Assembly: GCA_963665665.1 (NCBI GenBank) | Contig: OY762428.1 | Location: 2,208,001-2,272,000 of the forward strand | Source of the DNA: Candidatus Kapaibacterium sp. | Lineage (GTDB): Bacteria; Bacteroidota; Ignavibacteria; Kapaibacteriales; UBA2268 | Direction of reading: 5' to 3' | Length of the DNA: 64,000 bases | Part shown: positions 1 through 64,000 of the stretch, piece after piece | How the letters are laid out: every line of letters starts with the position of its first letter | How positions within the stretch are numbered: the first letter of the stretch is position 1 | Position numbers and translations under genes: made by a program | The notes under the pieces: generated by a model | Databases searched by the model: none | Told to the model about the DNA's origin: nothing | What the model saw: only the letters and a program-made list of their open reading frames with translations

Positions 1-990
1 GAATTACTTGCAAAATATTCCGGCAGAAAGCATTGTCTGGCATGCGCATCCGGTACAGACGCACTGCTTATGCCGCTTATGGCCTGGGAAATAGGCCCCG
101 GCGATGCCGTATTCACAAGTCCTTTCACATTTATTGCCACTGCGGAAGTTGTGGGCCTGGTTGGCGCTACACCCGTTTTCGCCGATATTGACGAAAAAAC
201 ATATAATATCGACCCGGTAAAACTGGAAGAAGCAATTATTAAAACAAAAGAAGAAGGCAAGCTAACCCCAAAAGCTATTATTCCCGTTGATTTGTTCGGA
301 CTACCGGCAGATTATGACGCTATTCTTGCAATAGCTGATAAATACGGGCTGGTCGTTCTTGAAGACGCGGCTCAGGGATTCGGGGGAATCTACAAAGGTA
401 AAAAGGCATGCAGCTTCGGACAGGTCTCGGCAACATCCTTCTTCCCGGCAAAGCCTCTCGGCTGCTACGGCGACGGCGGAGCTGTCTTTACAGATGACGA
501 CGATATGAAAGAAAAGCTCGAATCCATCAGGGTTCACGGCCAGGGCCCGGACAAATATACAAATATCCGCCTGGGGCTGAACGGCAGGATAGATTCCATT
601 CAGGCAGGAGTACTGCTTGCCAAAATGACAATATTCGACAAAGAAGGCGAACTCAGGAACAAGGTTGCTGCAAAATATACCGAAGCACTTAAAGGCAAAG
701 TTGTTACACCTACAGTTCCCGAAGGATATACTTCGGTTTGGGCGCAGTATTGCGTGCTGGCCGACAGTGCCGAACAGAGAAAAGAAATCCAGGCAAAGCT
801 TGGGGAAAACAATATTCCAAGCGCTATCTATTATCCCATACCGCTGCACATGCAGGAAGCTTTTGCCAGCCTGGGATATAATAAAGGAGATTTACCTGTA
901 TCGGAAGCAGCGGCAGAAAGAATATTCGCCTTGCCAATGCATCCCTACCTGACAGATGAAGAAATCAACCAGATAGCCGAAGTTATATAA
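1..990 (+). CDS. DegT/DnrJ/EryC1/StrS family PLP-dependent aminotransferase (5' truncated by window)
   Basis: Frame is open from base 1 (ELLAKYSGRKHCLACASGTDALLM...). Motifs EDAAQ and SFFPAKPLGCYGDGG (PLP lysine); C-terminal LPMHPYL. Confidence 0.95.
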   Translation, partial: ELLAKYSGRKHCLACASGTDALLMPLMAWEIGPGDAVFTSPFTFIATAEVVGLVGATPVFADIDEKTYNIDPVKLEEAIIKTKEEGKLTPKAIIPVDLFGLPADYDAILAIADKYGLVVLEDAAQGFGGIYKGKKACSFGQVSATSFFPAKPLGCYGDGGAVFTDDDDMKEKLESIRVHGQGPDKYTNIRLGLNGRIDSIQAGVLLAKMTIFDKEGELRNKVAAKYTEALKGKVVTPTVPEGYTSVWAQYCVLADSAEQRKEIQAKLGENNIPSAIYYPIPLHMQEAFASLGYNKGDLPVSEAAAERIFALPMHPYLTDEEINQIAEVI

Positions 991-1015
991 TCTTTCCAGC
1001 GTAATTCCTATATTT

Positions 1016-1056
1016 ATTCATCCGATGACTTTAAGTTATCGGATGAATTTTTTTTA
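1016..1056 (+). terminator. REP-like hairpin probably acting as intrinsic terminator
   Basis: attcatccgatgactt-t-aagttatcggatgaat followed by a T run, just after the aminotransferase stop; a related hairpin lies at 27036-27068. Confidence 0.7.
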
Positions 1057-1798
1057 CAGTACTGATAATTAATATGGCGAAGGACAATAATTTTAACTTT
1101 TTCCTGCCTGCATTGCCCCGGTGCGGTAATTGTCACAATATTAATAGATAGATCGGAAGATAACGCCTGCTACTTCCCCGATTAATCCAAATCATTGCCT
1201 GCAGTGAGAAAGTCTTTAAACCTCAGATTCTTAGGATTGAAAATAAGAAATATTGCTGCCTTGTTTTAAGTTAATGCTGCCTTGTTCGAAAGCATTGCCG
1301 CCTTGGTTGAAGTCATTGATGCCTTGGTCAGAGGCAAAACACCAATGTTTGACGCCATTGCTGCCTTGTTCAGAAGCAATGTACCAATGGTTGACGCTAT
1401 TGCAGCAATGTTTTGCTTTATTGCTGCCTTGTTCGAAGCTATTGTCGCCTTGTTCCAAATCAAAGCAAGAAAACCACCCCTGTATTCCCCTCCTACTTTA
1501 GGAGGGGATAAGAAGTTAAATAACATAGAATTAACTCCCCCTCCTTTCGAAGGATTTGGCAGAGTAAATGCAGCGATGTTTGAACATATTTCCCCTTTGG
1601 TCGGAATCATGGAACCCTTGTTCCAAAGTAATGCACCGAAGTTTTAACCTATTGCTGCCTTGGTCGAAGCTATTGTCGCCTTGTTCCAAATCAAAGCAAG
1701 AAAACCACCCCTGTATTCCCCTCCTACTTTAGGAGGGGATAAGAAGTTAAATAACATAGAATTAACTCCCCCTCCTTTCGAAGGAGGGGGGCGGGGGG

Positions 1799-3154
1799 CA
1801 TATGCGCTAACTTAGTGAAAATAAGTAATTCATACTACTTTGCCTTTTTCGATGTCCTTCTTTTAGGCAATTAGAAACATCATCCCAGTTGTTAATACAT
1901 TGATACAAAGTAATACCGGGACTGATGATTTTCAATAAAATATCTTTAACAAATACATTTTCACGCCATTGTGATGTACTCCTTTTATCATTCTCTTTTA
2001 TTAAACCTGTAGCCCCAGGGGGAAAAACGCTCACCTTCATCGATAATAGCCTGAGTAAGGAGAGCTGTGATCATCTTAGCATAAAGCCACGCTCGTGCAG
2101 AGTTTTTATCTTTTTTTGGTAAATGCCCCAAGCCAAATTGACTTTTTAGTTTTTTAAATGAAATTTCAACCTGCCATCTCATTCTATATAATTCTAAGAT
2201 ATTATTAGAAGATATATCATTAATCAAAGAAGTCACCAAAACAATATAATCATTAAGTCCTAAAGCTGTAGAACTGATTGTCTGTTGTTTTCTAGCAAAA
2301 TTCTTTTTTGCTTTCTTTCTGGATAACTCAGCTTGCTCCTTGCTTTTTTTGATAGCACATATACGTACAGGAATCTTTTTATTTTTTGAGGAGGAGGAGG
2401 AAATATAAAATATTTTGTCAAATATTTGATCTAACTTTAAACTTTTTAATTCTTTAATAATATCAACTTTATCATTTTTACTATTATATAGTGTAAAACC
2501 TTTATGCTTATATCTGACAACAAAATTTGCTTTCTTTCCGAGAATTTCTGAAATACCCTTATAACTGCAATATGCTCTGTCAATTAAAAAAAGATCAGAA
2601 GAGTTAATTTTGAAATTAGATATAGACTCACCGACTTTTGGGCTGGTAATAATAAATTCGTCACACTTGAGGTTGAACAGATTATGGCTGTAATGAAGTC
2701 TCCAGTCAGTACCTGTTGACCCCGGCTCAGTAACAACAGACGCATCGATACATCTTACATTGAAATCCGACAGCCATTCTGGGGAATCTAATGATATCCC
2801 CCTATTATGAATCAATCCTAATGCAATCCAGCGAAGCCAATCAGCAGACGTCCTCATTTTTTTTAATAACGCAACATCTGATATATCTATATTTCTTTCA
2901 TATTTAAGCTTAGTAGCAACCACCCTCATAGAATGCCCCGTTGCTACATGCATAAGTATTGCTCGAAGTTGCTCAGAAGGTGAATCAAATGCCCTGCGAC
3001 GTTGGAAAGCCTGGAGTTCTTTAGCCTTTAATTCCCATCCCAAAGGAAGTAAGGTTGTAACTACATCCCATTCTTCTATATGCTTGTTGTACTTTTCCAT
3101 TTACAAATATAAAAAAATTATATATAAAAATCAAACACTAAGTTAGCGCTTATG
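1799..3154 (-). mobile_element. Complete IS4-family insertion sequence (1356 bp)
   Basis: 19-bp terminal inverted repeats catatgcgctaacttagtg (1799-1817) and cactaagttagcgcttatg (3136-3154), one mismatch; 11-bp direct repeat ggggcgggggg at 1788-1798 and 3155-3165. Confidence 0.93.
1988..3100 (-). CDS. IS4-family DDE transposase
   Basis: CIDAS / LIDRAY / YRMRWQVEISFK (YREK signature); lies inside the terminal IRs. Confidence 0.93.
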   Translation of the reverse strand: MEKYNKHIEEWDVVTTLLPLGWELKAKELQAFQRRRAFDSPSEQLRAILMHVATGHSMRVVATKLKYERNIDISDVALLKKMRTSADWLRWIALGLIHNRGISLDSPEWLSDFNVRCIDASVVTEPGSTGTDWRLHYSHNLFNLKCDEFIITSPKVGESISNFKINSSDLFLIDRAYCSYKGISEILGKKANFVVRYKHKGFTLYNSKNDKVDIIKELKSLKLDQIFDKIFYISSSSSKNKKIPVRICAIKKSKEQAELSRKKAKKNFARKQQTISSTALGLNDYIVLVTSLINDISSNNILELYRMRWQVEISFKKLKSQFGLGHLPKKDKNSARAWLYAKMITALLTQAIIDEGERFSPWGYRFNKRE

Positions 3155-4158
3155 GGGGCGGGGGGAGGTAGGAAGTGTCGAAAGCAATGTACCAATGGTT
3201 GACGCTATTGCACTGATGTTTGATTTTATTGCCGCCTTGTTTGAAGTCATTGATACCTTGTTTAGAGGCAAAACACCAATGTTTGATTTTATTGATGCCT
3301 TGTTCTTCTTCAAAGCCCGCCCCTTCGGGGAGGGTTTGGGAGGGGTCAGGAGCAAAGCACCAATGTTTGATTCTATTGCTGCCTTGTTCGGAGTCATTGC
3401 AGCCTTGTTTAGAGGCAAAACACCAATGTTTGACGCCATTGCACCGATGTTTGATTTTATTGATGCCTTGGTCTTCTTCAAAGCCCTCTCCTTCGGGGAG
3501 GGTTTGGGAGGGGTCAGAGACAAAACACCGATGTTCGAAGCCATTACTGCCTTGTTCTTCTTCAAAGCCCGCCCCTTCGGGGAGGGTTTGGGAGGGGTCA
3601 GGAGCAAAGCACCAATGTTTGATTCTATTGCTGCCTTGTTCGGAGTCATTGCAGCCTTGTTTAGAGGCAAAACACCAATGTTTGACGCCATTGCACCGAT
3701 GTTTGATTTTATTGATGCCTTGGTCTTCTTCAAAGCCCTCTCCTTCGGGGAGGGTTTGGGAGGGGTCAGAGACAAAACACCGATGTTCGAAGCCATTACT
3801 GCCTTGTTCTTCTTCAAAGCCCGCCCCTTCGGGGAGGGTTTGGGAGGGGTCAGGAGCAAAGCACCAATGTTTGATTCTATTGCTGCCTTGTTCGGAGTCA
3901 TTGCAGCCTTGTTTAGAGGCAAAACACCGATGTTCGAAGCCATTACTGCCTTGGTCGAAGCCATTGACGCCTTGGTTGAAGATAATGTCGCCTTGTTAGG
4001 AATTATTGTTGCCTTGTTTGGAGTCATTGACGCCTTGGTTGAAGGCAATGCAGCAATGTTTTGCTTTATTGATACCTTGTTTGAAGCTATTGCTGCCTTG
4101 TTTGTAGGCATTGCTGCCTTGTTTTGGGGTAATGATTGCTTGTGTAGCGTTGGAATCC

Positions 4159-4685
4159 GGAATATTTAACTGATTGTATTATTAATTAAAATTGAATTAT
4201 TAAATATATGCTCAAAATCAGTAAATATTTAAGTATTTGTAGTAAATATATTTATTTAATTATTGAATAATCATATAGATTTATAATATTAATAATATAA
4301 CTAATCAAATAAATATTTCAAATAAGACATTAATTATTGTTTCTTATAATTTCTTCTTCTTCTTTTCTAAAATATATTAATTATTCAAGTATATATTTAA
4401 TTGTCCTAACAAATTAGATATACTGATTAATTAATAGGTTAATACTAATATTTAATAGTTTATAAATTTAAATTTGTAAATCATATCAATTATTTAATAA
4501 TATATATAATGTATTTAGTTATTTATATAAATAGTTTTGTTAGATGAACTATATCAAGGCTTTGATATATTATATAAATTATTATAAATACTATATATTT
4601 AATACAAATAGTACAATATTTAGTATTTTAGATTGAATATTTGATTATCAGTTCTATCTATAGACTATTCTCATCTCTATCTTTG
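4159..4685. other. Extremely AT-rich non-coding core between the two 21-nt arrays
   Basis: Hand count of 55 G+C in 420 nt (4201-4620), about 13% GC; no ORF; palindrome tatatcaa-ggct-ttgatata at 4550-4569. Confidence 0.85.
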
Positions 4686-5360
4686 GGATTTCAATGCCAA
4701 ACAAGCAATCAATGAGACAGAACAAGTCATCAATGAGGCGGAACAAGACATCAGTAAGGCGGAACAAGTGAGCAATGAGGTGGAACAAGACATCAATAAA
4801 GCAGAACAAGCGTACAATGAGTCGGAACAAGACATCATTGAAGCCAAACATGCAAGTAATGAAGCCAAACAAGACATCAATGAAGCCGGACAAGTGAGCA
4901 ATGAGGCGGAACAAGCATGCAATGAAGCGAAACAAGCAAGCAATGAAGTGGAACAAGACATCAGTAAGGCGGAACAAGCAAGCAATGAGGCGGAACAAGT
5001 GAGTAATGAAGCGGAACAAGTGAGCAGTAAGTCAAACCAAGCAAGCAATGAGACAGAACAAGCATGCAATGAAGCAGAACAAGGCAACAGTAAGGCGGAA
5101 CAAGACATCAGTAAGGCGAAACAAGACATCAATAAAGCAGAACAAGACATCAATGAAGCAGAACAAGACATCAGTAATGCGGAACAAGCAAGCAATGAAG
5201 CCGGACAAGTGTGCAGTAAGGCAAACCAAGTGAGCAATGAAGCGGAACAAGTCATCAATAAGGCTAAACAAGCAAGCAATGAAGCCAAATTTCACTACAT
5301 TAAGGCCAAAGAATGCTTCAATACCTCCGGACAAGGCAGTATAAAGCCTCGCCAACAAAG
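4686..5360 (+). repeat. Degenerate 21-nt tandem array (right arm), about 31 units; one frame reads as an (S/I)NEAEQ(A/D/V) heptad repeat
   Basis: Units like caatgaggcggaacaagacat at 4710, 4731, 4752 ... 5277, 5298, 5319; frame open 4645-5367 without an ATG start. Confidence 0.9.
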
Positions 5361-5512
5361 CGATTAGCCCAAACATCAGGGTTTTGATTAAAAACAGCAT
5401 TGAATTAAGGAAATTATCCGGTTCATTGAAACCAGAGGATGTGGAATTAAGGCCGGCGGTTGGTTCATTGGGGTGGAAGAACGGGGGGTAAGGGCCGGAG
5501 AAGGAGGTATTA

Positions 5513-5800
5513 TGTTGCCTTTCTGACGGAGCGAAGCGACCGAAGAATCCATCTTTTCTGGCAAATAATTTTAAAGAATGGATACTTCGCTCCGCTCAGA
5601 ATGACCTTCCAGCCTTATAATCGTCAAATTCAATAGCCAGGTGCTTTAGCTCGTGGATAAGGGGGGATAAGAAAAAGAATCCACCCCAGCCTGTCCCGAC
5701 TTGTCGGGAACTCGCTGCGCTCGCCAACCCTCAACGAGGGGAATTTTAAGAATCCACCCCCGCCCTTCCCCGATGCGTCGGGGCCGGCGGTGGACAGATG
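5513..5800. repeat. Mosaic of REP/MITE-like palindromic elements
   Basis: Inverted pair ttctgacggagcgaagc...acttcgctccgctcagaa; two aagaatccacccc starts; 16-bp palindromes at 5694-5709 and 5768-5783. Confidence 0.65.
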
Positions 5801-5815
5801 TAACCGAAAAATTAC

Positions 5816-7984
5816 TCACTCCTTCACAAACATGCCTGAAATAATATCATTGCCAGTTTCGATTCTGATGTAGTAAATGCCTGCCGGAAAATCACGGAGA
5901 GGAATGCTTGTATTGTGTTCCATTACAGCGGAAAAAGTGGTGTTCATGTAAACTTTTGCGCCGAGCTGGTTATATACGCTGATATTTGCCGGGGCTATGG
6001 TTGATGTTCTAAATTTCAGGTCAATAAAATCAGTGGCGGGGCAGGGAGATATATTGATTTCCCCGGATACGATTGTTTTAATTTCGTTTTCAACTGAAAG
6101 GGATGTTTTTTCGCTGCGGTAAAGCCCTGCGTCTTTTTCGGCAAAATAGATATATCCTTCCGGGCTGACGGACAGAAAATTGAATTGGCTTGGCCCATGT
6201 ATCAGGCCTGTTGAAATATCGCTCCAATCATAAAAATCATCAGTACTTTTCAGGCGTTGAAATTTATCTGCCCGGCCATGAAAACCTATCAAGCGGTTAA
6301 GGGAATCTACTCCTAAGAACATTCTCGGATAATTCAGAGAATCGCGGAACCAAGACCTGCCGTTATCTGAAGTACGAATATTCCAATGACTATAACCATT
6401 GGAGTACTTATCAAATAACAACATTCTGATTTCTTGTTCAGTGATACCATTCAAAAAATAATTCATTTTGGCAAATGCCCATGTTTCCCCGTCATCTGTT
6501 GACCTGTATATCTGCCCGTTGTCACTTCCCCTGAAAATATGCCCTTCTGAGTTCATAGCAAATGAATAGGTATCACCTTCAATAGATCTTTTTTGCCATG
6601 TTATTCCTTTATCAGTTGAATAAATCAATTTATTCCCGAAGTCATGCGCCATATAAATTTGTCCCCTGCTGTTCTCGAAAAAACTATTTGGACTGGCATT
6701 TGTTGAAAATTCCGATCTTGTGCGATATTCCCAGCTTTCCCCTCCGTCAGTGGATCGAGCTGTTTTATAACTGCCGCTATTTGAACTGACAATAATATAA
6801 TCATCTCGGGTAATATAAATAACCGACCATGTTGAATTTTCAACAAGCTTAAGATCTCTCCATGTAATTCCATCATCTGAAGATTTTAAAACTCTTCCAT
6901 TTGCGGTAACAAATATGCTCCCTTCGCTGTCATAGCTTATTCCTTTTACATCAGTAGATACGATTCCTTTATTAGATTCTGTCCAGGTTCTTCCTCCGTT
7001 TCTTGAATAAAAAAAACCCTGCCAATTACCTGCATAAAGTTCTCCATTACCTAATGAAATCATATTTTCAAATGGAGTGTTTTCGCTTTCAAGTGTCATT
7101 ATCTGCCATGTTTTTCCGCTGTCAACCGATTTGAAAACCGAAAAATAATCATCATCAATGCCATTAGCAAAAAGTTCATTTTGGGAGTTACGGCACAAGT
7201 ATTTTGAAAAACCTTCAATATTTGTAGCATTCCAGGTTTCACCTTTATCTTCCGAATAGTAAACTCCGTAGGTAGTGGCAATAACAATTTTTTCATTTGT
7301 TATAAACTCAGCTTTAAAAACACAATAAGGTGTTTCAATGTATTGCCATGATCGCCCGGAATCAGGACTGATAAATATAAAACCTTCATCAATATAATCC
7401 ACATAGCCTATTATCACCATTTCGTCATACTGATTTATATAATAATCCCTTTTATAAAATGCTTTTGAAACTGATAATTTATAGCTGTTTATTTTAACGA
7501 TTTCCTTCAGATCCGGAACCGAATAACTTAAAATTGAATCACTTTTAAAGATAACTCCAAACACATTATTATTATTATCCATTGCATATATTGGCATTAA
7601 ATTATCAGGAGTAAAAGAATCAATTCCATAGTCTTCGTCAAAGAAATTTACCTGCCAGGTATCTCCATTGTTAGTTGATCTATAGTATACTAAATCACCC
7701 TTATGCGAATCATCCCCTCCGTAACGGATAAACCTTATCAATGATCCATCAGGATAAGACATTACTTTTCCATAATAATAAAAATCTTTCAGCCATTTCC
7801 AGCTTCTTCCAAAATCATCGGAACGATAGTGTCCGTTATCAGTATCAATAAATATCCTCCCGTTCAAACTAAACAAATCTCTTATGGTTCCCCCTTCCGG
7901 CCCCCAGAGGTATTTCCAGAAATCACCGGCAAGAAGGTTGAAGGGAACAATAATAAATAAGGCAATCAGTAACAGCTTTTTCAT
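5816..7984 (-). CDS. Secreted BNR/Asp-box beta-propeller protein with T9SS C-terminal sorting domain
   Basis: Signal peptide MKKLLLIALF; many SxDxGxTW repeats; C-terminal ISPCPA...VYNQLG...GIYYIRI...FVKE. Confidence 0.88.
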   Translation of the reverse strand: MKKLLLIALFIIVPFNLLAGDFWKYLWGPEGGTIRDLFSLNGRIFIDTDNGHYRSDDFGRSWKWLKDFYYYGKVMSYPDGSLIRFIRYGGDDSHKGDLVYYRSTNNGDTWQVNFFDEDYGIDSFTPDNLMPIYAMDNNNNVFGVIFKSDSILSYSVPDLKEIVKINSYKLSVSKAFYKRDYYINQYDEMVIIGYVDYIDEGFIFISPDSGRSWQYIETPYCVFKAEFITNEKIVIATTYGVYYSEDKGETWNATNIEGFSKYLCRNSQNELFANGIDDDYFSVFKSVDSGKTWQIMTLESENTPFENMISLGNGELYAGNWQGFFYSRNGGRTWTESNKGIVSTDVKGISYDSEGSIFVTANGRVLKSSDDGITWRDLKLVENSTWSVIYITRDDYIIVSSNSGSYKTARSTDGGESWEYRTRSEFSTNASPNSFFENSRGQIYMAHDFGNKLIYSTDKGITWQKRSIEGDTYSFAMNSEGHIFRGSDNGQIYRSTDDGETWAFAKMNYFLNGITEQEIRMLLFDKYSNGYSHWNIRTSDNGRSWFRDSLNYPRMFLGVDSLNRLIGFHGRADKFQRLKSTDDFYDWSDISTGLIHGPSQFNFLSVSPEGYIYFAEKDAGLYRSEKTSLSVENEIKTIVSGEINISPCPATDFIDLKFRTSTIAPANISVYNQLGAKVYMNTTFSAVMEHNTSIPLRDFPAGIYYIRIETGNDIISGMFVKE

Positions 7985-8046
7985 AGTTTTCATATCTTTC
8001 ATTTTTTTTAATATTTGAAATATTCAAATTATAACGTTTCTAAAAT

Positions 8047-8152
8047 GTCTAAACCGCGTTTAATTGCGTCTAAATGTAACTTCAATAATTTCAATATATA
8101 ATTAGAAACATATGTCTGAATTTGCGTCTAAACCGCGTTTAATTGCGTCTAA
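8047..8152. repeat. 27-bp direct repeat built of phased GTCTAA motifs overlapping a stop codon
   Basis: gtctaaaccgcgtttaattgcgtctaa at 8047-8073 and 8126-8152. Confidence 0.8.
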
Positions 8153-9803
8153 GTTTCCATAAAGAATTGTTCCCGGAACCAATGTACTTAATCGTTTCGT
8201 CCTTTGTATGCATCTCATAAAGTATGTTTTTAATCTTACTCCGTTTTTGATTTTCAGTTAGAATATCAGGTAGTTTTTCAAACAGTAATTCTTCAAAATC
8301 TTTTCGTGAAGCTTCAATAAAACTCTCTAAATAATTTAAGATCAATTGTTTATAATAATCTTTATCGAGCCCCTTCTGCTTTATATAATTAACTTCCTGC
8401 CCCGTTGTTAATGCTACTTTCTTAGATATGTAAAAATTAGGTTTCCTGCCCTCGATTAATTTTTTTGATTTTAGCGCTTTAATTTCAAAATCAATTAATT
8501 TCCGGCCTTTTTGAACTTTATCAAGCATTATTATTTCAAATAAGGATAGATCATGATTCTCCGATAAAGTTCTTGCATAATCAAAGTCTAATACTTTTCC
8601 GAGAATTTCAACCGAAACCCTTGATTCTTCAATTCTATAATCGGGAAGTGGAAACATTTTTTCACGTTGCAGATTGAACATTCTTTTAATCCCGCTGCCA
8701 ATGGTATCGATCATTTTCAGGTTTACCATAGCATTAGCAAGAAAAGGATTTCTATAATACTCAGTCGGAGCATCAGAATTAATTACATTTTCAATTGTTC
8801 CGGGAATAAAACTACCAAGATTAGTGAAAAGCAATCTGCCATCTTCAAACTCAACTACATTGATCTTTCCGCATAATTGATAATCCTGGTGGGCGATGCA
8901 ATTGTTTAAAGATTCCCTGATTATATAAGGGTCATATTGATCCGTTTCATCCGGAAATATTGTACCGTCTTTAATATATCTGTATTTTAAATTTCTGATC
9001 TTCGAAAAAACAGCGTCAGATGCCAGTAAAAAAGGGCAGGAAAAATGTTCGTAATCTTTCTCAATATTTTTAGAATCCTTTAAAATCCAACTGATTTTAG
9101 CAACGGCAGGCGATATAAAATGTTCTGATTCCGGTTTCCCGAGCAACAGAATGGCTGCTCTTGTAATTTTAATGCTCTTTGTTAGTTTTGCTTTGTTTAA
9201 AAATGTAGAATCATCCCAGTTGGAAATTTCTGCTTCAAGATGCTTGTGCTTGTCAGTATAGTTTTGCCGGGCTTTCAGAATAGCAACAGGGTCAAGATCA
9301 TCTATAGTGGCATCCGGGCATATTTCCGCGCTCCAGTCAAACATAATAACCTGCGATCTTATCTGTTCCAATTTGCTGATATTTAATGCTACCAGCGATT
9401 CATGCTCACGGGCATAATAATGGCCTTTGAAAGCAATGGGAAGGCCTTTCGGAGCAGGTGGTATTTGAAAAGCTACGATTCTTTTACCTTTATACTGAAC
9501 TTCGTGAACATCAATAAAAGAATGATTATTTGTTGTCTGTTGTGAAATATCATGCTTTATAGTCTGAAGAGTTCCTTGCCTGTAATTTGTTCCCCTGACT
9601 TCCTTCGTTTTGTCCTCTATACCGAATAGTATCCAGGCGCAATCCTTGTTTTTAAGATTTGCTTCATTGCTCAGCGCAGAGAAGTATTTTCCCAGATCAT
9701 CATTTGAAAACCTGTTTTCTGCTTTTTTAAATTCAACAACTTCATTCTCGTCCGGCAGGGCTAATAGATCTTCTATTATGGATAAAAGGTTCATTTCTTT
9801 CAT
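8139..9803 (-). CDS. AlbA_2/Schlafen-like domain + HATPase_c_4 (RecG C-like) + winged-HTH protein
   Basis: N-terminal ENEVVEFK...SALSNEA; RESLNNCIAHQDY; YRNPFLANAMVNLKMIDTIGSGI; C-terminal wHTH-like region. Confidence 0.88.
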   Translation of the reverse strand: MKEMNLLSIIEDLLALPDENEVVEFKKAENRFSNDDLGKYFSALSNEANLKNKDCAWILFGIEDKTKEVRGTNYRQGTLQTIKHDISQQTTNNHSFIDVHEVQYKGKRIVAFQIPPAPKGLPIAFKGHYYAREHESLVALNISKLEQIRSQVIMFDWSAEICPDATIDDLDPVAILKARQNYTDKHKHLEAEISNWDDSTFLNKAKLTKSIKITRAAILLLGKPESEHFISPAVAKISWILKDSKNIEKDYEHFSCPFLLASDAVFSKIRNLKYRYIKDGTIFPDETDQYDPYIIRESLNNCIAHQDYQLCGKINVVEFEDGRLLFTNLGSFIPGTIENVINSDAPTEYYRNPFLANAMVNLKMIDTIGSGIKRMFNLQREKMFPLPDYRIEESRVSVEILGKVLDFDYARTLSENHDLSLFEIIMLDKVQKGRKLIDFEIKALKSKKLIEGRKPNFYISKKVALTTGQEVNYIKQKGLDKDYYKQLILNYLESFIEASRKDFEELLFEKLPDILTENQKRSKIKNILYEMHTKDETIKYIGSGNNSLWKLRRN

Positions 9804-10126
9804 TACTAATGATTTATAATTTGTTAAGGCAAAAATAATAAAGGCCTACAATATAGCAAAATATCTTTACCTGAAATGCTATCAGGAATCATGTTTTCCT
9901 GTCCTTTTTGATGATATTACTCATCCGATGTAACATATATAATAACAATATTTCCAGGGTTTTGTTCCACATTTTATCGCTGATTGTGGTAAGATTGTAA
10001 TATAGTTTGTAGCAATATTAAGGATTTTTTGCCGAAACAAATAAATTTATTTATAAACCCTGAAAAAGTCGTATTTTTGTAATCTATAAACAGTTATTAT
10101 TTAGAAATGGTATAAAAGGCCGGGAT

Positions 10127-11944
10127 ATGAGAAAGGATAATTTTAGGAACATCGCGATCATCGCACACGTTGACCATGGAAAGACGACATTAGTGGACGG
10201 AATGCTCAGGCAAAGCGGTACTTTCAGTGACCACCAGGAAGTAGCCGAAAGAGTTATGGACTCCATGGATCTGGAAAGAGAACGCGGCATTACCATCATG
10301 GCAAAGAATACTGCCATTTACTACGAGGGAATAAAGATCAATATCGTTGATACTCCCGGCCACGCTGACTTCGGCGGCGAAGTGGAAAGGAGCCTGAACC
10401 TTGTGGACGGGGTTATACTGCTGGTGGATGCCAGCGAAGGGCCTCTTCCCCAAACACGCTTCGTAGTGAAAAAAGCTCTTGCAAAAAAACTACCCGTAAT
10501 TCTTGTAATAAATAAAATCGACCGTGCTGACCGCCGGATAGAAGAAGTGGTAAGCGAAGTTTACGACCTCTTTATCGACCTTGACGCCACAGACGAACAA
10601 ATTGAATTTCCGATCTTATATACTAACGCCAAGGAAGCGGTTGCACATTACGAAGTTGAGGACGAATCAACAGACCTGAGGCCGCTTTTTGATTCAATTA
10701 TCAAAGTGTTCCCGGGCCCGGAAGCCAATGATGAAGCTAAACCACAGCTTTTGGTAACAAACCTTGACTACGATTCTTATGTCGGGCAGATTGCAATAGG
10801 CAGGCTGGAACACGGCAGCCTGGAGATCAGCAAGCAGTATTCCCTTTGCGGCAAAGAGGAAATTAAAAGCGGGATTAAATTTTCGGCGCTTTACACATTT
10901 TCAGGTTTGGCAAAAAAACAGGTTGAGAAAGTGGAATCAGGTGATATTATTGCTGTGGCAGGTATCGACAACGTGAAAATCGGCGATACGATTTCTTCGC
11001 TTGAAGATCCCGAGCCGCTCCCGAGAATAAAGATTGACGACCCTACCGTTTCAATGATATTCTACGTGAATAACGGGCCCTTTGCAGGCACCGAAGGCAA
11101 ATTCCTAACCACACGCCACCTGAAAGCAAGGCTGGAAAAAGAGATGCTCAGGAATGTTTCGCTTAAAGTAAAGCCGATAGCCGACCGCTCGGATGCTTAT
11201 GAAGTAAGCGGACGTGGTGAGCTTCAGATGGCTGTACTTATTGAAACAATGAGGCGCGAGGGATTTGAATTCATGGTTTCCAAACCACAGGTTATTCTGA
11301 AAGAAATTGACGGCAAAAACTGCGAACCTTATGAGCATGTATATATTGATGTTCCGAATGATTATTCGGGTATAGTTACAGAGAAACTCTCCTCCCGCAA
11401 AGGCCAGATGGTTAATATGATGAGCACTGGCAGCGGCAGGGTAAATATCGAATTCGTAATACCTTCCAGGGGCCTGATTGGCTTCCGCAGCCAGTTCCTG
11501 ACCGATACGAAAGGTACGGGCGTTATGAATACGCTTATCGAAGGTTACGAGGAATGGGCCGGTAAAATTCCCCAGAGAAATACCGGCGCTTTGGTTGCCG
11601 ACAGGCAGGGCCGCGTTACAGGTTACGCTTCGTATGCCATGGAGGATCGCGGCGAACTATTCGTTGAAGTGGGAACAAATGTTTACATGGGCATGGTTAT
11701 TGGCGAAAGAAACAAAGTAGCCGACCTGAATGTGAATATTACCAAGGAAAAGAAACTTACCAACATGCGCGCCAGCGGTTCCGACGCAACAGTTACGCTA
11801 AGGCCTCCGCGCATCATGTCGCTGGACCAGGCAATAGAGTTCATCGCCGAGGACGAGCTTGTAGAAGTTACACCGGCCTCCATCAGGCTTAGAAAAATGG
11901 ATCTTGATCCGCATATAAGGAAAGCAAAATCAAAAATTGACTAA
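10127..11944 (+). CDS. typA: Translational GTPase TypA/BipA
   Basis: AHVDHGKTTLVD, RERGITI, DTPGHADFGGEVER, NKID, KKLTNMRASGSD, ELVEVTP. Confidence 0.98.
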   Translation: MRKDNFRNIAIIAHVDHGKTTLVDGMLRQSGTFSDHQEVAERVMDSMDLERERGITIMAKNTAIYYEGIKINIVDTPGHADFGGEVERSLNLVDGVILLVDASEGPLPQTRFVVKKALAKKLPVILVINKIDRADRRIEEVVSEVYDLFIDLDATDEQIEFPILYTNAKEAVAHYEVEDESTDLRPLFDSIIKVFPGPEANDEAKPQLLVTNLDYDSYVGQIAIGRLEHGSLEISKQYSLCGKEEIKSGIKFSALYTFSGLAKKQVEKVESGDIIAVAGIDNVKIGDTISSLEDPEPLPRIKIDDPTVSMIFYVNNGPFAGTEGKFLTTRHLKARLEKEMLRNVSLKVKPIADRSDAYEVSGRGELQMAVLIETMRREGFEFMVSKPQVILKEIDGKNCEPYEHVYIDVPNDYSGIVTEKLSSRKGQMVNMMSTGSGRVNIEFVIPSRGLIGFRSQFLTDTKGTGVMNTLIEGYEEWAGKIPQRNTGALVADRQGRVTGYASYAMEDRGELFVEVGTNVYMGMVIGERNKVADLNVNITKEKKLTNMRASGSDATVTLRPPRIMSLDQAIEFIAEDELVEVTPASIRLRKMDLDPHIRKAKSKID

Positions 11945-11955
11945 GATTAAAAAAA

Positions 11956-11987
11956 GAAAAACCCCGGATAGATATTCGGGGTTTTTC
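11956..11987. terminator. Bidirectional intrinsic terminator
   Basis: gaaaaaccccg...cggggtttttc between convergent genes. Confidence 0.8.
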
Positions 11988-12013
11988 GTGATATGTATAT
12001 TTTTTACAAATAA

Positions 12014-13297
12014 TCAGTGAGAGTCCATACCCAAATTCAGACTTTCCATTGAAAACATTCCAAGCCTTTCCATATTATGGTAGCACCCCAGGTTTTGTTT
12101 GGCCCAGGCGTTTAGCTTTTCTTTGTCAAAAACAAATATAGCTCCAATTTCATCTTTACTATGCTTGCCAAGCTGTTCTTTTGCTTCCTGAAGGTTCAGG
12201 TTTTCTTTACTATTCATAATATGAGAATTAACCAGGTTAAGAGTTTCTTTACTGAGCACTGAGTTTAAACTTTCGTGGCTATATACATTTAAATCTTCTT
12301 TCCCAGTATACCACAACCCAATAGAATTTTCTTTTGCATATCCCTTCAATTTCTCATCACTCATAAAAGTATTTAACTGCTCATTATTAAAATAAACAGC
12401 ACCAAGCTGTTCCTTTGAAAGAACCCCGAGCCTTTCTTTATCAGGGGTAAAATTGAGATCATCTTTAGCATTCACAGGAGCAAAATTAAGTTCCTCGCGA
12501 CTAAAAACAACAGCGTTTAAGCCATCTTTTGCATAAACAAGAGCAATTTTTTCCTTACCACAGGCAACACCGATATTGTCTGTTATTTCAAAACCCTTAT
12601 ATATATCAGCAACATTTTCAGTGCTATAGATATCTTTTTCAGCGGCATAATCTACTTTATCTTTATCGCCCATGGCAATTGCATATTGAATTGTATTTAT
12701 CAGAATATGATCACGCAGTTTCTTCAGTGATTCAATTTTAGCAGGATTGGATATTTCTTTTGTTGCAATCTTCTTGTCGATATCATTTACAATTTCTTTA
12801 ATAACTTCCGTGCGCCTATGAATCCTGATAATGGAAGCGCTGACGTCTGCAAGATATTTTTCGGCATCAATTGACTGGTCAATGTTCCCCCTTTTTATAT
12901 CATCAACAATATCAATTGCCTCGGAAATATCAATCCTGCCATTTTTTATCGATTCTGTAACAGAGTTCAGCTTTGTTGCTATCGTCCCGTGTAAATCTTC
13001 GTCAATTGCTTTGACTTCCTGCAACCAGCCGTTTGATATAATATCGCTGGTCTGAGCCATAACAATAGATATTTTTATTAATTCAGCAATAATTCGATTA
13101 ATATTTTCTTTATCATTCAGGATTCCGCTACGCAGTTTAATATCACTTGCGCTTATTTCGTCCCCCCTGAATTTCTCGGCTTTGCCTATTGTTCCGCTAC
13201 TTTCCTTCTCATCAACAGGCGGAAAATCCGAACTAAGAATATATATTGCACCTGCAATAATAATCAGTACAAAAACGCTTATTAGTCCTTTCTTCAT
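12014..13297 (-). CDS. Hypothetical membrane-anchored/exported protein with a C-terminal array of about 19 xKExL[NG] motifs
   Basis: Long ORF; GAGGT RBS before MKKGLISVFVLIIIAG (signal/TM); repeats visible in the last 180 aa or so. Confidence 0.8.
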   Translation of the reverse strand: MKKGLISVFVLIIIAGAIYILSSDFPPVDEKESSGTIGKAEKFRGDEISASDIKLRSGILNDKENINRIIAELIKISIVMAQTSDIISNGWLQEVKAIDEDLHGTIATKLNSVTESIKNGRIDISEAIDIVDDIKRGNIDQSIDAEKYLADVSASIIRIHRRTEVIKEIVNDIDKKIATKEISNPAKIESLKKLRDHILINTIQYAIAMGDKDKVDYAAEKDIYSTENVADIYKGFEITDNIGVACGKEKIALVYAKDGLNAVVFSREELNFAPVNAKDDLNFTPDKERLGVLSKEQLGAVYFNNEQLNTFMSDEKLKGYAKENSIGLWYTGKEDLNVYSHESLNSVLSKETLNLVNSHIMNSKENLNLQEAKEQLGKHSKDEIGAIFVFDKEKLNAWAKQNLGCYHNMERLGMFSMESLNLGMDSH

Positions 13298-13424
13298 CCG
13301 GCACCTCAAAATTTGTAATCAATTACCTGAATAAGATATAAATTTTTAATTTATATTCAAAAGCATAATGTAACATTTATTAGAAAAGCCTGTTAATTTT
13401 TAGAAATAACATGCAGGTGTGGCA

Positions 13425-14327
13425 ATGAAAAGTATCTTATTAATTATTTCAATATTAGTAGCTAATCTTAGCGGATTAAATATTGAATCCGTATCGGTCC
13501 GATCCCTGATAGAAAATTACGATAATTACGGGTATGATGAAATTTCTCATAAAGCATCTTTGCACTACCTTTATCTAATTGACAGCAATGCTGCAAACCA
13601 CATTGCCAGGCGTGAAACATACGAAAGCAGGATTAGCAAATCCTACCATGACATGACTGATTATCTCGGACATTTCAGAACTATTGTCTCTGCACAGAAA
13701 GCCGCTGAATTTTTTGGATATCATTCCCGCTTCTGCCGTAAAGATTTTCGCACTTTCCAAATTGATGATGAGTTCGTTCATATTCTTATTTTTCAGCAGC
13801 CAGAAGGGATTTTAAATATACTGGATAATGAAATTTCAATCTGGTCTGATCTTGCCGACAGTATTAAAAGAAATCCACCCGGATTTTTTAACCGAATCGG
13901 CCTGTTCTTCAGCGGGGGGTATGATGAGGAGGAATATATCAATCGCTGTAAGTACAATGCATACCTTTGCCAATATGTTTACTCAAAAATTATTCCTGAT
14001 ACTTTGCCATTAGCAGGAGAAGAATTTTTAAAAGGTTTTATTCCCTATGATTTTAACCCGAAAAACCAGGCACAAAATCTTTTTGCCTTTTCAGAAGATA
14101 CAGTTAAAACAGCAAGGCCTTACGATAATATAAAGTCATATCTTGATAACATGATTAACAGGATCAAATCAAATAGTAAAGTTATAGGTAAAATCAATTT
14201 TGTTTATAATGAAAGGAAAGCCTTATATACGATAAGCGGTGGCCCATCCGGTTGGAATATCTATTATTATGAATTATTGGATAGTGTTACGATTAGAAAA
14301 AGGCTGATTTCCAGCCCCGTAATGTAA
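13425..14327 (+). CDS. Hypothetical exported protein
   Basis: 300-aa ORF with signal-like N-terminus MKSILLIISILVA; hairpin downstream. Confidence 0.7.
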   Translation: MKSILLIISILVANLSGLNIESVSVRSLIENYDNYGYDEISHKASLHYLYLIDSNAANHIARRETYESRISKSYHDMTDYLGHFRTIVSAQKAAEFFGYHSRFCRKDFRTFQIDDEFVHILIFQQPEGILNILDNEISIWSDLADSIKRNPPGFFNRIGLFFSGGYDEEEYINRCKYNAYLCQYVYSKIIPDTLPLAGEEFLKGFIPYDFNPKNQAQNLFAFSEDTVKTARPYDNIKSYLDNMINRIKSNSKVIGKINFVYNERKALYTISGGPSGWNIYYYELLDSVTIRKRLISSPVM

Positions 14328-14353
14328 GAAACCGATTCGGTTGCCGGTTTCTT
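14326..14353 (+). terminator. Intrinsic terminator
   Basis: aagaaaccg-N10-cggtttctt followed by T-rich sequence. Confidence 0.6.
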
Positions 14354-14508
14354 TTATTCTATGCGCGTTATCAAATAATTCATGCCCGGTTCTATGATAT
14401 TTGTGCACATCTGTTTGCCTGATTTCCGACAATTATGCTTTCCGTTTTGAGATAGAGTGATAATTAGTTATTTTTATTAATTAATGTATTCGTCAAAAAT
14501 GGCAGATT

Positions 14509-16629
14509 ATGAGCGATATTTATAAAAACCCTGAAGCACAAAGAAATATCAGTATTTTCAAGGACAGCCTGGCTTCTTTGAAAAAAGGCAGAGGAGCTAT
14601 TATTTGTATCAGCGGTGAAACCGGTTTTGGAAAAACCCACCTGCTGAATACCTATTCTATCGAATGCCAGGCAAGGGGCGAACAGCTTCAGTCTGCGATG
14701 GTAGAAACATCTGCTCCTATTGGTAATTTTAATGTAGGAACGATTCAGCCTTTGCAGCCTTTTACCAGGGCAATCGAATATCTTATGGCAGATGAAGCCT
14801 CGGCAAAGAAAAACCTGGCACGCAACCTGGTTATGACCGGCCTGTCAGTTATTCCTGTTGCCGGAGACCTTTTCTGGGCCATAAAAGAAGCAGGTAAGGA
14901 CTGGAGAGAATTCAAAAAAGAAAAATCATCCGAATCAACAAAAAAAGTAAGTTCTGCTACTGCCGATATATATGATACATTGATGGCAATATCAGACAAA
15001 GTGCCCCTGATATTGCTTATGGACGATATGCATTGGGCTGATGCCCAATCGGTTGAATTAATGAATATGCTCGCCGATAACATTAGCAAAATACCCGTTG
15101 TTATTGCTTTTACCTGCCGTATGGATGTTCTGCATGCCCAGGGCACACCACTATTGTCATTTATTGAAAGAAGAGTGAATAAAGATAACAACATATACCG
15201 GGTTGAACTTAATCCGTTTGACAAAAAACAAATAAGTTCTACATGCGGTTTCTTTCTGCCAAATTATAAACCCAACCATGATTTTGAGGAGTGGATTTAC
15301 GAGCATTCCTACGGAGTACCGGGTGTTGTTATGGAATATCTTCACTATTTTATGGAAAATCCTCCTTTTGATGATTCCGGGCAACTACAATCAAATTTCG
15401 GGCAGGGAGATTTTCTTCCTGCAACGGTGCAGTCAACATTTTCTCAGTTACTTGGCAAACTTAATGACGAAGAAAGAAATATTCTGGCCACTTGTGCAGC
15501 GGAAGGAAGAGAGTTTTCTGCAATTATTATTTCCGAACTTATTAATTCTGATATTTTATCTACTATAAAAAAACTAAGGTCTCTCCAGAATAAAACCGGG
15601 ATTATTAAAAGTAAAGGAGCCAGGCACAAATACGGTGTAAAAACGACGGTATATAAGTTTACTCAGGCTTTTTACCATACTTTTTTCGAACGAAACCTGG
15701 AATATGAGGAACATGTTGCACTACACGGACAGATTGCCGCTACTCTCAGGAAAAGATATGATGATGCGGAAAATGAAGCTGTCAGGGAGCAGATAGCACC
15801 ATACCTTGCAGCACACAGCGCGGAATCAGGAGATGAAGATATGGCCAAAGACATGCTTATGGAAACAGCGCGGCATGCGAAGAAATACGGGAGCGCTGAA
15901 ATTATTAAAGATGCTTATGATAATTATGTCAGTTTCGGCAATACTGTTCTGGCAGCTCCTGATGATACAAACAGCGAAGCCGAGCCGGATATAGATTTTG
16001 ATGCCGTAACATTCAGGGAAATGGTGAAAACGGCCCATGCTGAATCTGATAGCGAGTATAAAGCAAGCGATGAAAATTCCAAAACTGAATCCTCTGCTAA
16101 TTCCAATGGTGGTATTAGTGAATTTGCCACAATGGAATTTAATTCAATCAGAAAAGCAGTAATTAAAAAATTTCTGGAAAGGGATTTTATCTCGGCAACC
16201 GACCTTGCTCAATCATATATGGATGATGAAGAGGTAACACTTGACGACGCTGAAAAGGCCCAGCTTTTAGCTATAATAGCCCGCTGTAAAATTGAAACAA
16301 ATGATTTTGACTCTGCCGAAAATTATTGCCGGGAAGCTCAGAAAGCGGCTGATAACAGCAACAACGAACTTGCAGAATGTATTGCAATAAATACATTTGC
16401 TTTGCTCAGGTTCTCTCAGGAACGTTATAATGATGCAATTATTTACCTGCAGGATATTGCCAAAAAAGCATTGAAAATGCCTGTTGAACTAAGGCTGCTG
16501 ACAATTAGTAATATATACCGCATCATGGATAAAAAGACTCCGGAAAAAGCAAGGCAATTCCGTGAATCTGCTGCTAAATTAAGCTCCGAGCTAAAGTATC
16601 GTGATTTCCAGGAAGAGGCATTGAACTAA
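14509..16629 (+). CDS. STAND-type (AAA_16) ATPase with C-terminal TPR-like helices
   Basis: Walker A GETGFGKT, Walker B LLMDDMHWAD, GVP (GxP) motif, YKFTQ...LAAH, TPR-like C-terminus. Confidence 0.85.
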   Translation: MSDIYKNPEAQRNISIFKDSLASLKKGRGAIICISGETGFGKTHLLNTYSIECQARGEQLQSAMVETSAPIGNFNVGTIQPLQPFTRAIEYLMADEASAKKNLARNLVMTGLSVIPVAGDLFWAIKEAGKDWREFKKEKSSESTKKVSSATADIYDTLMAISDKVPLILLMDDMHWADAQSVELMNMLADNISKIPVVIAFTCRMDVLHAQGTPLLSFIERRVNKDNNIYRVELNPFDKKQISSTCGFFLPNYKPNHDFEEWIYEHSYGVPGVVMEYLHYFMENPPFDDSGQLQSNFGQGDFLPATVQSTFSQLLGKLNDEERNILATCAAEGREFSAIIISELINSDILSTIKKLRSLQNKTGIIKSKGARHKYGVKTTVYKFTQAFYHTFFERNLEYEEHVALHGQIAATLRKRYDDAENEAVREQIAPYLAAHSAESGDEDMAKDMLMETARHAKKYGSAEIIKDAYDNYVSFGNTVLAAPDDTNSEAEPDIDFDAVTFREMVKTAHAESDSEYKASDENSKTESSANSNGGISEFATMEFNSIRKAVIKKFLERDFISATDLAQSYMDDEEVTLDDAEKAQLLAIIARCKIETNDFDSAENYCREAQKAADNSNNELAECIAINTFALLRFSQERYNDAIIYLQDIAKKALKMPVELRLLTISNIYRIMDKKTPEKARQFRESAAKLSSELKYRDFQEEALN

Positions 16630-16660
16630 AAAAAACTGTATGCGCCGCACACAGTTTTTT
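16630..16660. terminator. Bidirectional intrinsic terminator
   Basis: aaaaaactgtatgcgccgcacacagtttttt between convergent genes. Confidence 0.7.
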
Positions 16661-16686
16661 ATACAAATCAATTATTTCTAAATTTA

Positions 16687-16914
16687 TCAGGCTTTTACAT
16701 CAAGATAGCCGCGTTCTATCTGGTTTTTGGCTGTTTCCTGAATCTGCTGCTGCGGCTGCACCGAGCCAAGCACCTGCAGAACCTGTTTCTGAGAGCTTTC
16801 ACTGTCGCCGTTCATTGGTTGTTGTACAACTTCCTTCTCTACCTCGTTCTGAACAGTAACCGGAGGTTTCTCAGGTGTTTCTGCCTTTTGGGTCTGAACA
16901 TTATCGATTGTCAT
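16687..16914 (-). CDS. Small Gln-rich protein, YjfB/putative motility protein-like C-terminus
   Basis: GGAGG RBS before the ATG at 16914; ends ...IERGYLDVKA; consensus sigma28 promoter upstream. Confidence 0.7.
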   Translation of the reverse strand: MTIDNVQTQKAETPEKPPVTVQNEVEKEVVQQPMNGDSESSQKQVLQVLGSVQPQQQIQETAKNQIERGYLDVKA

Positions 16915-16954
16915 ATTAACCTCCATAATAAATGATATAATATCCTATTTTCAA

Positions 16955-16981
16955 TTATCGGCACTAATATAATAAACTTTA
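16955..16981 (-). promoter_or_regulatory. sigma28 (FliA/SigD) promoter
   Basis: Minus strand TAAAGTTT-N11-GCCGATAA (TAAA-N15-GCCGATAA), an exact consensus match, 40 nt upstream of the ATG. Confidence 0.85.
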
Positions 16982-17032
16982 GCCAGAAATATTAATTTTT
17001 TTTATAAAACGGGCAGAAATGCAAAATATTTT

Positions 17033-17752
17033 CTATTTATTATGTAAACGCTTGATTTTTAATAATTCAAGAAACATTTTTAACGAATCAGTAACAGGAT
17101 TTACTTTCGAGCGTTCATCATTGTACCATTCAACTGATACTTCCTTGGCTTTAAGGCCGGCTTTGTTTGCCAGGTAAAGTATCTCTACATCAAATCCAAA
17201 TCCGTCAATTTTTGCCTGTCTGAATACAGTTTCCGAAGCTTCTTTTGTGAAGGCCTTGAACCCGCACTGTGTGTCCTTAATACCTTTTATAACCAGAGCC
17301 TGAACAATTTTATTAAAAGTTTTTCCCATAAACTCCCTGTAAAAGGGCTGATGTTCTTTTATTGAGGAATAATCAAGAGCCCTGCTGCCAATAAATATAT
17401 CATAGCCTTCATTAATTATCGGTATAACTTTATTCAGCTCGTGAATCGGAGTTGACAGGTCAGCATCAGAAAACACTCTAAGTTCGCCTTTGGCTGCCAG
17501 CATTCCCGCCCTGACAGCAGCGCCTTTACCCATATTGCCGGGTTGTGAAATCAGGTGAATATTATTTCCGTACTTGTTAACAATATCAGACGTTCCGTCT
17601 GACGAACCATCATCGACTACAATTATTTCGAAAGTATAATCAAACCCTGCCAGAAATTTCAATATCTTATCAAGTGAATCGCCTATACGCTTTTCCTCGT
17701 TATAAGCAGGAATAATTATTGAAAGGTATGGATTATTTTGTGGCATAGACAA
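17033..17752 (-). CDS. GT2 polyprenyl/dolichyl-phosphate glycosyltransferase (ALG5/DPG-synthase-like)
   Basis: IIIPAYNEEKRI, VDDGSSDGT, GKGAAVRAG, DADLSTP, DTQCGFK, FDVEIL. Confidence 0.92.
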   Translation of the reverse strand: MSMPQNNPYLSIIIPAYNEEKRIGDSLDKILKFLAGFDYTFEIIVVDDGSSDGTSDIVNKYGNNIHLISQPGNMGKGAAVRAGMLAAKGELRVFSDADLSTPIHELNKVIPIINEGYDIFIGSRALDYSSIKEHQPFYREFMGKTFNKIVQALVIKGIKDTQCGFKAFTKEASETVFRQAKIDGFGFDVEILYLANKAGLKAKEVSVEWYNDERSKVNPVTDSLKMFLELLKIKRLHNK

Positions 17753-17771
17753 ATGTAATTGTTATAATAAA

Positions 17772-17798
17772 CGGGGCAGCCCACAAGGGCGGCCCCGC
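17772..17798 (-). terminator. GC-rich hairpin between DUF2723 and GT2 genes (terminator/attenuator or REP-like)
   Basis: cggggcagccc-acaa-gggcggccccg. Confidence 0.5.
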
Positions 17799-17815
17799 AA
17801 CTAAATTGACATATT

Positions 17816-20800
17816 CTATTGAACGTTTTCAGTATTAGCAGCAGAATCTGCCGAAAGCTGGGCTTTCATCCTGTCAATTCTGCTCATCATAAATCTGCCA
17901 AGCTCACCGGCAAGCGGATTGTTGGATTTATTATGTTCCTGCAAGATCTTTTCAGCTTCAATTAAGGCAGCTTCCGTACCACCGCTTTCGATAGCTTTCT
18001 TAATTTTATACTCATCGATGTTGGCGAGTACGTCGAACATGGCATACTGGAATTTCTGCATTTCCTGACCGTAGGACGGATCAGAGGCGTAACGTGCAGC
18101 CATACTTTCAATAAGCATATAAAGACGGTTCAGAACATCAATCGCCTGGTCATATTCCTTAAACGTTTCATGCAGGTATGCAGCCCGGCGGTGTGGCCCA
18201 AAATACCTTCCCGAGGCTTCATAGTACTGAAGCTCCGGTTTAAGTTCAGGATCGTTGATTAATTGCATGCAGGAATTTATGCAATCGCGGCCAAATTTCT
18301 CGGCTTTATCTTTTGCACCAGCATCCATATAAAGCTGGGCAAGATTATATTCAACTTCGTATCCAAGCGGGAAAATCTTAGTTGAAATATTATTATTCAT
18401 CTGGTCCAGTATAGCAATACATTTATCTTTGTCCTGCATTGTCTGAAGTGCATAATTTGCATAGGAAATAAATAAAGTCCTATATGTTATCATAAGGCGC
18501 CTGTGAACCTCGTCATAATATACTGAGTTGTCATTCAGGCTCCTGAATTTAAATCCGTATTTTGGAGTTGTTGAATAATCATTGCTATTATCAACATTCA
18601 TCAGGCATGCTTCCATAATTTCAGGATCGATCGATTCGCCTTTGCCGCCTTTTTGCCTGACGGGGCAGACCCTCATTGCCATACCTTCGCTACGGAAGAA
18701 AGCATCAAGTCCGCCGAAAGCATCCGGACCAACAGTAACGGAGAAATAGATGGGACGCTCAAACCTTACCTGCTTGAGTATCTCCAATACAACTTTGTCC
18801 TGCACTCTGTATAAATAGAATTGCTGTCCGTCGCGCTCTCCGTAAGGTTTGCCATAGAATGTAAAATCAAAGCGCCCGTTATTAATATATTCCTGATCAT
18901 CAGTATATTGCGCCAGAATTTCCTTCTTAACAGGTATGGAAACATTCTGGGCAAGGCCGAAGTCATAGGATAGAGCTTTCGAATCAGATTCTTTTACCTG
19001 AAGACTGTCGTCGGAAAATGTCAGAGGAATTTTCTCCGCGCCCCATGGCTCGCGGTTTTTAAGCTGATCAACATACCACAGAGTATTACCAAGGCTGAGG
19101 TTCACTATCCTGACATCACGCCTTACCCCTGCCACATCCTGCAGGAACCATAACGGGAATGTATCATTATCACCATTGGTGAAGATAATAGCATTTTCCT
19201 CGGTACTCTGAAGGATATTATAAGAATAATCAAACGGCAGGTAGTTGCCTGCGCGGCTGTGGATCTTCCATCCGCCAACTGCCATATTCACCGGCACAAG
19301 AAGAGTTGCTCCGGCAAGTATTCCGGCAATAACCGGCACCGGAAGTTTTCTTTTCTCTCCTAATCCGCGTATCAGGCCGTAGGCTCCCATTCCAATCCAC
19401 AGGCACCACACAAAGAATGAACCGGCATAGAAATAGTCCCTTTCACGCGGCTGCGGCTCCTGCTGATTTTGATATATTGCCGTTAGAACGCCCATAAGCA
19501 GGAACATAATCAGGTATATAAATGCCATCTTGGGATCCCGGTAAAAATGGAATATCAATCCTATCAATCCGAGAATCAGAGGCAATGCATAGAACTGTAT
19601 GGGGAATTGATCTTTATAGCCGTTCAGATAATTAATTTTTTCGTTTTCAGCTTTTGAAACAACTAATGCTGCCCGGGCATCCTGCAAATCCGATGTCCTG
19701 CCCACAAAATTCCAGAAGAAATATCTCAGGTACATGTGATTAATCTGGTATTTCCAAAGGAAGGTCATTTCCCCCATGAAATCAGGATTATCAAATTTTG
19801 GCACTAATATTCCATTGCCATCTTTGCACCTTACCTCTTCTCTTCTCGGAGGTGTCCAGGGGCCGTAGATATATTCCCCTTTTTCATCTTTCTTAACATA
19901 GTGGCGCGTGTAATATTCATCATTGCTGTGATATCTTCTCGGCCAGTTAGGCGCTTCGCCATACTGCTCGCGGCCAAGATATGAAATCAGGGAGTTAAGG
20001 TCCTTGGGTTCGTTTTCGTTCATCGGCGGATTGGCATTTGAGCGCAGAAGAATCTGCATATAAGTTGCAAAGCCAAATAAAAGAAGTAAAAATGCCGATG
20101 TTATCAGGCTCAGGGTATGATTTTTACTTCTGTATCCCATATAAAGCCCGACTATTGCGGCAATAACTACTGCAATAACAAGCAATGTAACTACCGGGCT
20201 GTCTGCTACAAATTCCCGGCACTCATTCTTGAATGGCAGATGGCCGTTAAGCATTGTCGGAACCCAGCTCAGGATACCTATATATATAACGGCAAATATA
20301 AATATGGAAATTATTCCTGTCAGAACAAATGTTGTAGGTTTGAATTTATACTTACGGAAATAAACCAGGAATACTATCGAGAACAATGTTTGTACTGCCA
20401 ACAGGTGTACGCCGAGCGATAAGCCAATAAGGTAAGTTATCAACAGTAGATAACGTTCATGCCCCGGCTTGTCTGCTTCCTCGTTCCATTTCATCATCAG
20501 GAATACAACTAAAGCCACAAATAGGCTGGACATAGCATAAACCTCGGATTCCACGGCATTGAACCAGAATGTATCGGAGAATATCAACGCCAGTGCACCT
20601 ACAAATGACGAGCCATAAACTGCAAGGGCATCTCCGGTATCTTTAATATCTGATTTTTTGAAATTCAGTATTGTTTTTACTGTTATCAGGTAAAGCAGCC
20701 AGACAGTTAAAGAACTGGCTATAACGGAAAGCATATTGATTCGCCAGCCGTCATCCCCGAATGGTATAATAATATGGAATAGTTTCCCAAGCATAAGGAA

Positions 20801-20965
20801 AAGTGGGGCTCCCGGAGGGTGCGGCACCTGCTGCCATACTGATGCTGCTGAAAATTCCCCGCAATCCCAGAATGGAACTGTCGGCTGCACTGTTAGCATA
20901 TAAACAATCAGGGCGGTAACAAAACTTAAAATTCCAAATACCCTGTTCAATAGTTTCTGATCCAT
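17816..20965 (-). CDS. DUF2723 / TMEM260-like GT-C membrane glycosyltransferase with C-terminal TPR-like region
   Basis: FWDCGEF, HPPGAPLF, FWFNAVESEVY, QPRERDYFY, FTNGDNDTFPLW; many TM helices. Confidence 0.92.
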   Translation of the reverse strand: MDQKLLNRVFGILSFVTALIVYMLTVQPTVPFWDCGEFSAASVWQQVPHPPGAPLFLMLGKLFHIIIPFGDDGWRINMLSVIASSLTVWLLYLITVKTILNFKKSDIKDTGDALAVYGSSFVGALALIFSDTFWFNAVESEVYAMSSLFVALVVFLMMKWNEEADKPGHERYLLLITYLIGLSLGVHLLAVQTLFSIVFLVYFRKYKFKPTTFVLTGIISIFIFAVIYIGILSWVPTMLNGHLPFKNECREFVADSPVVTLLVIAVVIAAIVGLYMGYRSKNHTLSLITSAFLLLLFGFATYMQILLRSNANPPMNENEPKDLNSLISYLGREQYGEAPNWPRRYHSNDEYYTRHYVKKDEKGEYIYGPWTPPRREEVRCKDGNGILVPKFDNPDFMGEMTFLWKYQINHMYLRYFFWNFVGRTSDLQDARAALVVSKAENEKINYLNGYKDQFPIQFYALPLILGLIGLIFHFYRDPKMAFIYLIMFLLMGVLTAIYQNQQEPQPRERDYFYAGSFFVWCLWIGMGAYGLIRGLGEKRKLPVPVIAGILAGATLLVPVNMAVGGWKIHSRAGNYLPFDYSYNILQSTEENAIIFTNGDNDTFPLWFLQDVAGVRRDVRIVNLSLGNTLWYVDQLKNREPWGAEKIPLTFSDDSLQVKESDSKALSYDFGLAQNVSIPVKKEILAQYTDDQEYINNGRFDFTFYGKPYGERDGQQFYLYRVQDKVVLEILKQVRFERPIYFSVTVGPDAFGGLDAFFRSEGMAMRVCPVRQKGGKGESIDPEIMEACLMNVDNSNDYSTTPKYGFKFRSLNDNSVYYDEVHRRLMITYRTLFISYANYALQTMQDKDKCIAILDQMNNNISTKIFPLGYEVEYNLAQLYMDAGAKDKAEKFGRDCINSCMQLINDPELKPELQYYEASGRYFGPHRRAAYLHETFKEYDQAIDVLNRLYMLIESMAARYASDPSYGQEMQKFQYAMFDVLANIDEYKIKKAIESGGTEAALIEAEKILQEHNKSNNPLAGELGRFMMSRIDRMKAQLSADSAANTENVQ

Positions 20966-21175
20966 TATAAATCAACCTAAATCATTTAACAAGTTTATTT
21001 TCAATATCATTTTCAAGCGTATACACATTTAGCTTGAACTTACAAAAATAGATAAAATTTTTTATTAATCAATTATCAATCACTAATTTTTGGGCACCAT
21101 ACCTGTAATAAACGTTTGCACGGGAAAATATTATAAACTAAATTGAATATTATTGAAAAAATTATTGGGAAGAAT

Positions 21176-22795
21176 ATGAAAAATTTAATATCAATAATCA
21201 CGATTACATTTATATTTTCAGCATCAGTATTTGCATTTACTGGTGAAATAGAAAAATCATTCGATGCCCCGGGGAAATTCGGTACCGGCCTGACATGGGA
21301 CGGGAAACATCTATGGACGGCAGATTACCGCACAGATAAAATCTATGCTCTTGATACAAACGGAAAAATTATCAAAACAATAGAAAGCCCCGGCTACTGG
21401 CCTACCGGCCTTGCTTTTGACGGTAAATACCTCTGGAACGCTGATGTTAAGGGGGGTATTCCACTATCGGAAAATTATAGTGGCAAGATATATAAAATTG
21501 ATCCCGAAAGCGGAGATATATTAAAAATATTATCTTCGCCTACTCCACAGCCACGAGACCTGGCTTGGGACGGGAAATATCTATGGACTGTTGATAACAG
21601 CGCCCGGAAACTGATTCAGTTCAGCCCCGAGGACGGCACAACTATCCGGGAGTTGACTGCCCCCAGCTCAGATTGTCGCGGATTGGCCTGGGACGGTACT
21701 TATCTTTGGGTATCGGACAGGAAGGCAAATGAAATATACATGGTTGATCTTGAATTGGAAGAAGTTATCATTGTTACTGATGCCCCGGGGGAATTTACCC
21801 GCGGGTTAGCATGGGACGGTAAAAATATCTGGGCAGCTGACTACCAGGAAGATAAAATTTATAAATTAAAAGTAAGGGATGGTGAAAATTTCAGGAGGAA
21901 AAACCCGAGGGAAGTAATTTTGAATTTCTATCACAGAACCAGGAACTACGGCCCCGGTGACGTTCTGACTCTTGATGTTCACCTACCTGTTCCTGTAAGC
22001 AGGGCTACACAGGAAATAAACGGAGATATAAAATACAGCCCGGAATACGATGATATTGTTGAGGATAACTGGGGACAGAAAACCGCTCATTACAAAAGGG
22101 AGAATATTTCCACCGGCGAAATATTCGAGACAGAATCAAGAATAAAAGCTACATTATATGAAGTAACATGGTTTGTATTTCCGGATGAGGTTGGAACATA
22201 TAAAGATATTCCTCCGGATATCAAAAGAACATACCTTGTGGACCATGAAAAATACCAGATACATAATCCGATAATTATGAAACATGTAAACGAAGCTGTA
22301 GGAACAGAGAAAAATATTTATCGGGCAGCGCGTAAAATTTATCGCTATATCCAGGAAAGAATGTATTACGAAATGGTTGGCGGATGGAATACTGCACCAA
22401 CAGTAATTGAGCGCGGAAATGGATCCTGCTCTGAATATTCATTTGTTTACATAGCTATGTGCCGTGCTGCAGGCATCCCGGCACGATATGTCGGCGCTGT
22501 TACTCACAGGAATGACGATGCCAGCATGGACGATGTGTTTCACCGCTGGGTAGAAATATACCTGCCAAACTTTGGATGGCTGCCAGTTGATCCGAGCGGT
22601 GGCGATAGTGACAATCCCCGCCACAGGGCATTGTATTTCGGACACCTGAACAATCGTTACCTGATAACAACCCAGGGCGGCGGTGGTTCTAAAACTATGG
22701 AATGGACATACAATTCAAACCATTTTATAACTACAGAACCAAAAACCAATGTGGTTGTTGACAGTTTCGCCGAATGGGAGCCTGCCGGAAAGTAG
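21176..22795 (+). CDS. Exported beta-propeller (GLAWDGxxLW repeats) fused to transglutaminase-like domain
   Basis: Signal peptide; five GL(A/T)(W/F)DG-type repeats; catalytic triad GSCSEY / FHRW / VDPS. Confidence 0.88.
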   Translation: MKNLISIITITFIFSASVFAFTGEIEKSFDAPGKFGTGLTWDGKHLWTADYRTDKIYALDTNGKIIKTIESPGYWPTGLAFDGKYLWNADVKGGIPLSENYSGKIYKIDPESGDILKILSSPTPQPRDLAWDGKYLWTVDNSARKLIQFSPEDGTTIRELTAPSSDCRGLAWDGTYLWVSDRKANEIYMVDLELEEVIIVTDAPGEFTRGLAWDGKNIWAADYQEDKIYKLKVRDGENFRRKNPREVILNFYHRTRNYGPGDVLTLDVHLPVPVSRATQEINGDIKYSPEYDDIVEDNWGQKTAHYKRENISTGEIFETESRIKATLYEVTWFVFPDEVGTYKDIPPDIKRTYLVDHEKYQIHNPIIMKHVNEAVGTEKNIYRAARKIYRYIQERMYYEMVGGWNTAPTVIERGNGSCSEYSFVYIAMCRAAGIPARYVGAVTHRNDDASMDDVFHRWVEIYLPNFGWLPVDPSGGDSDNPRHRALYFGHLNNRYLITTQGGGGSKTMEWTYNSNHFITTEPKTNVVVDSFAEWEPAGK

Positions 22796-22825
22796 ATAGA
22801 GTTAAAAAATATACTTTTTTGACAA

Positions 22826-22862
22826 AAAGGGATTAGCATAATTTTTATTTGCTAATCCCTTT
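22826..22862. terminator. Intrinsic terminator (probably bidirectional)
   Basis: aaagggattagca...tgctaatcccttt between convergent genes. Confidence 0.75.
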
Positions 22863-23005
22863 AATTTTCAAGACTTCAGAAATCATTACTCCGAATCTAA
22901 ATTTCAAAGGTCTGAAAGGCTCGTATTGAAAAAAAAATTCAACGGCATAAAAAATAAACTGATTTTTTACAAGCCACCAGAATCAGTCCCGGTATTCGAA
23001 ATCCG

Positions 23006-24286
23006 TCACATCCCGAGCAGATTCTGCACGTATAGTTCTTCAATACCTATCTCGTTTTTCAGGAAGGCCTGTATTTCCGCTTTCTCGTGCAGTCGGATTA
23101 TTGTTGAAAATCCTTCGGCGTCCCTTGTAACGAACAGGATATTTTCCAGTCCTGCGAATTTTACTATCTCGGGGTTGTGCGTACTGGTTATTATCTGCTT
23201 GCGCGTGCATGCGTCCTTCATCATATCTATAATTTTTGATATAAGGTGCGGGTGTATCCTTCTTTCCGGCTCTTCGAATATTGCGAAGGGTTTTTTCTCG
23301 AAATAAAGCGCGACTATAAGGGCTATAATAAATATGGTGCCCTCGGACATCAGCGACGCAGGGAGGTCCTTTTGGGACTGGTATTTTTCCTTAATCACCA
23401 GCTGCAGATAGCGGTCCATGTGTTTTTCCACCCTGATCGAATCGATAAAGGGCAGCACGTCGGATACGAAATTGAAGAACATCCTTTTGCGCTCCTCGTC
23501 TTCGAGTATTCGCCGGATTACTATTGCCAGGTTTTCGCCGTTCTTTTCCAGGTCGGCTTTTGCCGCTACCGAAGCCATGTACTTGGGATACTTGGGTTCG
23601 AAATCGTATATGGTTATATCGTGAATGTATCGCGCCACTTTTTCGAAGGGGAACATGTAGAATATCGGCGATTCCAGAATCAGCACACGTGACTGCTTTT
23701 CCTGCAGGAATTTCAGCATATCTTTTATCAGCGGGAACAGCGAGTTGTGCGAAACCGGGAATTCCCCGTCCGGGCGGAAATCAATCGAAGGTTTGCCACT
23801 GTCATTTTTTATCTCTAAGCTACCGGTGCAAATATAATTTTCCTCATTCGGCAGGGTTTCGATATTATCGGAGCGGTGAAAATCGAAAACAGCCTCCATC
23901 CTGTCTTTTTTAATAGCGTATTCCTTGTCCTTTGCCGGAAAATTCAGCGAGAAGGAGTAGTTAAACTTTTTCAGCCGCAGGTTTATAGGCCCGGCTTCGG
24001 TGTCGCGGCTGACTCCATAGGCCTTCAGTGGCTCTATTTCAATACACAGGCTGAGGTCGTCGTTTTTCTTCCTCAGGTTTATATTCCGCACGTAGTCCGA
24101 GCCGCCCTGCATCGATATAGCGTTTTCCAGCCCGTGGTAAACAATATCCCTTACAAACCTGAAAACGGACAGCAGGTTGGATTTCCCGGCGCCGTTAGGC
24201 CCAATCAGCACATTGAAATTGTTCAGGCCTATACTGATATCTCTGAAACTCTTGAAGTTCTTAATTTTTAATTTTTTCAGCAGCAT
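23006..24286 (-). CDS. AAA_21/AAA_15 ABC-type ATPase (OLD/AbiEii-associated class)
   Basis: IKNFKSF, Walker A GPNGAGKSN, signature MSEGT, Walker B FEEPE, H-loop STHNP. Confidence 0.9.
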   Translation of the reverse strand: MLLKKLKIKNFKSFRDISIGLNNFNVLIGPNGAGKSNLLSVFRFVRDIVYHGLENAISMQGGSDYVRNINLRKKNDDLSLCIEIEPLKAYGVSRDTEAGPINLRLKKFNYSFSLNFPAKDKEYAIKKDRMEAVFDFHRSDNIETLPNEENYICTGSLEIKNDSGKPSIDFRPDGEFPVSHNSLFPLIKDMLKFLQEKQSRVLILESPIFYMFPFEKVARYIHDITIYDFEPKYPKYMASVAAKADLEKNGENLAIVIRRILEDEERKRMFFNFVSDVLPFIDSIRVEKHMDRYLQLVIKEKYQSQKDLPASLMSEGTIFIIALIVALYFEKKPFAIFEEPERRIHPHLISKIIDMMKDACTRKQIITSTHNPEIVKFAGLENILFVTRDAEGFSTIIRLHEKAEIQAFLKNEIGIEELYVQNLLGM

Positions 24287-24447
24287 TATTCAATTCCTTA
24301 ATTTCTTTGTTGCAATTTAAGAATTAATCTCCTGAATTTGCAACCTGGGAGATAAAACTTATGAAAAAATTCTTTTCTTTCAATATTCTGAGATTAGGAA
24401 TCCATTTAATTTTTGAAGCCTCTGTTTTGATTATTCCAATTCAATAC

Positions 24448-24700
24448 CTCTGACCCCTCCCAAACACACGCGGTGTGGAACCCTCGCAAGGGGACGTGCC
24501 TCCCCGAAGGGGAGGGCTTTGCAGTAAGCCCCTGCACTCTTTCCCAAGCCCCCGCTTGGGAAGGTAAGTTACCGGCGAATTTACTATTAAGCACTCTTAG
24601 TGTAGCATTGCGAAGCGGGGCTTCGCTACGAGACTGAATATAAAAGCACCGTCGTGACGATAATTGTATCTACAAAAATTTCGCTCCTACGGAGCTTTTT
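24448..24700. repeat. Cluster of REP-like hairpin elements, including a copy of the element found in the left 21-nt array with a 33-bp nested insert
   Basis: ctctgacccctcccaaac[33 bp]cctccccgaaggggagggctttg; ttcccaagc-ccc-cgcttgggaa; gcgaagc-ggg-gcttcgc; gctcctacggagc. Confidence 0.7.
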
Positions 24701-24764
24701 CTATATCATTTCATCATAGCTATGAGAAGTTTTTAAAAACAATTTTCAATCCCAATACAAGCAA

Positions 24765-27005
24765 CTACCTTCCCACAACCACGGGCACAGTCCTTGTTGT
24801 GCCGCCAAGCCGTATATTAATAAAATACACTCCTGATGAGACCGAAGAACAATCCCAGCTTATTTCGCCGCGATATACATTCATTTTGTTAATGCTTATA
24901 TCGCCGGGCTTGCTAACCAGCTTACCTGTGTAGTCGTGCACGGTTATTGCAGCGTTTTGAATGTCGTACCTACTGTCCCAGTATATTTCCGTACTAACGT
25001 GGTTGTTTGCAGGCTGTGGATAAGGCGGATAGTTGTACATTTTTATACCTTCTGCCCGTGGTTCTTCTACTGGGGTATCTTTATGGAATGTAAATTTGAG
25101 CAGATTTTGACCTGAGCAATATGCATAGATCAAATCATTAAATTGATTCTCAAAATTCCATACAAAATAGCCTGGTACAGAGGCAAACTCCCATTCATAA
25201 GGATTATCATCAATATTGTTGCAATAAACCAGTCCGTTAATTGCCCCAGCTATCAGCTTATTATCAAATTTAAAAATACCGTCATAATTTTCATTAAATT
25301 TTATTCGAATTAGTTGTTTAGTTTTTTCTGAAATATTAACTTTATACAAAATATGCCTGCAATTCGAATCTTTATCATCAACCCAAACAAAACCTCTCAT
25401 ATAAATAATATCATCAATAATTGACATATTATGCAATAATGTATCCATCATATCTAATGTCATTAATGTATCCCAATTCCCTCCTGGTTCATCTGAATAT
25501 AAGAGCTGGTATGGATTATGGTCACTTGCTCTTCCGGGTATCGGACGTCGGTCTTTGGCAAGGGCTAAGTAGCCGGAGCCATATTCTTCTATTTTATAGA
25601 TGTTTACAGAATCAATTATTTCTTTGCTAATAAAGTTCATATCAAGATCGAGAGTAAAAAGAAGTGTATAATACCAGGATTGATACCTGCCTGGAAAATA
25701 GATCTTGTATTCATCATTATCCCTTATAATGGGAGCATATTTATCAAATATATAATGTCCTATACCTTCAATGTATTTTGTTTGAAAAGTTTCCCCGCCG
25801 TCATTTGTATAAATAACATTCGGTAATCCGGCCGGTGTGCCGCTTCCAACAATAATTCCACGTCCGTCTTCATTGAAATAAAATGTAGAACTTGTAGGCC
25901 AGTTGGATAATTTTTCATCCATTTTTATTTCTGTTTTCCATGTTATACCCCCATTGGTTGTTTTATATACTACTCCATCATCCGACTTTTGGAAACCAGT
26001 TTCTTTACTAATCCACTGCCTGTTAAAACCTGGTTTAAAATATGATATAAAATCCCAATTAATACCACCGTCAGAAGATTTCAAAATTAAATTATCATAT
26101 CCGTATGCATAAATTTCCTTATCATTTATAAAATCAAATCCGATTGGAATTAAAATTTCACAATAACGTTTCAGGTCGGGATTGCTTATCTGTTCATAAT
26201 CAGGAGCATTGTTTTTATAGAAATATAACTGATCATTTATTTCTCCAAAACCGCTCTGCTTCAATTGTAATGAATATATTTCATCTTCATTTACATTATA
26301 TGAATTGCCAATAATATCCACTTTTGTAAAGGAAATTAAATCGGAACTTTTATAAAGATCGCCAGCAATCTTTAAATAGAAATAGTTCTCTGATTTTTCG
26401 AAGCTTTGTACTTTCCCTGTGGAATCACAATACGATTTTTCCGAAAAATCAATAATTTCAGGCCCGTTATCTATACTATTTTTGTATTTGAAGAGTAATC
26501 CGTTTTTAGTACCTGCCAATAAATTATCCCCGAATGTTTCAATTTCACTTATTACAATTCCGCTGTCATAATCTTTAGTATTTAACAAGTTAAAATCATT
26601 ATCATAGACAAATATTGAATTTTCACTAACAACAATATATTCATCATTGAATTTTACTATATCAACAAATTCTTCATCGGGGGGATTATCCAATTGCTTC
26701 TTGTAAATAATATTACCTTCATCGTCAAGTCGGAATAATCCGCTTTCATACACCCCGTAAAATCCCCCTGTTTCACTTCTCATCTCTTTGATACTAAATT
26801 CGTTTTCGGTAATTGTGATTGATTTCCATTCGGAATTATCATGATTGGATCTGTTTATATAATTATTTGTTCCGTAAAAGAATACATATTTATCATTTGA
26901 TACAATTCCCCGGTACTGATGAAATACAAGGTCTATATAATCGAATTTCAGCCCGGCATTGGCAGTATAAATAATTAATAAAAGTAACGGTAATATCTTT
27001 TTCAT
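24765..27005 (-). CDS. Secreted beta-propeller/BNR protein with T9SS C-terminal sorting domain
   Basis: Signal peptide; SSDGGINW, TTNGGITW, TNDGGETF; C-terminal YPQPA...DYTGKLV...SGVYFI. Confidence 0.88.
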   Translation of the reverse strand: MKKILPLLLLIIYTANAGLKFDYIDLVFHQYRGIVSNDKYVFFYGTNNYINRSNHDNSEWKSITITENEFSIKEMRSETGGFYGVYESGLFRLDDEGNIIYKKQLDNPPDEEFVDIVKFNDEYIVVSENSIFVYDNDFNLLNTKDYDSGIVISEIETFGDNLLAGTKNGLLFKYKNSIDNGPEIIDFSEKSYCDSTGKVQSFEKSENYFYLKIAGDLYKSSDLISFTKVDIIGNSYNVNEDEIYSLQLKQSGFGEINDQLYFYKNNAPDYEQISNPDLKRYCEILIPIGFDFINDKEIYAYGYDNLILKSSDGGINWDFISYFKPGFNRQWISKETGFQKSDDGVVYKTTNGGITWKTEIKMDEKLSNWPTSSTFYFNEDGRGIIVGSGTPAGLPNVIYTNDGGETFQTKYIEGIGHYIFDKYAPIIRDNDEYKIYFPGRYQSWYYTLLFTLDLDMNFISKEIIDSVNIYKIEEYGSGYLALAKDRRPIPGRASDHNPYQLLYSDEPGGNWDTLMTLDMMDTLLHNMSIIDDIIYMRGFVWVDDKDSNCRHILYKVNISEKTKQLIRIKFNENYDGIFKFDNKLIAGAINGLVYCNNIDDNPYEWEFASVPGYFVWNFENQFNDLIYAYCSGQNLLKFTFHKDTPVEEPRAEGIKMYNYPPYPQPANNHVSTEIYWDSRYDIQNAAITVHDYTGKLVSKPGDISINKMNVYRGEISWDCSSVSSGVYFINIRLGGTTRTVPVVVGR

Positions 27006-27035
27006 TACGTAACCTTTTTAATAAATTAGCAAAAT

Positions 27036-27068
27036 ACTCATCCGATCACTTAAAGTGATCGGATGAGT
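27036..27068. repeat. Perfect 16-bp-arm palindrome (same family as 1016-1048)
   Basis: actcatccgatcactt-a-aagtgatcggatgagt. Confidence 0.8.
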
Positions 27069-27077
27069 TTAAATAAT

Positions 27078-27692
27078 CTAATCTAAATCGCAATCAACAA
27101 CAAAACATTCCGTCATCCAGTCCTCATCCGGGTCAAATTCTTCCCAATCAGAGAAATCAGGCATTTCAGCCGAGCACATTTCGTTATCAACAGATTGTGT
27201 ACCAACCAACTCCTTTATAACCTGCGGTGGTATAGCTGTATAGTCAGTACATATCTTATACATCACCTTGCACTCCCCTTCGTACCCGCAATTTATTATA
27301 TTGCAAATCTCATTAACATGGTCGTTTATAACCTTCCAGCATTTTGCCCTGCTGTACATCACATTGTATGTCATTACCAGGCAGGGTGGAAATGAATTAT
27401 CCATCATTAATTTATTTATTATTGCTTCGTTCAAATTATTCCAAAAAGCACTAGTACCAATCATTTCAATACAATAATTATCATAGGCTATCCAGTCGAT
27501 TCTTGTATATACAACCCCATTGGGATCAGTCATATAGCAATAATATATAGTATAATCGCATCCGTTATATGTATTTGAAACCGTATCAGCTGACCAGCCG
27601 TCGGGGCAATCTGCCTCTGCTTCCTGAATAAGACTGAGAAACAAAACAAATAGAACAGCGAATAAAACGATTAGATTTTTGCCTGTTTTCAT
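27078..27692 (-). CDS. Secreted cysteine-rich protein (13 Cys)
   Basis: AGGAG RBS; signal peptide ending AEA; 13 Cys in about 177 mature residues. Confidence 0.82.
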   Translation of the reverse strand: MKTGKNLIVLFAVLFVLFLSLIQEAEADCPDGWSADTVSNTYNGCDYTIYYCYMTDPNGVVYTRIDWIAYDNYCIEMIGTSAFWNNLNEAIINKLMMDNSFPPCLVMTYNVMYSRAKCWKVINDHVNEICNIINCGYEGECKVMYKICTDYTAIPPQVIKELVGTQSVDNEMCSAEMPDFSDWEEFDPDEDWMTECFVVDCDLD

Positions 27693-28096
27693 GGCAAACT
27701 CCTGCAAATTATTAATAAATTGTATTTATTAATAAACAATGATACGGCATTATTCCGTGCCTATTATTCTTCTTTCATATTATGTTTTTTATTACCGATC
27801 TTACGAATCAAAATTTTCCTCTCACCCCATTTTGTCAAAATATATGGCTTTCAGGGGAAGTATCAACTCATTAATTATTTGCTGCACAAAGTAAAAAAAA
27901 AAAAATGACTTTTGCAAGTAAATATACAAAGAGTAAATGTTTGTAAAACACTGATCTTGCTGATTTTTGAATTTTACACAGGGTAGTATTGTTTATAAAA
28001 TTGAAACGGAATCTGATTAAAATTTTTTTCCATCTGAATTTAATATTATTTTGCACAATGAATGATAAATAACAGAATACAATCAGGGAGATTAGA

Positions 28097-28504
28097 ATGC
28101 CCGAACGTCCCTTTGCTGAAAAAAGTAACAAACCCGATGAAAGTTCGCTTGAAAAAGCGCTTGGCAAAACCGCTGGATTTTATTCACGTTTGGATAAGTT
28201 AACCACCGGATACTTAAAATCATGGAGCTGGTACAAAGCCAGCGGCTGGATACAAAAAGTGGCAGATAAGAAGAAAGCTCTTTTTTACTTTATTCCATTT
28301 AATAACAATTTCACGCTGAGCATGACAATACGTGAAAGTGAAAAAGATACTTTATCTTCAACGGATGATAAGGCCGACTATCATGAAATAATGAATACGG
28401 CAAAAAAATATCATGAGGGATATAATATTGTTTTTGAAATTGAGGATGAAAAAAGCTATGAATTTGCAGAAAGATTTATTAAAGAAATAATGGCCTTAAG
28501 ATAA
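28097..28504 (+). CDS. DUF3788-like protein
   Basis: GGAG RBS; P..E.L..ALG N-terminus, W..YK.SGW, KKKALFY pattern. Confidence 0.7.
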   Translation: MPERPFAEKSNKPDESSLEKALGKTAGFYSRLDKLTTGYLKSWSWYKASGWIQKVADKKKALFYFIPFNNNFTLSMTIRESEKDTLSSTDDKADYHEIMNTAKKYHEGYNIVFEIEDEKSYEFAERFIKEIMALR

Positions 28505-28587
28505 ATTTAATAGCTTCAATTATAACTTATTATAAATTGTTTCATATTTGATTAAGAATTGTTATATTAATAACAATTCTGTTTACT

Positions 28588-29559
28588 ATGTCTTCACTAT
28601 TTTTAGGGATAATTATGGATATGTCTCAAACTGACCCCCGTACCAGCCTTTTATCTAAAGAAGAGTTTGAGGAACTTGAAAATCAGGTAAAATCCTTTAC
28701 AACAAGAAATAACAAGAAGATTATTTATCACGAATTTGGCGATCCAAACGGCGAGCCGATAGTATTTTATCATGGCACAGGATCGCATATCCACAGCCTG
28801 CTTCTGCACGAACCGGCAAAGGAATACGGCTTCAGAATGATTACTCCCGACCGCCCCGGAGTTGGCGATTCGGAATTCTGGGAATGGCAGTTAACTGATT
28901 TTGCCGGCGATGTCAGCGACCTGGCCGACCATCTGAATATCGGGAAATTTGGCATAATGGGCATTTCCGGCGGCGGCCCGACATTATATGCCACGGCTTA
29001 TAAAATACCGGAAAGGCTGAACTTCTGTGTTGACCTTGCCTGTGCAAAACCAGTATTCACAGATCCGGAAATGATAAAGGATCAGGGCTTTGCTGATAAA
29101 TTTTACGCTAAAGTTGGGGCCAAATTACCTTTGGCTTTGTTCGAGATTCCTTACGGAATTCTCGGCACAATGCAGAGAATGATGAAAAGCCCGAAATCAT
29201 TTGCAAAAATGTTTGAAAGCAGCCTTTCAGATACAGATAAAGAAATATTTGATAATCCGGACTTTCAATACTTGTTCATGCACGATTTTCAGTACCTGTT
29301 TAAACACGGGGCAAAAGGGCCGGCCTATGATGCACAGACAAATTACCGGGAATGGGATTTTGATATCAAAAACGTTGAATTTCCGATTCAGGTATATCAG
29401 GGCGGGGCTGATAAATTTATCCCTCCAATGCACAGCCAGTGGCTGATAGGAAAATTGAAAAATGTTAATATTACTACATACGAAGGGCAGGGACATTTTT
29501 ATCACGTGGTATACGGATACCAGCTTTTGAAGAGCGTAAAAGAAAAATATTTTGGCTAA
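28588..29559 (+). CDS. Alpha/beta fold hydrolase
   Basis: YHGTG, PDRPGVG, nucleophile elbow GISGG, QGGADK, EGQGH; start may be one of the later ATGs. Confidence 0.9.
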   Translation: MSSLFLGIIMDMSQTDPRTSLLSKEEFEELENQVKSFTTRNNKKIIYHEFGDPNGEPIVFYHGTGSHIHSLLLHEPAKEYGFRMITPDRPGVGDSEFWEWQLTDFAGDVSDLADHLNIGKFGIMGISGGGPTLYATAYKIPERLNFCVDLACAKPVFTDPEMIKDQGFADKFYAKVGAKLPLALFEIPYGILGTMQRMMKSPKSFAKMFESSLSDTDKEIFDNPDFQYLFMHDFQYLFKHGAKGPAYDAQTNYREWDFDIKNVEFPIQVYQGGADKFIPPMHSQWLIGKLKNVNITTYEGQGHFYHVVYGYQLLKSVKEKYFG

Positions 29560-29618
29560 TAATATGCTATTGGTGATTATTAATCATTTTTATTATTCTA
29601 GTTCCTTATATTAAATAA

Positions 29619-29652
29619 CAAACGGGAAAACCACAGATAGTTTTCCCGTTTG
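29619..29652. terminator. Bidirectional intrinsic terminator
   Basis: caaacgggaaaac...gttttcccgtttg between convergent genes. Confidence 0.75.
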
Positions 29653-29689
29653 ATTATGTAGTTATTTCTTTTCTTTAAACCGATACAGA

Positions 29690-29905
29690 TCAGTTTCTGC
29701 GTGTCATCAGCCTGGTACGCATGGATATTATCTTTTGGTAGAAATGATCCAGAGCCTCGTCCAAGTCATTGTCATTAAACGAAAAACCGTGATTACTGAT
29801 CAAATCTTTCCTGTCATTTTTATCTATAGTATTTTTGAACTCTCTCCAGAAATCATCATCCGTTGCAAGTCTTTCAAGATATAATTTCGCGCTTGTTACT
29901 GACAT
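29690..29905 (-). CDS. Nif11-like leader peptide family small protein
   Basis: AGGAG RBS; MSVTSAKLYLERLATDDDF...HGFSFNDNDL fits the Nif11-type pattern MS..SAK.F.ER..TD..F....GF.F...EL. Confidence 0.75.
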   Translation of the reverse strand: MSVTSAKLYLERLATDDDFWREFKNTIDKNDRKDLISNHGFSFNDNDLDEALDHFYQKIISMRTRLMTRRN

Positions 29906-29952
29906 TTTCAAATCTCCTACGATGGAATCCTTCCAATTTTTTCCTAATACAT

Positions 29953-29968
29953 TGCAAGTTGTGTGCCA
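29953..29968 (-). promoter_or_regulatory. sigma54 (-24/-12) promoter
   Basis: Minus strand TGGCAC-ACAAC-TTGCA with correct spacing, 47 nt upstream of the Nif11-like ATG. Confidence 0.8.
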
Positions 29969-30051
29969 AAACCTGAATTTAGTGTTAAAAAAAAGGCGCC
30001 TTATTAATTCAAGGGATCAACTTTAAACTTTTTATCAATGTACATGCAATG

Positions 30052-30078
30052 TTATCGGCAAAAAGAATCCCAAGTTTA
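30052..30078 (-). promoter_or_regulatory. sigma28 (FliA/SigD) promoter
   Basis: Minus strand TAAA-N15-GCCGATAA, exact consensus. Confidence 0.75.
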
Positions 30079-30183
30079 GCTTTTGTGGAAATTATTTTTA
30101 AAAATAAGTAAAAATACTTAGACACTGACATCGTTTGCTGAAAATAAAGGTTGATTGTGAAACAACATTCTATTCAAAACCAG

Positions 30184-30236
30184 CCGAAAAAAAGCATCCC
30201 GGATATTACCGAAAAAAAGCATCCCGGATATTACCG
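30184..30236. repeat. Perfect 25-bp tandem duplication
   Basis: ccgaaaaaaagcatcccggatatta at 30184-30208 and 30209-30233. Confidence 0.85.
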
Positions 30237-30621
30237 GAAAACAGGAAAAATAAAGCATGAAAACAGAATGTAAATTTGTGATGGATAATATAATAATTAG
30301 CTATAACTTATCATGTATTTAGATTAATATCTGTTAATAATTATAAATCTAAACCATTGGTTTATAATTATACAATACCGCCAAAACTATTAGTATAATT
30401 AGAATAAATAGCTCGGATATTTTGTAATCCTAAGGCAAGCAATAGTTTATGTATGCAACATTTTGCAACAAACCTTATACAAATCTAAATAAAATCCAAA
30501 ATATTCCTTATAAAAAATTATAAATTTTCTTACTTTCTGCTTGCTATCAAGGGTTTGGGTGTTTCCGCCATACATGGCAGCCCGGACCGGAATTAATGGT
30601 TTATCCATCTTATTCGGGAAA

Positions 30622-32025
30622 ATGACTATGGCAGAAAAGAAAGGCAAAGAATCGGTGAAAATAAACCGCAAGGGAGCTCTCGTTTCCGAGATACCCCCCA
30701 TGGATATTATTTACGAGAAACCACCAACCGGCGACAGGGTTAGTAAATTCCTTGAAATTTTCGCGGCAATATTGAAACATTCAAACTACAGGCCAGTGCT
30801 GGAACAATATTCCAAGGTGTCTGCAAAATGCGGCAAATGTGCTGCCAAATGCCACGTTTACGAGGCAACAAAAGATCCAAAGGATATTCCCTGCAGAAGA
30901 TCAGAACTACTGATAAGTATTTATCGGCGTTATTTCTCTCTCGAAGGTTCTCTTTACGCCAGAATATTTGGCGGGTTTGAACTGACGGAGGAACATATCG
31001 ACGAAATGATATATTATTTCTGGAATTGTACTGCTTGCCGCAGGTGCGTTATTGAGTGCCCAATGGGTATTGACCACGGATTAATGACTCATCTTGCAAG
31101 ATATATACTTGCAGAAATGGACCTTGCCCCGAGGGCTTTGGTAATATCAACCCGTGAGCAGCTTCATGGAGCAACAAAGAATACTTCGGCTATTCCCTAT
31201 GTTGCGCTTGAAGATTCCCTGGAATTTCTCGAGGAAGAAATTGAAGAAATGCACGGTGTGAAAGTAAAATTTCCTGTTGATGTGGAAGATGCCGATTATA
31301 TATTCTTTGCTCCTGTATCGGATTATCTGATGGAAGCTGATACGCTTATGGGTATAGCCTGCGCCATGCATGCCGCAGGTGTTAAATGGACTATCGGCTC
31401 TAAGAATTTCGATTCCATCAACTACGGTTTATTCTATAGCGATATGATACTTGGAAGGGTCCTTCGCCAGATGGAAGACGAAGTAAGAAGGCTCAGAGCT
31501 AAGAAAGTACTTATCGGGGAATGCGGCCATGCAACCAGGAGTGCTACTTTCCTGCCAACATACTGGCGCGGAGACGACTGCCCCGAAATAGTGAATATTC
31601 TCCAGCTGACACATAAATTATGGAAAGAAGGAAAGATTAAATTCGATCCTACAAAAGTTCCCGAAAAAGTAACTTATCACGATCCCTGCAATATTGCACG
31701 TCAGGGCTGGATAACGGAAGAACCCCGCGAATTGCTGAGAGCTTTCGCGAAGGATTACTCGGAAATGTACCCGAACAGGGATGAGAACTATTGCTGCGGC
31801 GGTGGCGGCGGAACTGTTTCAATCGATGAAATCAGAAAATACAGAACGGGAGTAGCTGCACAAAGAAAGATTGTACAGCTGAAAGAAACAGGTGCTCATT
31901 ATGTTGTAGCACCCTGTGCAAACTGTAAAAAACAGTTCAAGGAACTTCTGGAAGACAACAAAATGGACATGGAACTTGTCGGTTTGCATGACCTGCTGCT
32001 AAAAGCCATAGTATTTGATAAATAA
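30622..32025 (+). CDS. Heterodisulfide-reductase-like Fe-S/CCG protein (HmcF/TmcB/DsrK-like)
   Basis: CTACRRCVIECP, GECGH, YHDPCN, CCGGGGG, APCANC. Confidence 0.9.
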   Translation: MTMAEKKGKESVKINRKGALVSEIPPMDIIYEKPPTGDRVSKFLEIFAAILKHSNYRPVLEQYSKVSAKCGKCAAKCHVYEATKDPKDIPCRRSELLISIYRRYFSLEGSLYARIFGGFELTEEHIDEMIYYFWNCTACRRCVIECPMGIDHGLMTHLARYILAEMDLAPRALVISTREQLHGATKNTSAIPYVALEDSLEFLEEEIEEMHGVKVKFPVDVEDADYIFFAPVSDYLMEADTLMGIACAMHAAGVKWTIGSKNFDSINYGLFYSDMILGRVLRQMEDEVRRLRAKKVLIGECGHATRSATFLPTYWRGDDCPEIVNILQLTHKLWKEGKIKFDPTKVPEKVTYHDPCNIARQGWITEEPRELLRAFAKDYSEMYPNRDENYCCGGGGGTVSIDEIRKYRTGVAAQRKIVQLKETGAHYVVAPCANCKKQFKELLEDNKMDMELVGLHDLLLKAIVFDK

Positions 32026-32081
32026 TCCGGCATTATTATTTAACATGACAACAAATATTAGTTTAATAAAAAGGTTTTAAT

Positions 32082-32789
32082 ATGGAAGGCTTACTTGAAT
32101 TCGCAAAAGGGCCCCTGTTCAGATTTACCTTCGGGATAATGGCTCTCGGCCTTATCAGGATTTTCTTCCTGCAGGTCTATAACGGCTTTGAAGCCAAAGG
32201 AAAGGCGAAAGAAAAGAAACTGCCAATGAAATATGTCAGGAAACATACTTTCGGGAACCTCTTCCTGTACCGGTCAATCAGAACAAGGCCGGTTTACAGC
32301 CTGGTTTCAATTTTATTCCACGCAGGGCTGCTGCTGACACCTTTATTCTTATTCGACCACCTATTGCTGTTTGATAATGCAATTGGTTTTGCATGGCTTG
32401 GGCTTTCCCTGCCTAAAGGTGCAGCCGATTTTCTTACAATATTAACTATTATTACAGCCGTGCTGCTAATTATTTTCAGGATTTCAGGCCCCACTTCCAG
32501 AACTCTCAGCAGAAAGCAGGACTACCTGTGGCCGCTGATACTTATTGTACCATTTATTACAGGCTACGTTTGCGCCAACAGCGCTGTTTCTCCCGGAGCT
32601 TATAACTCATTCATGCTGGTACACATACTCAGCGCAGAGATTATTTTTCTGCTGCTGCCATTCACAAAAATCGCACACTGCGTTCTGATGCCTATCAGCC
32701 AGTGGGTTACTGCAAGGGCATGGAAATTCCCGCCTGAAGCCGGCGAAGAAGTAATTGTTACACTTGGTAAGGAAGGAGAAAAAATATGA
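32082..32789 (+). CDS. NarI-like membrane cytochrome b (HmcE/TmcC-like)
   Basis: About five TM helices; conserved His in FHAG..H and HILS...PFTKIAH. Confidence 0.85.
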   Translation: MEGLLEFAKGPLFRFTFGIMALGLIRIFFLQVYNGFEAKGKAKEKKLPMKYVRKHTFGNLFLYRSIRTRPVYSLVSILFHAGLLLTPLFLFDHLLLFDNAIGFAWLGLSLPKGAADFLTILTIITAVLLIIFRISGPTSRTLSRKQDYLWPLILIVPFITGYVCANSAVSPGAYNSFMLVHILSAEIIFLLLPFTKIAHCVLMPISQWVTARAWKFPPEAGEEVIVTLGKEGEKI

Positions 32790-33613
32790 AAGCCATCCTG
32801 ACCGATATAACTAAATGTATTGGCTGTACCGAATGTGTCAGCGCCTGCAAAATGGTCAATGAATTACCTAAAGATGCTCCGAGGGTCTGGCAGAAGAATG
32901 ACGGGCTATCGGCTAACAACTGGACTTCAGTACTGCATAACGGTAAATACAATGTCCGCAAGCAGTGCCGCCATTGTATCGAGCCTGCTTGTGAAAGTGT
33001 CTGCCCCGTGGGAGCGCTTCATAGGACTGATTCCGGCGCTGTGGTTTATGACAGCCATAAATGCCTTGGCTGCCGCTATTGCATGATGGCATGCCCCTAC
33101 GGCATCCCGCGTTATAACTGGGACAGCCCGGTACCCTATATTAAAAAATGTATTCTCTGCTACGATAATATTAAAGCAGGAAAAATCGACCAGCCTGCCT
33201 GCACTTCGGTTTGCCCCACAAAAGCAACTATTTACGGCGATCGTGACGATCTGCTGAAAGAAGCCTGGAGCCGCGTTAAAGCCGAACCGAATAAATATGA
33301 GCAGCATGTGTATGGCGAGAAAGAAGTTGGCGGTACCAACGTTCTTTACATTACAGCCAAAGATTGTCCCCTGGACTTCCTTTTCTATTATAATAACAGT
33401 ATTGAAAAAGATATGGATCTTGCCGGAATGCCTTCCCCGACAGACCCTATGCCCGGAACAACGAAATGGGCCATGGGAGCTGTTCCTTTTGCATTCATTG
33501 GAATGGGGGCTGTAATGGCAGGATCATATTTCCTCTTCAACAGGAAAAAGCAGATTGAAGAAGAAACCAAATCGGAAAATGAAGAGAAGGAGGAAAACAA
33601 TGAGCAGAATTAG
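32786..33613 (+). CDS. 4Fe-4S dicluster electron-transfer protein with C-terminal TM (HmcB/HybA/FdnH-like)
   Basis: CIGCTECVSAC, CRHCIEPACESVCP, CLGCRYCMMACP, CILC...PACTSVCP; YGEKEVGGT. Confidence 0.9.
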   Translation: MKAILTDITKCIGCTECVSACKMVNELPKDAPRVWQKNDGLSANNWTSVLHNGKYNVRKQCRHCIEPACESVCPVGALHRTDSGAVVYDSHKCLGCRYCMMACPYGIPRYNWDSPVPYIKKCILCYDNIKAGKIDQPACTSVCPTKATIYGDRDDLLKEAWSRVKAEPNKYEQHVYGEKEVGGTNVLYITAKDCPLDFLFYYNNSIEKDMDLAGMPSPTDPMPGTTKWAMGAVPFAFIGMGAVMAGSYFLFNRKKQIEEETKSENEEKEENNEQN

Positions 33614-35492
33614 TAAAATTAAAACAGTATTATGGATTATTCTAGGCGTAGCAGCTGCTGTTGGCATTACCCGTTTCATTTACGGTTTGGGTGCAACAAC
33701 CAATATGACAGACAATACCCCATGGGGTTTCTGGATAGGATTTGATGTTATGGGCGGTGTTGCTCTTGCTGCCGGAGGCTTTGTAATTGCAGCGCTGAAC
33801 TATATTTTCAAGATAAAAGCTTTCCATCCAATTGCAAGAGCTGCTATCCTGACAGCATTCCTCGGCTATATAGCTGTTGCGGTAGGGCTTTTGTTCGATC
33901 TGGGCCTTCCCTGGAATATCTGGCACATGATAATATTCTGGAATCCGCATTCTCCACTGTTCGAAGTGGGCTGGTGCGTAATGCTTTACCTGTCGGTACT
34001 GTTCCTGGAATTTGCCCCGGTAATACTGGAAAAATTCCCGAATATACCGCTATTGCAGAGTATTTACAATTTCCTTAATAAGATCAAGATTGGAATCGTA
34101 ATATTAGGCATCATGCTTTCAACTCTTCACCAGAGTTCACTCGGAAGTTTGTTCCTTGCCATGCCTTATAAACTTCACCCCTTATGGTATTCGCCGATCA
34201 TCCCGATTATTTTCTTTGTATCGGCTATTTGCCTCGGGCTGATGATGGTAATGTCCGAAAGTATGGCCTCTTCATATCTTTACAAAAAAGAACCCGAACG
34301 CGAAGTTGTTAGCAAAATAAGCAAATTTGCAATATTCATGCTTATATTCTATACAGTTCTTCGTTTTGCTGATATTTTATTCAGGGGTGCGGGAGTATTC
34401 CTGTTCGACGGATCCACAGCATCATTCCTGTTTTGGGGTGAAATAATGTTGTCAGTAGCAATTCCTCTGATAATATTCTCACTTCCGGCAGCAAAAGAAA
34501 AAGTATCATTATTGTTCACAGGTTCGGCAATTGGTGTTCTTGGTGTTGTGTTCAACAGGTTGAATGTTGGCGGGCTTACACACCTGAATAACCTTACAGG
34601 CGCCGGAGACTTCTACTTCCCTGCATGGACAGAGCTGTTTATTTCAGCCGGTGTAGTATCCGGGGCAGCTTTGGTATTCTTCTTCTTTATCGAGAATTTC
34701 AAAGTTTGGGAAGAGCCGCCGGTTGATCCTGAAGAGCTTCCCGGAGTTAAACCAAAATTTAATACCAATCGGGTTTATTACGGCGCTCCGAAAGTAGCGA
34801 ACCGTACGGTATTCTCTTTTGCTTTTGTTGTTGCCTTTGGTTTTGGGTTTGCATTCATGTCCGGAAATAAAATTGACTCGGAAGGATTTGAAACTGTTGA
34901 AGCAACAAATGCCAGGGGAGATGTTAATGCTGTTCTTTTCATTGACGGAAATAAAGACGGCTACGGCGTAAATTTCAAGCACGGAAGCCACGCAAACGAC
35001 ATGGACAGCCTGAAAGCATGGGTGCAGAACTGTGCTTCGTGCCACCACATGAATAATCCTGATGATGAAAATTCCACCTGTGAGCAGTGCCACAGCATGA
35101 TGTACACTCCGGGGGATGCTTTCCGCCACGACTGGCATGCATCATCTGACGGCGGCAACCTGAAATGCTTCGACTGCCACGAAGAAGGCATGTATAAATC
35201 ATCAGCCAATGCCAAGGGTTGCGAATCCTGCCACGACAATATGATAGCAGAAGGCTCAACTATTAAAGTTGAACAGTATAAGACACTATCGTATGTGGAT
35301 GCAATGCATAAGCTTTGTATCGACTGCCACGAACAGGAATTGGCAAATAGGCCGGACCTGAAGGCAAGTAAGCCGGGCCTTGCAACCTGCCAGAACTGTC
35401 ATCCGGACGCGCAACCTCATAAATACGTTAAAAAATTGTTCGAGAAGAAGCAGGCCAACCGCTGGGTGGTAATACCTTCGCGAATGAAATAA
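33600..35492 (+). CDS. NrfD/HybB(HmcC)-type membrane subunit fused to hexaheme cytochrome c3-like domain
   Basis: PWGFWIGFDV, DLGLPWN, SPLFEV, STLHQSSLG; six CxxCH motifs (CASCH, CEQCH, CFDCH, CESCH, CIDCH, CQNCH). Confidence 0.9.
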   Translation: MSRISKIKTVLWIILGVAAAVGITRFIYGLGATTNMTDNTPWGFWIGFDVMGGVALAAGGFVIAALNYIFKIKAFHPIARAAILTAFLGYIAVAVGLLFDLGLPWNIWHMIIFWNPHSPLFEVGWCVMLYLSVLFLEFAPVILEKFPNIPLLQSIYNFLNKIKIGIVILGIMLSTLHQSSLGSLFLAMPYKLHPLWYSPIIPIIFFVSAICLGLMMVMSESMASSYLYKKEPEREVVSKISKFAIFMLIFYTVLRFADILFRGAGVFLFDGSTASFLFWGEIMLSVAIPLIIFSLPAAKEKVSLLFTGSAIGVLGVVFNRLNVGGLTHLNNLTGAGDFYFPAWTELFISAGVVSGAALVFFFFIENFKVWEEPPVDPEELPGVKPKFNTNRVYYGAPKVANRTVFSFAFVVAFGFGFAFMSGNKIDSEGFETVEATNARGDVNAVLFIDGNKDGYGVNFKHGSHANDMDSLKAWVQNCASCHHMNNPDDENSTCEQCHSMMYTPGDAFRHDWHASSDGGNLKCFDCHEEGMYKSSANAKGCESCHDNMIAEGSTIKVEQYKTLSYVDAMHKLCIDCHEQELANRPDLKASKPGLATCQNCHPDAQPHKYVKKLFEKKQANRWVVIPSRMK

Positions 35493-35511
35493 TACTCGGT
35501 ATAATAATTTT

Positions 35512-35549
35512 AAAAGCCCGGCAGGAATCATCCCGCCGGGCTTTTTTTT
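35512..35549 (+). terminator. Intrinsic terminator of the redox operon
   Basis: aaaagcccggc...gccgggc followed by T8. Confidence 0.85.
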
Positions 35550-36127
35550 AAGTGATCAACATATAAATAATTTCAAAAATCAATAACGCATCGCTTTCTT
35601 ACCATTTTCAACCACCATCATCACCGGATTGTTCCGGCTGCATTAATTGAAAAACTCCCCAATATTTGAACGAATGCAAGTAGTAACAATCCTATGAATT
35701 AAATATATTTATTATTAAATCAAAGAGATTCTAATAATTCCAAAGTTGTGTAGCTGCAGCATTTTTGTAGCTCAATTTTTACGAACGATAACAATAAGCC
35801 CAGTGGGGACGGCATAGATAATGTTTTGTGGCTCCTACGGAGTTGAAAATAACGCAGATGCAGGCAGGTGAAATCATGGCAGGGAAGAGGGGCGGCCAAA
35901 CCATACCACTATCTATTTCAATAACTGTTCCATGTATACGCCACAATCTTCTACGATTGTCGGCAATAAAACACTGCCTGAGACTGCAGATTAATAATAT
36001 AAAAACAAAATCGTTATTATTGATAATTGAATGTGTTTAAAAGTATGCAGCAAAATTAAGCAACAGCCATATTTCAATTAAATATTTATGAGTTTAGAAT
36101 AATTTTTTTATTTTAAACCCTGAAACT

Positions 36128-37777
36128 ATGATAAAGAAAAATTTCGACATATTGATAATTGTTTTCCTTTCTTCGATTTTTGTACTTTCGGGTAAGGATC
36201 TAAGCCTGAATACTTTTAAAAGTATTGGCGGTGATGCTTTTATGAAGCATGTTTCTTTTCTTGGCTCGGACTTGCTGGAAGGGCGGGGTACCGGCAGGCA
36301 GGGATGCGAACTGGCAGCAAAATACCTGGCACTGGAAATGAGTAATATTGGCCTTGAACCTGCCGCAGCCAATGAAACCTATTACCAATATGTACCGATG
36401 CACGGAAGCAACCCCGGAAGCAACTCAGAGCTAAAGTTATTTTATAAGGGAAATGAAAACGATCTGAAGCTCTGGGATGATTATGTTTTATACCAGACAG
36501 GCGACCAAACCTATATCCCCAATCCTATTGAAATTGTTTTTGCCGGTTATGGTATTGTAGCGCCGGAATTCGATTATAACGATTATCTTTCTGTGGACGT
36601 TGACGGAAAAATTGTAATGATACTTGAAGGTGAACCATATTCCGAAGATCCTGAATATTTTAATGGTACAACTCCTTCAATATACGATTATCCGGAAACC
36701 AAGCAAAGAATTGCCCTTGCCAGGGGAGCAAAGGGAGTGGTGTTTATTCCAAACATCACATCCGCAGGCATTATACACTGGAAAAGCATGGTAAATAGTT
36801 TTTCATTCGAAAATGTAACACTTGCATATTCGGTTTCTTCCCGCCTTGCATTGATAATTAATCCCATAAAAGCGGATTTATTCTTAAAAGGTTCGGGATA
36901 CTCTGTTAACGATATTTACAAAATGCACACAGAAAATCGCCTGAAAAGCTTCCCGCTAAAAACCAGCTTGTCATTCAAAGGTGAATTTAAAAGAAGAGAC
37001 TTTGTGTCCTCGAATATTGTAGGTATGATACAAGGCACCGACAGGAGAATGCGGGACGAATATCTGATACTTAGCGCTCATTATGACCATCTCGGTATCG
37101 GGCCTGCAATACTGAGCGATTCGATTTATAACGGAGTAATGGACAATGCTGTCGGGGTTGCAGCCATACTCGAAATAGCACGTTTTTTCATGACAAACAA
37201 ACCCAGGCGCTCAATAATTTTTATTCTTACTACCGGCGAGGAAAAAGGCCTGCTCGGAGCGCGATATTACACTGACAATCCTATCGTTCCGCTGCACAAA
37301 ACAATAGCCAATATTAATATTGACGGCCTGGCATTCCTTGATAAAATAAAAAGTATTATTGCTATTGGCAGCGAGTATTCCTCGTTTGACGATTTCCTGA
37401 TAAAAGCGGCAGACCTGAACAATGTGAACATAACACAAATCCCCGGCGAATTTGTTCAAACGGAATCTTTCAACTTCTCTGACCAGATGGCCTTTGCCAC
37501 TGCAGGAATACCTTCTATATTAATATACGAGGGGGCAGATTATGAAAATCTCAGCAGGGAAGAAGGCCTGGAAGAACTTATCAACTACAGCAGGAATATT
37601 TACCATACACCGTTCGACGACCTGGATCAATTTATGAATCTTGAATCCACCTTTCAACATATTCGAATTATTGCCACAATTGCATATCTTGTAGCAAATT
37701 CCAATGAAAAACCAAAGTGGATTGATGGTTCACCATTCGTGAATGAAAGACTAAGAACAATTGCCGAAAAGAGATAA
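36128..37777 (+). CDS. M28 family metallopeptidase with PA domain
   Basis: LEGRGTG, FAGYGI, SAHYDHLG, DNAVGVA, GEEKGLLG, NIDG, SDQ, YHTPFD. Confidence 0.92.
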   Translation: MIKKNFDILIIVFLSSIFVLSGKDLSLNTFKSIGGDAFMKHVSFLGSDLLEGRGTGRQGCELAAKYLALEMSNIGLEPAAANETYYQYVPMHGSNPGSNSELKLFYKGNENDLKLWDDYVLYQTGDQTYIPNPIEIVFAGYGIVAPEFDYNDYLSVDVDGKIVMILEGEPYSEDPEYFNGTTPSIYDYPETKQRIALARGAKGVVFIPNITSAGIIHWKSMVNSFSFENVTLAYSVSSRLALIINPIKADLFLKGSGYSVNDIYKMHTENRLKSFPLKTSLSFKGEFKRRDFVSSNIVGMIQGTDRRMRDEYLILSAHYDHLGIGPAILSDSIYNGVMDNAVGVAAILEIARFFMTNKPRRSIIFILTTGEEKGLLGARYYTDNPIVPLHKTIANINIDGLAFLDKIKSIIAIGSEYSSFDDFLIKAADLNNVNITQIPGEFVQTESFNFSDQMAFATAGIPSILIYEGADYENLSREEGLEELINYSRNIYHTPFDDLDQFMNLESTFQHIRIIATIAYLVANSNEKPKWIDGSPFVNERLRTIAEKR

Positions 37778-37785
37778 GGCCTGCT

Positions 37786-39174
37786 ATGAAAATTATATCG
37801 ACTTTATTCTTTTTCTTACTTTATCTGACAACTGCTAATGCACAGAATGATTTACAATTCAAAAACCTGGTAACAGATATTGATACCCCTTGGGAAATCC
37901 TTTGGGGCCCTGATGATCATATCTGGATGACAGAGCGCTATGGCAGGATCAGCAGGATCAATCCTGAAAATGGCAACCTGATACCACTGCTGACAATTGA
38001 TGATGTATTTGAGGAAGGTGAAAGAGGCTTGCTGGGAATGGCATTGCATCCGGATTTCAGTTCCAACCCATTTGTATATGTTGTATATACATACAAAGGA
38101 GGCCCAACAGGAACCTTCGTAAAAATGGTTAGATATAAATACACAGGCGAAACCCTTATCGAACCGCTTATACTTATAGATGAAATTGAAGGCTTCTGGA
38201 ATCATGACGGTTCGCGCCTGCTGTTCGACGCGGACAACAAACTATACATGACAATGGGTGATGCCAACGTACATATAAATGACTCGCAGGACATTAACTT
38301 TCTACAGGGAAAAGTGCTAAGAATTAATCCCGACGGAACAATACCCGATGATAATCCTTTTCCGGACAGCCCTGTATGGTCCTGGGGCCACAGGAATCCG
38401 CAGGGGCTTGTATACGGTAACGGAATTTTATACAGTTCCGAGCATGGCCCTTCGGACAACGATGAAGTTAATATTATCCACAAAGGCAGAAATTACGGAT
38501 GGCCGAAAGTACGTGGCTATTGCGACAAACCTGAAGAAGAACAATTTTGCATAGATTCTAATGTGGTAGAACCGATTTTATCTCTTTATCCTACTTATAC
38601 ACTGGCTGTTTGTGGAATGGATTATTATAATCACGGCCTTATCCCTGAATGGAACAACTCTTTGCTGCTTACAACCCTGAAAGCTAAAACCCTTGTTTCA
38701 ATAAAACTCAGCGATAACGGTAATGAAGTTGTAAGCCATGAGCATCATTTCGTTAAGGAATTCGGACGTTTAAGAGATATTTGTATATCCCCTGATGGCA
38801 GGGTTTATATTGCAACAAGCAATAGAGACCAGACAAACTCCGGTCAGCAATTGGACGACAGGATCATAGAAATCAGCAAGTCGGTGGGTACAAGTGAAAG
38901 AATAAATGATAAAAACTGCTTCTCGGTAGAGCATATACCCGCTTCTGAAAGCCTGCAAATTCAGACTTGCAGTATTATTCAGGGCAAAGGCATATTGAAT
39001 GTATTTGATACAAGAGGCAGCCTGATCAGTTCAACGGACATTTCATTTGGCCAAAACAATAATTCCCGGATAATAAATTACAATCCAAAACCAGCAACCG
39101 GAGTATATATTGCAGAGTTGATAACCGATAAGGAAATCTACAGGAAATCATTTTTAATAATTAATTTTAACTAA
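37786..39174 (+). CDS. PQQ-dependent sugar dehydrogenase (GSDH) with T9SS C-terminal domain
   Basis: GLLGMALHPDF, HDGSRL, GKVLRINPDGTIPDDNP, GHRNPQG, NYGWP, GRLRD; C-terminal GVYI. Confidence 0.9.
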   Translation: MKIISTLFFFLLYLTTANAQNDLQFKNLVTDIDTPWEILWGPDDHIWMTERYGRISRINPENGNLIPLLTIDDVFEEGERGLLGMALHPDFSSNPFVYVVYTYKGGPTGTFVKMVRYKYTGETLIEPLILIDEIEGFWNHDGSRLLFDADNKLYMTMGDANVHINDSQDINFLQGKVLRINPDGTIPDDNPFPDSPVWSWGHRNPQGLVYGNGILYSSEHGPSDNDEVNIIHKGRNYGWPKVRGYCDKPEEEQFCIDSNVVEPILSLYPTYTLAVCGMDYYNHGLIPEWNNSLLLTTLKAKTLVSIKLSDNGNEVVSHEHHFVKEFGRLRDICISPDGRVYIATSNRDQTNSGQQLDDRIIEISKSVGTSERINDKNCFSVEHIPASESLQIQTCSIIQGKGILNVFDTRGSLISSTDISFGQNNNSRIINYNPKPATGVYIAELITDKEIYRKSFLIINFN

Positions 39175-39329
39175 AGTTACGTCTATTTTGATTAGAAAAA
39201 TACCAATTGAAATATCAATTTATAATACTTGATATTTTTCCTTTCTTACATATTTAATAATTTTTACTGCCGCATATTTTTTCGTATCTTTTGAATTATC
39301 ACTTTGATGTTGTTCATTTCGGAGAGAAT

Positions 39330-40301
39330 ATGTCGGAATTAAAATTCAAAAGGTTCAGAAGGCTAAGGCAGAACGAGACATTAAGAAGTATGGTCAGAGA
39401 AACTCATCTGAGAAAAGAAGACCTGATATACCCATTATTTGCCTGCCCGGGTGAAAATATTAAAAACCCCGTAAAATCAATGCCGGGGGTTTTTCAGCTT
39501 TCTATTGACAATATTGTTCGTGAATGCGAAGAAGCAGCAGGGCTTGGCGTTCCGGCCGTAATATTATTCGGAATTCCATCTCACAAAGACGAGGGTGGCT
39601 CGGAAGCATTCGATGAAAACGGAATTATACAGAAAACTATAAGGGCTATTAAAAAAGAAGTACCGGAAATACTGGTTATTGGTGATGTTTGCCTGTGTGA
39701 GTATACCTCTCACGGCCATTGCGGAATACTGCACGGTGAAGAAATACTAAATGACGAAACAATATATGTTCTTGCAAAAACGGCTCTTTCACAGGTTGAA
39801 GCCGGCGCTGATATAGTTGCTCCGTCAGATATGATGGACGGGCGTGTGGCTGCCATCCGCAAGGTGCTTGATAATCACAAATACCGGAATGTTCCTATAA
39901 TGAGTTATGCAGTGAAATATGCATCGTCATATTACGGCCCTTTCCGTGACGCAGCCGAAGGAGCTCCTAAATTCGGTGACAGGAAATCACACCAGATGGA
40001 CGTTGCCAACAGTAATGAAGCCCTTAGGGAAGCTGCTGCCGATATCGAAGAAGGTGCGGATATTATCATGGTTAAGCCTGCAGGACCGTATCAGGATATT
40101 ATAAGGCGTATAAAGGACGAATTGAATATACCCACGGCAGCATACCAGGTAAGCGGCGAATATTCAATAATAAAAGCCGGGGGACAGCTTGGCTGGATAG
40201 ATGAGGAAAGAATGATGCTTGAATCCCTTACAGGCATCAAAAGGGCCGGAGCTGATATGATACTTACTTATTTCGCCAAAGAAGCAGCTAAATTGTTGTA
40301 A
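39330..40301 (+). CDS. hemB: Porphobilinogen synthase (Zn-binding type)
   Basis: [52 protein letters not shown]. Confidence 0.98.
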
Positions 40302-40322
40302 TTTCAAATTAATTGTTGCAAT

Positions 40323-40364
40323 AAGCCTCCCGAAGTTCAGCAGCCTTCGGGAGGTTTTCTTTTT
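40323..40364 (+). terminator. Intrinsic terminator / REP-like hairpin
   Basis: cctcccgaag...cttcgggagg followed by a T run. Confidence 0.7.
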
Positions 40365-40460
40365 GCAGTTGATATCAATACAAAAAGAAACAGGTTGAAG
40401 ATATTTGCCCGGAATAGTTCAGGTGATTTCTTTTATAAATTTTCGTTGATTTTGTTATGT

Positions 40461-41153
40461 TCAGCCTATTATTTCAGGATTGAATCTGTCCCGACACCAT
40501 TTTGCGGGATTGTTTAAGATATATTTCGATATGGCCTGGTATGATCTTTCATTTCGGATAATATGGTCGTAATAATTGGGTTGAAAAAAATGATTGTTTT
40601 TATTGTATTTCAGTACTTTCAAATTATTTTTATCAATATAATTATCAATTTCTGAATTGACCGCCGATTTGAAACCGCCAATAAATGTTGATATTGATTT
40701 TGGTTCCCGATAAAATGATGGATTTATAGATTTAGATTTTCCCATTGAATGTAGAGACGCACGGCCGTGCGTCTCTACATCAAATTGGCCGTGCGTCTCT
40801 ACATCAAATCGGCCGTGCGTCTCTACATCAAATTGGCCGTGCGTCTCTACGTGCGAATTATCCATTTTATCAATTTTTGTTGTATCAATTACAACGACGG
40901 CATGTAAATGATTTGGCATAATCACATATCTGTCCAAAAATAATTCATTCCGTATTTCAAATGATTTTAACCATTCGGTTCTGACAATTTGTCCAAATTC
41001 TGACAATAATATTTCACCGTCAAATATTTTCCCCAAATTACAATTCCGGTTTTGGGTAACCAATGTAATAAAATAAAAACCATTGCCAGAATAATCCCAA
41101 CCGAGCATTCTGTGTGATTTTACGCGATATTTATTTCTGTATCTGTGCGTCAT
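40461..41153 (-). CDS. REP-associated tyrosine transposase (RAYT, IS200/Y1-like HUH nuclease)
   Basis: WDYS..GFYFIT, VIMPNHLH (HUH), FQPNYYDHIIR, YILNNPAKW; internal REP-derived VETHG repeats. Confidence 0.9.
   Translation of the reverse strand: MTHRYRNKYRVKSHRMLGWDYSGNGFYFITLVTQNRNCNLGKIFDGEILLSEFGQIVRTEWLKSFEIRNELFLDRYVIMPNHLHAVVVIDTTKIDKMDNSHVETHGQFDVETHGRFDVETHGQFDVETHGRASLHSMGKSKSINPSFYREPKSISTFIGGFKSAVNSEIDNYIDKNNLKVLKYNKNNHFFQPNYYDHIIRNERSYQAISKYILNNPAKWCRDRFNPEIIG
40749..40850. repeat. GTAG-type REP palindrome plus 24-bp tandem half-sites inside the RAYT gene
   Basis: 32-bp perfect palindrome atgtagagacgcacggccgtgcgtctctacat (40749-40780), then three caaat(t/c)ggccgtgcgtctctac units. 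Confidence 0.9.
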
Positions 41154-41221
41154 GATCATTACGGTTTCAATAATGATGTATCTACCACACGAAGAATTAT
41201 AAGACACAAGGCCGTTTGCTT

Positions 41222-41680
41222 CTACTTTACCCGCGTCCAGACAGATGTTTTTCCGAATAGCGAGATTCCGACATATCCGCGAACTTCGAGTACTTTGCCG
41301 TCCTCGCTGAGTTCCATTTTGCAGGAATAGAGCTTTCCGTCGCGCGGATTATAAATTTCGCCATCTTCCCATACGTTGTCCTCATCATATTCAAAACCTT
41401 TAAGTATCTCCAACCCGAGCAGTTTCCTTTTCTTTAGTTTTTCATCAGGATTATTATCATCAAGTTTAGGTTTCCCATTCCTGTTCGGCTCTTTAAGCCA
41501 GATAATTTTTCCGTAATATTTACCATTTTTCTTGAATATCTCAATCTTTGAATCTTTTTTATCTGTTAGCCAGGTTCCCAAAACAGCATCAGGATTATCT
41601 GCCGCCAGTACTGACATAATCGGAATAAGCAGGGCGGCTATTAGTAATGTAAGGAGAGTATTTTTTCCTGTTTTCATCAT
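41222..41680 (-). CDS. DUF2147 domain exported protein
   Basis: LGTWLT, YGKIIWL, D.NNPD..L..R.LLG, GEIYNPRDGKLY, VRGYVGISLFGKTSVWTR. Confidence 0.9.
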   Translation of the reverse strand: MMKTGKNTLLTLLIAALLIPIMSVLAADNPDAVLGTWLTDKKDSKIEIFKKNGKYYGKIIWLKEPNRNGKPKLDDNNPDEKLKKRKLLGLEILKGFEYDEDNVWEDGEIYNPRDGKLYSCKMELSEDGKVLEVRGYVGISLFGKTSVWTRVK

Positions 41681-41777
41681 TTACCTCGTTGATAATGTTA
41701 AGTATGTTATATAAAATAAGAAAATTGAAGGAATAATACTATTTTTGTATGTAGTAAAAATAAACATTGTAAGTGAT

Positions 41778-42602
41778 ATGAATAAAAACAGCGCAATTGG
41801 AGTTTTTGATTCGGGTATTGGCGGGCTTACGGTTCTCAGCCAGCTTGCACGTTTCATGCCTTATGAAAAATATATTTACCTCGGCGATACAGCCAGGGTG
41901 CCGTATGGAAACAAATCTCCGGAAACTATAAAGAGATATTCCGCCGACTGTACTGAATTTCTGCTCGAAAAAGATGTTAAAATGGTTGTAGCAGCATGCA
42001 ATACAGCCTCATCAATAGCATTGGATACCGTTATAAATACTGCCGGCGATATTCCGGTAATCGGTATGATCAATCCTGCTGCCGGAGCAGCGCTAAGGGC
42101 TACCGTGAACAGAAATATCGGCGTTATTGGCACCAGGGCTACCATTGGCAGCGGTTCTTATTCAAATTCAATCACTTCGCTTTCCGATAAAAAAGTTAAT
42201 GTTTACACCAAAGAATGTCCTATGTTCGTCCATCTTGTAGAAGAGGGGCTGACAAATCACCCTGCTGCCAGGTTATTGGCTCAGGATTATCTGTCGCCAC
42301 TAATAAAAGAGAACATTGACACTTTAGTACTGGGCTGCACGCATTACCCGGTTATGGCCAGGCTGCTTGGCGAGCTTTTGCCGGGAGTTTCCCTGATTGA
42401 TTCCGGTGAACATGCTGCTGTAACGGCTCTACGTGCCCTTGCAGACAGAGGATTGCTTCAGGATGAGAAAAAGGAATACGTAACAAAACCTGATATGGAG
42501 TTTTATGTTACTGATCTTCCGAAGCAGTTTTTCAGGCTTGCAAAAGATTTTCTTGGTTATCCGGTAGAAAGCCCCGTGAAAGTAGATTTAGGTTCCTGTT
42601 AA
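41778..42602 (+). CDS. murI: Glutamate racemase
   Basis: FDSGIGGLTV, DTARVPYG, ACNTAS, LGCTHYP. Confidence 0.97.
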   Translation: MNKNSAIGVFDSGIGGLTVLSQLARFMPYEKYIYLGDTARVPYGNKSPETIKRYSADCTEFLLEKDVKMVVAACNTASSIALDTVINTAGDIPVIGMINPAAGAALRATVNRNIGVIGTRATIGSGSYSNSITSLSDKKVNVYTKECPMFVHLVEEGLTNHPAARLLAQDYLSPLIKENIDTLVLGCTHYPVMARLLGELLPGVSLIDSGEHAAVTALRALADRGLLQDEKKEYVTKPDMEFYVTDLPKQFFRLAKDFLGYPVESPVKVDLGSC

Positions 42603-42629
42603 AAACATGAAATAAATCCCGGAGGCAAT

Positions 42630-43055
42630 ATGAAAAAATTGGCCGTCATTCTAATAATTTTTACAGCTTTTTATTCATGTAAAAATGAAGAAAACAAGCT
42701 TCGTTTTGTGGATGCAGTAATTAAATCTCCTGATAAATTCGAAAGAATTCTGGCAAAGGATTCCTCCTTCAAGGAAGATATTTTCGTAAAAAAGTATTTC
42801 TCGGATGACTCTACAAAAAAAGCATTTATAAAAAAATTCAAGTATGAACTTGATAAATATATCCTGCCGAAATATGAATTACTTTGCAGCCGTGAAGTTG
42901 ATAAATATATTGAGCAGTCAGGAGACCGGGAATATGCTCATGAACTTGTAATTAAGGGCAAATCAGAAATAATGCTGAGATTTATCTGGGTTCTTCGTTA
43001 TGGAAAATGGCAATTTCTTGATATTGAATTTACAAGTTCGGTTAATTGTAATTAG
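42630..43055 (+). CDS. Hypothetical lipoprotein
   Basis: GGAGG RBS; lipobox-like FYSC after a hydrophobic stretch. Confidence 0.7.
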   Translation: MKKLAVILIIFTAFYSCKNEENKLRFVDAVIKSPDKFERILAKDSSFKEDIFVKKYFSDDSTKKAFIKKFKYELDKYILPKYELLCSREVDKYIEQSGDREYAHELVIKGKSEIMLRFIWVLRYGKWQFLDIEFTSSVNCN

Positions 43056-43117
43056 CTGAAAACCACTTATTTTTGCTTTCAATAAGGATGTCTCGTTAAT
43101 TAAAATATTTACGATTT

Positions 43118-43254
43118 GCTATTCCCCTGCAAGGCCACTTTCGGTAAGACGGCTGTATTTCCGAGTCTCGACTCCTTAGAAGGCTTCAATCTGCGTGTGG
43201 TAGGATGGAGACGGAAACACTGAATTAGAATAATCAAAAAACTTAATGGGAAGC
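43118..43254 (-). ncRNA. Putative structured RNA (6S-like long hairpin with central bubble)
   Basis: GC-richer island in an AT-rich intergenic gap; closing stem gcttccc/gggaa(t)agc; inner stem gtgtttcc+gtctc / gagac+ggaaatac; G-U wobble favours the minus strand. Confidence 0.4.
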
Positions 43255-43433
43255 TATACTTATATACGGATATCTCAAACTTTATATCTTCAGAAAACTT
43301 TTACGAAACAGTACATTGCCTTGCCGCCAAAGCTGAATAAGAAACTCATCAAATGGAAATGAGCCCGATATTTATTAAATTGCAATAAGGGATATTCCCT
43401 TATAATGAAAATGATTATTAAACCGGAAAATTA

Positions 43434-44210
43434 TTGAATATTATTGCATTCATTGGCCGAAAAGTATTGAATTTCCTTGCAGAGCTGGGACAGATAGCCT
43501 CGCTTGCCACGGGAGTGGCATTATATTTCCCACGTGCCTTCAAGGACAGGAAACTTGTATTGGAGCAAATGGCGGTTATCGGCGCTGACTCGCTGCCGCT
43601 GGTAATACTTATCGGTTCGTTTACCGGGGCGATTGCCGCATTGCAGGCAACCCTGCTCTTTTCAAAATTCAACATGATTGGAATTGCCATGCCATTCATG
43701 GGCGCTTCGATAGCAACTGCCGTGTTTACAGAATTAACGCCGGTACTAACGGCCCTGGTTATTGCCGGGAGGGTAGGTGCTTCCATGGCGGCGCAGCTTG
43801 GAACGATGAAAGTAACCGAGCAGATAGATGCCCTTGAAATGATGGCCATAGATAAAAACCGCTATCTTGCTATGCCGCGTGCCCTGGCAGCACTTCTGAT
43901 GATGCCGGTACTCGCAGTGTTCTCGAATGTTGTGGCAATGGCCGGAGCGTATATACTTACTGCCTTCAAGTATGAATTCACCCTGGCGCAGTTCTTTGGT
44001 TCGGTACAACGTTTCTTCAGCATGCAGGAAATTATTATCAGCCTGAGTAAATCTATGCTGTTCGGAGGTGTAACCGCCCTGATCGGAGTCCACGTCGGTT
44101 TCAGGACCAGCGGAGGGGCCGAAGGTGTGGGGCATTCCACAGTCCGGGCCTTTACAATTGCTGCTGCCCTTATTCTGGTTCTTGATGCCTTGTTTGGTTA
44201 TCTGGTATAA
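43434..44210 (+). CDS. mlaE: MlaE family lipid ABC transporter permease
   Basis: ELTPVLTALVIAGRVGASMAAQLGTMKVTEQIDALE; GGAEGVG. Confidence 0.93.
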   Translation: MNIIAFIGRKVLNFLAELGQIASLATGVALYFPRAFKDRKLVLEQMAVIGADSLPLVILIGSFTGAIAALQATLLFSKFNMIGIAMPFMGASIATAVFTELTPVLTALVIAGRVGASMAAQLGTMKVTEQIDALEMMAIDKNRYLAMPRALAALLMMPVLAVFSNVVAMAGAYILTAFKYEFTLAQFFGSVQRFFSMQEIIISLSKSMLFGGVTALIGVHVGFRTSGGAEGVGHSTVRAFTIAAALILVLDALFGYLV

Positions 44211-44245
44211 TTAATTAGTTTGGAAAAAATGAAGGGCAACAAATA

Positions 44246-44449
44246 ATGACTAAAGAAAAAAGGAAAAACCTGATATGGGGAATAGTGGGAATTGTTGCGG
44301 GAGCATTCTGGTATAACATCCTTTCCAAGGCAATGAACTGGAACAGCCCGGCAGTAGATTCTCTTCTGCTGTTGTTTTTGGTGATAATTCCCCTTGCCGG
44401 AGGGCTTATGAACATGTTTAAATTCTTTGAAAAAGACAAAAAGCAATAG
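44246..44449 (+). CDS. Small two-TM membrane protein
   Basis: 67-aa ORF packed between mlaE and trmB, with two hydrophobic segments. Confidence 0.6.
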   Translation: MTKEKRKNLIWGIVGIVAGAFWYNILSKAMNWNSPAVDSLLLLFLVIIPLAGGLMNMFKFFEKDKKQ

Positions 44450-44458
44450 GAAAAGGAA

Positions 44459-45130
44459 ATGAAAATAGATTCAAAAAAATACCCGCTCCCCAGAAGGCTA
44501 AGGCATCACACGGCGCCAAATCTTTATCTTCCTTTCGAGGAAATTAAAGATAACGAATATTACCCGCCCCTGATAGAGAATATTGACTGGCCGGCTCATT
44601 TCAGCAATGCAAAAGGGCCGGATGTTTTGGATGTAGGTTGCGGCAAAGGAGCCTTCCTGCTGGATTACTCAGAACAAAATCCGGAATGGAATTACCTCGG
44701 TATCGAAGTTCGTGAATCTGTTGTTGAATGGCTGAGCGGAGTAATAAAAGGAGAACAGCTTGCCAATGTTGACGTTATTTGGTACAGTGTGGTAAATAGT
44801 TTAAAATTCATTAACAGTCAGTCTGTTTCAGAGATATTTTACCTTTTTCCCGACCCCTGGTCAAAGAGAAAGCACTTGAAACGCCGGGCCTTCATTCAGC
44901 CTGTGCTTGAGGAATACCACAGGGTTCTGAAAGATAGCGGCCGCCTGCACCTTGCTACCGATGTTCCCGAGGTCCATGATTATCATAAGAAAACTCTTGA
45001 AAAATCCGGGCTGTTTGATTATACAATAATCAATTCCGATGCCGAGTGGAACAAACCGATAACCAATAAAGAAAAATTCTGCCGCAAAAATGATATTCCT
45101 ATCTACAGGATAATAGCCGGGAAGAAGTAA
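44459..45130 (+). CDS. trmB: tRNA (guanine-N7)-methyltransferase
   Basis: DVGCGKG, GIEVR, FPDPWSKRKHLKRR, ATD. Confidence 0.93.
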   Translation: MKIDSKKYPLPRRLRHHTAPNLYLPFEEIKDNEYYPPLIENIDWPAHFSNAKGPDVLDVGCGKGAFLLDYSEQNPEWNYLGIEVRESVVEWLSGVIKGEQLANVDVIWYSVVNSLKFINSQSVSEIFYLFPDPWSKRKHLKRRAFIQPVLEEYHRVLKDSGRLHLATDVPEVHDYHKKTLEKSGLFDYTIINSDAEWNKPITNKEKFCRKNDIPIYRIIAGKK

Positions 45131-45198
45131 GATAAAGATAGCTTTAATGATCTAATATATCATGTATAAGCAATATCATTAATTGAAAAAAATTCGAA

Positions 45199-46704
45199 TT
45201 ATTTCATATAATTTGTTATTGATTCTTTATCACCGAGTAATATTTTATTAGAATCATCATATTTTAATCCGTCATTAACGATTTTCATTGCTTCTTTAAA
45301 CTTTGAATCTCTGATTTTTTCCATAGCGTACTCGTGATAAATTCTGCAAATTAGCTTGATAACAAGTTTATGATTCGGTAGTATTTCAAGTTGTTTGCTC
45401 AAAAATTCGATACCTTCGATGTGCTTTTCAGTATAATGTTCATAATAACGATCAATTTGAACAGCTACATAGAGATCCGGCATATTTAACTTATCAAATC
45501 CATATTTATTGATAATTTCATTCATTTCATTATATGCTGTATCAAATTCCTGATTCAATCGCAAGGATACAATATATTCATGAAAAATACTTAAAAAATG
45601 CTCCCAGATCAGGTTGCTATTTATATGTGGCCCGATTCTTTCTTTTAGAAATATATAGCTGTCTTTTTTACTTTCATTGAAATATAGTGATCTCGACTTC
45701 TTTATAATATAGAATTCCTCAAATTTCAAATAATATTCCTTATCAACCGGAAGAAAAATATCCTCTTTCAGAAAATCTAAAATTAATTCTGCCTCGTAAT
45801 AATTGAGTTGATCAGTCAGATTATCTAATTCCTTAGAAAACACAATGTATAAAAAATGTGCATTAGCAGAATCCAGCTTCTCAATCTTCAAATATTCTGG
45901 TAAAATATTTGCCAAAGAATCAGTTGTAAATTCATGATTGTTACAGATATAATCTGTAATATTTAAAAGATTAATACCGATTATCCTGTTCCCGGGCAAT
46001 CGGTTGTATGCTTCAATTACCTTATTAACAGCATTTTGTAAATTCCCATTAATCAAATCACTGGCTGCTAAATTCGAGTAGCCGATAGCAGGAATATCTT
46101 CGTAGGCAATTTCATCTGTGTAAACATAAAATTCCTTGTAAATGGAATCCTTTCCCTTATTACTTATCTCTTCTCTTGTAATTAATTTATACTCTAATAG
46201 ATTTTCAATTATTTCGTCCAGGTCGTCTTCATCATGGTTCAAATAAACGCCGAGAGCAGGTTCGGTCATATCAATAATATATTCTTCATTATCTTTATTG
46301 AAACTTAGAAATATATGATTAGGCATAATTCTGATTTTATAGTTCAGGAACAGATCTTTCGCCAGCGCTGTATAAAGCACAGTGCCGCTGAAACAGTCAA
46401 AAATACCTTCATCCAAAAGCAGGAAAAGCCTGGAATTCATCTTGTATTTTCGAATATAATTTTCCTGTAGCAACTCAAAAAGGTCTTCATGACGTTCTAA
46501 CTGCTCGTCGTCAGGATCAATTTCCTCACGGCACAGTTCAAGTATCTCATTATATTTGTCTTCATAATCAGCTATTGACTGATCGTCGTTGATACCTTCT
46601 GCTTTCAACAATGTTTTAATCATATCAAACCCTCCGGCTTCGTTTTGAGCTGACAGGCAGGGCATACTGAACAGAAAAAATAATATTATCGGGACTTTCT
46701 TCAT
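45199..46704 (-). CDS. Exported protein with transglutaminase-like (SirB1-type) N-domain and TPR-like C-terminus
   Basis: Signal peptide; FDCFSGT / PNHIF / IDMT putative Cys-His-Asp triad; helical repeats. Confidence 0.7.
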   Translation of the reverse strand: MKKVPIILFFLFSMPCLSAQNEAGGFDMIKTLLKAEGINDDQSIADYEDKYNEILELCREEIDPDDEQLERHEDLFELLQENYIRKYKMNSRLFLLLDEGIFDCFSGTVLYTALAKDLFLNYKIRIMPNHIFLSFNKDNEEYIIDMTEPALGVYLNHDEDDLDEIIENLLEYKLITREEISNKGKDSIYKEFYVYTDEIAYEDIPAIGYSNLAASDLINGNLQNAVNKVIEAYNRLPGNRIIGINLLNITDYICNNHEFTTDSLANILPEYLKIEKLDSANAHFLYIVFSKELDNLTDQLNYYEAELILDFLKEDIFLPVDKEYYLKFEEFYIIKKSRSLYFNESKKDSYIFLKERIGPHINSNLIWEHFLSIFHEYIVSLRLNQEFDTAYNEMNEIINKYGFDKLNMPDLYVAVQIDRYYEHYTEKHIEGIEFLSKQLEILPNHKLVIKLICRIYHEYAMEKIRDSKFKEAMKIVNDGLKYDDSNKILLGDKESITNYMK

Positions 46705-46912
46705 CTCAGTCTTTTTCAAATTTGTTTCAAATAGATATTATAAATTTAACATATTTTAAAAAAGAAACCATAATTAATTCGGACAGAATTCAATTTCATT
46801 TTAATTTATTTTAATGCCATAGATAGAAATCAAATAAAATTTTATGCTACAATCTGACAATTTACTTATTTTGTACAAATAATTTTTACTTGGCAAAAAG
46901 AGCAGTTAAAAT

Positions 46913-47368
46913 ATGGAAGTTAATGAATCAATTATAAGTAGCTATTCAAGGAGAAGCTCCGAATGGATAACAACATTTTTTATCGGGCTGTTCCTTGCTT
47001 TTATCGGGTATATCAGCGAAGAAAATTCAATGATCCCGCCAATTGTACTTTATATTTCTGTCCTGATAGCTTTGATTCACGGAGTTTGGCAACTAACAAC
47101 AGCTTACATTATTATTAGTAATAATAAAATCTTTGTTAAACGCACTTTGTTTAAAATTCACAGAATAGATATAGAAAATATCAATAGCATCAAATTTTCA
47201 GGTACAAATATTATGATAGATTATACAGCCGGATATGCCATTATCAGCCTGAAAGCAGTACGTCCTGATAAAAGTAACATTCTAAAAGAAGATTTAGAAA
47301 AGCTCCTTTTAAGAAAAGAAAACGATAAGGAAGAGTATCCGACTGATACTGATAATGTTCCCAAATAA
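46913..47368 (+). CDS. Hypothetical membrane protein (two TM + bPH-like domain)
   Basis: Two hydrophobic helices followed by a short beta-rich domain. Confidence 0.65.
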   Translation: MEVNESIISSYSRRSSEWITTFFIGLFLAFIGYISEENSMIPPIVLYISVLIALIHGVWQLTTAYIIISNNKIFVKRTLFKIHRIDIENINSIKFSGTNIMIDYTAGYAIISLKAVRPDKSNILKEDLEKLLLRKENDKEEYPTDTDNVPK

Positions 47369-47420
47369 ATACTCCGAATAAATACTTATATTTGTAAATT
47401 GTTGAATTCGGGTAGTTGAT

Positions 47421-48368
47421 ATGAAGATTAGCGGCTTTTCATTTGTAAGGAACGGAAGTAAACTATATTATCCGGTGAAGGAATCCATTCAGTCCATTCT
47501 GCCGGTTTGCGATGAATTTGTTGTTGCCGTGGGAAAAGGTGACGAAGATGACAATACACGCGAAATGATTGAATCCATAAACGACCCCAAAGTAAAGATT
47601 ATCGACACCGTCTGGGAAGATAAGTACTGCATGAGAGGAGCTATTAACGCGGTACAAACCGATATTGCAAAATCACATTGCAGCGGAGACTGGCTGTTCT
47701 ACGTCCAGGCCGACGAAGTTGTTCATGAAAAATACCACGAAGGTATTAAAAAACGCTGTATGGAACTGTTTGATAATAAAGATGTTGAAGGGCTGCTTTT
47801 CGGCTACAAACATTTTTGGGGCGATTATAATCACTACCACCAGAGCCATGGCTGGTATCCATACGAGATACGGATTGTAAGAAATCACCCGAATATTCAC
47901 TCATGGCAAAGCGCTCAATCCTTCCGCTGGTATGATAATTATGAGTCCACCCACCAGGAAGCAGGAACAAGGAAACTAAAAGTAGCCATTGCCAACGCTG
48001 AAATATACCATTACGGGTGGGTCAGGCCGCCGCACTATATGCAAAGCAAGAGCAAGGCCCTGGATTCGGTGCATAAAGGCAAAGAAGCTATGGACAAGGC
48101 CTATAAAGAAAAACCACGGGAATTCGACTACGGCCCGCTGGACAGGCTGCGTGTTTTCAAAGACAGCCACCCGGCAGTAATGCAGGAAATGATTAGCAGG
48201 ATGAACTGGAAAGACAAACTTCAGTATAGCGGCCAACCCGATCCTGCAAGAAAACTTCATAAACACGAAAGAATGAAATACAGGATCATAAGCAGCCTGG
48301 AACGCACACTTTTCGGCGGCAAACAAATGGGCGGTTTCCAAAATTATGAACTCCTTAAGAATATTTGA
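47421..48368 (+). CDS. GT2 family glycosyltransferase (LPS-related)
   Basis: ISGFSFVRN, YPVKESI, DEFVVAVG, QADEV, YHYGWVR. Confidence 0.9.
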   Translation: MKISGFSFVRNGSKLYYPVKESIQSILPVCDEFVVAVGKGDEDDNTREMIESINDPKVKIIDTVWEDKYCMRGAINAVQTDIAKSHCSGDWLFYVQADEVVHEKYHEGIKKRCMELFDNKDVEGLLFGYKHFWGDYNHYHQSHGWYPYEIRIVRNHPNIHSWQSAQSFRWYDNYESTHQEAGTRKLKVAIANAEIYHYGWVRPPHYMQSKSKALDSVHKGKEAMDKAYKEKPREFDYGPLDRLRVFKDSHPAVMQEMISRMNWKDKLQYSGQPDPARKLHKHERMKYRIISSLERTLFGGKQMGGFQNYELLKNI

Positions 48369-48373
48369 ATTTA

Positions 48374-49477
48374 ATGAGTAGTTCCGCAAAAAATATCGAA
48401 AAAAAAGCTAAACGAATTGCCAATCATTATATTTATGGCAGAAAAAAGCCTTTGATGCTTGATACTGGCGAACAAGTGATATATTTAAACCCCGGGGATA
48501 AAGTGCTTTTCCTGCGCCAGGACAGAATAGGGGACCTGCTGGTGTCAACCCCGGTATTCAGAAGATTTTCGGATGAGTTTCCCGAAGTTGAAACCGATAT
48601 TTTGCTGAGCTATAAAAATATAGGGGCATCAGCGGGAGTAAAGGATTACTGCGATGAAATACTTGTTTATAACAAAGGCCTGGCAGAAATTAAAAAACTG
48701 ATAAGTAAAATAAGATCTAAAAAATACAAACTTATCATAGACCTGTTTGATAATGCCTCGACAACAAGCTCGGCAATAATAAAATTCGGAAAACCTGAAT
48801 ACAGCCTTGGATTTGATAAGGAAAACCGCCGCAGCTATGATTTTACGGTTCCGATTCCGGATAAGGCCGGTAATCATATATCCAAGCGAATATCCAGGCT
48901 GCTTTTGCCTTTTGGGATTGATATGCAGGAAAGAGATCTAAGCCCGGTATATCCATTTGACATGCATTTATACGAAAATGTTTATCCAAAAATGAAAGCA
49001 AACCACGGCAAACAACTTTTTGCCATTAATCTTAGCGGATCCAACAGGGCAAAATACTGGGGAACTGAAAATTATATCAAATTTATCAACAGGGTTTTAA
49101 AGCTTTTCTCCAACCTGGAACCAATCTGCTTTGCTACAAAAGACTATGAAGAGGAACTTGAAACTATATCCGACAAAACAGGAGTTCGTACAGCCCCTTT
49201 TACTTCATCCCTTGATGAGTATGCTGCCATGCTCAGCTGCTGCGACCTGATACTTACTCCCGATACGGCTGCCGTTCATTTTGCATCTGCTTTTAAAATC
49301 CCATGTATAGCCATGTACGACATATCAGGCCTGGAAATTGCAGGAATGCCCTGGACACCCGTAAATATACCCCACAGAACGATCGAGATAAAAGACAAAA
49401 TTGAAAATATTAAAGTTATCGATGTTCTGGTGAACCTGAGCAGCCTGGTGGAAGAATGTATATCGGGGTGCGAATGA
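48374..49477 (+). CDS. GT9 family glycosyltransferase (heptosyltransferase-like)
   Basis: RQDRIGDLLVSTP, TPDTAAVHFASA. Confidence 0.92.
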   Translation: MSSSAKNIEKKAKRIANHYIYGRKKPLMLDTGEQVIYLNPGDKVLFLRQDRIGDLLVSTPVFRRFSDEFPEVETDILLSYKNIGASAGVKDYCDEILVYNKGLAEIKKLISKIRSKKYKLIIDLFDNASTTSSAIIKFGKPEYSLGFDKENRRSYDFTVPIPDKAGNHISKRISRLLLPFGIDMQERDLSPVYPFDMHLYENVYPKMKANHGKQLFAINLSGSNRAKYWGTENYIKFINRVLKLFSNLEPICFATKDYEEELETISDKTGVRTAPFTSSLDEYAAMLSCCDLILTPDTAAVHFASAFKIPCIAMYDISGLEIAGMPWTPVNIPHRTIEIKDKIENIKVIDVLVNLSSLVEECISGCE

Positions 49478-50436
49478 AACAAATTTTAGTTGTTCAGCTT
49501 GGGAAAATAGGTGATACGATCCTGGCCATTCCTTTATTACACGGAATAAAAGAAGTATTCCCGGATTGCGAAATTGATGTACTTACAGGCAGCTATGCAA
49601 AAGAATTGCTTTCTTATCAGAAAATTATCCGGAAAGTATTCGTTTACGAGAAAAAACCCCTGAAAATTGCATCGCTTTTAAATGAAATTCGCAGGCAAAA
49701 ATATGACCTTCTAATAGACCCTAAGGACCATCAATCCAGCGAAAGTTCTGTTTTTGCGAGGATTATCAGGGCAGACAGAAAAATCGGTTTCAATCCTCCC
49801 GGCAAATCTTATTTTAATGACAGCCTGCCAGGCGACGAGGCAAACAAAAAGCTCCACTATTCGGAAAAAGTTCTTCGTCCGCTTGAATTATTCGGCCAAA
49901 AAATGCCAGGTAAGCCGGTAAAACCGATACTTGACGAAGCGCCGGAAAGCTCTGAAAAAGTTATTGCCTTCTTCGAGGAATGTGCTTCCGAACCTAAAAT
50001 ACTTGTAAATATTTCCGCTTCCAGAATGGCAAGGATGTGGCCCGAAAAGAACTGGATTGATTTTTTCAATACTGCTTCCTTCAATGGCAGATTTGTAATG
50101 AGTTTCGCCCCATCCGAAAAGGAAATGGCTGAAAGGATCAGCAATGCAAGCCCGAATGTTGAATTGTTCCGTACATCCGGATTCATGGATGTTGTTTCTT
50201 TGGTAAAAAATTGCGATATGGTGGTTACACCTGATACATCCATAGTCCATATAGCCTCTGCTTTTGATAAACCACTTATCAGCATGTTCTGCAATATCCC
50301 TAAAATGTATACGAAATTCCATCCACTGAGCACTTTACAGATAATCCTTAAAAGTCCGGATGGCGTCGACAGCATCGAATCAATAACCCCATCCGATCTT
50401 AGAAATGCTTTCGAAAGCATGCTGAAAAAAATTTGA
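49474..50436 (+). CDS. GT9 family glycosyltransferase
   Basis: GKIGDTILAIP, TPDTSIVHIASA; ATGA overlap with the previous gene. Confidence 0.92.
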   Translation: MKQILVVQLGKIGDTILAIPLLHGIKEVFPDCEIDVLTGSYAKELLSYQKIIRKVFVYEKKPLKIASLLNEIRRQKYDLLIDPKDHQSSESSVFARIIRADRKIGFNPPGKSYFNDSLPGDEANKKLHYSEKVLRPLELFGQKMPGKPVKPILDEAPESSEKVIAFFEECASEPKILVNISASRMARMWPEKNWIDFFNTASFNGRFVMSFAPSEKEMAERISNASPNVELFRTSGFMDVVSLVKNCDMVVTPDTSIVHIASAFDKPLISMFCNIPKMYTKFHPLSTLQIILKSPDGVDSIESITPSDLRNAFESMLKKI

Positions 50437-50465
50437 ATTACACAATTGAAATTGAATATTAAAAA

Positions 50466-50570
50466 AACCACCCCTTTAATCCCCTCCAGTGGAGGGGAAT
50501 GCTATATGTATGATATACAAGAAGATAATTCCCCTCAGGCGGAGGGGTGGCAGCGAAGCTGACGGTGTGG
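50466..50570. repeat. REP-like element pair (accacccc...cccctcc-N-ggagggg)
   Basis: Resembles the hairpin block at about 1470-1510 inside the left array. Confidence 0.6.
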
Positions 50571-50580
50571 CGTTTACGGA

Positions 50581-52971
50581 TCAGAAGTTTATCCTGTAGT
50601 ACAGGTAAGGAAGAAATCCGAGCTGATATTTTTTCTCGATCTGGTTGTTTTTTTCATCCCAGCTTTCGCGAAATACATTTTTGTGGTTCGTTACATTGTC
50701 AATGGCAAATGATATGTCGTGGGTGGTTGATTCCAGATTTATTACCAGCCCGAGTTTTATATCCGCCTGGAAGAAATTGTCGTACTGGTATTCGTAAGCC
50801 CTGGAAATATCCTTAACCTTATCGCCCTCAATTATACTTTGTTCCACGTCGATAGGAATACCCCTTCGGCCGCCGGTACTTGTCAGTTTGAAATTTGCTG
50901 TAAGAATATACTTCCTGTCCTCGTCCAGTTCAAATTCATAACCGCCGAGTATGTTGGCAATATGGCCCATATCAAATGTTGTGCTGCGTTCCACCCCAAG
51001 TGCATCAGTGTATTTTGATTTAATAAGCGAACCGGTGAACATCAGGTAATAGCCGTCCTCGAAGCTTTTGTTTGCGGTGATCTCTATACCATAGTTAATT
51101 CCCTTGCCCTTGTTTGCCAGGCTGTCGATGATATCCATTCCGAACTCCGCGCCAAGGTTTATCAGCGAGAGGTATTCTTTATTTGTTTTCAGGGACACGG
51201 GCACGTCATAAAGATACTGAACATATCCTTCTGCTTTAAAGTAAATGTTATCCAGCATAGTATTCTGATAACCCAATACTATATGATGGCTTTTGGTCAT
51301 ATCCAGGTCAAGATTGGGCTGCCTTTCACCGCTTTCATCATAGAACCTGAAGAAGTAGTGCATAAGCGGGTGTGTCTGGCTGTGCAGGCCGTATCCGAGC
51401 GATATATTCTGGTTTTCAGCAAACCTGTATATAGTTGAAAACCTCGGTTCAAGCGCCCAGCTGTCATTTAGCATGAAATACTGGAAATGTACACCCGTAT
51501 TGAAATCGAATAGGTCATTAGGGCGGTACTGCCAGTGAACGTATGACTGCATCAGGTTGGCGTCGCCCTTTTCGTTGAGTTTTTCTTCAAGTATATTATC
51601 ATCGTTCAATTTATCATATTTCAGGTTGAACGATTTGTAATTAAAACTGACTCCGGTTTTAAAAAGGTTTTTTGCCGAAGCCTTATGAATTACCTGGTAT
51701 CTCGCCATCAGGCTGTTTTCGTTTTGTTTGAAGGAATAATCACGCCAGGAGCTGTCCAATGTTACCATATCAGTTAGTGTGTTCATGAATGAACCCGAGG
51801 CTGACAGAATAAGTTCCCCAAAAGTTCTTTCCCCAAAGAAGAGTACATGATTCAGCCCTGCGGCATAAAGATCGGAACGGAGCTTAAAATCCTCGGCCTC
51901 GTTGGAGTCTTCCCAGTCGAAGTCATCTTCCTCGCTTTCGAAATTGTTCATTCCGCTTTTACCGCCAATAGCCCATAAAGAGATTTTACCGTAGTCTTCC
52001 GTCGGGAGGTTGATTTTAACAGTTCCGTCTAAGTATTCCGGGATAACGTCTGTATTTATATCAATACCCAGCGCTTTTATCGGTTGAAGAGACACAAAGC
52101 GGAAATTTGCAAGATAGGACGCCCTGCTGTCGGATGTAAAGGGGCCCTCGACTCCGAATTCAAGTCCGTTCATTCCTGCCTGGAAAGTCTGCTCGTATTG
52201 CTCGTTATTGCCGTTCCTGAGTTTGATATCGAAAACGCCTGCTGTTTTATTTCCGTATTCCGTCGGGAAAGCCCCGCTGATAAAATCGCTGCTTGCAAGC
52301 AGGTTATTGTTCAGAATTCCGAATATACCACCGCCGGCGCCCGCCTCCATAAAGTGGTTAGGGCTTGGCACATCAGCTCCGTCTATTCTCCAAAGGACGC
52401 CAAGTGGAGAGTTCCCGCGAATTATTATATCGTTCCTCATGCTGTTATTGGATGTAACACCAGCGCTGTTGGCGGCTGTTTTACTCGGGTCGTTCCTGGA
52501 ACCTGCGAACCTGAATATTGCCTCGGGCCTGAGTACTGTTGTGCTGGTTGTAGCGAATTCATTGATTACATCTGCAACATTTTTGTTTGCTGTTACCTTC
52601 ACTTCATCAGTCATCTGCGGGTTCTCGGTCAGTTTGATTTCAAGGTATGTTTCCTTACCGCTGATAACAACAATATTATCCAGTTTGTAAGGCTTATACG
52701 ACATCATATTTACCAGAATCGTATGCCTCCCAACAGGAATATTCTTCAGCTCAAATTCTCCTTCTTTTTTAGCGATTGCTCCCACAACCGGTTTTAGCGA
52801 TATTATTTGAACTTTAGCGCCGGGAACGGGTGTATTCAATGTTGCATCAAGCACAACACCCCTTACGGTCTGAGTTCGTTCTTCTGCCCGAGCGTTTATA
52901 TAAAAGAAGAATTGAAATAAAAATATTGATATCAATATAAGTTTCGGTTCTGTTATAAAAGTCTTTTTCAT
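50581..52971 (-). CDS. TonB-dependent receptor with N-terminal carboxypeptidase-regulatory-like domain
   Basis: QTVRGVVLD, plug motif RNDIIIRGNSP, terminal YRINF. Confidence 0.92.
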   Translation of the reverse strand: MKKTFITEPKLILISIFLFQFFFYINARAEERTQTVRGVVLDATLNTPVPGAKVQIISLKPVVGAIAKKEGEFELKNIPVGRHTILVNMMSYKPYKLDNIVVISGKETYLEIKLTENPQMTDEVKVTANKNVADVINEFATTSTTVLRPEAIFRFAGSRNDPSKTAANSAGVTSNNSMRNDIIIRGNSPLGVLWRIDGADVPSPNHFMEAGAGGGIFGILNNNLLASSDFISGAFPTEYGNKTAGVFDIKLRNGNNEQYEQTFQAGMNGLEFGVEGPFTSDSRASYLANFRFVSLQPIKALGIDINTDVIPEYLDGTVKINLPTEDYGKISLWAIGGKSGMNNFESEEDDFDWEDSNEAEDFKLRSDLYAAGLNHVLFFGERTFGELILSASGSFMNTLTDMVTLDSSWRDYSFKQNENSLMARYQVIHKASAKNLFKTGVSFNYKSFNLKYDKLNDDNILEEKLNEKGDANLMQSYVHWQYRPNDLFDFNTGVHFQYFMLNDSWALEPRFSTIYRFAENQNISLGYGLHSQTHPLMHYFFRFYDESGERQPNLDLDMTKSHHIVLGYQNTMLDNIYFKAEGYVQYLYDVPVSLKTNKEYLSLINLGAEFGMDIIDSLANKGKGINYGIEITANKSFEDGYYLMFTGSLIKSKYTDALGVERSTTFDMGHIANILGGYEFELDEDRKYILTANFKLTSTGGRRGIPIDVEQSIIEGDKVKDISRAYEYQYDNFFQADIKLGLVINLESTTHDISFAIDNVTNHKNVFRESWDEKNNQIEKKYQLGFLPYLYYRINF

Positions 52972-52987
52972 TGTTTTTTCCTATTCA

Positions 52988-53578
52988 TCAAACATTAACT
53001 ACAACATCATCCGGACTGTCAAATTTACCAACGTAGGAAGTAATAATTGCCGCGCCCACCCTTGCCAGATTCTGTATAAGATACTGGTCGCTGTTTTCCT
53101 TCTGAATGCCTACGCAAATCATGCTTGCAAGGCCGTTCACATAAGTCCACATATCCATGAATAATTTACCGACTTCTTCTTCAGGCATATCACTGAAATC
53201 CGTATCAAGCGACATCCTGTATTTTATGAATTCAAAGAAATCCATGGAAATATCATTGAAATTGTTTTCCTCAAGGAAAAGAGCCCTGAATAAATTTTTC
53301 TCGTCGCGGGCAAAACGCACGAAACCAACCCCGATATTAAGGAATATCTTATCGGTATAATCCTTTGTTGAGTACTCGATAAGGATATTATGAGCCATTT
53401 TCAGCACGGCTTTTTTCATTTCATCTGTCGATTTGAAACAACTGTATATAGGCGCCACCGAGGATTTCAATATCTTTGATACTGTTCTTGCGCTTACCGA
53501 TCCCAATCCCTGTTCCCTTGTTATTTCCAAGGCCGCTGCTATTACTTTGTCCTTTGGGAATGTTAATTTCGGAGACAT
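52988..53578 (-). CDS. TetR/AcrR family transcriptional regulator
   Basis: N-terminal HTH AALEITREQGLGSVSARTVSKILKSSVAPIYSCF. Confidence 0.92.
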   Translation of the reverse strand: MSPKLTFPKDKVIAAALEITREQGLGSVSARTVSKILKSSVAPIYSCFKSTDEMKKAVLKMAHNILIEYSTKDYTDKIFLNIGVGFVRFARDEKNLFRALFLEENNFNDISMDFFEFIKYRMSLDTDFSDMPEEEVGKLFMDMWTYVNGLASMICVGIQKENSDQYLIQNLARVGAAIITSYVGKFDSPDDVVVNV

Positions 53579-53594
53579 AAATTCCTTCTTTCAG

Positions 53595-53610
53595 TATAAC
53601 ACGTGTTATG
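53595..53610. promoter_or_regulatory. Candidate TetR operator 1
   Basis: Palindrome tataacacgtgttatg just upstream of the TetR start. Confidence 0.65.
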
Positions 53611-53756
53611 TATAATATAATATTATTTGTCAATTTTTCAGATAAAATACAAGAATATCGCCGCAGGCAATCATAGTAGCCTGAATAATAACTATATAAC
53701 AAGATTCTTAATATTTTTGATCAATTCATTAAATCGCCTGAGTCAACCAATACGAA

Positions 53757-53772
53757 TATAACACCTGTTATA
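53757..53772. promoter_or_regulatory. Candidate TetR operator 2
   Basis: Near-identical palindrome tataacacctgttata. Confidence 0.6.
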
Positions 53773-54035
53773 ATGCAAAGCAAATATTTTTTGATTAGGC
53801 CCGGGATTTTATGACACTATTAATAAAAATTATCTACCCGAGACTATTTTATAAAGCATTTCCAATCATATTAAAAAGAGATATTATCATTATATCAATT
53901 CCTTTTTCCGAAAAATGATTTGCAATATATCCTATCAGAAACATCATAAAAGTTGCTACCTTAAATATTGGCTGAATTTATATTATTTATTATATTGGAA
54001 ATTGAGAAATAAACAATAATAATAAGAGATATATT

Positions 54036-54827
54036 ATGTATAGATCAGGTAAAATTTATATTGAAAATGCCCTGAAGGAAATAAAGCAGATAGCTTCAAT
54101 ACTCTGGAAAAAAGGCTGGGCAGAAAGAAATGCAGGAAATATTTCACTTTTAGTTGATGAGGATATGGGATTTTCTGAATTCGAAGAGCAGGCTTCCGGA
54201 AAGATTAATATCAGCTGTCCCGCACTTGCCGGTAAATATATCATTATCAGCATAAGCGGCAGCAGAATGCGCGACCTGGCAAAAGACCCGCTGAATAATC
54301 TCTGCCTGATAAAGATATCCGCCGATGCAAAGGCATATCATCTGTCCTACTCCGGCATGTTCTGTTCTGATGGCAACCCGACATCTGAATTGTCCTCACA
54401 TCTTGCTATTTACCAAAAGAAGATTGAAGAGAACAAGCCGGTGAAAGCTATTGTTCACGCCCATGCAAGAGAGATAATTATACTGTCTCACAAGCCGGAA
54501 ATAAACAACTCGGATGATTTTAACAAAATATTGTGGGGTTCACATCCCGAAGCAGTAGTGTTCCTGCCTGACGGTGCTGCCTTTGTTCCTTATAAAACTC
54601 CCGGCAGCGACGAAATAGCTACAGATACTTACAATAGAATTGAAGGGAAAAGCCTGGCTGTATGGGAAGGCCACGGAAGCCTTGCTTTTGCAAATACCCC
54701 CATGGAGGCTTTCGACCTGATTGATATAGCGGCAAAAGCATCTGATATTTATCTTCGCTGCCTTTCCGCCGGATACGAACCAAAATACTTATCTGAAGAA
54801 GAGCAGCAGAAACTAAGGGAACTTTAA
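54036..54827 (+). CDS. rhaD: Rhamnulose-1-phosphate aldolase (class II aldolase)
   Basis: GWAERNAGNIS, SGSRMRD, PTSELSSHL, HAH, WEGHG. Confidence 0.85.
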   Translation: MYRSGKIYIENALKEIKQIASILWKKGWAERNAGNISLLVDEDMGFSEFEEQASGKINISCPALAGKYIIISISGSRMRDLAKDPLNNLCLIKISADAKAYHLSYSGMFCSDGNPTSELSSHLAIYQKKIEENKPVKAIVHAHAREIIILSHKPEINNSDDFNKILWGSHPEAVVFLPDGAAFVPYKTPGSDEIATDTYNRIEGKSLAVWEGHGSLAFANTPMEAFDLIDIAAKASDIYLRCLSAGYEPKYLSEEEQQKLREL

Positions 54828-54949
54828 CGCGCAGGTTCCTGAACTTATTCTATATGTGCAAGTTCTTTTTAACTATCATAGCAGTGAATAGTTTCAAAAT
54901 CTGACTTTGCAGTAAATTAGCATTGTTCCATTGTTCTTAAAAATTCCTT

Positions 54950-55040
54950 CGTCATTTCCCGACACGTCCCCGATAAATCGGGGCAAGCAGGGTGCAGGCT
55001 GAACGTAGTGAGCAATCTTGTAGTAATGGGTTGATGGATT
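54950..55040. repeat. Degenerate REP/MITE-like element with nested 16-bp palindrome
   Basis: gtcatt...gaacgtagtgagcaatct...atggattc resembles 5513-5605; ccccgat-aa-atcgggg at 54968-54983. Confidence 0.5.
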
Positions 55041-55218
55041 CCTTGTTGCGCTCAAAACAACAGTTTTTCAAACATTTGAGGCAATTCCTGGAAGCACAAA
55101 GAGCTTCAAATTATTTTAATAATTTGTCCATTTTAATTTCCAGAGATCAGCTGTTATGCAAAACAAAACCCATTGATTAACAACGGGTTTCTTTTCAATA
55201 TTAAATTTAATTGGAAGA

Positions 55219-58032
55219 TCAATCCACAACTACCATCATTCTGTGGCACCTGTTGGATTTAGAATTCACATATTTTCCATTTTTGGCCAATCCAATATCA
55301 AGAAAATACCTTCCGGGAGTATTCACAACAGGCAGATGTATAATAAGCCTGGCAAAGTACCCCGGTTCAATTATTTTTTTGTGCCCCTTCAACCCGATTG
55401 TTTTAAAATTATTTTCCAGAATATAATCATACCACGAAACTGATACAGAAATATCATTATTAGCAAGATCGATTGTTTCCGAACCCGTATTAGTAATAAT
55501 CAGAGGAACTTTCATGATATCACCGGCTTTCTTTCCGGCTTTGAAAAAATTATAATTGGAAGCAATTTTTAAATCATAGTCGAATCCGCTTCCGGGTTCA
55601 TCAACTTCAAGCCTGTTGTTTTCATTTGCACTGCCGAGAACCATGGCAGAGATCAATTGCAGCCCTTTCAGCTTGTTCGGCTTTTCTATTTCGCGTTCCA
55701 ATCCGGAATAGAATTTTAAACCGTCACATTTCTTTACATCAATACTGTCCGGCAAATGAATTTTATAAATATTCGTATCGCAAGGTATCTGCTTGTTGAA
55801 CAATTCAATACCCGAGCAAATTATTTTCAGATTTTTCGGAGAGCCGGAATTATTATTAACACTGAACTTAAATGTTGTATAATTCTCATTTGCCTTCATA
55901 GGCATTTTTATCAATGCCGTTCCGTTTATCCACCCCTTTCCATTGACATTATCGGAAAAGAATCCCTTCTTTACAACACCAACAATATTATTGTCCAATA
56001 AATTCAGGCCAATATAGCAGGGAATTTGAGTATTATTTTTTTCCGCAGTTGAATTGGCTGCCCATAGAATACTGTTTCCTCCATATTCAATATCCAGTGG
56101 AAAATAGTTACCGCAATCAGGAAATTTTAAATGGTTGGACAACATGTAGTCCTCTGAAATCATCATGTTTTCATTTCGTTTTTTCTGAAATGAATTCTTA
56201 AATGAACTATTCCCTTTGTAATGAATATGTATGCCTGGCAACCTGTATTTATACATATAAGTATCCGGGGACTTATTGCCTGCCATACATACAGCAGATT
56301 TAACATCCGGGATATCATACAGTGTATTAATAATATTGGTAATTTTTTGTTTCTCGAACTGGTGATACTGAATTACATACCTGTAGGTAAAAATTGAAAA
56401 TGATAAAAATGCAAGGGTAAGGACGATACCGCCAAAATTGAAATTTTTGCTGAATAATATCGAAATTATAATAAGGGCAAGAAGCATTATACCGAGGTAA
56501 ATCAGAATATCAATTGTGCCAAAAACAGCCCTTGGCGCAAAGAAGCTTAGGAAATTCCTGAATGATGGCTCTGAATCAATAAAATTACCATAAAGGGCAA
56601 TTATTCCAAAAGCAGATATAATCATCACGACAAGTGAAGTGAAAATCCGGAAAAATCCGTTTTCAATTTCAGTATCTTCAATAAAGCCGTATATACCCAT
56701 AGCTAAAAATGGAGCAAGAAATACTTCCACGTACCTTCCGTAGAACAAAAGGTCAGGCCTGATAGAATCAAGGGATTTAATAATTGGGATAGTTGTGGCA
56801 AAAATTCCTACTGCCGTTGCAAACAGGAACATCAGGGCTATAGCCTCATCCGAGTATGCTCCCTTATATTTGTTTCTGTTGTTCCATACGAACACAAAAA
56901 TGCCGAGAAAACCCAGCAGAAATATTCCCCATGTTGAAAAGCTGAGATAAAATACTCTGCTGAGAAGATTGGTTGACCATGTAACCAAAATCGTAAAATT
57001 GTCTTTTACATAGTTTAATTCGGGAAACAATATATAGGCAAGGAATGCACCTGAAATTGTTATCAGAATAACCTGCCATGAAACGGGTTTAATATTTTCC
57101 TTGCCCTGATTTACCAGCAGGGTATATATAAGAGTTGCAACCGGCAGGAAAATAAAGAACAATGATATGCTTGACAATACACCGAAAATCCATCCGCTAA
57201 CGAAACCGGCAAGCATAGCCCATTTCTTCTTCTTTATCAGCCAGGATGTTCCCAATACGAACATAGCAAATAAAAGCAGGTCATAGATCAGGCTTATATG
57301 ATTTTGTATATTGCTCCCAAAAGCGCCACGCCCTGCAATCATGTTTGCAAGAACATTGCTGTATATTAAAGTTAATGTAGTAAAAACGGCTATCAGGATA
57401 ATCGGAACAATTCCCACAACTGCAGGCAGCCTTTTCCTGTAAACCAAATAGCCAAGGGTAACAATTGCGATAGGAATTATGGGCAGAGCCCGTACATCCA
57501 CAGATAAAAAATAGGATGTTATTAACGAGAGAACTATTGAATAAAATATTGTTCTGCGCTTTATTAAGTAAATAAACGAAAGTATGTTGAATACATATAT
57601 TGTCGGAAGAATAGCATCAGACCATGCCATGTTGGATTGGAGCATAAATGCCGGGTAAAGGCTCGTAATAAAAGAAGTTATCGCTGCCTGAGAAGGTTTT
57701 GAATTGAATAAAACCCTTAACATCAGAAAAAGCCCGATGTAAATACCCGAAGCCAGAATTGAATTTATTACTATAGCTGTTTGGTATGCCCCTACAGGCC
57801 CGGAATTAAATAGAAAAGCCGGAGATATCAGGAGTGAATATCCGAATCCTCCAATAAGGCCGCCATTGGGCACAAAAGGCATATCCGTTCCGGTAAAATA
57901 TTGTGCAAGCGCCAGGTAGGAAAATTCATCCGGGGCTACAACCGGAACCTCCATGTAAAGCCCCATGATAATATGTCCGATCACGAGAATCAGAAATGGT
58001 ATAATAAGCAAGGATATATTGTTATTTTTCAT
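55219..58032 (-). CDS. Large polytopic membrane protein, GT-C-like, with C-terminal soluble Ig-like domains
   Basis: PDEFSYLALA acidic motif after TM1; many TM helices; YGRY motif; beta-rich tail. Confidence 0.75.
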   Translation of the reverse strand: MKNNNISLLIIPFLILVIGHIIMGLYMEVPVVAPDEFSYLALAQYFTGTDMPFVPNGGLIGGFGYSLLISPAFLFNSGPVGAYQTAIVINSILASGIYIGLFLMLRVLFNSKPSQAAITSFITSLYPAFMLQSNMAWSDAILPTIYVFNILSFIYLIKRRTIFYSIVLSLITSYFLSVDVRALPIIPIAIVTLGYLVYRKRLPAVVGIVPIILIAVFTTLTLIYSNVLANMIAGRGAFGSNIQNHISLIYDLLLFAMFVLGTSWLIKKKKWAMLAGFVSGWIFGVLSSISLFFIFLPVATLIYTLLVNQGKENIKPVSWQVILITISGAFLAYILFPELNYVKDNFTILVTWSTNLLSRVFYLSFSTWGIFLLGFLGIFVFVWNNRNKYKGAYSDEAIALMFLFATAVGIFATTIPIIKSLDSIRPDLLFYGRYVEVFLAPFLAMGIYGFIEDTEIENGFFRIFTSLVVMIISAFGIIALYGNFIDSEPSFRNFLSFFAPRAVFGTIDILIYLGIMLLALIIISILFSKNFNFGGIVLTLAFLSFSIFTYRYVIQYHQFEKQKITNIINTLYDIPDVKSAVCMAGNKSPDTYMYKYRLPGIHIHYKGNSSFKNSFQKKRNENMMISEDYMLSNHLKFPDCGNYFPLDIEYGGNSILWAANSTAEKNNTQIPCYIGLNLLDNNIVGVVKKGFFSDNVNGKGWINGTALIKMPMKANENYTTFKFSVNNNSGSPKNLKIICSGIELFNKQIPCDTNIYKIHLPDSIDVKKCDGLKFYSGLEREIEKPNKLKGLQLISAMVLGSANENNRLEVDEPGSGFDYDLKIASNYNFFKAGKKAGDIMKVPLIITNTGSETIDLANNDISVSVSWYDYILENNFKTIGLKGHKKIIEPGYFARLIIHLPVVNTPGRYFLDIGLAKNGKYVNSKSNRCHRMMVVVD

Positions 58033-58209
58033 TGCCAACCCGAAATAATATTTCAAACATGTTCAATATAAACGTAAATACTAAGTCAAGATTATATTAT
58101 TTACGAATATATAAGATAACAAAAAAATAATTAAATCTGAAAATCAAGTTAAATCTTCGTAAAATAATATATTTCAATTATTTTTGTATTGAAAGGAATA
58201 TTGAACCAA

Positions 58210-58857
58210 ATGATAGAATTTAAAGATATATATCAAAAATATAAGGGCAGGGAGCTTTTCGGCGGGCTAAACCTTTTTATTGAAAAGGGCGAAAAAGTTG
58301 TTCTGAGCGGCTCGTCCGGTTCGGGGAAGAGCACGCTGCTTGCTTTTGCAATGGGATTTCTGCTGCCGGACAAAGGAACTATTGTTATTAACGATTTGCA
58401 TTTGAACGCAAAAAATATTGATGAAATCAGATATCTGATGGCATGGCTGCCGCAAAACACTACATTTGCAGGAGAGGGAATTGTACGTGAAGCCATAATG
58501 AAACCCTTTAGTTTCAGATTGAATAAATCCGTTACTCCATCGGAAAAAACTATTCGTTCAGGACTTGAAAAAATCGGGCTTGAGCAGGATATTCTTGATT
58601 CAAAATTCGACGATATTTCCGGAGGCGAAAAACAGAGAATCGGTATACTTACCTGCTCGCTGCTGAACAGGCCGATAATGATTCTTGACGAACCTACGTC
58701 CGCCCTTGACGAAATGTCTATTGCGCTGGTTACTGATTTCATTCTTTCAGCCCCGGACAGGACGGTTCTGTCAACCTCGCATGAGAACCTGTGGGTAAAT
58801 GCCTGCGATAAAATTGTAAAAGTTGGCCCAAACGGAGGTGAAAATGGGATCAATTGA
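58210..58857 (+). CDS. fetA: ABC transporter ATP-binding protein (YbbL/FetA-like)
   Basis: GSSGSGKST, SGGEKQR, LDEPTSALD; overlaps a FetB-like permease. Confidence 0.85.
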   Translation: MIEFKDIYQKYKGRELFGGLNLFIEKGEKVVLSGSSGSGKSTLLAFAMGFLLPDKGTIVINDLHLNAKNIDEIRYLMAWLPQNTTFAGEGIVREAIMKPFSFRLNKSVTPSEKTIRSGLEKIGLEQDILDSKFDDISGGEKQRIGILTCSLLNRPIMILDEPTSALDEMSIALVTDFILSAPDRTVLSTSHENLWVNACDKIVKVGPNGGENGIN

Positions 58858-59632
58858 TATAAGCTGGCTGAACCTCGCGCTGGGATGCCTGTGCCTGATA
58901 GTTCCGATTGGAATACTTAGCTATTTCAAAACCGGGCTTGGCAAAGCGGCTCTCGGAGCTTACGCCAGGATGACAGGACAGCTTGTTCTGGTAGGGCTAT
59001 ACCTCGGGGTGGTATTCGATTATAATTCCATATATGTAAATGCCGCCTGGGTAATATTGATGATAGTTGCAGCTTCGTTTACGATTGTTCAGCGCACAGA
59101 GCTGAAAAAGAAATATTTTCTTCTTCCGGTTATGTCCGGAGTAATAGCCGGAACGGTATTTACCGGCGCTATATTTCTATTTCTTGTTATAGGCCCCGAC
59201 GAATTCTTCAACGCGAGATACATAATCCCGATAACCGGGATGATAATCGGCAACTGCCTGAACAGCTCAATAATCGGTATTCGCTCTTTTTATAAATCCA
59301 TTGATAAGGAATACGAAAGATATAAATACTTCCTGATGAGCGGAGCCGACAGGAAGGAAGCGCTCTTCGATTTTATGAGCGAGGCGCTGAAGTCTGCATT
59401 CGGCCCCAGCGTAGCTTCAACTGCAACTATCGGGCTAATCTGGCTGCCGGGAATGATGACAGGCCAGATACTTGGCGGCAGCGACCCCATGCTTGCCATT
59501 AAATACCAGGTGCTTATAGTTGCTTCAATTTTTGCCGGGGCTTCGCTGACAGTTTTTACTTCAATAAGTATTTCCCGCAAACTTGCATTTGATGATTTCG
59601 GGATGATAAACAGGAATGTTTTCGGGAAGTGA
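58844..59632 (+). CDS. fetB: UPF0014 / YbbM (FetB) ABC permease
   Basis: RYIIPITGMIIGN; LPGMMTGQILGGSDPMLAIKYQ. Confidence 0.9.
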   Translation: MGSIDISWLNLALGCLCLIVPIGILSYFKTGLGKAALGAYARMTGQLVLVGLYLGVVFDYNSIYVNAAWVILMIVAASFTIVQRTELKKKYFLLPVMSGVIAGTVFTGAIFLFLVIGPDEFFNARYIIPITGMIIGNCLNSSIIGIRSFYKSIDKEYERYKYFLMSGADRKEALFDFMSEALKSAFGPSVASTATIGLIWLPGMMTGQILGGSDPMLAIKYQVLIVASIFAGASLTVFTSISISRKLAFDDFGMINRNVFGK

Positions 59633-59792
59633 CAGTGCTTGTTAATTTGTTATATTTCTTGTAAATCGTATTGTTTGGAGATAAATCCCTGATTTGCTAT
59701 ATTATAGAAAACTTCTATGAATTACAAGTAATATCGTTGTTATATCAATAAAATTTACTATGCAACTTTCAAAAACCAATTGAGTAAAAAAT

Positions 59793-60374
59793 ATGAAGTA
59801 TTTTGATATTATTGGACCGGGATTATTTATAATTTTTCTTGCATTATTTTCATATTTTCTATTAGGAATAACAGGCCCTATAATTATTGGTGGCGCCGGC
59901 ACAGGAGGATTTATTCTATATTTGAAAACTGGTTACAAGTATCGATTCGACACTTCAAAGATAATTGTATCATATTTGCTTTCTGTTGTATTCTTCATTA
60001 TCCACGTGTACGAAGAGTATATTTTTGGTTTTGAACATATTGTCTCAGATTTAAGTCATAGCCATGTATCGCAGCAAAGTTTTCTGACATTTGCCGGTTT
60101 TTTCGGCCCTGCAATGTGGGTATCAGGAGCAATTTTGATAATTAAGCGTTGGGCTCTGGGGTACTATTTTCTGGGATTTTTCTTTGTTGCCATGACCGTT
60201 GCTGAACTTACTCATTTTATTTTTCCGTTTATTCTATACGGGGAATGGAAATATACTGCTGGTGTTGCTACTGCTGCAATACCATTAATTCCTGCCTGGT
60301 ACGGATTAATTATTACTCTGAAGGAAACTCAGAAAATGAGAAAAGAAAAGGAAGAAGCAGAAAATGAAGACTAG
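59793..60374 (+). CDS. HXXEE domain membrane protein
   Basis: IHVYEEY motif, several TM helices, H...YTAG. Confidence 0.75.
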   Translation: MKYFDIIGPGLFIIFLALFSYFLLGITGPIIIGGAGTGGFILYLKTGYKYRFDTSKIIVSYLLSVVFFIIHVYEEYIFGFEHIVSDLSHSHVSQQSFLTFAGFFGPAMWVSGAILIIKRWALGYYFLGFFFVAMTVAELTHFIFPFILYGEWKYTAGVATAAIPLIPAWYGLIITLKETQKMRKEKEEAENED

Positions 60375-60555
60375 ATTATTGATATTTCTTCTTTTGATCA
60401 TTGTTTCACTGCCATTAAGGCTGAAAGCTCATACAAGTATGGAATCCGATCCGGGAATTATTTCCAACCTGTTAGCATTAGGAATAGTATTGTTATCAAT
60501 TGTCATTTTTCTTGTAGTAAATAAATTGAAAAGTAAGAAACGAAGAAAATCTTAA
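60364..60555 (+). CDS. Small membrane protein
   Basis: Signal peptide, one TM and a basic tail; overlaps the previous stop. Confidence 0.55.
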   Translation: MKTRLLIFLLLIIVSLPLRLKAHTSMESDPGIISNLLALGIVLLSIVIFLVVNKLKSKKRRKS

Positions 60556-60990
60556 ATATCCGAATATCTAAACGATGATATATGCATTGCCGTTTTTTCA
60601 AGCCTGCTTATGTCCCCGGAACTTCCTGCAATATTTTAAAATATTTCAATCACAGGAATACTGAGAACTCTTTTTTTTCCATATTCCAATTTTTATCCCC
60701 TGGTATAAATTAGTGAACAGCCCGGTAACTTTTTAAAGAATTATATTGCTCTTCGGTAAAATATATTTGCCGCCTGGTAAATATTTGTGCAGTGCTTGGA
60801 AATTGTTGGGAAGCCATATCTTACAAATAAAAACACCACGATTACATAATCCGGTTTTACTTTGTATATTCCGCAAACATTTCAAAAACTATTTTAATTA
60901 TTCCGAAAGATTGTTATTTTACGCATTGTATTGAAAGAAGAAAATCAACCTACTATCACATAAAGTACACATTTTCTACACCCATTATAA

Positions 60991-63228
<2,238 letters not shown>

Positions 63229-63246
63229 TTCCTAATATTCAAAATT

Positions 63247-63282
63247 ATAAAGCCCGGCGCATTAATATGTGCCGGGCTTTAT
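63247..63282 (+). terminator. Intrinsic terminator of icd
   Basis: ataaagcccggcgc...gtgccgggctttat. Confidence 0.8.
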
Positions 63283-63302
63283 TAGTATGTCAAACCTTGA
63301 GG

Positions 63303-63330
63303 AAAAAAAAAGGAGGCTAAGAAGCCTCCT
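63303..63330 (-). terminator. Intrinsic terminator of a minus-strand transcript
   Basis: Minus strand aggaggct-tctt-agcctcc followed by a run of about 9 T. Confidence 0.8.
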
Positions 63331-63852
63331 GTGTGTGAACCTAAAATTTAAGCGGTCTGCCCATTAGGGAGAACAACATTCCGATGAAAATACTCTGCTA
63401 CACAATTCTCTGAAGAAACCCCATTGTACTTACCATTCGGACCGACCGCTTTAAGTTGCAAACCTTATTCAATTAACCGTACTATGCGTCATTATTCCAT
63501 TTTGTTTTACCATTCTAATCCATATTCCTGCCGTGCGGCCTGCAACTATATCAGGGAGAAAATTTCAGCCTTTTATCCACATTGCCATCATTCAAATTCC
63601 ATTGCATAACCATTTTTTCATATTCTTATCATATTCCAAACAATTGGTCAAGGCTGGAAAGAAATTTTTTTTAGTAAAAAATCAAGCCCGGGGCGGCCAA
63701 TACAAGTAAATCATCTGCCATCTTTTCTATTTTCGCCTATCCACAGAGTACACATTGTTCCACATTTTTTCTGTTCCATAACCGAAGGTTCCTAAAAATC
63801 TTGTATCAACCACCACCGTGCCTGTTGATACTACCCCTAGTCTCAAATTTTT

Positions 63853-64000
63853 TCAAAGTACTTGTTCGAGTAGAAGATTCTCTTCATTCTCGATTTGAAT
63901 ATTCCTGAGAATATTCAGTATTATGTCAAAGTTTTCGTTTTTGCTGAGAAAGAAGTCAGCGCCATTGTTTAAACAAACAGTCCGAAACCCGTTATCGTCA
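63853..64000 (-). CDS. Response-regulator receiver domain, C-terminal fragment (5' part outside window)
   Basis: Hand translation DDNGFRTVCLNNGADFFLSKNENFDIILNIL...* contains the receiver GAxxF(L)xK motif; not in the ORF track. Confidence 0.7.
   Translation of the reverse strand, partial: DDNGFRTVCLNNGADFFLSKNENFDIILNILRNIQIENEENLLLEQVL

What the first reader, a model, noticed from the sequence alone, without database searches (positions are those of the whole stretch)
1252..5360. Twin, outward-facing 21-nt repeat arrays sharing an inverted leader around a 13% GC core
Seen: the left array read on the minus strand (agcttc-gaacaa-ggc-agcaat) and the right array on the plus strand (gaagcg-gaacaa-gca-agcaat) share the GAACAAG..AGCAAT skeleton. 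Both begin next to the AT-rich core with a 26-bp leader matching at 22/26 positions (4133-4158 reverse-complemented vs 4686-4711). Units are degenerate, yet the 21-nt period holds over about 73 and 31 unit-lengths. There are no unique spacers and no cas, rep or par gene in the window. Inference: this looks like one symmetric element of a kind I cannot name. 21 nt equals two DNA helical turns and also one 7-aa heptad. It could be a phased protein-loading DNA scaffold (origin- or centromere-like), a divergently transcribed repeat RNA pair, or a divergent pair of coiled-coil genes with non-canonical starts.
Basis: partly seen in the sequence, partly recalled or inferred. Interest (0 to 1): 0.9.

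Follow-up and report, generated by a model that had tools for sequence, protein, structure and literature searches.

The report
Phase-locked 21-bp twin-array dispersed repeat
The two outward-facing repeat arrays and their AT-rich middle are one copy of a repeat family scattered about fifty times through this Bacteroidota chromosome, and the whole element, middle included, keeps an exact 21-base rhythm that looks selected at the DNA level rather than protein-coding.

Summary
It is one of 16 arm-core-arm copies, whose 579-bp centres align without a single gap. A further 33 copies have the same two inverted arms abutting directly with no core.

New here:
- The AT-rich "core" is itself a degenerate 21-nt array (autocorrelation about 0.5 at lags 21, 42, 63 and 84, against 0.37 for shuffles).
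- In 49 of 50 arm pairs the two arms sit in one 21-nt register, with or without the core.
- The core and the first ~170 nt after the right arm have no indels among the copies. The next 300 nt have many.
- The left arm is split by a later IS insertion (1799-3154, 11-bp target duplication).

Open frames in the arms are about what chance gives. The best outward frame lacks a canonical start upstream of the array in 13 of 16 copies, most copies carry a stop inside the conserved tail, and no homologues were found.

Most likely this is a non-coding, foldback-like dispersed repeat with minisatellite arms. The closest known element is the BrickBuilt MITE of Porphyromonas gingivalis. The 21-bp phasing appears constrained at the DNA level. 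Function is unproven, because no RNA data were available.

The parts
1252..1798 (-). Distal part of the left (B) arm: 21-nt units with two copies of a ~130-nt two-hairpin GC-rich module
   Evidence: The sequence and TRF show the units. The B motif sits in register 20 in 10 of 10 hits, which equals the proximal arm once the IS and its target duplication (1367 nt, = 2 mod 21) are removed. The module occurs 67 times in the genome. Of the 20 copies with a B motif on both sides, 19 are in phase.
1799..3154 (-). Secondary insertion of an IS: 1356 bp, 19-bp terminal inverted repeats, DDE_Tnp_1 transposase ORF 1988..3100, 11-bp target duplication at 1788-1798 and 3155-3165
   Evidence: Pfam gives DDE_Tnp_1 at E = 1.5e-14. 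There are 7 full-length copies in the genome, 5 of them identical, each with an 11-bp duplication. Contig depth is about 5 times single-copy.
3155..4132 (-). Proximal left (B) arm: 21-nt units, 42-nt GC hairpin modules, and a 252-bp higher-order repeat at 3264-3944
   Evidence: TRF gives the arrays and the higher-order repeat. The B motif CCTTG[GT]T is in one register in 21 of 21 hits. That register is 6 mod 21 relative to the tail, as in the other copies.
4133..4158 (-). B-side leader, a degenerate first unit of the left arm
   Evidence: It has 4 mismatches to the A leader and is present in 16 copies.
4159..4685 (.). AT-rich core (13-16% GC): about 25 degenerate AT-rich 21-nt units with dyad symmetry; holds a 24-nt block at window 4534-4557 that occurs 30 times in the genome
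   Evidence: The 16 copies align with no gaps at 79-95% identity. Autocorrelation peaks at lags 21, 42, 63 and 84, and the stacked units show the repeat directly. The ends are ~145-bp inverted repeats at 70% identity.
4686..4711 (+). A-side leader, a degenerate first unit of the right arm
   Evidence: It occurs in 16 copies, always 553 bp from the B leader.
4712..5289 (+). Right (A) arm: about 28 units of type GAACAAGnnnnCAATGAGGCG
   Evidence: TRF gives the array. The A motif is in one register in 25 of 25 hits.
5290..5460 (+). Tail: about 8 degenerate 21-nt units, conserved in 49 copies and free of indels
   Evidence: The tail motif is found in 49 real copies. The first 215 nt align with 0 gap columns among 49 copies at 85% mean identity. 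In the longer alignment the first gap column is 173.
5461..5790 (+). Right flank shared by about 50-150 genomic copies, built of small hairpin modules and rich in indels between copies
   Evidence: BLAST copy-number profile, indel list. The stretch 5521-5662 is the only part matched in other genomes of the family, in 15 of 120.

Best explanation
The locus is one copy of a lineage-restricted, non-coding dispersed repeat. From left to right it has a left arm of 21-nt units, an optional AT-rich centre made of about 25 degenerate 21-nt units, an inverted right arm, a tail of degenerate units, and a flank of hairpin modules.

Shown:
- The family and its two forms (16 copies with core, 33 without).
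- The inverted arms.
- The periodic core.
- One common 21-nt register across arms, modules, core and tail.
- No indels in the core and tail, while the adjacent flank of the same copies has many.
- Recent in-register growth of the array (a 252-bp, 12-unit duplication).
- A later IS insertion.

Inferred:
- The arms grow and shrink by in-register unequal exchange or slippage.
- The exact 21-bp (two helical turns) phasing is kept by selection acting on the DNA itself. The AT-rich core cannot be translated.
- The most likely reason is that each unit is a binding site for an oligomerising protein that sits on one face of the helix. That protein could be a host nucleoid factor or the enzyme that mobilises or recombines the element. 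The AT-rich dyad centre would be where assembly or melting starts.
- How copies spread is unknown. No master copy carrying its own gene was seen.
For: Family:
- 32 of 33 leader hits form 16 pairs exactly 553 bp apart.
- The tail motif occurs in 49 real copies out of 50 hits.
- Core-less copies have the arms abutting.

Phase:
- Of 50 arm pairs lying within 4 kb, 47 have a B-to-A motif distance equal to 16 mod 21. The distances are 37, 58, 100, 142, 583, 625, 667 and 1045.
- 2 more fit after removing the 1367 nt of IS plus target duplication. 1 does not fit.

Periodic core: autocorrelation is 0.507, 0.481, 0.494 and 0.464 at lags 21, 42, 63 and 84, against 0.373 +/- 0.021 for shuffles.

Length constraint:
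- The core has 0 gaps in 16 copies despite 232 of 579 variable columns.
- The tail has 0 gap columns in 49 copies over 215 nt.
- The next ~300 nt have dozens of indel events.

Arguments against coding:
- Outward A frame: no ATG, GTG or TTG upstream of the array in 13 of 16 copies.
- B-side frames are inconsistent between copies.
- Most core-less copies carry an in-frame stop (CAG TAG) inside the conserved tail.
- Variable tail sites fall 9, 10 and 8 by position mod 3 (my count on the consensus).
- Unit entropy by codon position is nearly flat.
- The unit consensus is open in 4 of 6 frames, close to the chance expectation of about 4.3 (my calculation from the units).
- No protein hit for the A frame.
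- The 810 hits to an inward frame cover the repeat part in the 150 listed. The 6 inspected are unrelated low-complexity proteins.

Precedent: BrickBuilt and PgRS MITEs of P. gingivalis carry 23-nt and 41-nt minisatellites (PMC4596501; abstract and sections 5 and 7 read).

Look-alike arrays in a Flavobacterium MAG join the same upstream sequence in different frames in two copies.
Against: - No binding protein, transcript or transposition event was observed. No RNA run was listed.
- Phase coherence across the hairpin modules could be inherited from one ancestral composite rather than selected.
- The absence of indels could partly reflect gene conversion between copies.
- Terminal inverted repeats and target duplications of the whole element were not defined, so mobility is inferred only from dispersal.
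- The outward A frame is open in 16 of 16 copies and gives helix-friendly heptads in every subfamily. It has a weak Pfam Alanine_zipper hit (26.9 bits, cut-off 23.1).
- Third-position variability in that frame is slightly higher than at the other positions (0.91 against 0.72 and 0.71).
- Codon-usage scores of the inward frames (0.235 and 0.245) come close to real genes (0.29 +/- 0.07).
- An inward frame is open in 49 of 49 copies. At one fixed codon it has TTG in 30 copies and ATG in 6; of the other 13, 12 start at other codons (ATG or GTG) and one starts inside the array.
Confidence: 0.5

Rival explanations
1. Neutral or selfish minisatellite. It is the same non-coding dispersed repeat, but the 21-nt register and the lack of indels are by-products of in-register unequal crossing-over and gene conversion among about 50 copies. 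No host or element function depends on phasing.
For: - Many variable positions are two-state, as expected from a few haplotypes mixed by conversion.
- A 12-unit duplication at 97% shows ongoing in-register exchange.
- The family was not found in 120 genomes of the same family.
- Elements tend to face gene 3' ends: 32 of 49 genes on the right are oriented towards the element. This is a crude ORF call contaminated by array ORFs.
Against: - The same copies carry many small indels just beyond the tail. Indels therefore arise and persist where nothing constrains them.
- Units in the core are only about 50% alike, yet their register is coherent over at least 84 nt and across the whole element.
- Three sequence-unrelated array families in this genome share period 21 or 42.
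Confidence: 0.22
2. Divergent pair of heptad-repeat (coiled-coil-like) genes read outward from the core, with non-canonical initiation. A would be acidic, of EQxSNEA type. B would be of QGxN type or basic NKAAxxS type.
For: - The A frame is open in 16 of 16 copies.
- The A and B leaders keep the same frame, and 2 of their 4 differences fall at third positions (my reading).
- Weak Alanine_zipper hit.
- Slight excess of third-position variability.
- In the Flavobacterium look-alikes the homologous frame is the only open one in 4 of 5 arrays.
Against: - No canonical start upstream of the array in 13 of 16 copies. The conserved ATG lies in another frame, which soon meets TGA.
- B frames differ between copies.
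- Core-less copies have no room for a promoter between the arms.
- A stop inside the conserved tail in most copies.
- No conserved TAnnTTTG in the cores.
- No homologues.
- Frames differ between paralogues in the Flavobacterium MAG.
- Coding cannot explain the periodic, indel-free core, which is full of stop codons.
Confidence: 0.12
3. Genes read inward. Each arm would encode a hydrophobic heptad protein (IAALVEV or HLVDLTE type) that starts in the outer flank and stops at the junction or at the edge of the core.
For: - These frames have the best codon-usage scores of the six (0.235 and 0.245 against 0.29 for real genes).
- The frame is open in 49 of 49 copies. A fixed start position carries TTG in 30 and ATG in 6 copies.
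- At the core-less junction the stop of one frame lies 8 nt downstream of an ATG of the next.
Against: - The score rests on about 7 codons per unit type.
- One subfamily would have a proline in every heptad (FIPRLFD).
- Variability is highest at first codon positions in this frame.
- The N-terminal part has no match among 1.84 billion proteins in the 150 listed hits.
- In the Flavobacterium look-alike L054 this frame carries stops in 3 of 11 units (my reading).
Confidence: 0.06
4. The functional product is RNA. Transcription across both arms gives a long imperfect hairpin, or outward transcripts give repeat RNAs, acting as regulators or as processing substrates.
For: - A strand spanning both arms folds far better than shuffles (z = -6.4).
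- BrickBuilt segments have bidirectional promoter activity (PMC4596501, abstract).
Against: - No Rfam match. The best E-value is 0.94.
- The RNAalifold covariation term for the 16 cores is slightly positive, so there is no compensatory support.
- No conserved -7 box.
- A hairpin tolerates small bulges, so it does not explain the strict absence of indels in the loop-like core.
Confidence: 0.1

Closest known systems
BrickBuilt MITE (and MITEPgRS/464) of Porphyromonas gingivalis (PMC4596501; abstract and sections 5 and 7 read)
   Same: It is also from Bacteroidota. It is a dispersed, intergenic, species-restricted element built of a tandem minisatellite without spacers (23 nt; 41 nt in PgRS) between conserved 'leader' and 'tail' segments. 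It has about 19 copies with variable unit numbers, and annotation pipelines place doubtful ORFs on it.
   Different: - BrickBuilt has one direct array. This element has two inverted arms.
- BrickBuilt units are 23 nt, with 0-6% indels reported within elements. Here the period is 21 nt in a strict common register, and the core and tail are free of indels.
- BrickBuilt has IS5-like 12-bp terminal inverted repeats. None were identified here.
- The paper (abstract and sections 5 and 7) describes no periodic AT-rich centre.
- Elements here are larger (about 1.5-4 kb) and about 50 in number.
Foldback (FB) type transposons of Drosophila, and Galileo and Tetris (PMC4079207 and PMC3573991 seen as search listings and abstracts only; details of FB recalled)
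   Same: Long inverted arms made of tandem short repeats. A middle 'loop' that can be present or absent. The strand folds back on itself.
   Different: - Those are eukaryotic.
- Their arms are near-identical to each other. Here the arms match at about 13 of 21 positions per unit (my comparison of the units).
- Some FB copies carry a transposase. None was seen here.
Iteron origins and type II partition centromeres such as parC of plasmid R1 (recalled, not looked up)
   Same: Arrays of ~11-22-bp protein-binding repeats phased with the helix on either side of a central AT-rich or promoter region.
   Different: Those occur once per replicon next to rep or par genes, with a handful of repeats. Here there are about 49 chromosomal copies, 10-70 units per arm and no such gene nearby.
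BOX elements of Streptococcus pneumoniae and BIMEs of enterobacteria (recalled)
   Same: Mosaic dispersed repeats assembled from modules, with a variable number of an internal module.
   Different: They are much shorter, have no long phase-locked arrays and no inverted twin arms.
Heptad-repeat coiled-coil proteins (Pfam Alanine_zipper PF11839)
   Same: The 21-nt period equals 7 codons. The outward A frame scores 26.9 bits against a cut-off of 23.1.
   Different: There is no start codon in most copies, no homologues and no coding-type substitution pattern. The same period runs through an untranslatable core.

Membership tests
MITE with internal minisatellite (BrickBuilt type) | Many dispersed, non-autonomous copies with conserved leader and tail around a spacer-less tandem array | tested here: met
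   49 copies share the tail and 16 share the leaders. The only gene inside this copy is a later IS with its own target duplication.
MITE with internal minisatellite (BrickBuilt type) | Short terminal inverted repeats at the outer ends that match a resident IS | tested here: inconclusive
   The outer ends could not be fixed. The left end varies, and the right flank dissolves into modules. The 26-nt leader has no further copy in the genome, such as at the ends of an IS: 32 of 33 hits are the 16 elements.
MITE with internal minisatellite (BrickBuilt type) | Target-site duplication flanking the element | not tested
   This needs exact ends or an empty site in another strain. Neither was available.
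Foldback-type transposon | Inverted arms composed of tandem repeats, with an optional central loop | tested here: met
   Arm orientation and register are shown. The fold gives z = -6.4. There are 16 copies with core and 33 without.
Foldback-type transposon | Some copies carry the transposase between the arms | tested here: not met
   Among 50 arm pairs, only the 527-bp core or the unrelated 1356-bp IS lies between or inside the arms.
CRISPR array | Repeats separated by unique spacers, usually with cas genes nearby | tested here: not met
   Units are contiguous. No cas domain was found in the 27 non-array ORFs scanned, of 55 ORFs of at least 150 aa.
Iteron origin or partition centromere | One or a few per replicon, beside a rep or par gene | tested here: not met
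   There are 49 copies on one 5.46-Mb contig. The neighbours are a DegT aminotransferase, a T9SS BNR protein, a Schlafen/AlbA_2 ATPase and TypA.
Heptad-repeat protein gene | Open frame with a start codon conserved among copies | tested here: not met
   Outward A frame: open in 16 of 16, but a canonical start upstream of the array in only 3 of 16. B frames are inconsistent. An inward frame has TTG or ATG at one fixed codon in 36 of 49 copies.
Heptad-repeat protein gene | Coding-type substitution pattern and homologues | tested here: inconclusive
   Entropy by codon position is 0.72, 0.71 and 0.91 for A units and 0.74, 0.75 and 0.63 for B units. The codon scores rest on about 7 codons. No true homologues were found.
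Invertible promoter segment (Bacteroides type; features recalled) | A segment flanked by inverted repeats that is found in both orientations | tested here: not met
   All 16 cores have the same orientation relative to the A and B leaders. Read-level inversion could not be examined.

The most novel reading that the evidence does not exclude
The elements are phase-locked nucleoprotein scaffolds. A protein that polymerises with a 21-bp (two-turn) step would nucleate at the AT-rich dyad centre and spread outward along both inverted arms. That would make about 50 chromosomal organising or silencing centres, a kind of bacterial 'satellite' with a function. Three unrelated array families in this genome share the period, and related arrays occur in a Flavobacterium MAG and a Chitinophagaceae MAG. 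Together these would point to a Bacteroidota-wide system that reads 21-bp arrays.
Probability: 0.15. Interest if true: 0.85.

Novelty: new variant of a known kind. Interest (0 to 1): 0.6.

Why it matters
Bacterial genomes rarely keep long tandem arrays. Here about 1% of a 5.46-Mb chromosome is 21-nt arrays.

One family shows a strict common register through arms, inserted modules and an untranslatable AT-rich centre, with no indels where the neighbouring DNA has many. That is hard to explain without a constraint on DNA length or phase.

If a protein reads these arrays, it would be a new type of chromosomal element in Bacteroidota. If not, the family is still a clean natural case for studying how minisatellites and foldback structures persist and move in bacteria.

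There is also a practical point. Gene callers will place spurious heptad-repeat ORFs on such arrays, and short-read assemblies break in them.

Tried and rejected
Searches that found nothing or could not run:
- Protein search with the outward A frame: 4830 candidates, none at E <= 0.001.
- Exact look-up of six array ORFs: none in the collection.
- phmmer of one inward ORF against 1.84 billion proteins: 810 hits at E <= 0.001, restricted to the repeat part in the 150 listed. The 6 I read were unrelated low-complexity proteins.
- Rfam on window 900-6000: best E-value 0.94.
- Tail pattern: 0 matches in genome contigs and 0 in metagenome contigs. Records of the window's own genome may be left out of these scans.
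- Core DNA in 40 relatives: only short AT-rich matches.
- Right arm, tail and flank in 120 genomes of the family: only the hairpin stretch at 5521-5662 matched, in 15 genomes.
- Literature: four searches found no description of 21-nt twin arrays in Bacteroidota. BrickBuilt was the nearest. Supplements were closed.

Sequencing runs:
- No RNA holder was listed.
- Logan contigs of four runs break inside the arrays and none bridges the element. They neither confirm nor question the assembly, and parts without cover say nothing.

Tests that were uninformative:
- The column-shuffle test for stop avoidance is not a valid null, because distinct unit types get mixed.
- The RNAalifold covariation term gave no support for a conserved RNA structure.
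- TAnnTTTG is not conserved at any core position, at most 6 of 16 copies.
- The sigma-70 and terminator scans were not above shuffles in a useful way.
- Strand orientation relative to replication: 31 of 49 co-oriented, my count. This is a weak bias.
- The flanking-gene orientation count is contaminated by array ORFs.

Readings rejected:
- CRISPR, iteron origin or centromere, and invertible promoter (see the membership table).
- The core as a recent clean MITE insertion. Its ends are degenerate array units and its interior has the same period.
- A link between the core and an IS3 copy at another locus. There the IS sits inside a core-like AT-rich stretch and is not its parent.

Full report
WHAT IS AT THE LOCUS

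The window is positions 2,208,001-2,272,000 of a single 5,458,198-bp contig with 38.6% GC. A neighbouring ORF carries a T9SS sorting domain (Por_Secre_tail), so the organism is a member of the Bacteroidota.

- TRF finds 21-nt arrays at 3879-4124 and 4700-5282.
- GC falls to 12.5-14% between them.
- The two 26-nt leaders differ at 4 positions when one is reverse-complemented.

The left side is more complex than described:
- A 1356-bp IS with a DDE_Tnp_1 transposase lies at 1799-3154, flanked by an 11-bp target duplication.
- The arm holds GC-rich hairpin modules of 42 nt and about 130 nt.
- A 252-bp (12-unit) block is repeated 2.7 times at 97% matches.

IT IS A FAMILY, NOT A SINGLE LOCUS

- A search for the leader with up to 6 mismatches gives 33 hits. 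32 of them form 16 pairs, each exactly 553 bp apart. The remaining one is unrelated.
- The 16 centres (579 bp with leaders) align without one gap at 79-95% identity.
- A 24-nt motif just after the right arm (the 'tail') occurs 50 times, 49 of them in elements of this kind.
- In 33 of those 49 the two inverted arms abut directly, with no AT-rich centre. Their right arm is made of sister unit types.
- Genome-wide, 104 regions (58 kb) have period 21 and none have period 19, 20, 22 or 23.
- A second, sequence-unrelated family with 50% GC and a 42-nt array beside another AT-rich stretch share the period.

THE NEW STRUCTURAL FACTS

1. The core is periodic. Its autocorrelation is 0.507, 0.481, 0.494 and 0.464 at lags 21, 42, 63 and 84, against 0.373 +/- 0.021 for shuffles. 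Stacked in rows of 21 it shows about 25 AT-rich units, inverted between the two halves. Its ends are ~145-bp inverted repeats at 70% identity.

2. One register runs through the whole element. Relative to the tail, the A motif sits at 1 mod 21 and the B motif at 6 mod 21 in nearly every copy, with or without the core. Of 50 arm pairs:
   - 47 have motif distances equal to 16 mod 21.
   - 2 more fit once the 1367 nt of IS plus duplication are removed.
   - 1 does not fit.
   The two-hairpin module is in phase in 19 of the 20 cases that could be scored, out of 67 copies.

3. Length is conserved where sequence is not.
   - The core has 232 of 579 variable columns but no indel in 16 copies.
   - The first 215 nt after the right arm align without gaps in 49 copies at 85% mean identity.
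   - In a longer alignment the first gap column is at 173, and the following ~300 nt carry dozens of small and large indels.

4. A single strand across both arms of a core-less copy folds into one long hairpin, z = -6.4.

CODING OR NOT

The arms are open in several frames on both strands. A 21-nt unit is expected to be open in about 4.3 of 6 frames by chance, and the consensus units are open in 4 to 6.

Outward frames:
- The outward A frame (EQxSNEA type) is open in 16 of 16 copies. It has an in-frame stop 35-41 nt upstream of the leader.
- It has a canonical start upstream of the array in only 3 of 16 copies. The conserved ATG in the leader is in another frame, which soon meets TGA.
- On the B side the longest frame differs from copy to copy.
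- Most core-less copies have a stop inside the tail while the DNA beyond stays conserved.

Substitution pattern:
- Variable tail sites fall 9, 10 and 8 by position mod 3 (my count).
- Unit entropy by codon position is nearly flat.

Codon usage:
- Scores favour the inward frames (0.235 and 0.245, against 0.29 +/- 0.07 for real genes), but they rest on about 7 codons per unit type.
- An inward frame is open in 49 of 49 copies. One fixed codon carries TTG in 30 and ATG in 6 copies.
- One subfamily would then have a proline in every heptad.

Homology:
- No homologue covers the non-repeat N-terminus in the 150 listed hits.
- The outward A frame has no hit at all, apart from a weak Alanine_zipper match in Pfam.

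The decisive point is that the core is full of stops in all frames, yet it shares the period, the register and the absence of indels. The constraint therefore cannot be a reading frame.

WHAT IT IS MOST LIKE

The nearest described element is the BrickBuilt MITE of Porphyromonas gingivalis. It has a spacer-less 23-nt minisatellite between leader and tail, 19 intergenic copies, is species-restricted and shows bidirectional promoter activity. PgRS has 41-nt repeats (PMC4596501; abstract and sections 5 and 7 read).

The inverted arms with an optional middle recall eukaryotic foldback transposons (search listing; details recalled).

This element differs from both in four ways: twin inverted arms, a strict 21-nt phase lock, a periodic AT-rich centre, and no recognised terminal repeats or parent IS.

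RELATIVES

- The core, arms and tail were not found in 40 and 120 genomes of the same family.
- They were not found by exact tail patterns in two large collections.
- A looser skeleton pattern found 30 loci. Most are heptanucleotide repeats or repeats inside large genes.
- One Flavobacterium MAG (5 loci) and one Chitinophagaceae MAG (2 loci) have intergenic 21-nt arrays whose units resemble the A and B units here.
- In the Flavobacterium MAG the same upstream sequence runs into the array in different frames in two copies. This argues against coding there.

MECHANISM

I commit to a non-coding dispersed repeat whose arrays change length by in-register exchange and whose 21-bp phasing is selected at the DNA level. 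The most likely reason is that the units are phased binding sites for an oligomerising protein, with the AT-rich dyad centre as the nucleation or melting point.

The structure, the phase lock and the contrast in indels are shown. The binding protein, the role of the centre and the mode of spread are inferred.

The rivals are listed with their tests. In order, they are a neutral minisatellite kept in register by recombination, outward heptad genes, a functional RNA hairpin, and inward heptad genes.

LIMITS

- No RNA or protein data were available.
- Contigs of public runs break in the arrays.
- The exact ends of the element and any target duplication are undefined.
- Phase coherence across modules may partly be shared ancestry.
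- The search of earlier findings and the protein atlas were not available.

Noticed in passing
window 1799-3154; G000 copies at 136468, 371187, 997128, 1346668, 2158378, 2483115: The 1356-bp IS (DDE_Tnp_1) has 7 full-length copies, 5 of them identical, each with an 11-bp target duplication. By my reading of the flanks, 5 of the 7 clearly sit in G-rich hairpin modules of this repeat family (a sixth flank is similar), so the IS looks active and target-selective.
   Followed up: partly
G000:C1:235700-236300 and 2870600-2871250; about 30 further loci listed: A second, sequence-unrelated family of 21-nt arrays with about 50% GC. Two different unit types lie in tandem in one register around a short junction, with conserved flanks.
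   Followed up: partly
window 4534-4557; 14 other G000 loci, e.g. L023:3440-3700, L024, L025, L026: A 24-nt block inside the core occurs 30 times: in the 16 cores and in 14 other AT-rich intergenic stretches that are 70-82% similar to parts of the core. Six of these form a near-identical group beside an IS3-family copy. In L023 an IS3 (HTH_Tnp_1 plus rve ORFs) sits inside such a stretch, next to a 42-nt array at L023:5397-5652.
   Followed up: partly
window 5521-5662: A ~90-140-nt hairpin-forming module present in roughly 90-150 copies in this genome. It is the only part of the region matched in other genomes of the family, in 15 of 120.
   Followed up: no
window 1011-1050: The terminator-like hairpin after the DegT aminotransferase gene (15-bp stem followed by a T run) is itself repeated about 40-47 times in the genome.
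   Followed up: no
L045, L048, L054, L055, L056 (Flavobacterium sp. BFFFF2 MAG); L029, L057 (Chitinophagaceae MAG): Intergenic 21-nt arrays whose units resemble the A and B units of this window. They have their own conserved flanks. The Chitinophagaceae loci mix two unit types in higher-order repeats.
   Followed up: partly
window 8139-9803 (-), 14509-16629 (+), 23006-24286 (-): ORFs with Schlafen AlbA_2 plus HATPase_c_4, AAA_16, and AAA_21/AAA_15 (AbiEii-like ATPase) domains. These may be defence-related genes in an otherwise housekeeping neighbourhood.
   Followed up: no

Follow-up and report, generated by a model that had tools for sequence, protein, structure and literature searches.

Intergenic arrays of 21-bp units with embedded hairpin modules in a Candidatus Kapaibacterium genome

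Composite interspersed repeats of bacteria include the BOX elements of Streptococcus pneumoniae, which consist of boxA, tandem boxB and boxC (Croucher et al. 2011, BMC Genomics 12:120, PMC3049150). By that account, BOX elements are regarded as non-autonomous DNA of a parasitic or regulatory nature, a likeness to the arrays described here, and the BIMEs of enterobacteria and the NIMEs of Neisseria are named there as further mosaic intergenic elements (PMC3049150). The locus that we have analysed lies in a 64,000-nt stretch of the genome of Candidatus Kapaibacterium sp. (the whole stretch is referred to as the window), and it shares with repeats of the BOX, BIME and NIME kind the dispersed intergenic copies, the ordered mosaic of modules and the enrichment between convergent genes. 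An initial annotation of the window, made from the letters alone, had drawn attention to hairpin blocks that interrupt a 21-nt tandem array, and had proposed that either selection on the period or a length-conserving replacement of repeat units keeps these blocks at multiples of 21 nt. This interpretation is partly supported by the present data.

Architecture of the locus in the window

The locus was read in steps of 21 nt, and TRF was used for tandem periods. A single register runs over 1252–4140 (array 1) after 1367 bp, made up of an insertion sequence (IS) and one 11-bp target duplication, have been subtracted. The features of the locus, and one related element further downstream, are as follows, with A and A2 denoting unit types, and L and S denoting hairpin modules.

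1252–1461, plus strand: ten A-type 21-nt units with consensus ATTGCTGCCTTGTTCGAAGTC, forming the outer end of array 1 (TRF period 21/42)
1462–1566, plus strand: L module copy 1, 105 nt (five slots), with hairpin 1 intact (10 bp) and hairpin 2 shortened to 5 bp
1567–1692, plus strand: six degenerate A-type units that separate the two L copies
1693–1798, plus strand: L module copy 2, left 106 nt, the final 11 nt (1788–1798) being one copy of the IS target duplication
1799–3154, minus strand: 1356-bp IS whose transposase ORF (1988–3100) matches DDE_Tnp_1 (Pfam, 54.7 bits)
3155–3165, no strand given: the other repeat of the 11-bp target duplication, GGGGCGGGGGG
3166–3185, plus strand: L module copy 2, right 20 nt (106 + 20 = 126 nt, six slots)
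3186–4140, plus strand: A-type units in the same register as 1252–1798, with five S slots, ending at the AT-rich spacer
3312–3353, 3480–3521, 3564–3605, 3732–3773 and 3816–3857, plus strand: S modules in 42-nt slots, with a hairpin fold
3264–3944, plus strand: 252-nt (12-slot) higher-order repeat, 2.7 copies, 97% matches
4141–4695, no strand given: AT-rich spacer, weakly periodic at 21 nt (identity 0.49 at lag 21 versus about 0.37 at other lags)
4696–5290, minus strand: A2-type 21-nt array (array 2) in inverted orientation, plus-strand consensus GAACAAGCAAGCAATGAAGCG
5291–5815, no strand given: conserved outer flank, in which decayed 21-nt units give way to GC-rich hairpin repeats
24448–24521, minus strand: solitary S element with a 33-nt nested hairpin insert (S+33)

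Reading the sequence in register confirms that 1462–1566 is a non-repeat block spanning exactly five slots, and that a duplicate of this two-hairpin block starts 231 nt further on, at 1693. The two copies are, however, of unequal length: copy 2 measures 126 nt without the IS, and copy 1 is shorter by exactly one 21-nt slot, with its second hairpin cut from 11 bp to 5 bp and the junction located in non-homologous sequence. An identical L copy without the interruption is present elsewhere in the genome.

The interrupting element, which we take to be IS4-like, has a DDE transposase, inverted ends (CATATGCGCTAACTTAGTG and CACTAAGTTAGCGCTTATG) and a target duplication of fixed length, as expected of an insertion sequence. 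It is flanked by the 11-bp direct repeat at 1788–1798 and 3155–3165, and duplications of this length are found at all seven full copies in the genome, five of which lie within S or L modules. Among contigs assembled separately from four DNA runs over window positions 1–8000, one matches 1799–3154 exactly, and its depth is roughly five-fold; within the arrays these contigs are too fragmented for a comparison of strain alleles. The IS and one duplication (1356 + 11 = 1367 bp) amount to 2 modulo 21, and the register is broken unless they are subtracted; once this is done, the phase is restored as had been proposed (3186 − 1672 − 1367 = 147 = 7 × 21) with agreeing registers on both sides, and the gap across the IS falls from 1536 to 169 nt, i.e., 1 modulo 21, matching 31 other gaps of the same family. 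The segment 1650–3263, including the IS, has a gap-free match at 2158269–2159882 with 98% identity over 1614 nt, which speaks for exchange between arrays.

The five 42-nt G-rich blocks noted within the 252-nt repeat are present at the positions and in the slots described, but they represent only two sequence variants that have been multiplied by the higher-order repeat. Likewise, the block at 24448–24521 is indeed a free-standing copy, of the S type, but it lies on the minus strand and carries the nested insert. The AT-rich spacer recurs in seven other loci at 80–87% identity, and the outer flank reaches the stop of the convergent gene at 5816–8002. An Rfam scan of window positions 1–8000 gave no match at E values up to 1.

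A genome-wide family and its coding potential

Period 21 dominates the tandem repeats of the genome (48,862 nt), in which 86 intergenic composite loci are built of 21-nt unit families A, A2, B, C and D. All 86 lie outside non-array ORFs of at least 150 aa, and 35 are located between convergent genes, compared with 537 of 3439 gene pairs genome-wide (16%). Homology between loci stops 100–900 nt past the arrays, and the flanking genes are unique and differ by locus. The modules stand in a fixed sequence in which L comes first, followed by A units with S, the junction, B units and the decayed flank, and D/C and A-spacer-A2 forms also occur. In all families the units abut head to tail with an exact 21-bp period; a CRISPR array was rejected, the units being contiguous with no spacers between repeats. 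Lag-21 identity is 0.57–0.87 across families, whereas there is no 7-nt sub-period (identity 0.20–0.23 at lag 7 and 0.19–0.23 at lag 14, at or below most other lags), which also eliminates heptamer intergenic SSR arrays with 7- or 8-nt units, and no 3-nt sub-period was found in the unit families. The best match between families is 11/21, A versus A2 excepted (42 alignments each), and the idea that A and B are diverged copies was dropped on this ground.

A single register extends across whole composite loci, as seen in 33 of 34 B/A junctions, 10 of 10 D/C junctions and 9 of 11 A-spacer-A2 pairs, and the 260 nt adjoining B arrays align without gaps in 32/32 copies. The copies are 13–20% diverged, yet indels are rare, which together with the registers kept over whole elements could reflect a constraint on length. 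Furthermore, the sharing of exactly 21 bp by several unrelated families, in the absence of a 7- or 3-nt sub-period, is not explained by descent alone.

Several other properties were considered for the family. Fold-back hairpins as a general property are ruled out by the C/D pair (z = +0.2, versus z = −5.9 for the A/B pair); a structured RNA in the conserved B flank was discarded at a consensus energy of only about −20 kcal/mol over 283 nt; and replication strand does not account for the orientation of A and B, as this orientation does not follow local GC skew (Fisher p = 0.17). Nine lone-C elements aligned with 420-nt flanks have visible boundaries, with no obvious inverted ends or duplications by eye of the kind that would mark a MITE. 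With respect to REP-type transposases, the genome contains one full-length and one partial Y1_Tnp match.

Since 21 nt equal seven codons, the arrays might encode heptad-repeat (coiled-coil-like) proteins, in which case insertions that respect the heptad would be kept for the protein register. The window arrays have several open frames (322–324 aa for array 1, 199 aa for array 2), the plus frame of array 2 matches Pfam Alanine_zipper with 30.7 bits, L is open in two frames and one database protein is called in the IAALFEV frame, all of which would fit such a protein; across the family, however, the best reading frame is open in only 29 of 63 A arrays, and the most protein-like one, IAALFEV, in 27 of 63, with TAA as a common unit variant (71 units). 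No frame survives the register shifts of 1, 16, 17 and 20 nt, the conserved ATG frame next to B arrays contains TAA in most copies, and lag-3 periodicity is absent in B, C and D. The ratio pN/pS between units spans 0.45–2.41 over all frames and families, and no frame stands out or falls below 0.45. Three protein searches restricted to lengths near that of the query returned 0, 1 and 0 hits, the single hit coming from a near-identical organism, and Pfam analysis of seven translated frames yielded the transposase and otherwise only low-complexity matches on repeat frames (Alanine_zipper, Tryp_inh). The array ORFs of the window have no signal peptide or non-repeat domain. The coding test was based on counts of open arrays only; a position-weight null for stop codons was set aside as unreliable because the units fall into few discrete types. 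We therefore consider heptad proteins highly improbable, and the arrays look non-coding. Of the 15 distances that leave the register, 9 are not divisible by 3 either, so that the argument that multiples of 3 would have sufficed to keep a reading frame is inapplicable here.

The array family appears to be lineage-specific. A query of AT-rich spacer plus A2 in 40 relatives matched only AT-rich or GC-hairpin parts and never the array, and two further searches among genomes of the order gave 0/120 each, the relatives searched being samples, many of them fragmented, in which repeats are often unassembled. A metagenome scan with a degenerate three-unit A pattern recovered two loci, both of them chance three-unit stretches in unrelated sequence, and the open-access literature searched yielded nothing on dispersed 21-bp arrays or on repeats in Kapabacteria.

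Hairpin modules and the origin of the register

Of 76 S copies in arrays, 69 have an intact 42-nt slot, and of 48 L copies 46 are intact at 126 nt, without any change of register; among the gaps across the genome the same two blocks recur in one register. S and L are fixed modules of the A arrays. The genome-wide tabulation modulo 21 that had been suggested as a check gives multiples of 21 for 331 of 346 inter-unit distances above 21 nt. The assertion that blocks occur only in exact multiples of 21 nt nevertheless fails, because the register is broken by hairpins of 16, 17 or 33 nt nested in 7 of the 76 S copies within arrays, by ±1 indels in 2 of the 48 such L copies, by 9-nt and −1 shifts and by the IS. 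Of the 346 distances, 15 are out of register. Nine out-of-phase cases examined in register comprise five inserts (16/17/33 nt) inside S, two +1 indels, one −1 and one +9. After a break the arrays go on in the new phase: the 21-nt register is not enforced.

The persistence of phase-breaking variants in at least nine arrays weighs against the view that the 21-bp period, corresponding to two helix turns, is itself selected, with the arrays acting as phased binding sites or structural DNA for a putative protein and modules surviving mainly if the units stay on one helix face. The period of exactly 21 bp does place tandem sites about two helical turns apart, as in iterons and partition sites. Selection of this kind would also agree with a common period and high lag-21 identity in the mutually unrelated families, with an AT-rich spacer that is likewise periodic and whose length keeps the register in 9/11 copies, with the large majority of distances in phase, with few indels despite the divergence and with the lack of a maintained reading frame. 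No cognate protein has been identified, however, the arrays are unmatched in the 40 relatives and in the 120 other genomes of the order, and to our knowledge 86 loci of 10–70 units each are unlike known iteron or centromere arrays. We regard a selected period as unlikely on this evidence. Its broader form is in our estimate slightly more doubtful still, namely that the register is functional, with helically phased non-coding arrays at 86 loci across the chromosome serving as scaffolds, either for proteins that bind cooperatively or for the structure of the nucleoid, and G-rich modules of hairpin or quadruplex type tolerated mainly at whole double helical turns.

The S slot has kept 5 nt at its start and 9 nt at its end in common with ordinary units: it starts with AAAGC, and the closing 9 nt, made up of GTC and a variable tail (AGAGGT, GGAGTC, AGAAGC and others), behave like unit positions 13–21. 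The unit before S is of one type in 62 of 84 copies and the unit after it of 24 types, a pattern consistent with units having been shuffled by exchange in register. The forms S, S+16 and S+33 are found both within and outside arrays, and a mismatch-only scan detected L-like halves outside arrays in other contexts, 132 nt apart. A 22-nt core of S is found in 60 loci of other species as a solitary element, never inside 21-nt arrays; one flank among these loci has a lag-21 identity above 0.45, and that flank contains an N run. Judging from this distribution, S appears to be foreign in origin.

Our preferred reading, which we hold to be probable, is that the fit of the hairpin blocks to 21 nt is mostly inherited by copying, the register stemming from few founding events and being kept by in-register recombination. 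Array 1 is one copy of a non-coding, intergenic composite repeat family of 21-bp tandem units. S is a G-rich hairpin element of ~35 nt with four G-tracts, solitary in many other bacteria and accommodated here in a 42-nt slot, and L is a pair of 10–11-bp hairpins in a 126-nt slot. For each module there may have been one entry, or a few, into an ancestral A array, as suggested by the shared flanks, and the modules would have spread through duplication in tandem, unequal crossing-over and gene conversion between arrays paired unit by unit, with whole elements also being copied to new intergenic sites. Since these processes add, remove or swap whole 21-bp slots, the register would be inherited and not re-made for each copy. 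From the sequence comparisons we infer a single origin for each module and recombination as the copying process; the in-phase blocks thus represent two module types and about two founding events, not dozens. With no reading frame to maintain, most of the puzzle of 21 versus 3 dissolves. Besides the rarity of indels, the registers kept over whole elements and the period shared by unrelated families, two findings count against this reading: the 42 nt of S and the 126 nt of L both fit the register, for which the chance is about 1 in 441 if the lengths were unconstrained and independent, and the one-slot difference between the L copies of the window has a junction without shared homology.

Some chimeric slots, the S slot and L copy 1 of the window among them, look like in-register replacement, which would be the outcome if solitary S- and L-type elements converted the array through short end matches (AAAGC on the left, GTC on the right) and replaced 28–45 nt by an equal number. 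The unit-like ends of the S slot, the occurrence of all three S forms in and out of arrays and the L-like halves outside them are compatible with such overwriting, but nothing in the mechanism would force the lengths to be equal, length is not conserved in the S+16 and S+33 forms within arrays, and the nearly constant left context of S (62/84) points to descent and not to repeated conversion. We consider overwriting improbable, less credible than selection on the period. As for the two explanations offered initially, the kept registers and chimeric slots speak in their favour, whereas the reduction to two inherited module types and the persisting exceptions do not, and inheritance of the register remains our preferred account.

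Comparison with described repeat systems

More than 1% of the 5.46-Mb genome consisting of strictly 21-bp, non-coding arrays is unusual for a bacterium, and so are several unrelated unit families in fixed composite architectures. Searches of roughly 160 related genomes recovered none of them. Should DNA geometry or a single array-making mechanism underlie the shared period, this organism would be well suited for studying the origin and structural role of bacterial satellite-like DNA. The S module is of interest on its own, as a near-identical element of ~35 nt that recurs across Bacteroidota.

The MIRU minisatellites of Mycobacterium tuberculosis resemble these arrays in that one unit family occupies tens of dispersed intergenic loci and copy number changes by whole units; they differ in having units of 46–101 bp that lie within operons and contain small ORFs, whereas no frame is maintained here and hairpin modules are embedded. 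BIMEs and NIMEs are likewise regular mosaics of hairpin (palindromic) units and linker motifs between genes, but in BIMEs the hairpin is the repeated unit, whereas here non-palindromic 21-mers are repeated and hairpins are occasional inserts.

The BOX elements, as portrayed in the account of Croucher et al., share with the present arrays the design of an interspersed composite, in which end modules enclose a tandem core of variable copy number, and the intergenic location at dozens of loci per genome with over-representation between convergent genes (PMC3049150). By the same account, BOX elements span 67–637 bp and contain a few boxB units (PMC3049150), whereas these arrays comprise 10–70 units of exactly 21 bp and reach 1.5–3 kb. 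No terminal inverted repeats were seen by eye here (nine lone-C elements), a possible further difference from BOX, and several unrelated unit families share one period and carry hairpin modules in register inside the array.

Organization of the locus

The entire 4.5-kb structure separates two convergent genes, whose 3′ ends face it, and is built from 21-nt tandem units of families A and A2, hairpin blocks and an insertion sequence (IS), with the following window positions.

1252–4140: array 1, A-type units with consensus ATTGCTGCCTTGTTCGAAGTC, in 21-nt register
1462–1566: non-repeat two-hairpin block (L, copy 1), exactly five 21-nt slots
Between this block and its repeat at 1693: six degenerate A-type units
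1693 (start), 231 nt after the first: L copy 2, split at 1798/1799 by the IS
1799–3154: IS, 1356 bp, encoding a DDE_Tnp_1 transposase
1788–1798 and 3155–3165: 11-bp duplication GGGGCGGGGGG on either side of the IS
3312, 3480, 3564, 3732 and 3816 (starts): five copies of a 42-nt G-rich block (S)
4141–4695: AT-rich spacer at the end of array 1, with a weak 21-nt period of its own
4696–5290: array 2, A2 units (related to A) in inverted orientation
Beyond array 2: conserved flank with decayed units and GC-rich hairpins

In the window, both the positions and the arithmetic given in the initial annotation are borne out by a register print-out and by removal of the IS. Without the IS and one duplication (1356 + 11 = 1367 bp), the register is regained (3186 − 1672 − 1367 = 147), and L copy 2 becomes a 126-nt block of six slots; the IS-spanning gap falls from 1536 to 169 nt, i.e., 1 mod 21, as in 31 other same-family gaps. 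The reported duplication of the two-hairpin block 231 nt downstream is present, but copy 1 falls short of copy 2 by one slot, and its second hairpin is truncated. Likewise, the five REP-like blocks within a 252-nt higher-order repeat (2.7 copies, 97% matches) are correctly positioned, but represent two variants multiplied by that repeat. Further along the window, a 728-aa ORF (5816–8002, minus strand) has a C-terminal end that, on reading the translation by eye, resembles a type IX secretion sorting domain.

A genome-wide family of apparently non-coding arrays

The host genome is a single contig of 5.46 Mb (38.6% G+C), and its commonest tandem-repeat period is 21 nt (48,862 nt), followed by multiples thereof. 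The units sort into families A, A2, B, C and D; A and A2 match at 15/21 positions, and all other pairs at no more than 11/21 over 42 alignments, which is chance level. Together they make up 86 composite loci whose architectures are fixed. B adjoins inverted A at 34 junctions, 33 of which share one register (21-nt phase) while the exception contains an IS; D adjoins inverted C with an identical gap in 10/10 junctions; and A, AT-rich spacer and inverted A2 follow one register in 9/11 cases, the remaining two being off by one base. None of the loci lies within a long ORF, and 35/86 occupy intervals between convergent genes, compared with 16% of all gene pairs. Homology between loci ends 100–900 nt past the arrays, and the adjacent genes are unique to each locus.

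The orientation of A/B composites differs between chromosome halves (17 B+A− and 2 A+B− below 2.85 Mb; 3 and 11, respectively, above). The position of the split matches neither the GC-skew minimum (~1.7–1.9 Mb), nor dnaA (1.55 Mb), nor the skew maximum (~5 Mb), and orientation does not track local GC skew (p = 0.17). Lone C arrays (among them those at genome positions 930054, 1248689, 2118199, 3689024, 4451559, 4872889, 4960615, 5005118 and 5257778) do follow local skew, with 5/6 minus in negative and 8/10 plus in positive skew (p = 0.035). They comprise ~12 units of CCGAGCGTTCCCCCGTGCTTT in a conserved element of ~700 nt, with a shared flank of ~190 nt to the left and ~270 nt to the right; inverted ends are not obvious in any of these elements.

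Many open frames occur in the window because the 21-nt unit lacks stops. Across the family, several observations nevertheless argue against coding. The best frame is open in at most 29/63 A arrays, and the most protein-like one, IAALFEV, in 27/63, with TAA being a common unit variant (71 units); a conserved ATG frame next to B arrays carries TAA in most of 32 copies. The pN/pS ratio between units ranges from 0.45 to 2.4 without outliers, B, C and D display no lag-3 periodicity (self-match at a 3-nt offset), and register shifts of 1, 16, 17 and 20 nt are found that would break any frame. Protein-database searches with array frames gave 0, 1 and 0 hits, the single hit being 53% identical, with the same L and S modules, from one 111-kb contig. 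Array 2 scores 30.7 bits on Alanine_zipper, as expected of a low-complexity heptad. Our conclusion is that the arrays are very probably non-coding, and the coding premise behind the argument from multiples of 3 is void.

When the AT-rich spacer and A2 array were queried against 40 relatives, matches fell on AT-rich or GC-hairpin parts only, never on the array; two more searches within the order found arrays in 0/120 genomes each, and a degenerate-pattern scan of metagenome contigs returned two matches, both chance. Draft genomes often leave repeats unassembled, so that absence here means not found in the genomes searched.

Conservation of the register

Distances greater than 21 nt between successive unit matches of the same family and strand, at most 700 nt apart, were tabulated modulo 21 and 3 in this genome, and 331/346 are multiples of 21; among the 15 others, 5 are still multiples of 3 and 10 are neither, or 6 and 9 by a second tally, which differs by one. 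At least one strongly diverged slot is present in 84 of the 251 in-register gaps of family A, and two blocks, S (42-nt slot) and L (126 nt), recur in these, always in the same register. S, anchored on block ends, is intact in 69/76 array copies, and L in 46/48 array copies having both anchors. The unit preceding S is one T/C-rich variant in 62/84 copies, the unit after it is of 24 types, and the first five (AAAGC) and last nine nucleotides (GTC plus a variable tail) of the S slot act like ordinary unit ends. The dozens of in-phase blocks are therefore not independent events, but trace to two types of module passed on along with the arrays.

The assertion that blocks occur only in exact multiples of 21 nt holds for the window but not for the family. 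Nine of the out-of-register cases were inspected in 21-nt register. Five of them are S copies with an insert nested between the G-rich halves (16 nt twice, 17 nt once, 33 nt twice), two are +1 indels, one each in L and S, and the others are a −1 shift and a +9 partial unit. After each, the array goes on in shifted phase. By anchoring, nested inserts occur in 7/76 array S copies and ±1 changes in 2/48 L copies. The IS with its duplication is likewise out of register (1367 bp = 2 mod 21). Counted by kind, two insertions in A arrays fit the register (S and L) and three break it (16-nt hairpin, 33-nt hairpin and IS).

Arrays that pair unit on unit would be altered by tandem duplication, unequal crossing-over and gene conversion in whole slots only, and a module once in register would leave every descendant in register. 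Exchange between arrays is indicated by the shuffled right contexts of S, the 252-nt repeat, decayed edge units, and a gap-free match (98% over 1614 nt) between window 1650–3263, IS included, and genome 2158269–2159882, a locus 50 kb off. Chimeric slots, at the S ends and in L copy 1 of the window, where the junction lies in non-homologous sequence, could reflect patch-wise conversion within an in-register alignment, which fits as a mundane form of the length-conserving replacement first proposed. The other initial proposal, selection on the period, is kept alive as the rival idea that 21 bp, two helical turns, is itself constrained, because descent leaves three points unexplained. Both founding modules fall in register, for which a post hoc estimate of the chance is ~1 in 441; indels are very scarce despite 13–20% divergence; and unrelated unit families are all exactly 21 bp. 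The initial interpretation is borne out in part. Most likely, the strong but not absolute conservation of the register is due mainly to descent and in-register recombination.

Provenance of the modules and relation to known repeats

An exact match to the 22-nt core of S is found in 60 loci of other species, mostly Bacteroidota (Prolixibacteraceae, Chitinophaga, Mucilaginibacter, Flavobacterium and one Kapaibacterium MAG); a few belong to other phyla. There S is solitary; a T-run usually precedes it, an ATG often lies 15–25 nt downstream, and lag-21 identity exceeds 0.45 in only 1/60 flanks, one that contains a run of N. The origin of S thus lies outside the arrays, as initially suspected. The core and C-rich arm (~35 nt) are nearly unchanged across many Bacteroidota; in three Patescibacteria loci S directly precedes sequence that by eye resembles a conserved aminoacyl-tRNA synthetase motif. 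The 3′ half of S holds four G-tracts (GGGG A GGG TTT GGG A GGGG), which we take to match the usual pattern of a predicted quadruplex.

S exists in a plain form, in one whose G-rich halves enclose a 16-nt hairpin CCACACCGCGTGTGTT, and in one carrying a 33-nt insert adding a second small hairpin, each found both inside arrays and solitary (window 24448–24521; genome 625966, 1293091, 1464694, 2465525, 3024333, 3849885 and 3889434), which suggests hairpins inserting into hairpins. The solitary block noted earlier at 24448–24521 is present, but on the minus strand and with the 33-nt nested insert. Y1_Tnp genes are of the kind linked to REP-type hairpin repeats; the genome has a Y1_Tnp (PF01797) match of 75.7 bits in a 155-aa open frame (1821817–1822161) and a partial one of 34.4 bits (2725416–2725598) within a 1399-aa open frame.

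L folds into two hairpins with stems of 10–11 bp (z = −3.8), which are kept while the loops differ from copy to copy. L-like halves also lie outside arrays, e.g., 132 nt apart near 1.354 Mb, and L is therefore not bound to 21 nt elsewhere. Larger tandem repeats form a cluster at genome 1354150–1356700, adjoined by a B/A array, and reuse the first hairpin of L in another context, the copies being 132 nt apart.

The IS, assembled as a separate contig in public runs, has seven full genome copies (window 1799–3154; genome 136468, 371187, 997128, 1346668, 2158378 and 2483115), all bordered by an 11-bp target duplication. Five lie in S or L modules of 21-nt arrays, three of these at one and the same G-run of L. 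This reflects either a preference of the IS for G/C-rich hairpins or its spread by recombination between arrays.

The array family itself is a more interesting object than the register of its hairpin blocks. Such arrays are not described in the open-access literature searched, and have no 7-nt sub-period. BIMEs, NIMEs and MIRU minisatellites are looser parallels. Among described kinds, the composite interspersed repeat comes closest, and the family is a variant of it. Pneumococcal BOX elements, in which end modules flank a tandem boxB array, are over-represented between convergent genes (PMC3049150), and share with the present loci the composite interspersed form, the tandem internal array and this enrichment. 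The arrays described here differ in their strict 21-bp unit, their length of 10–70 units, the use of one period by several unrelated families, and the embedding of hairpin modules in register.
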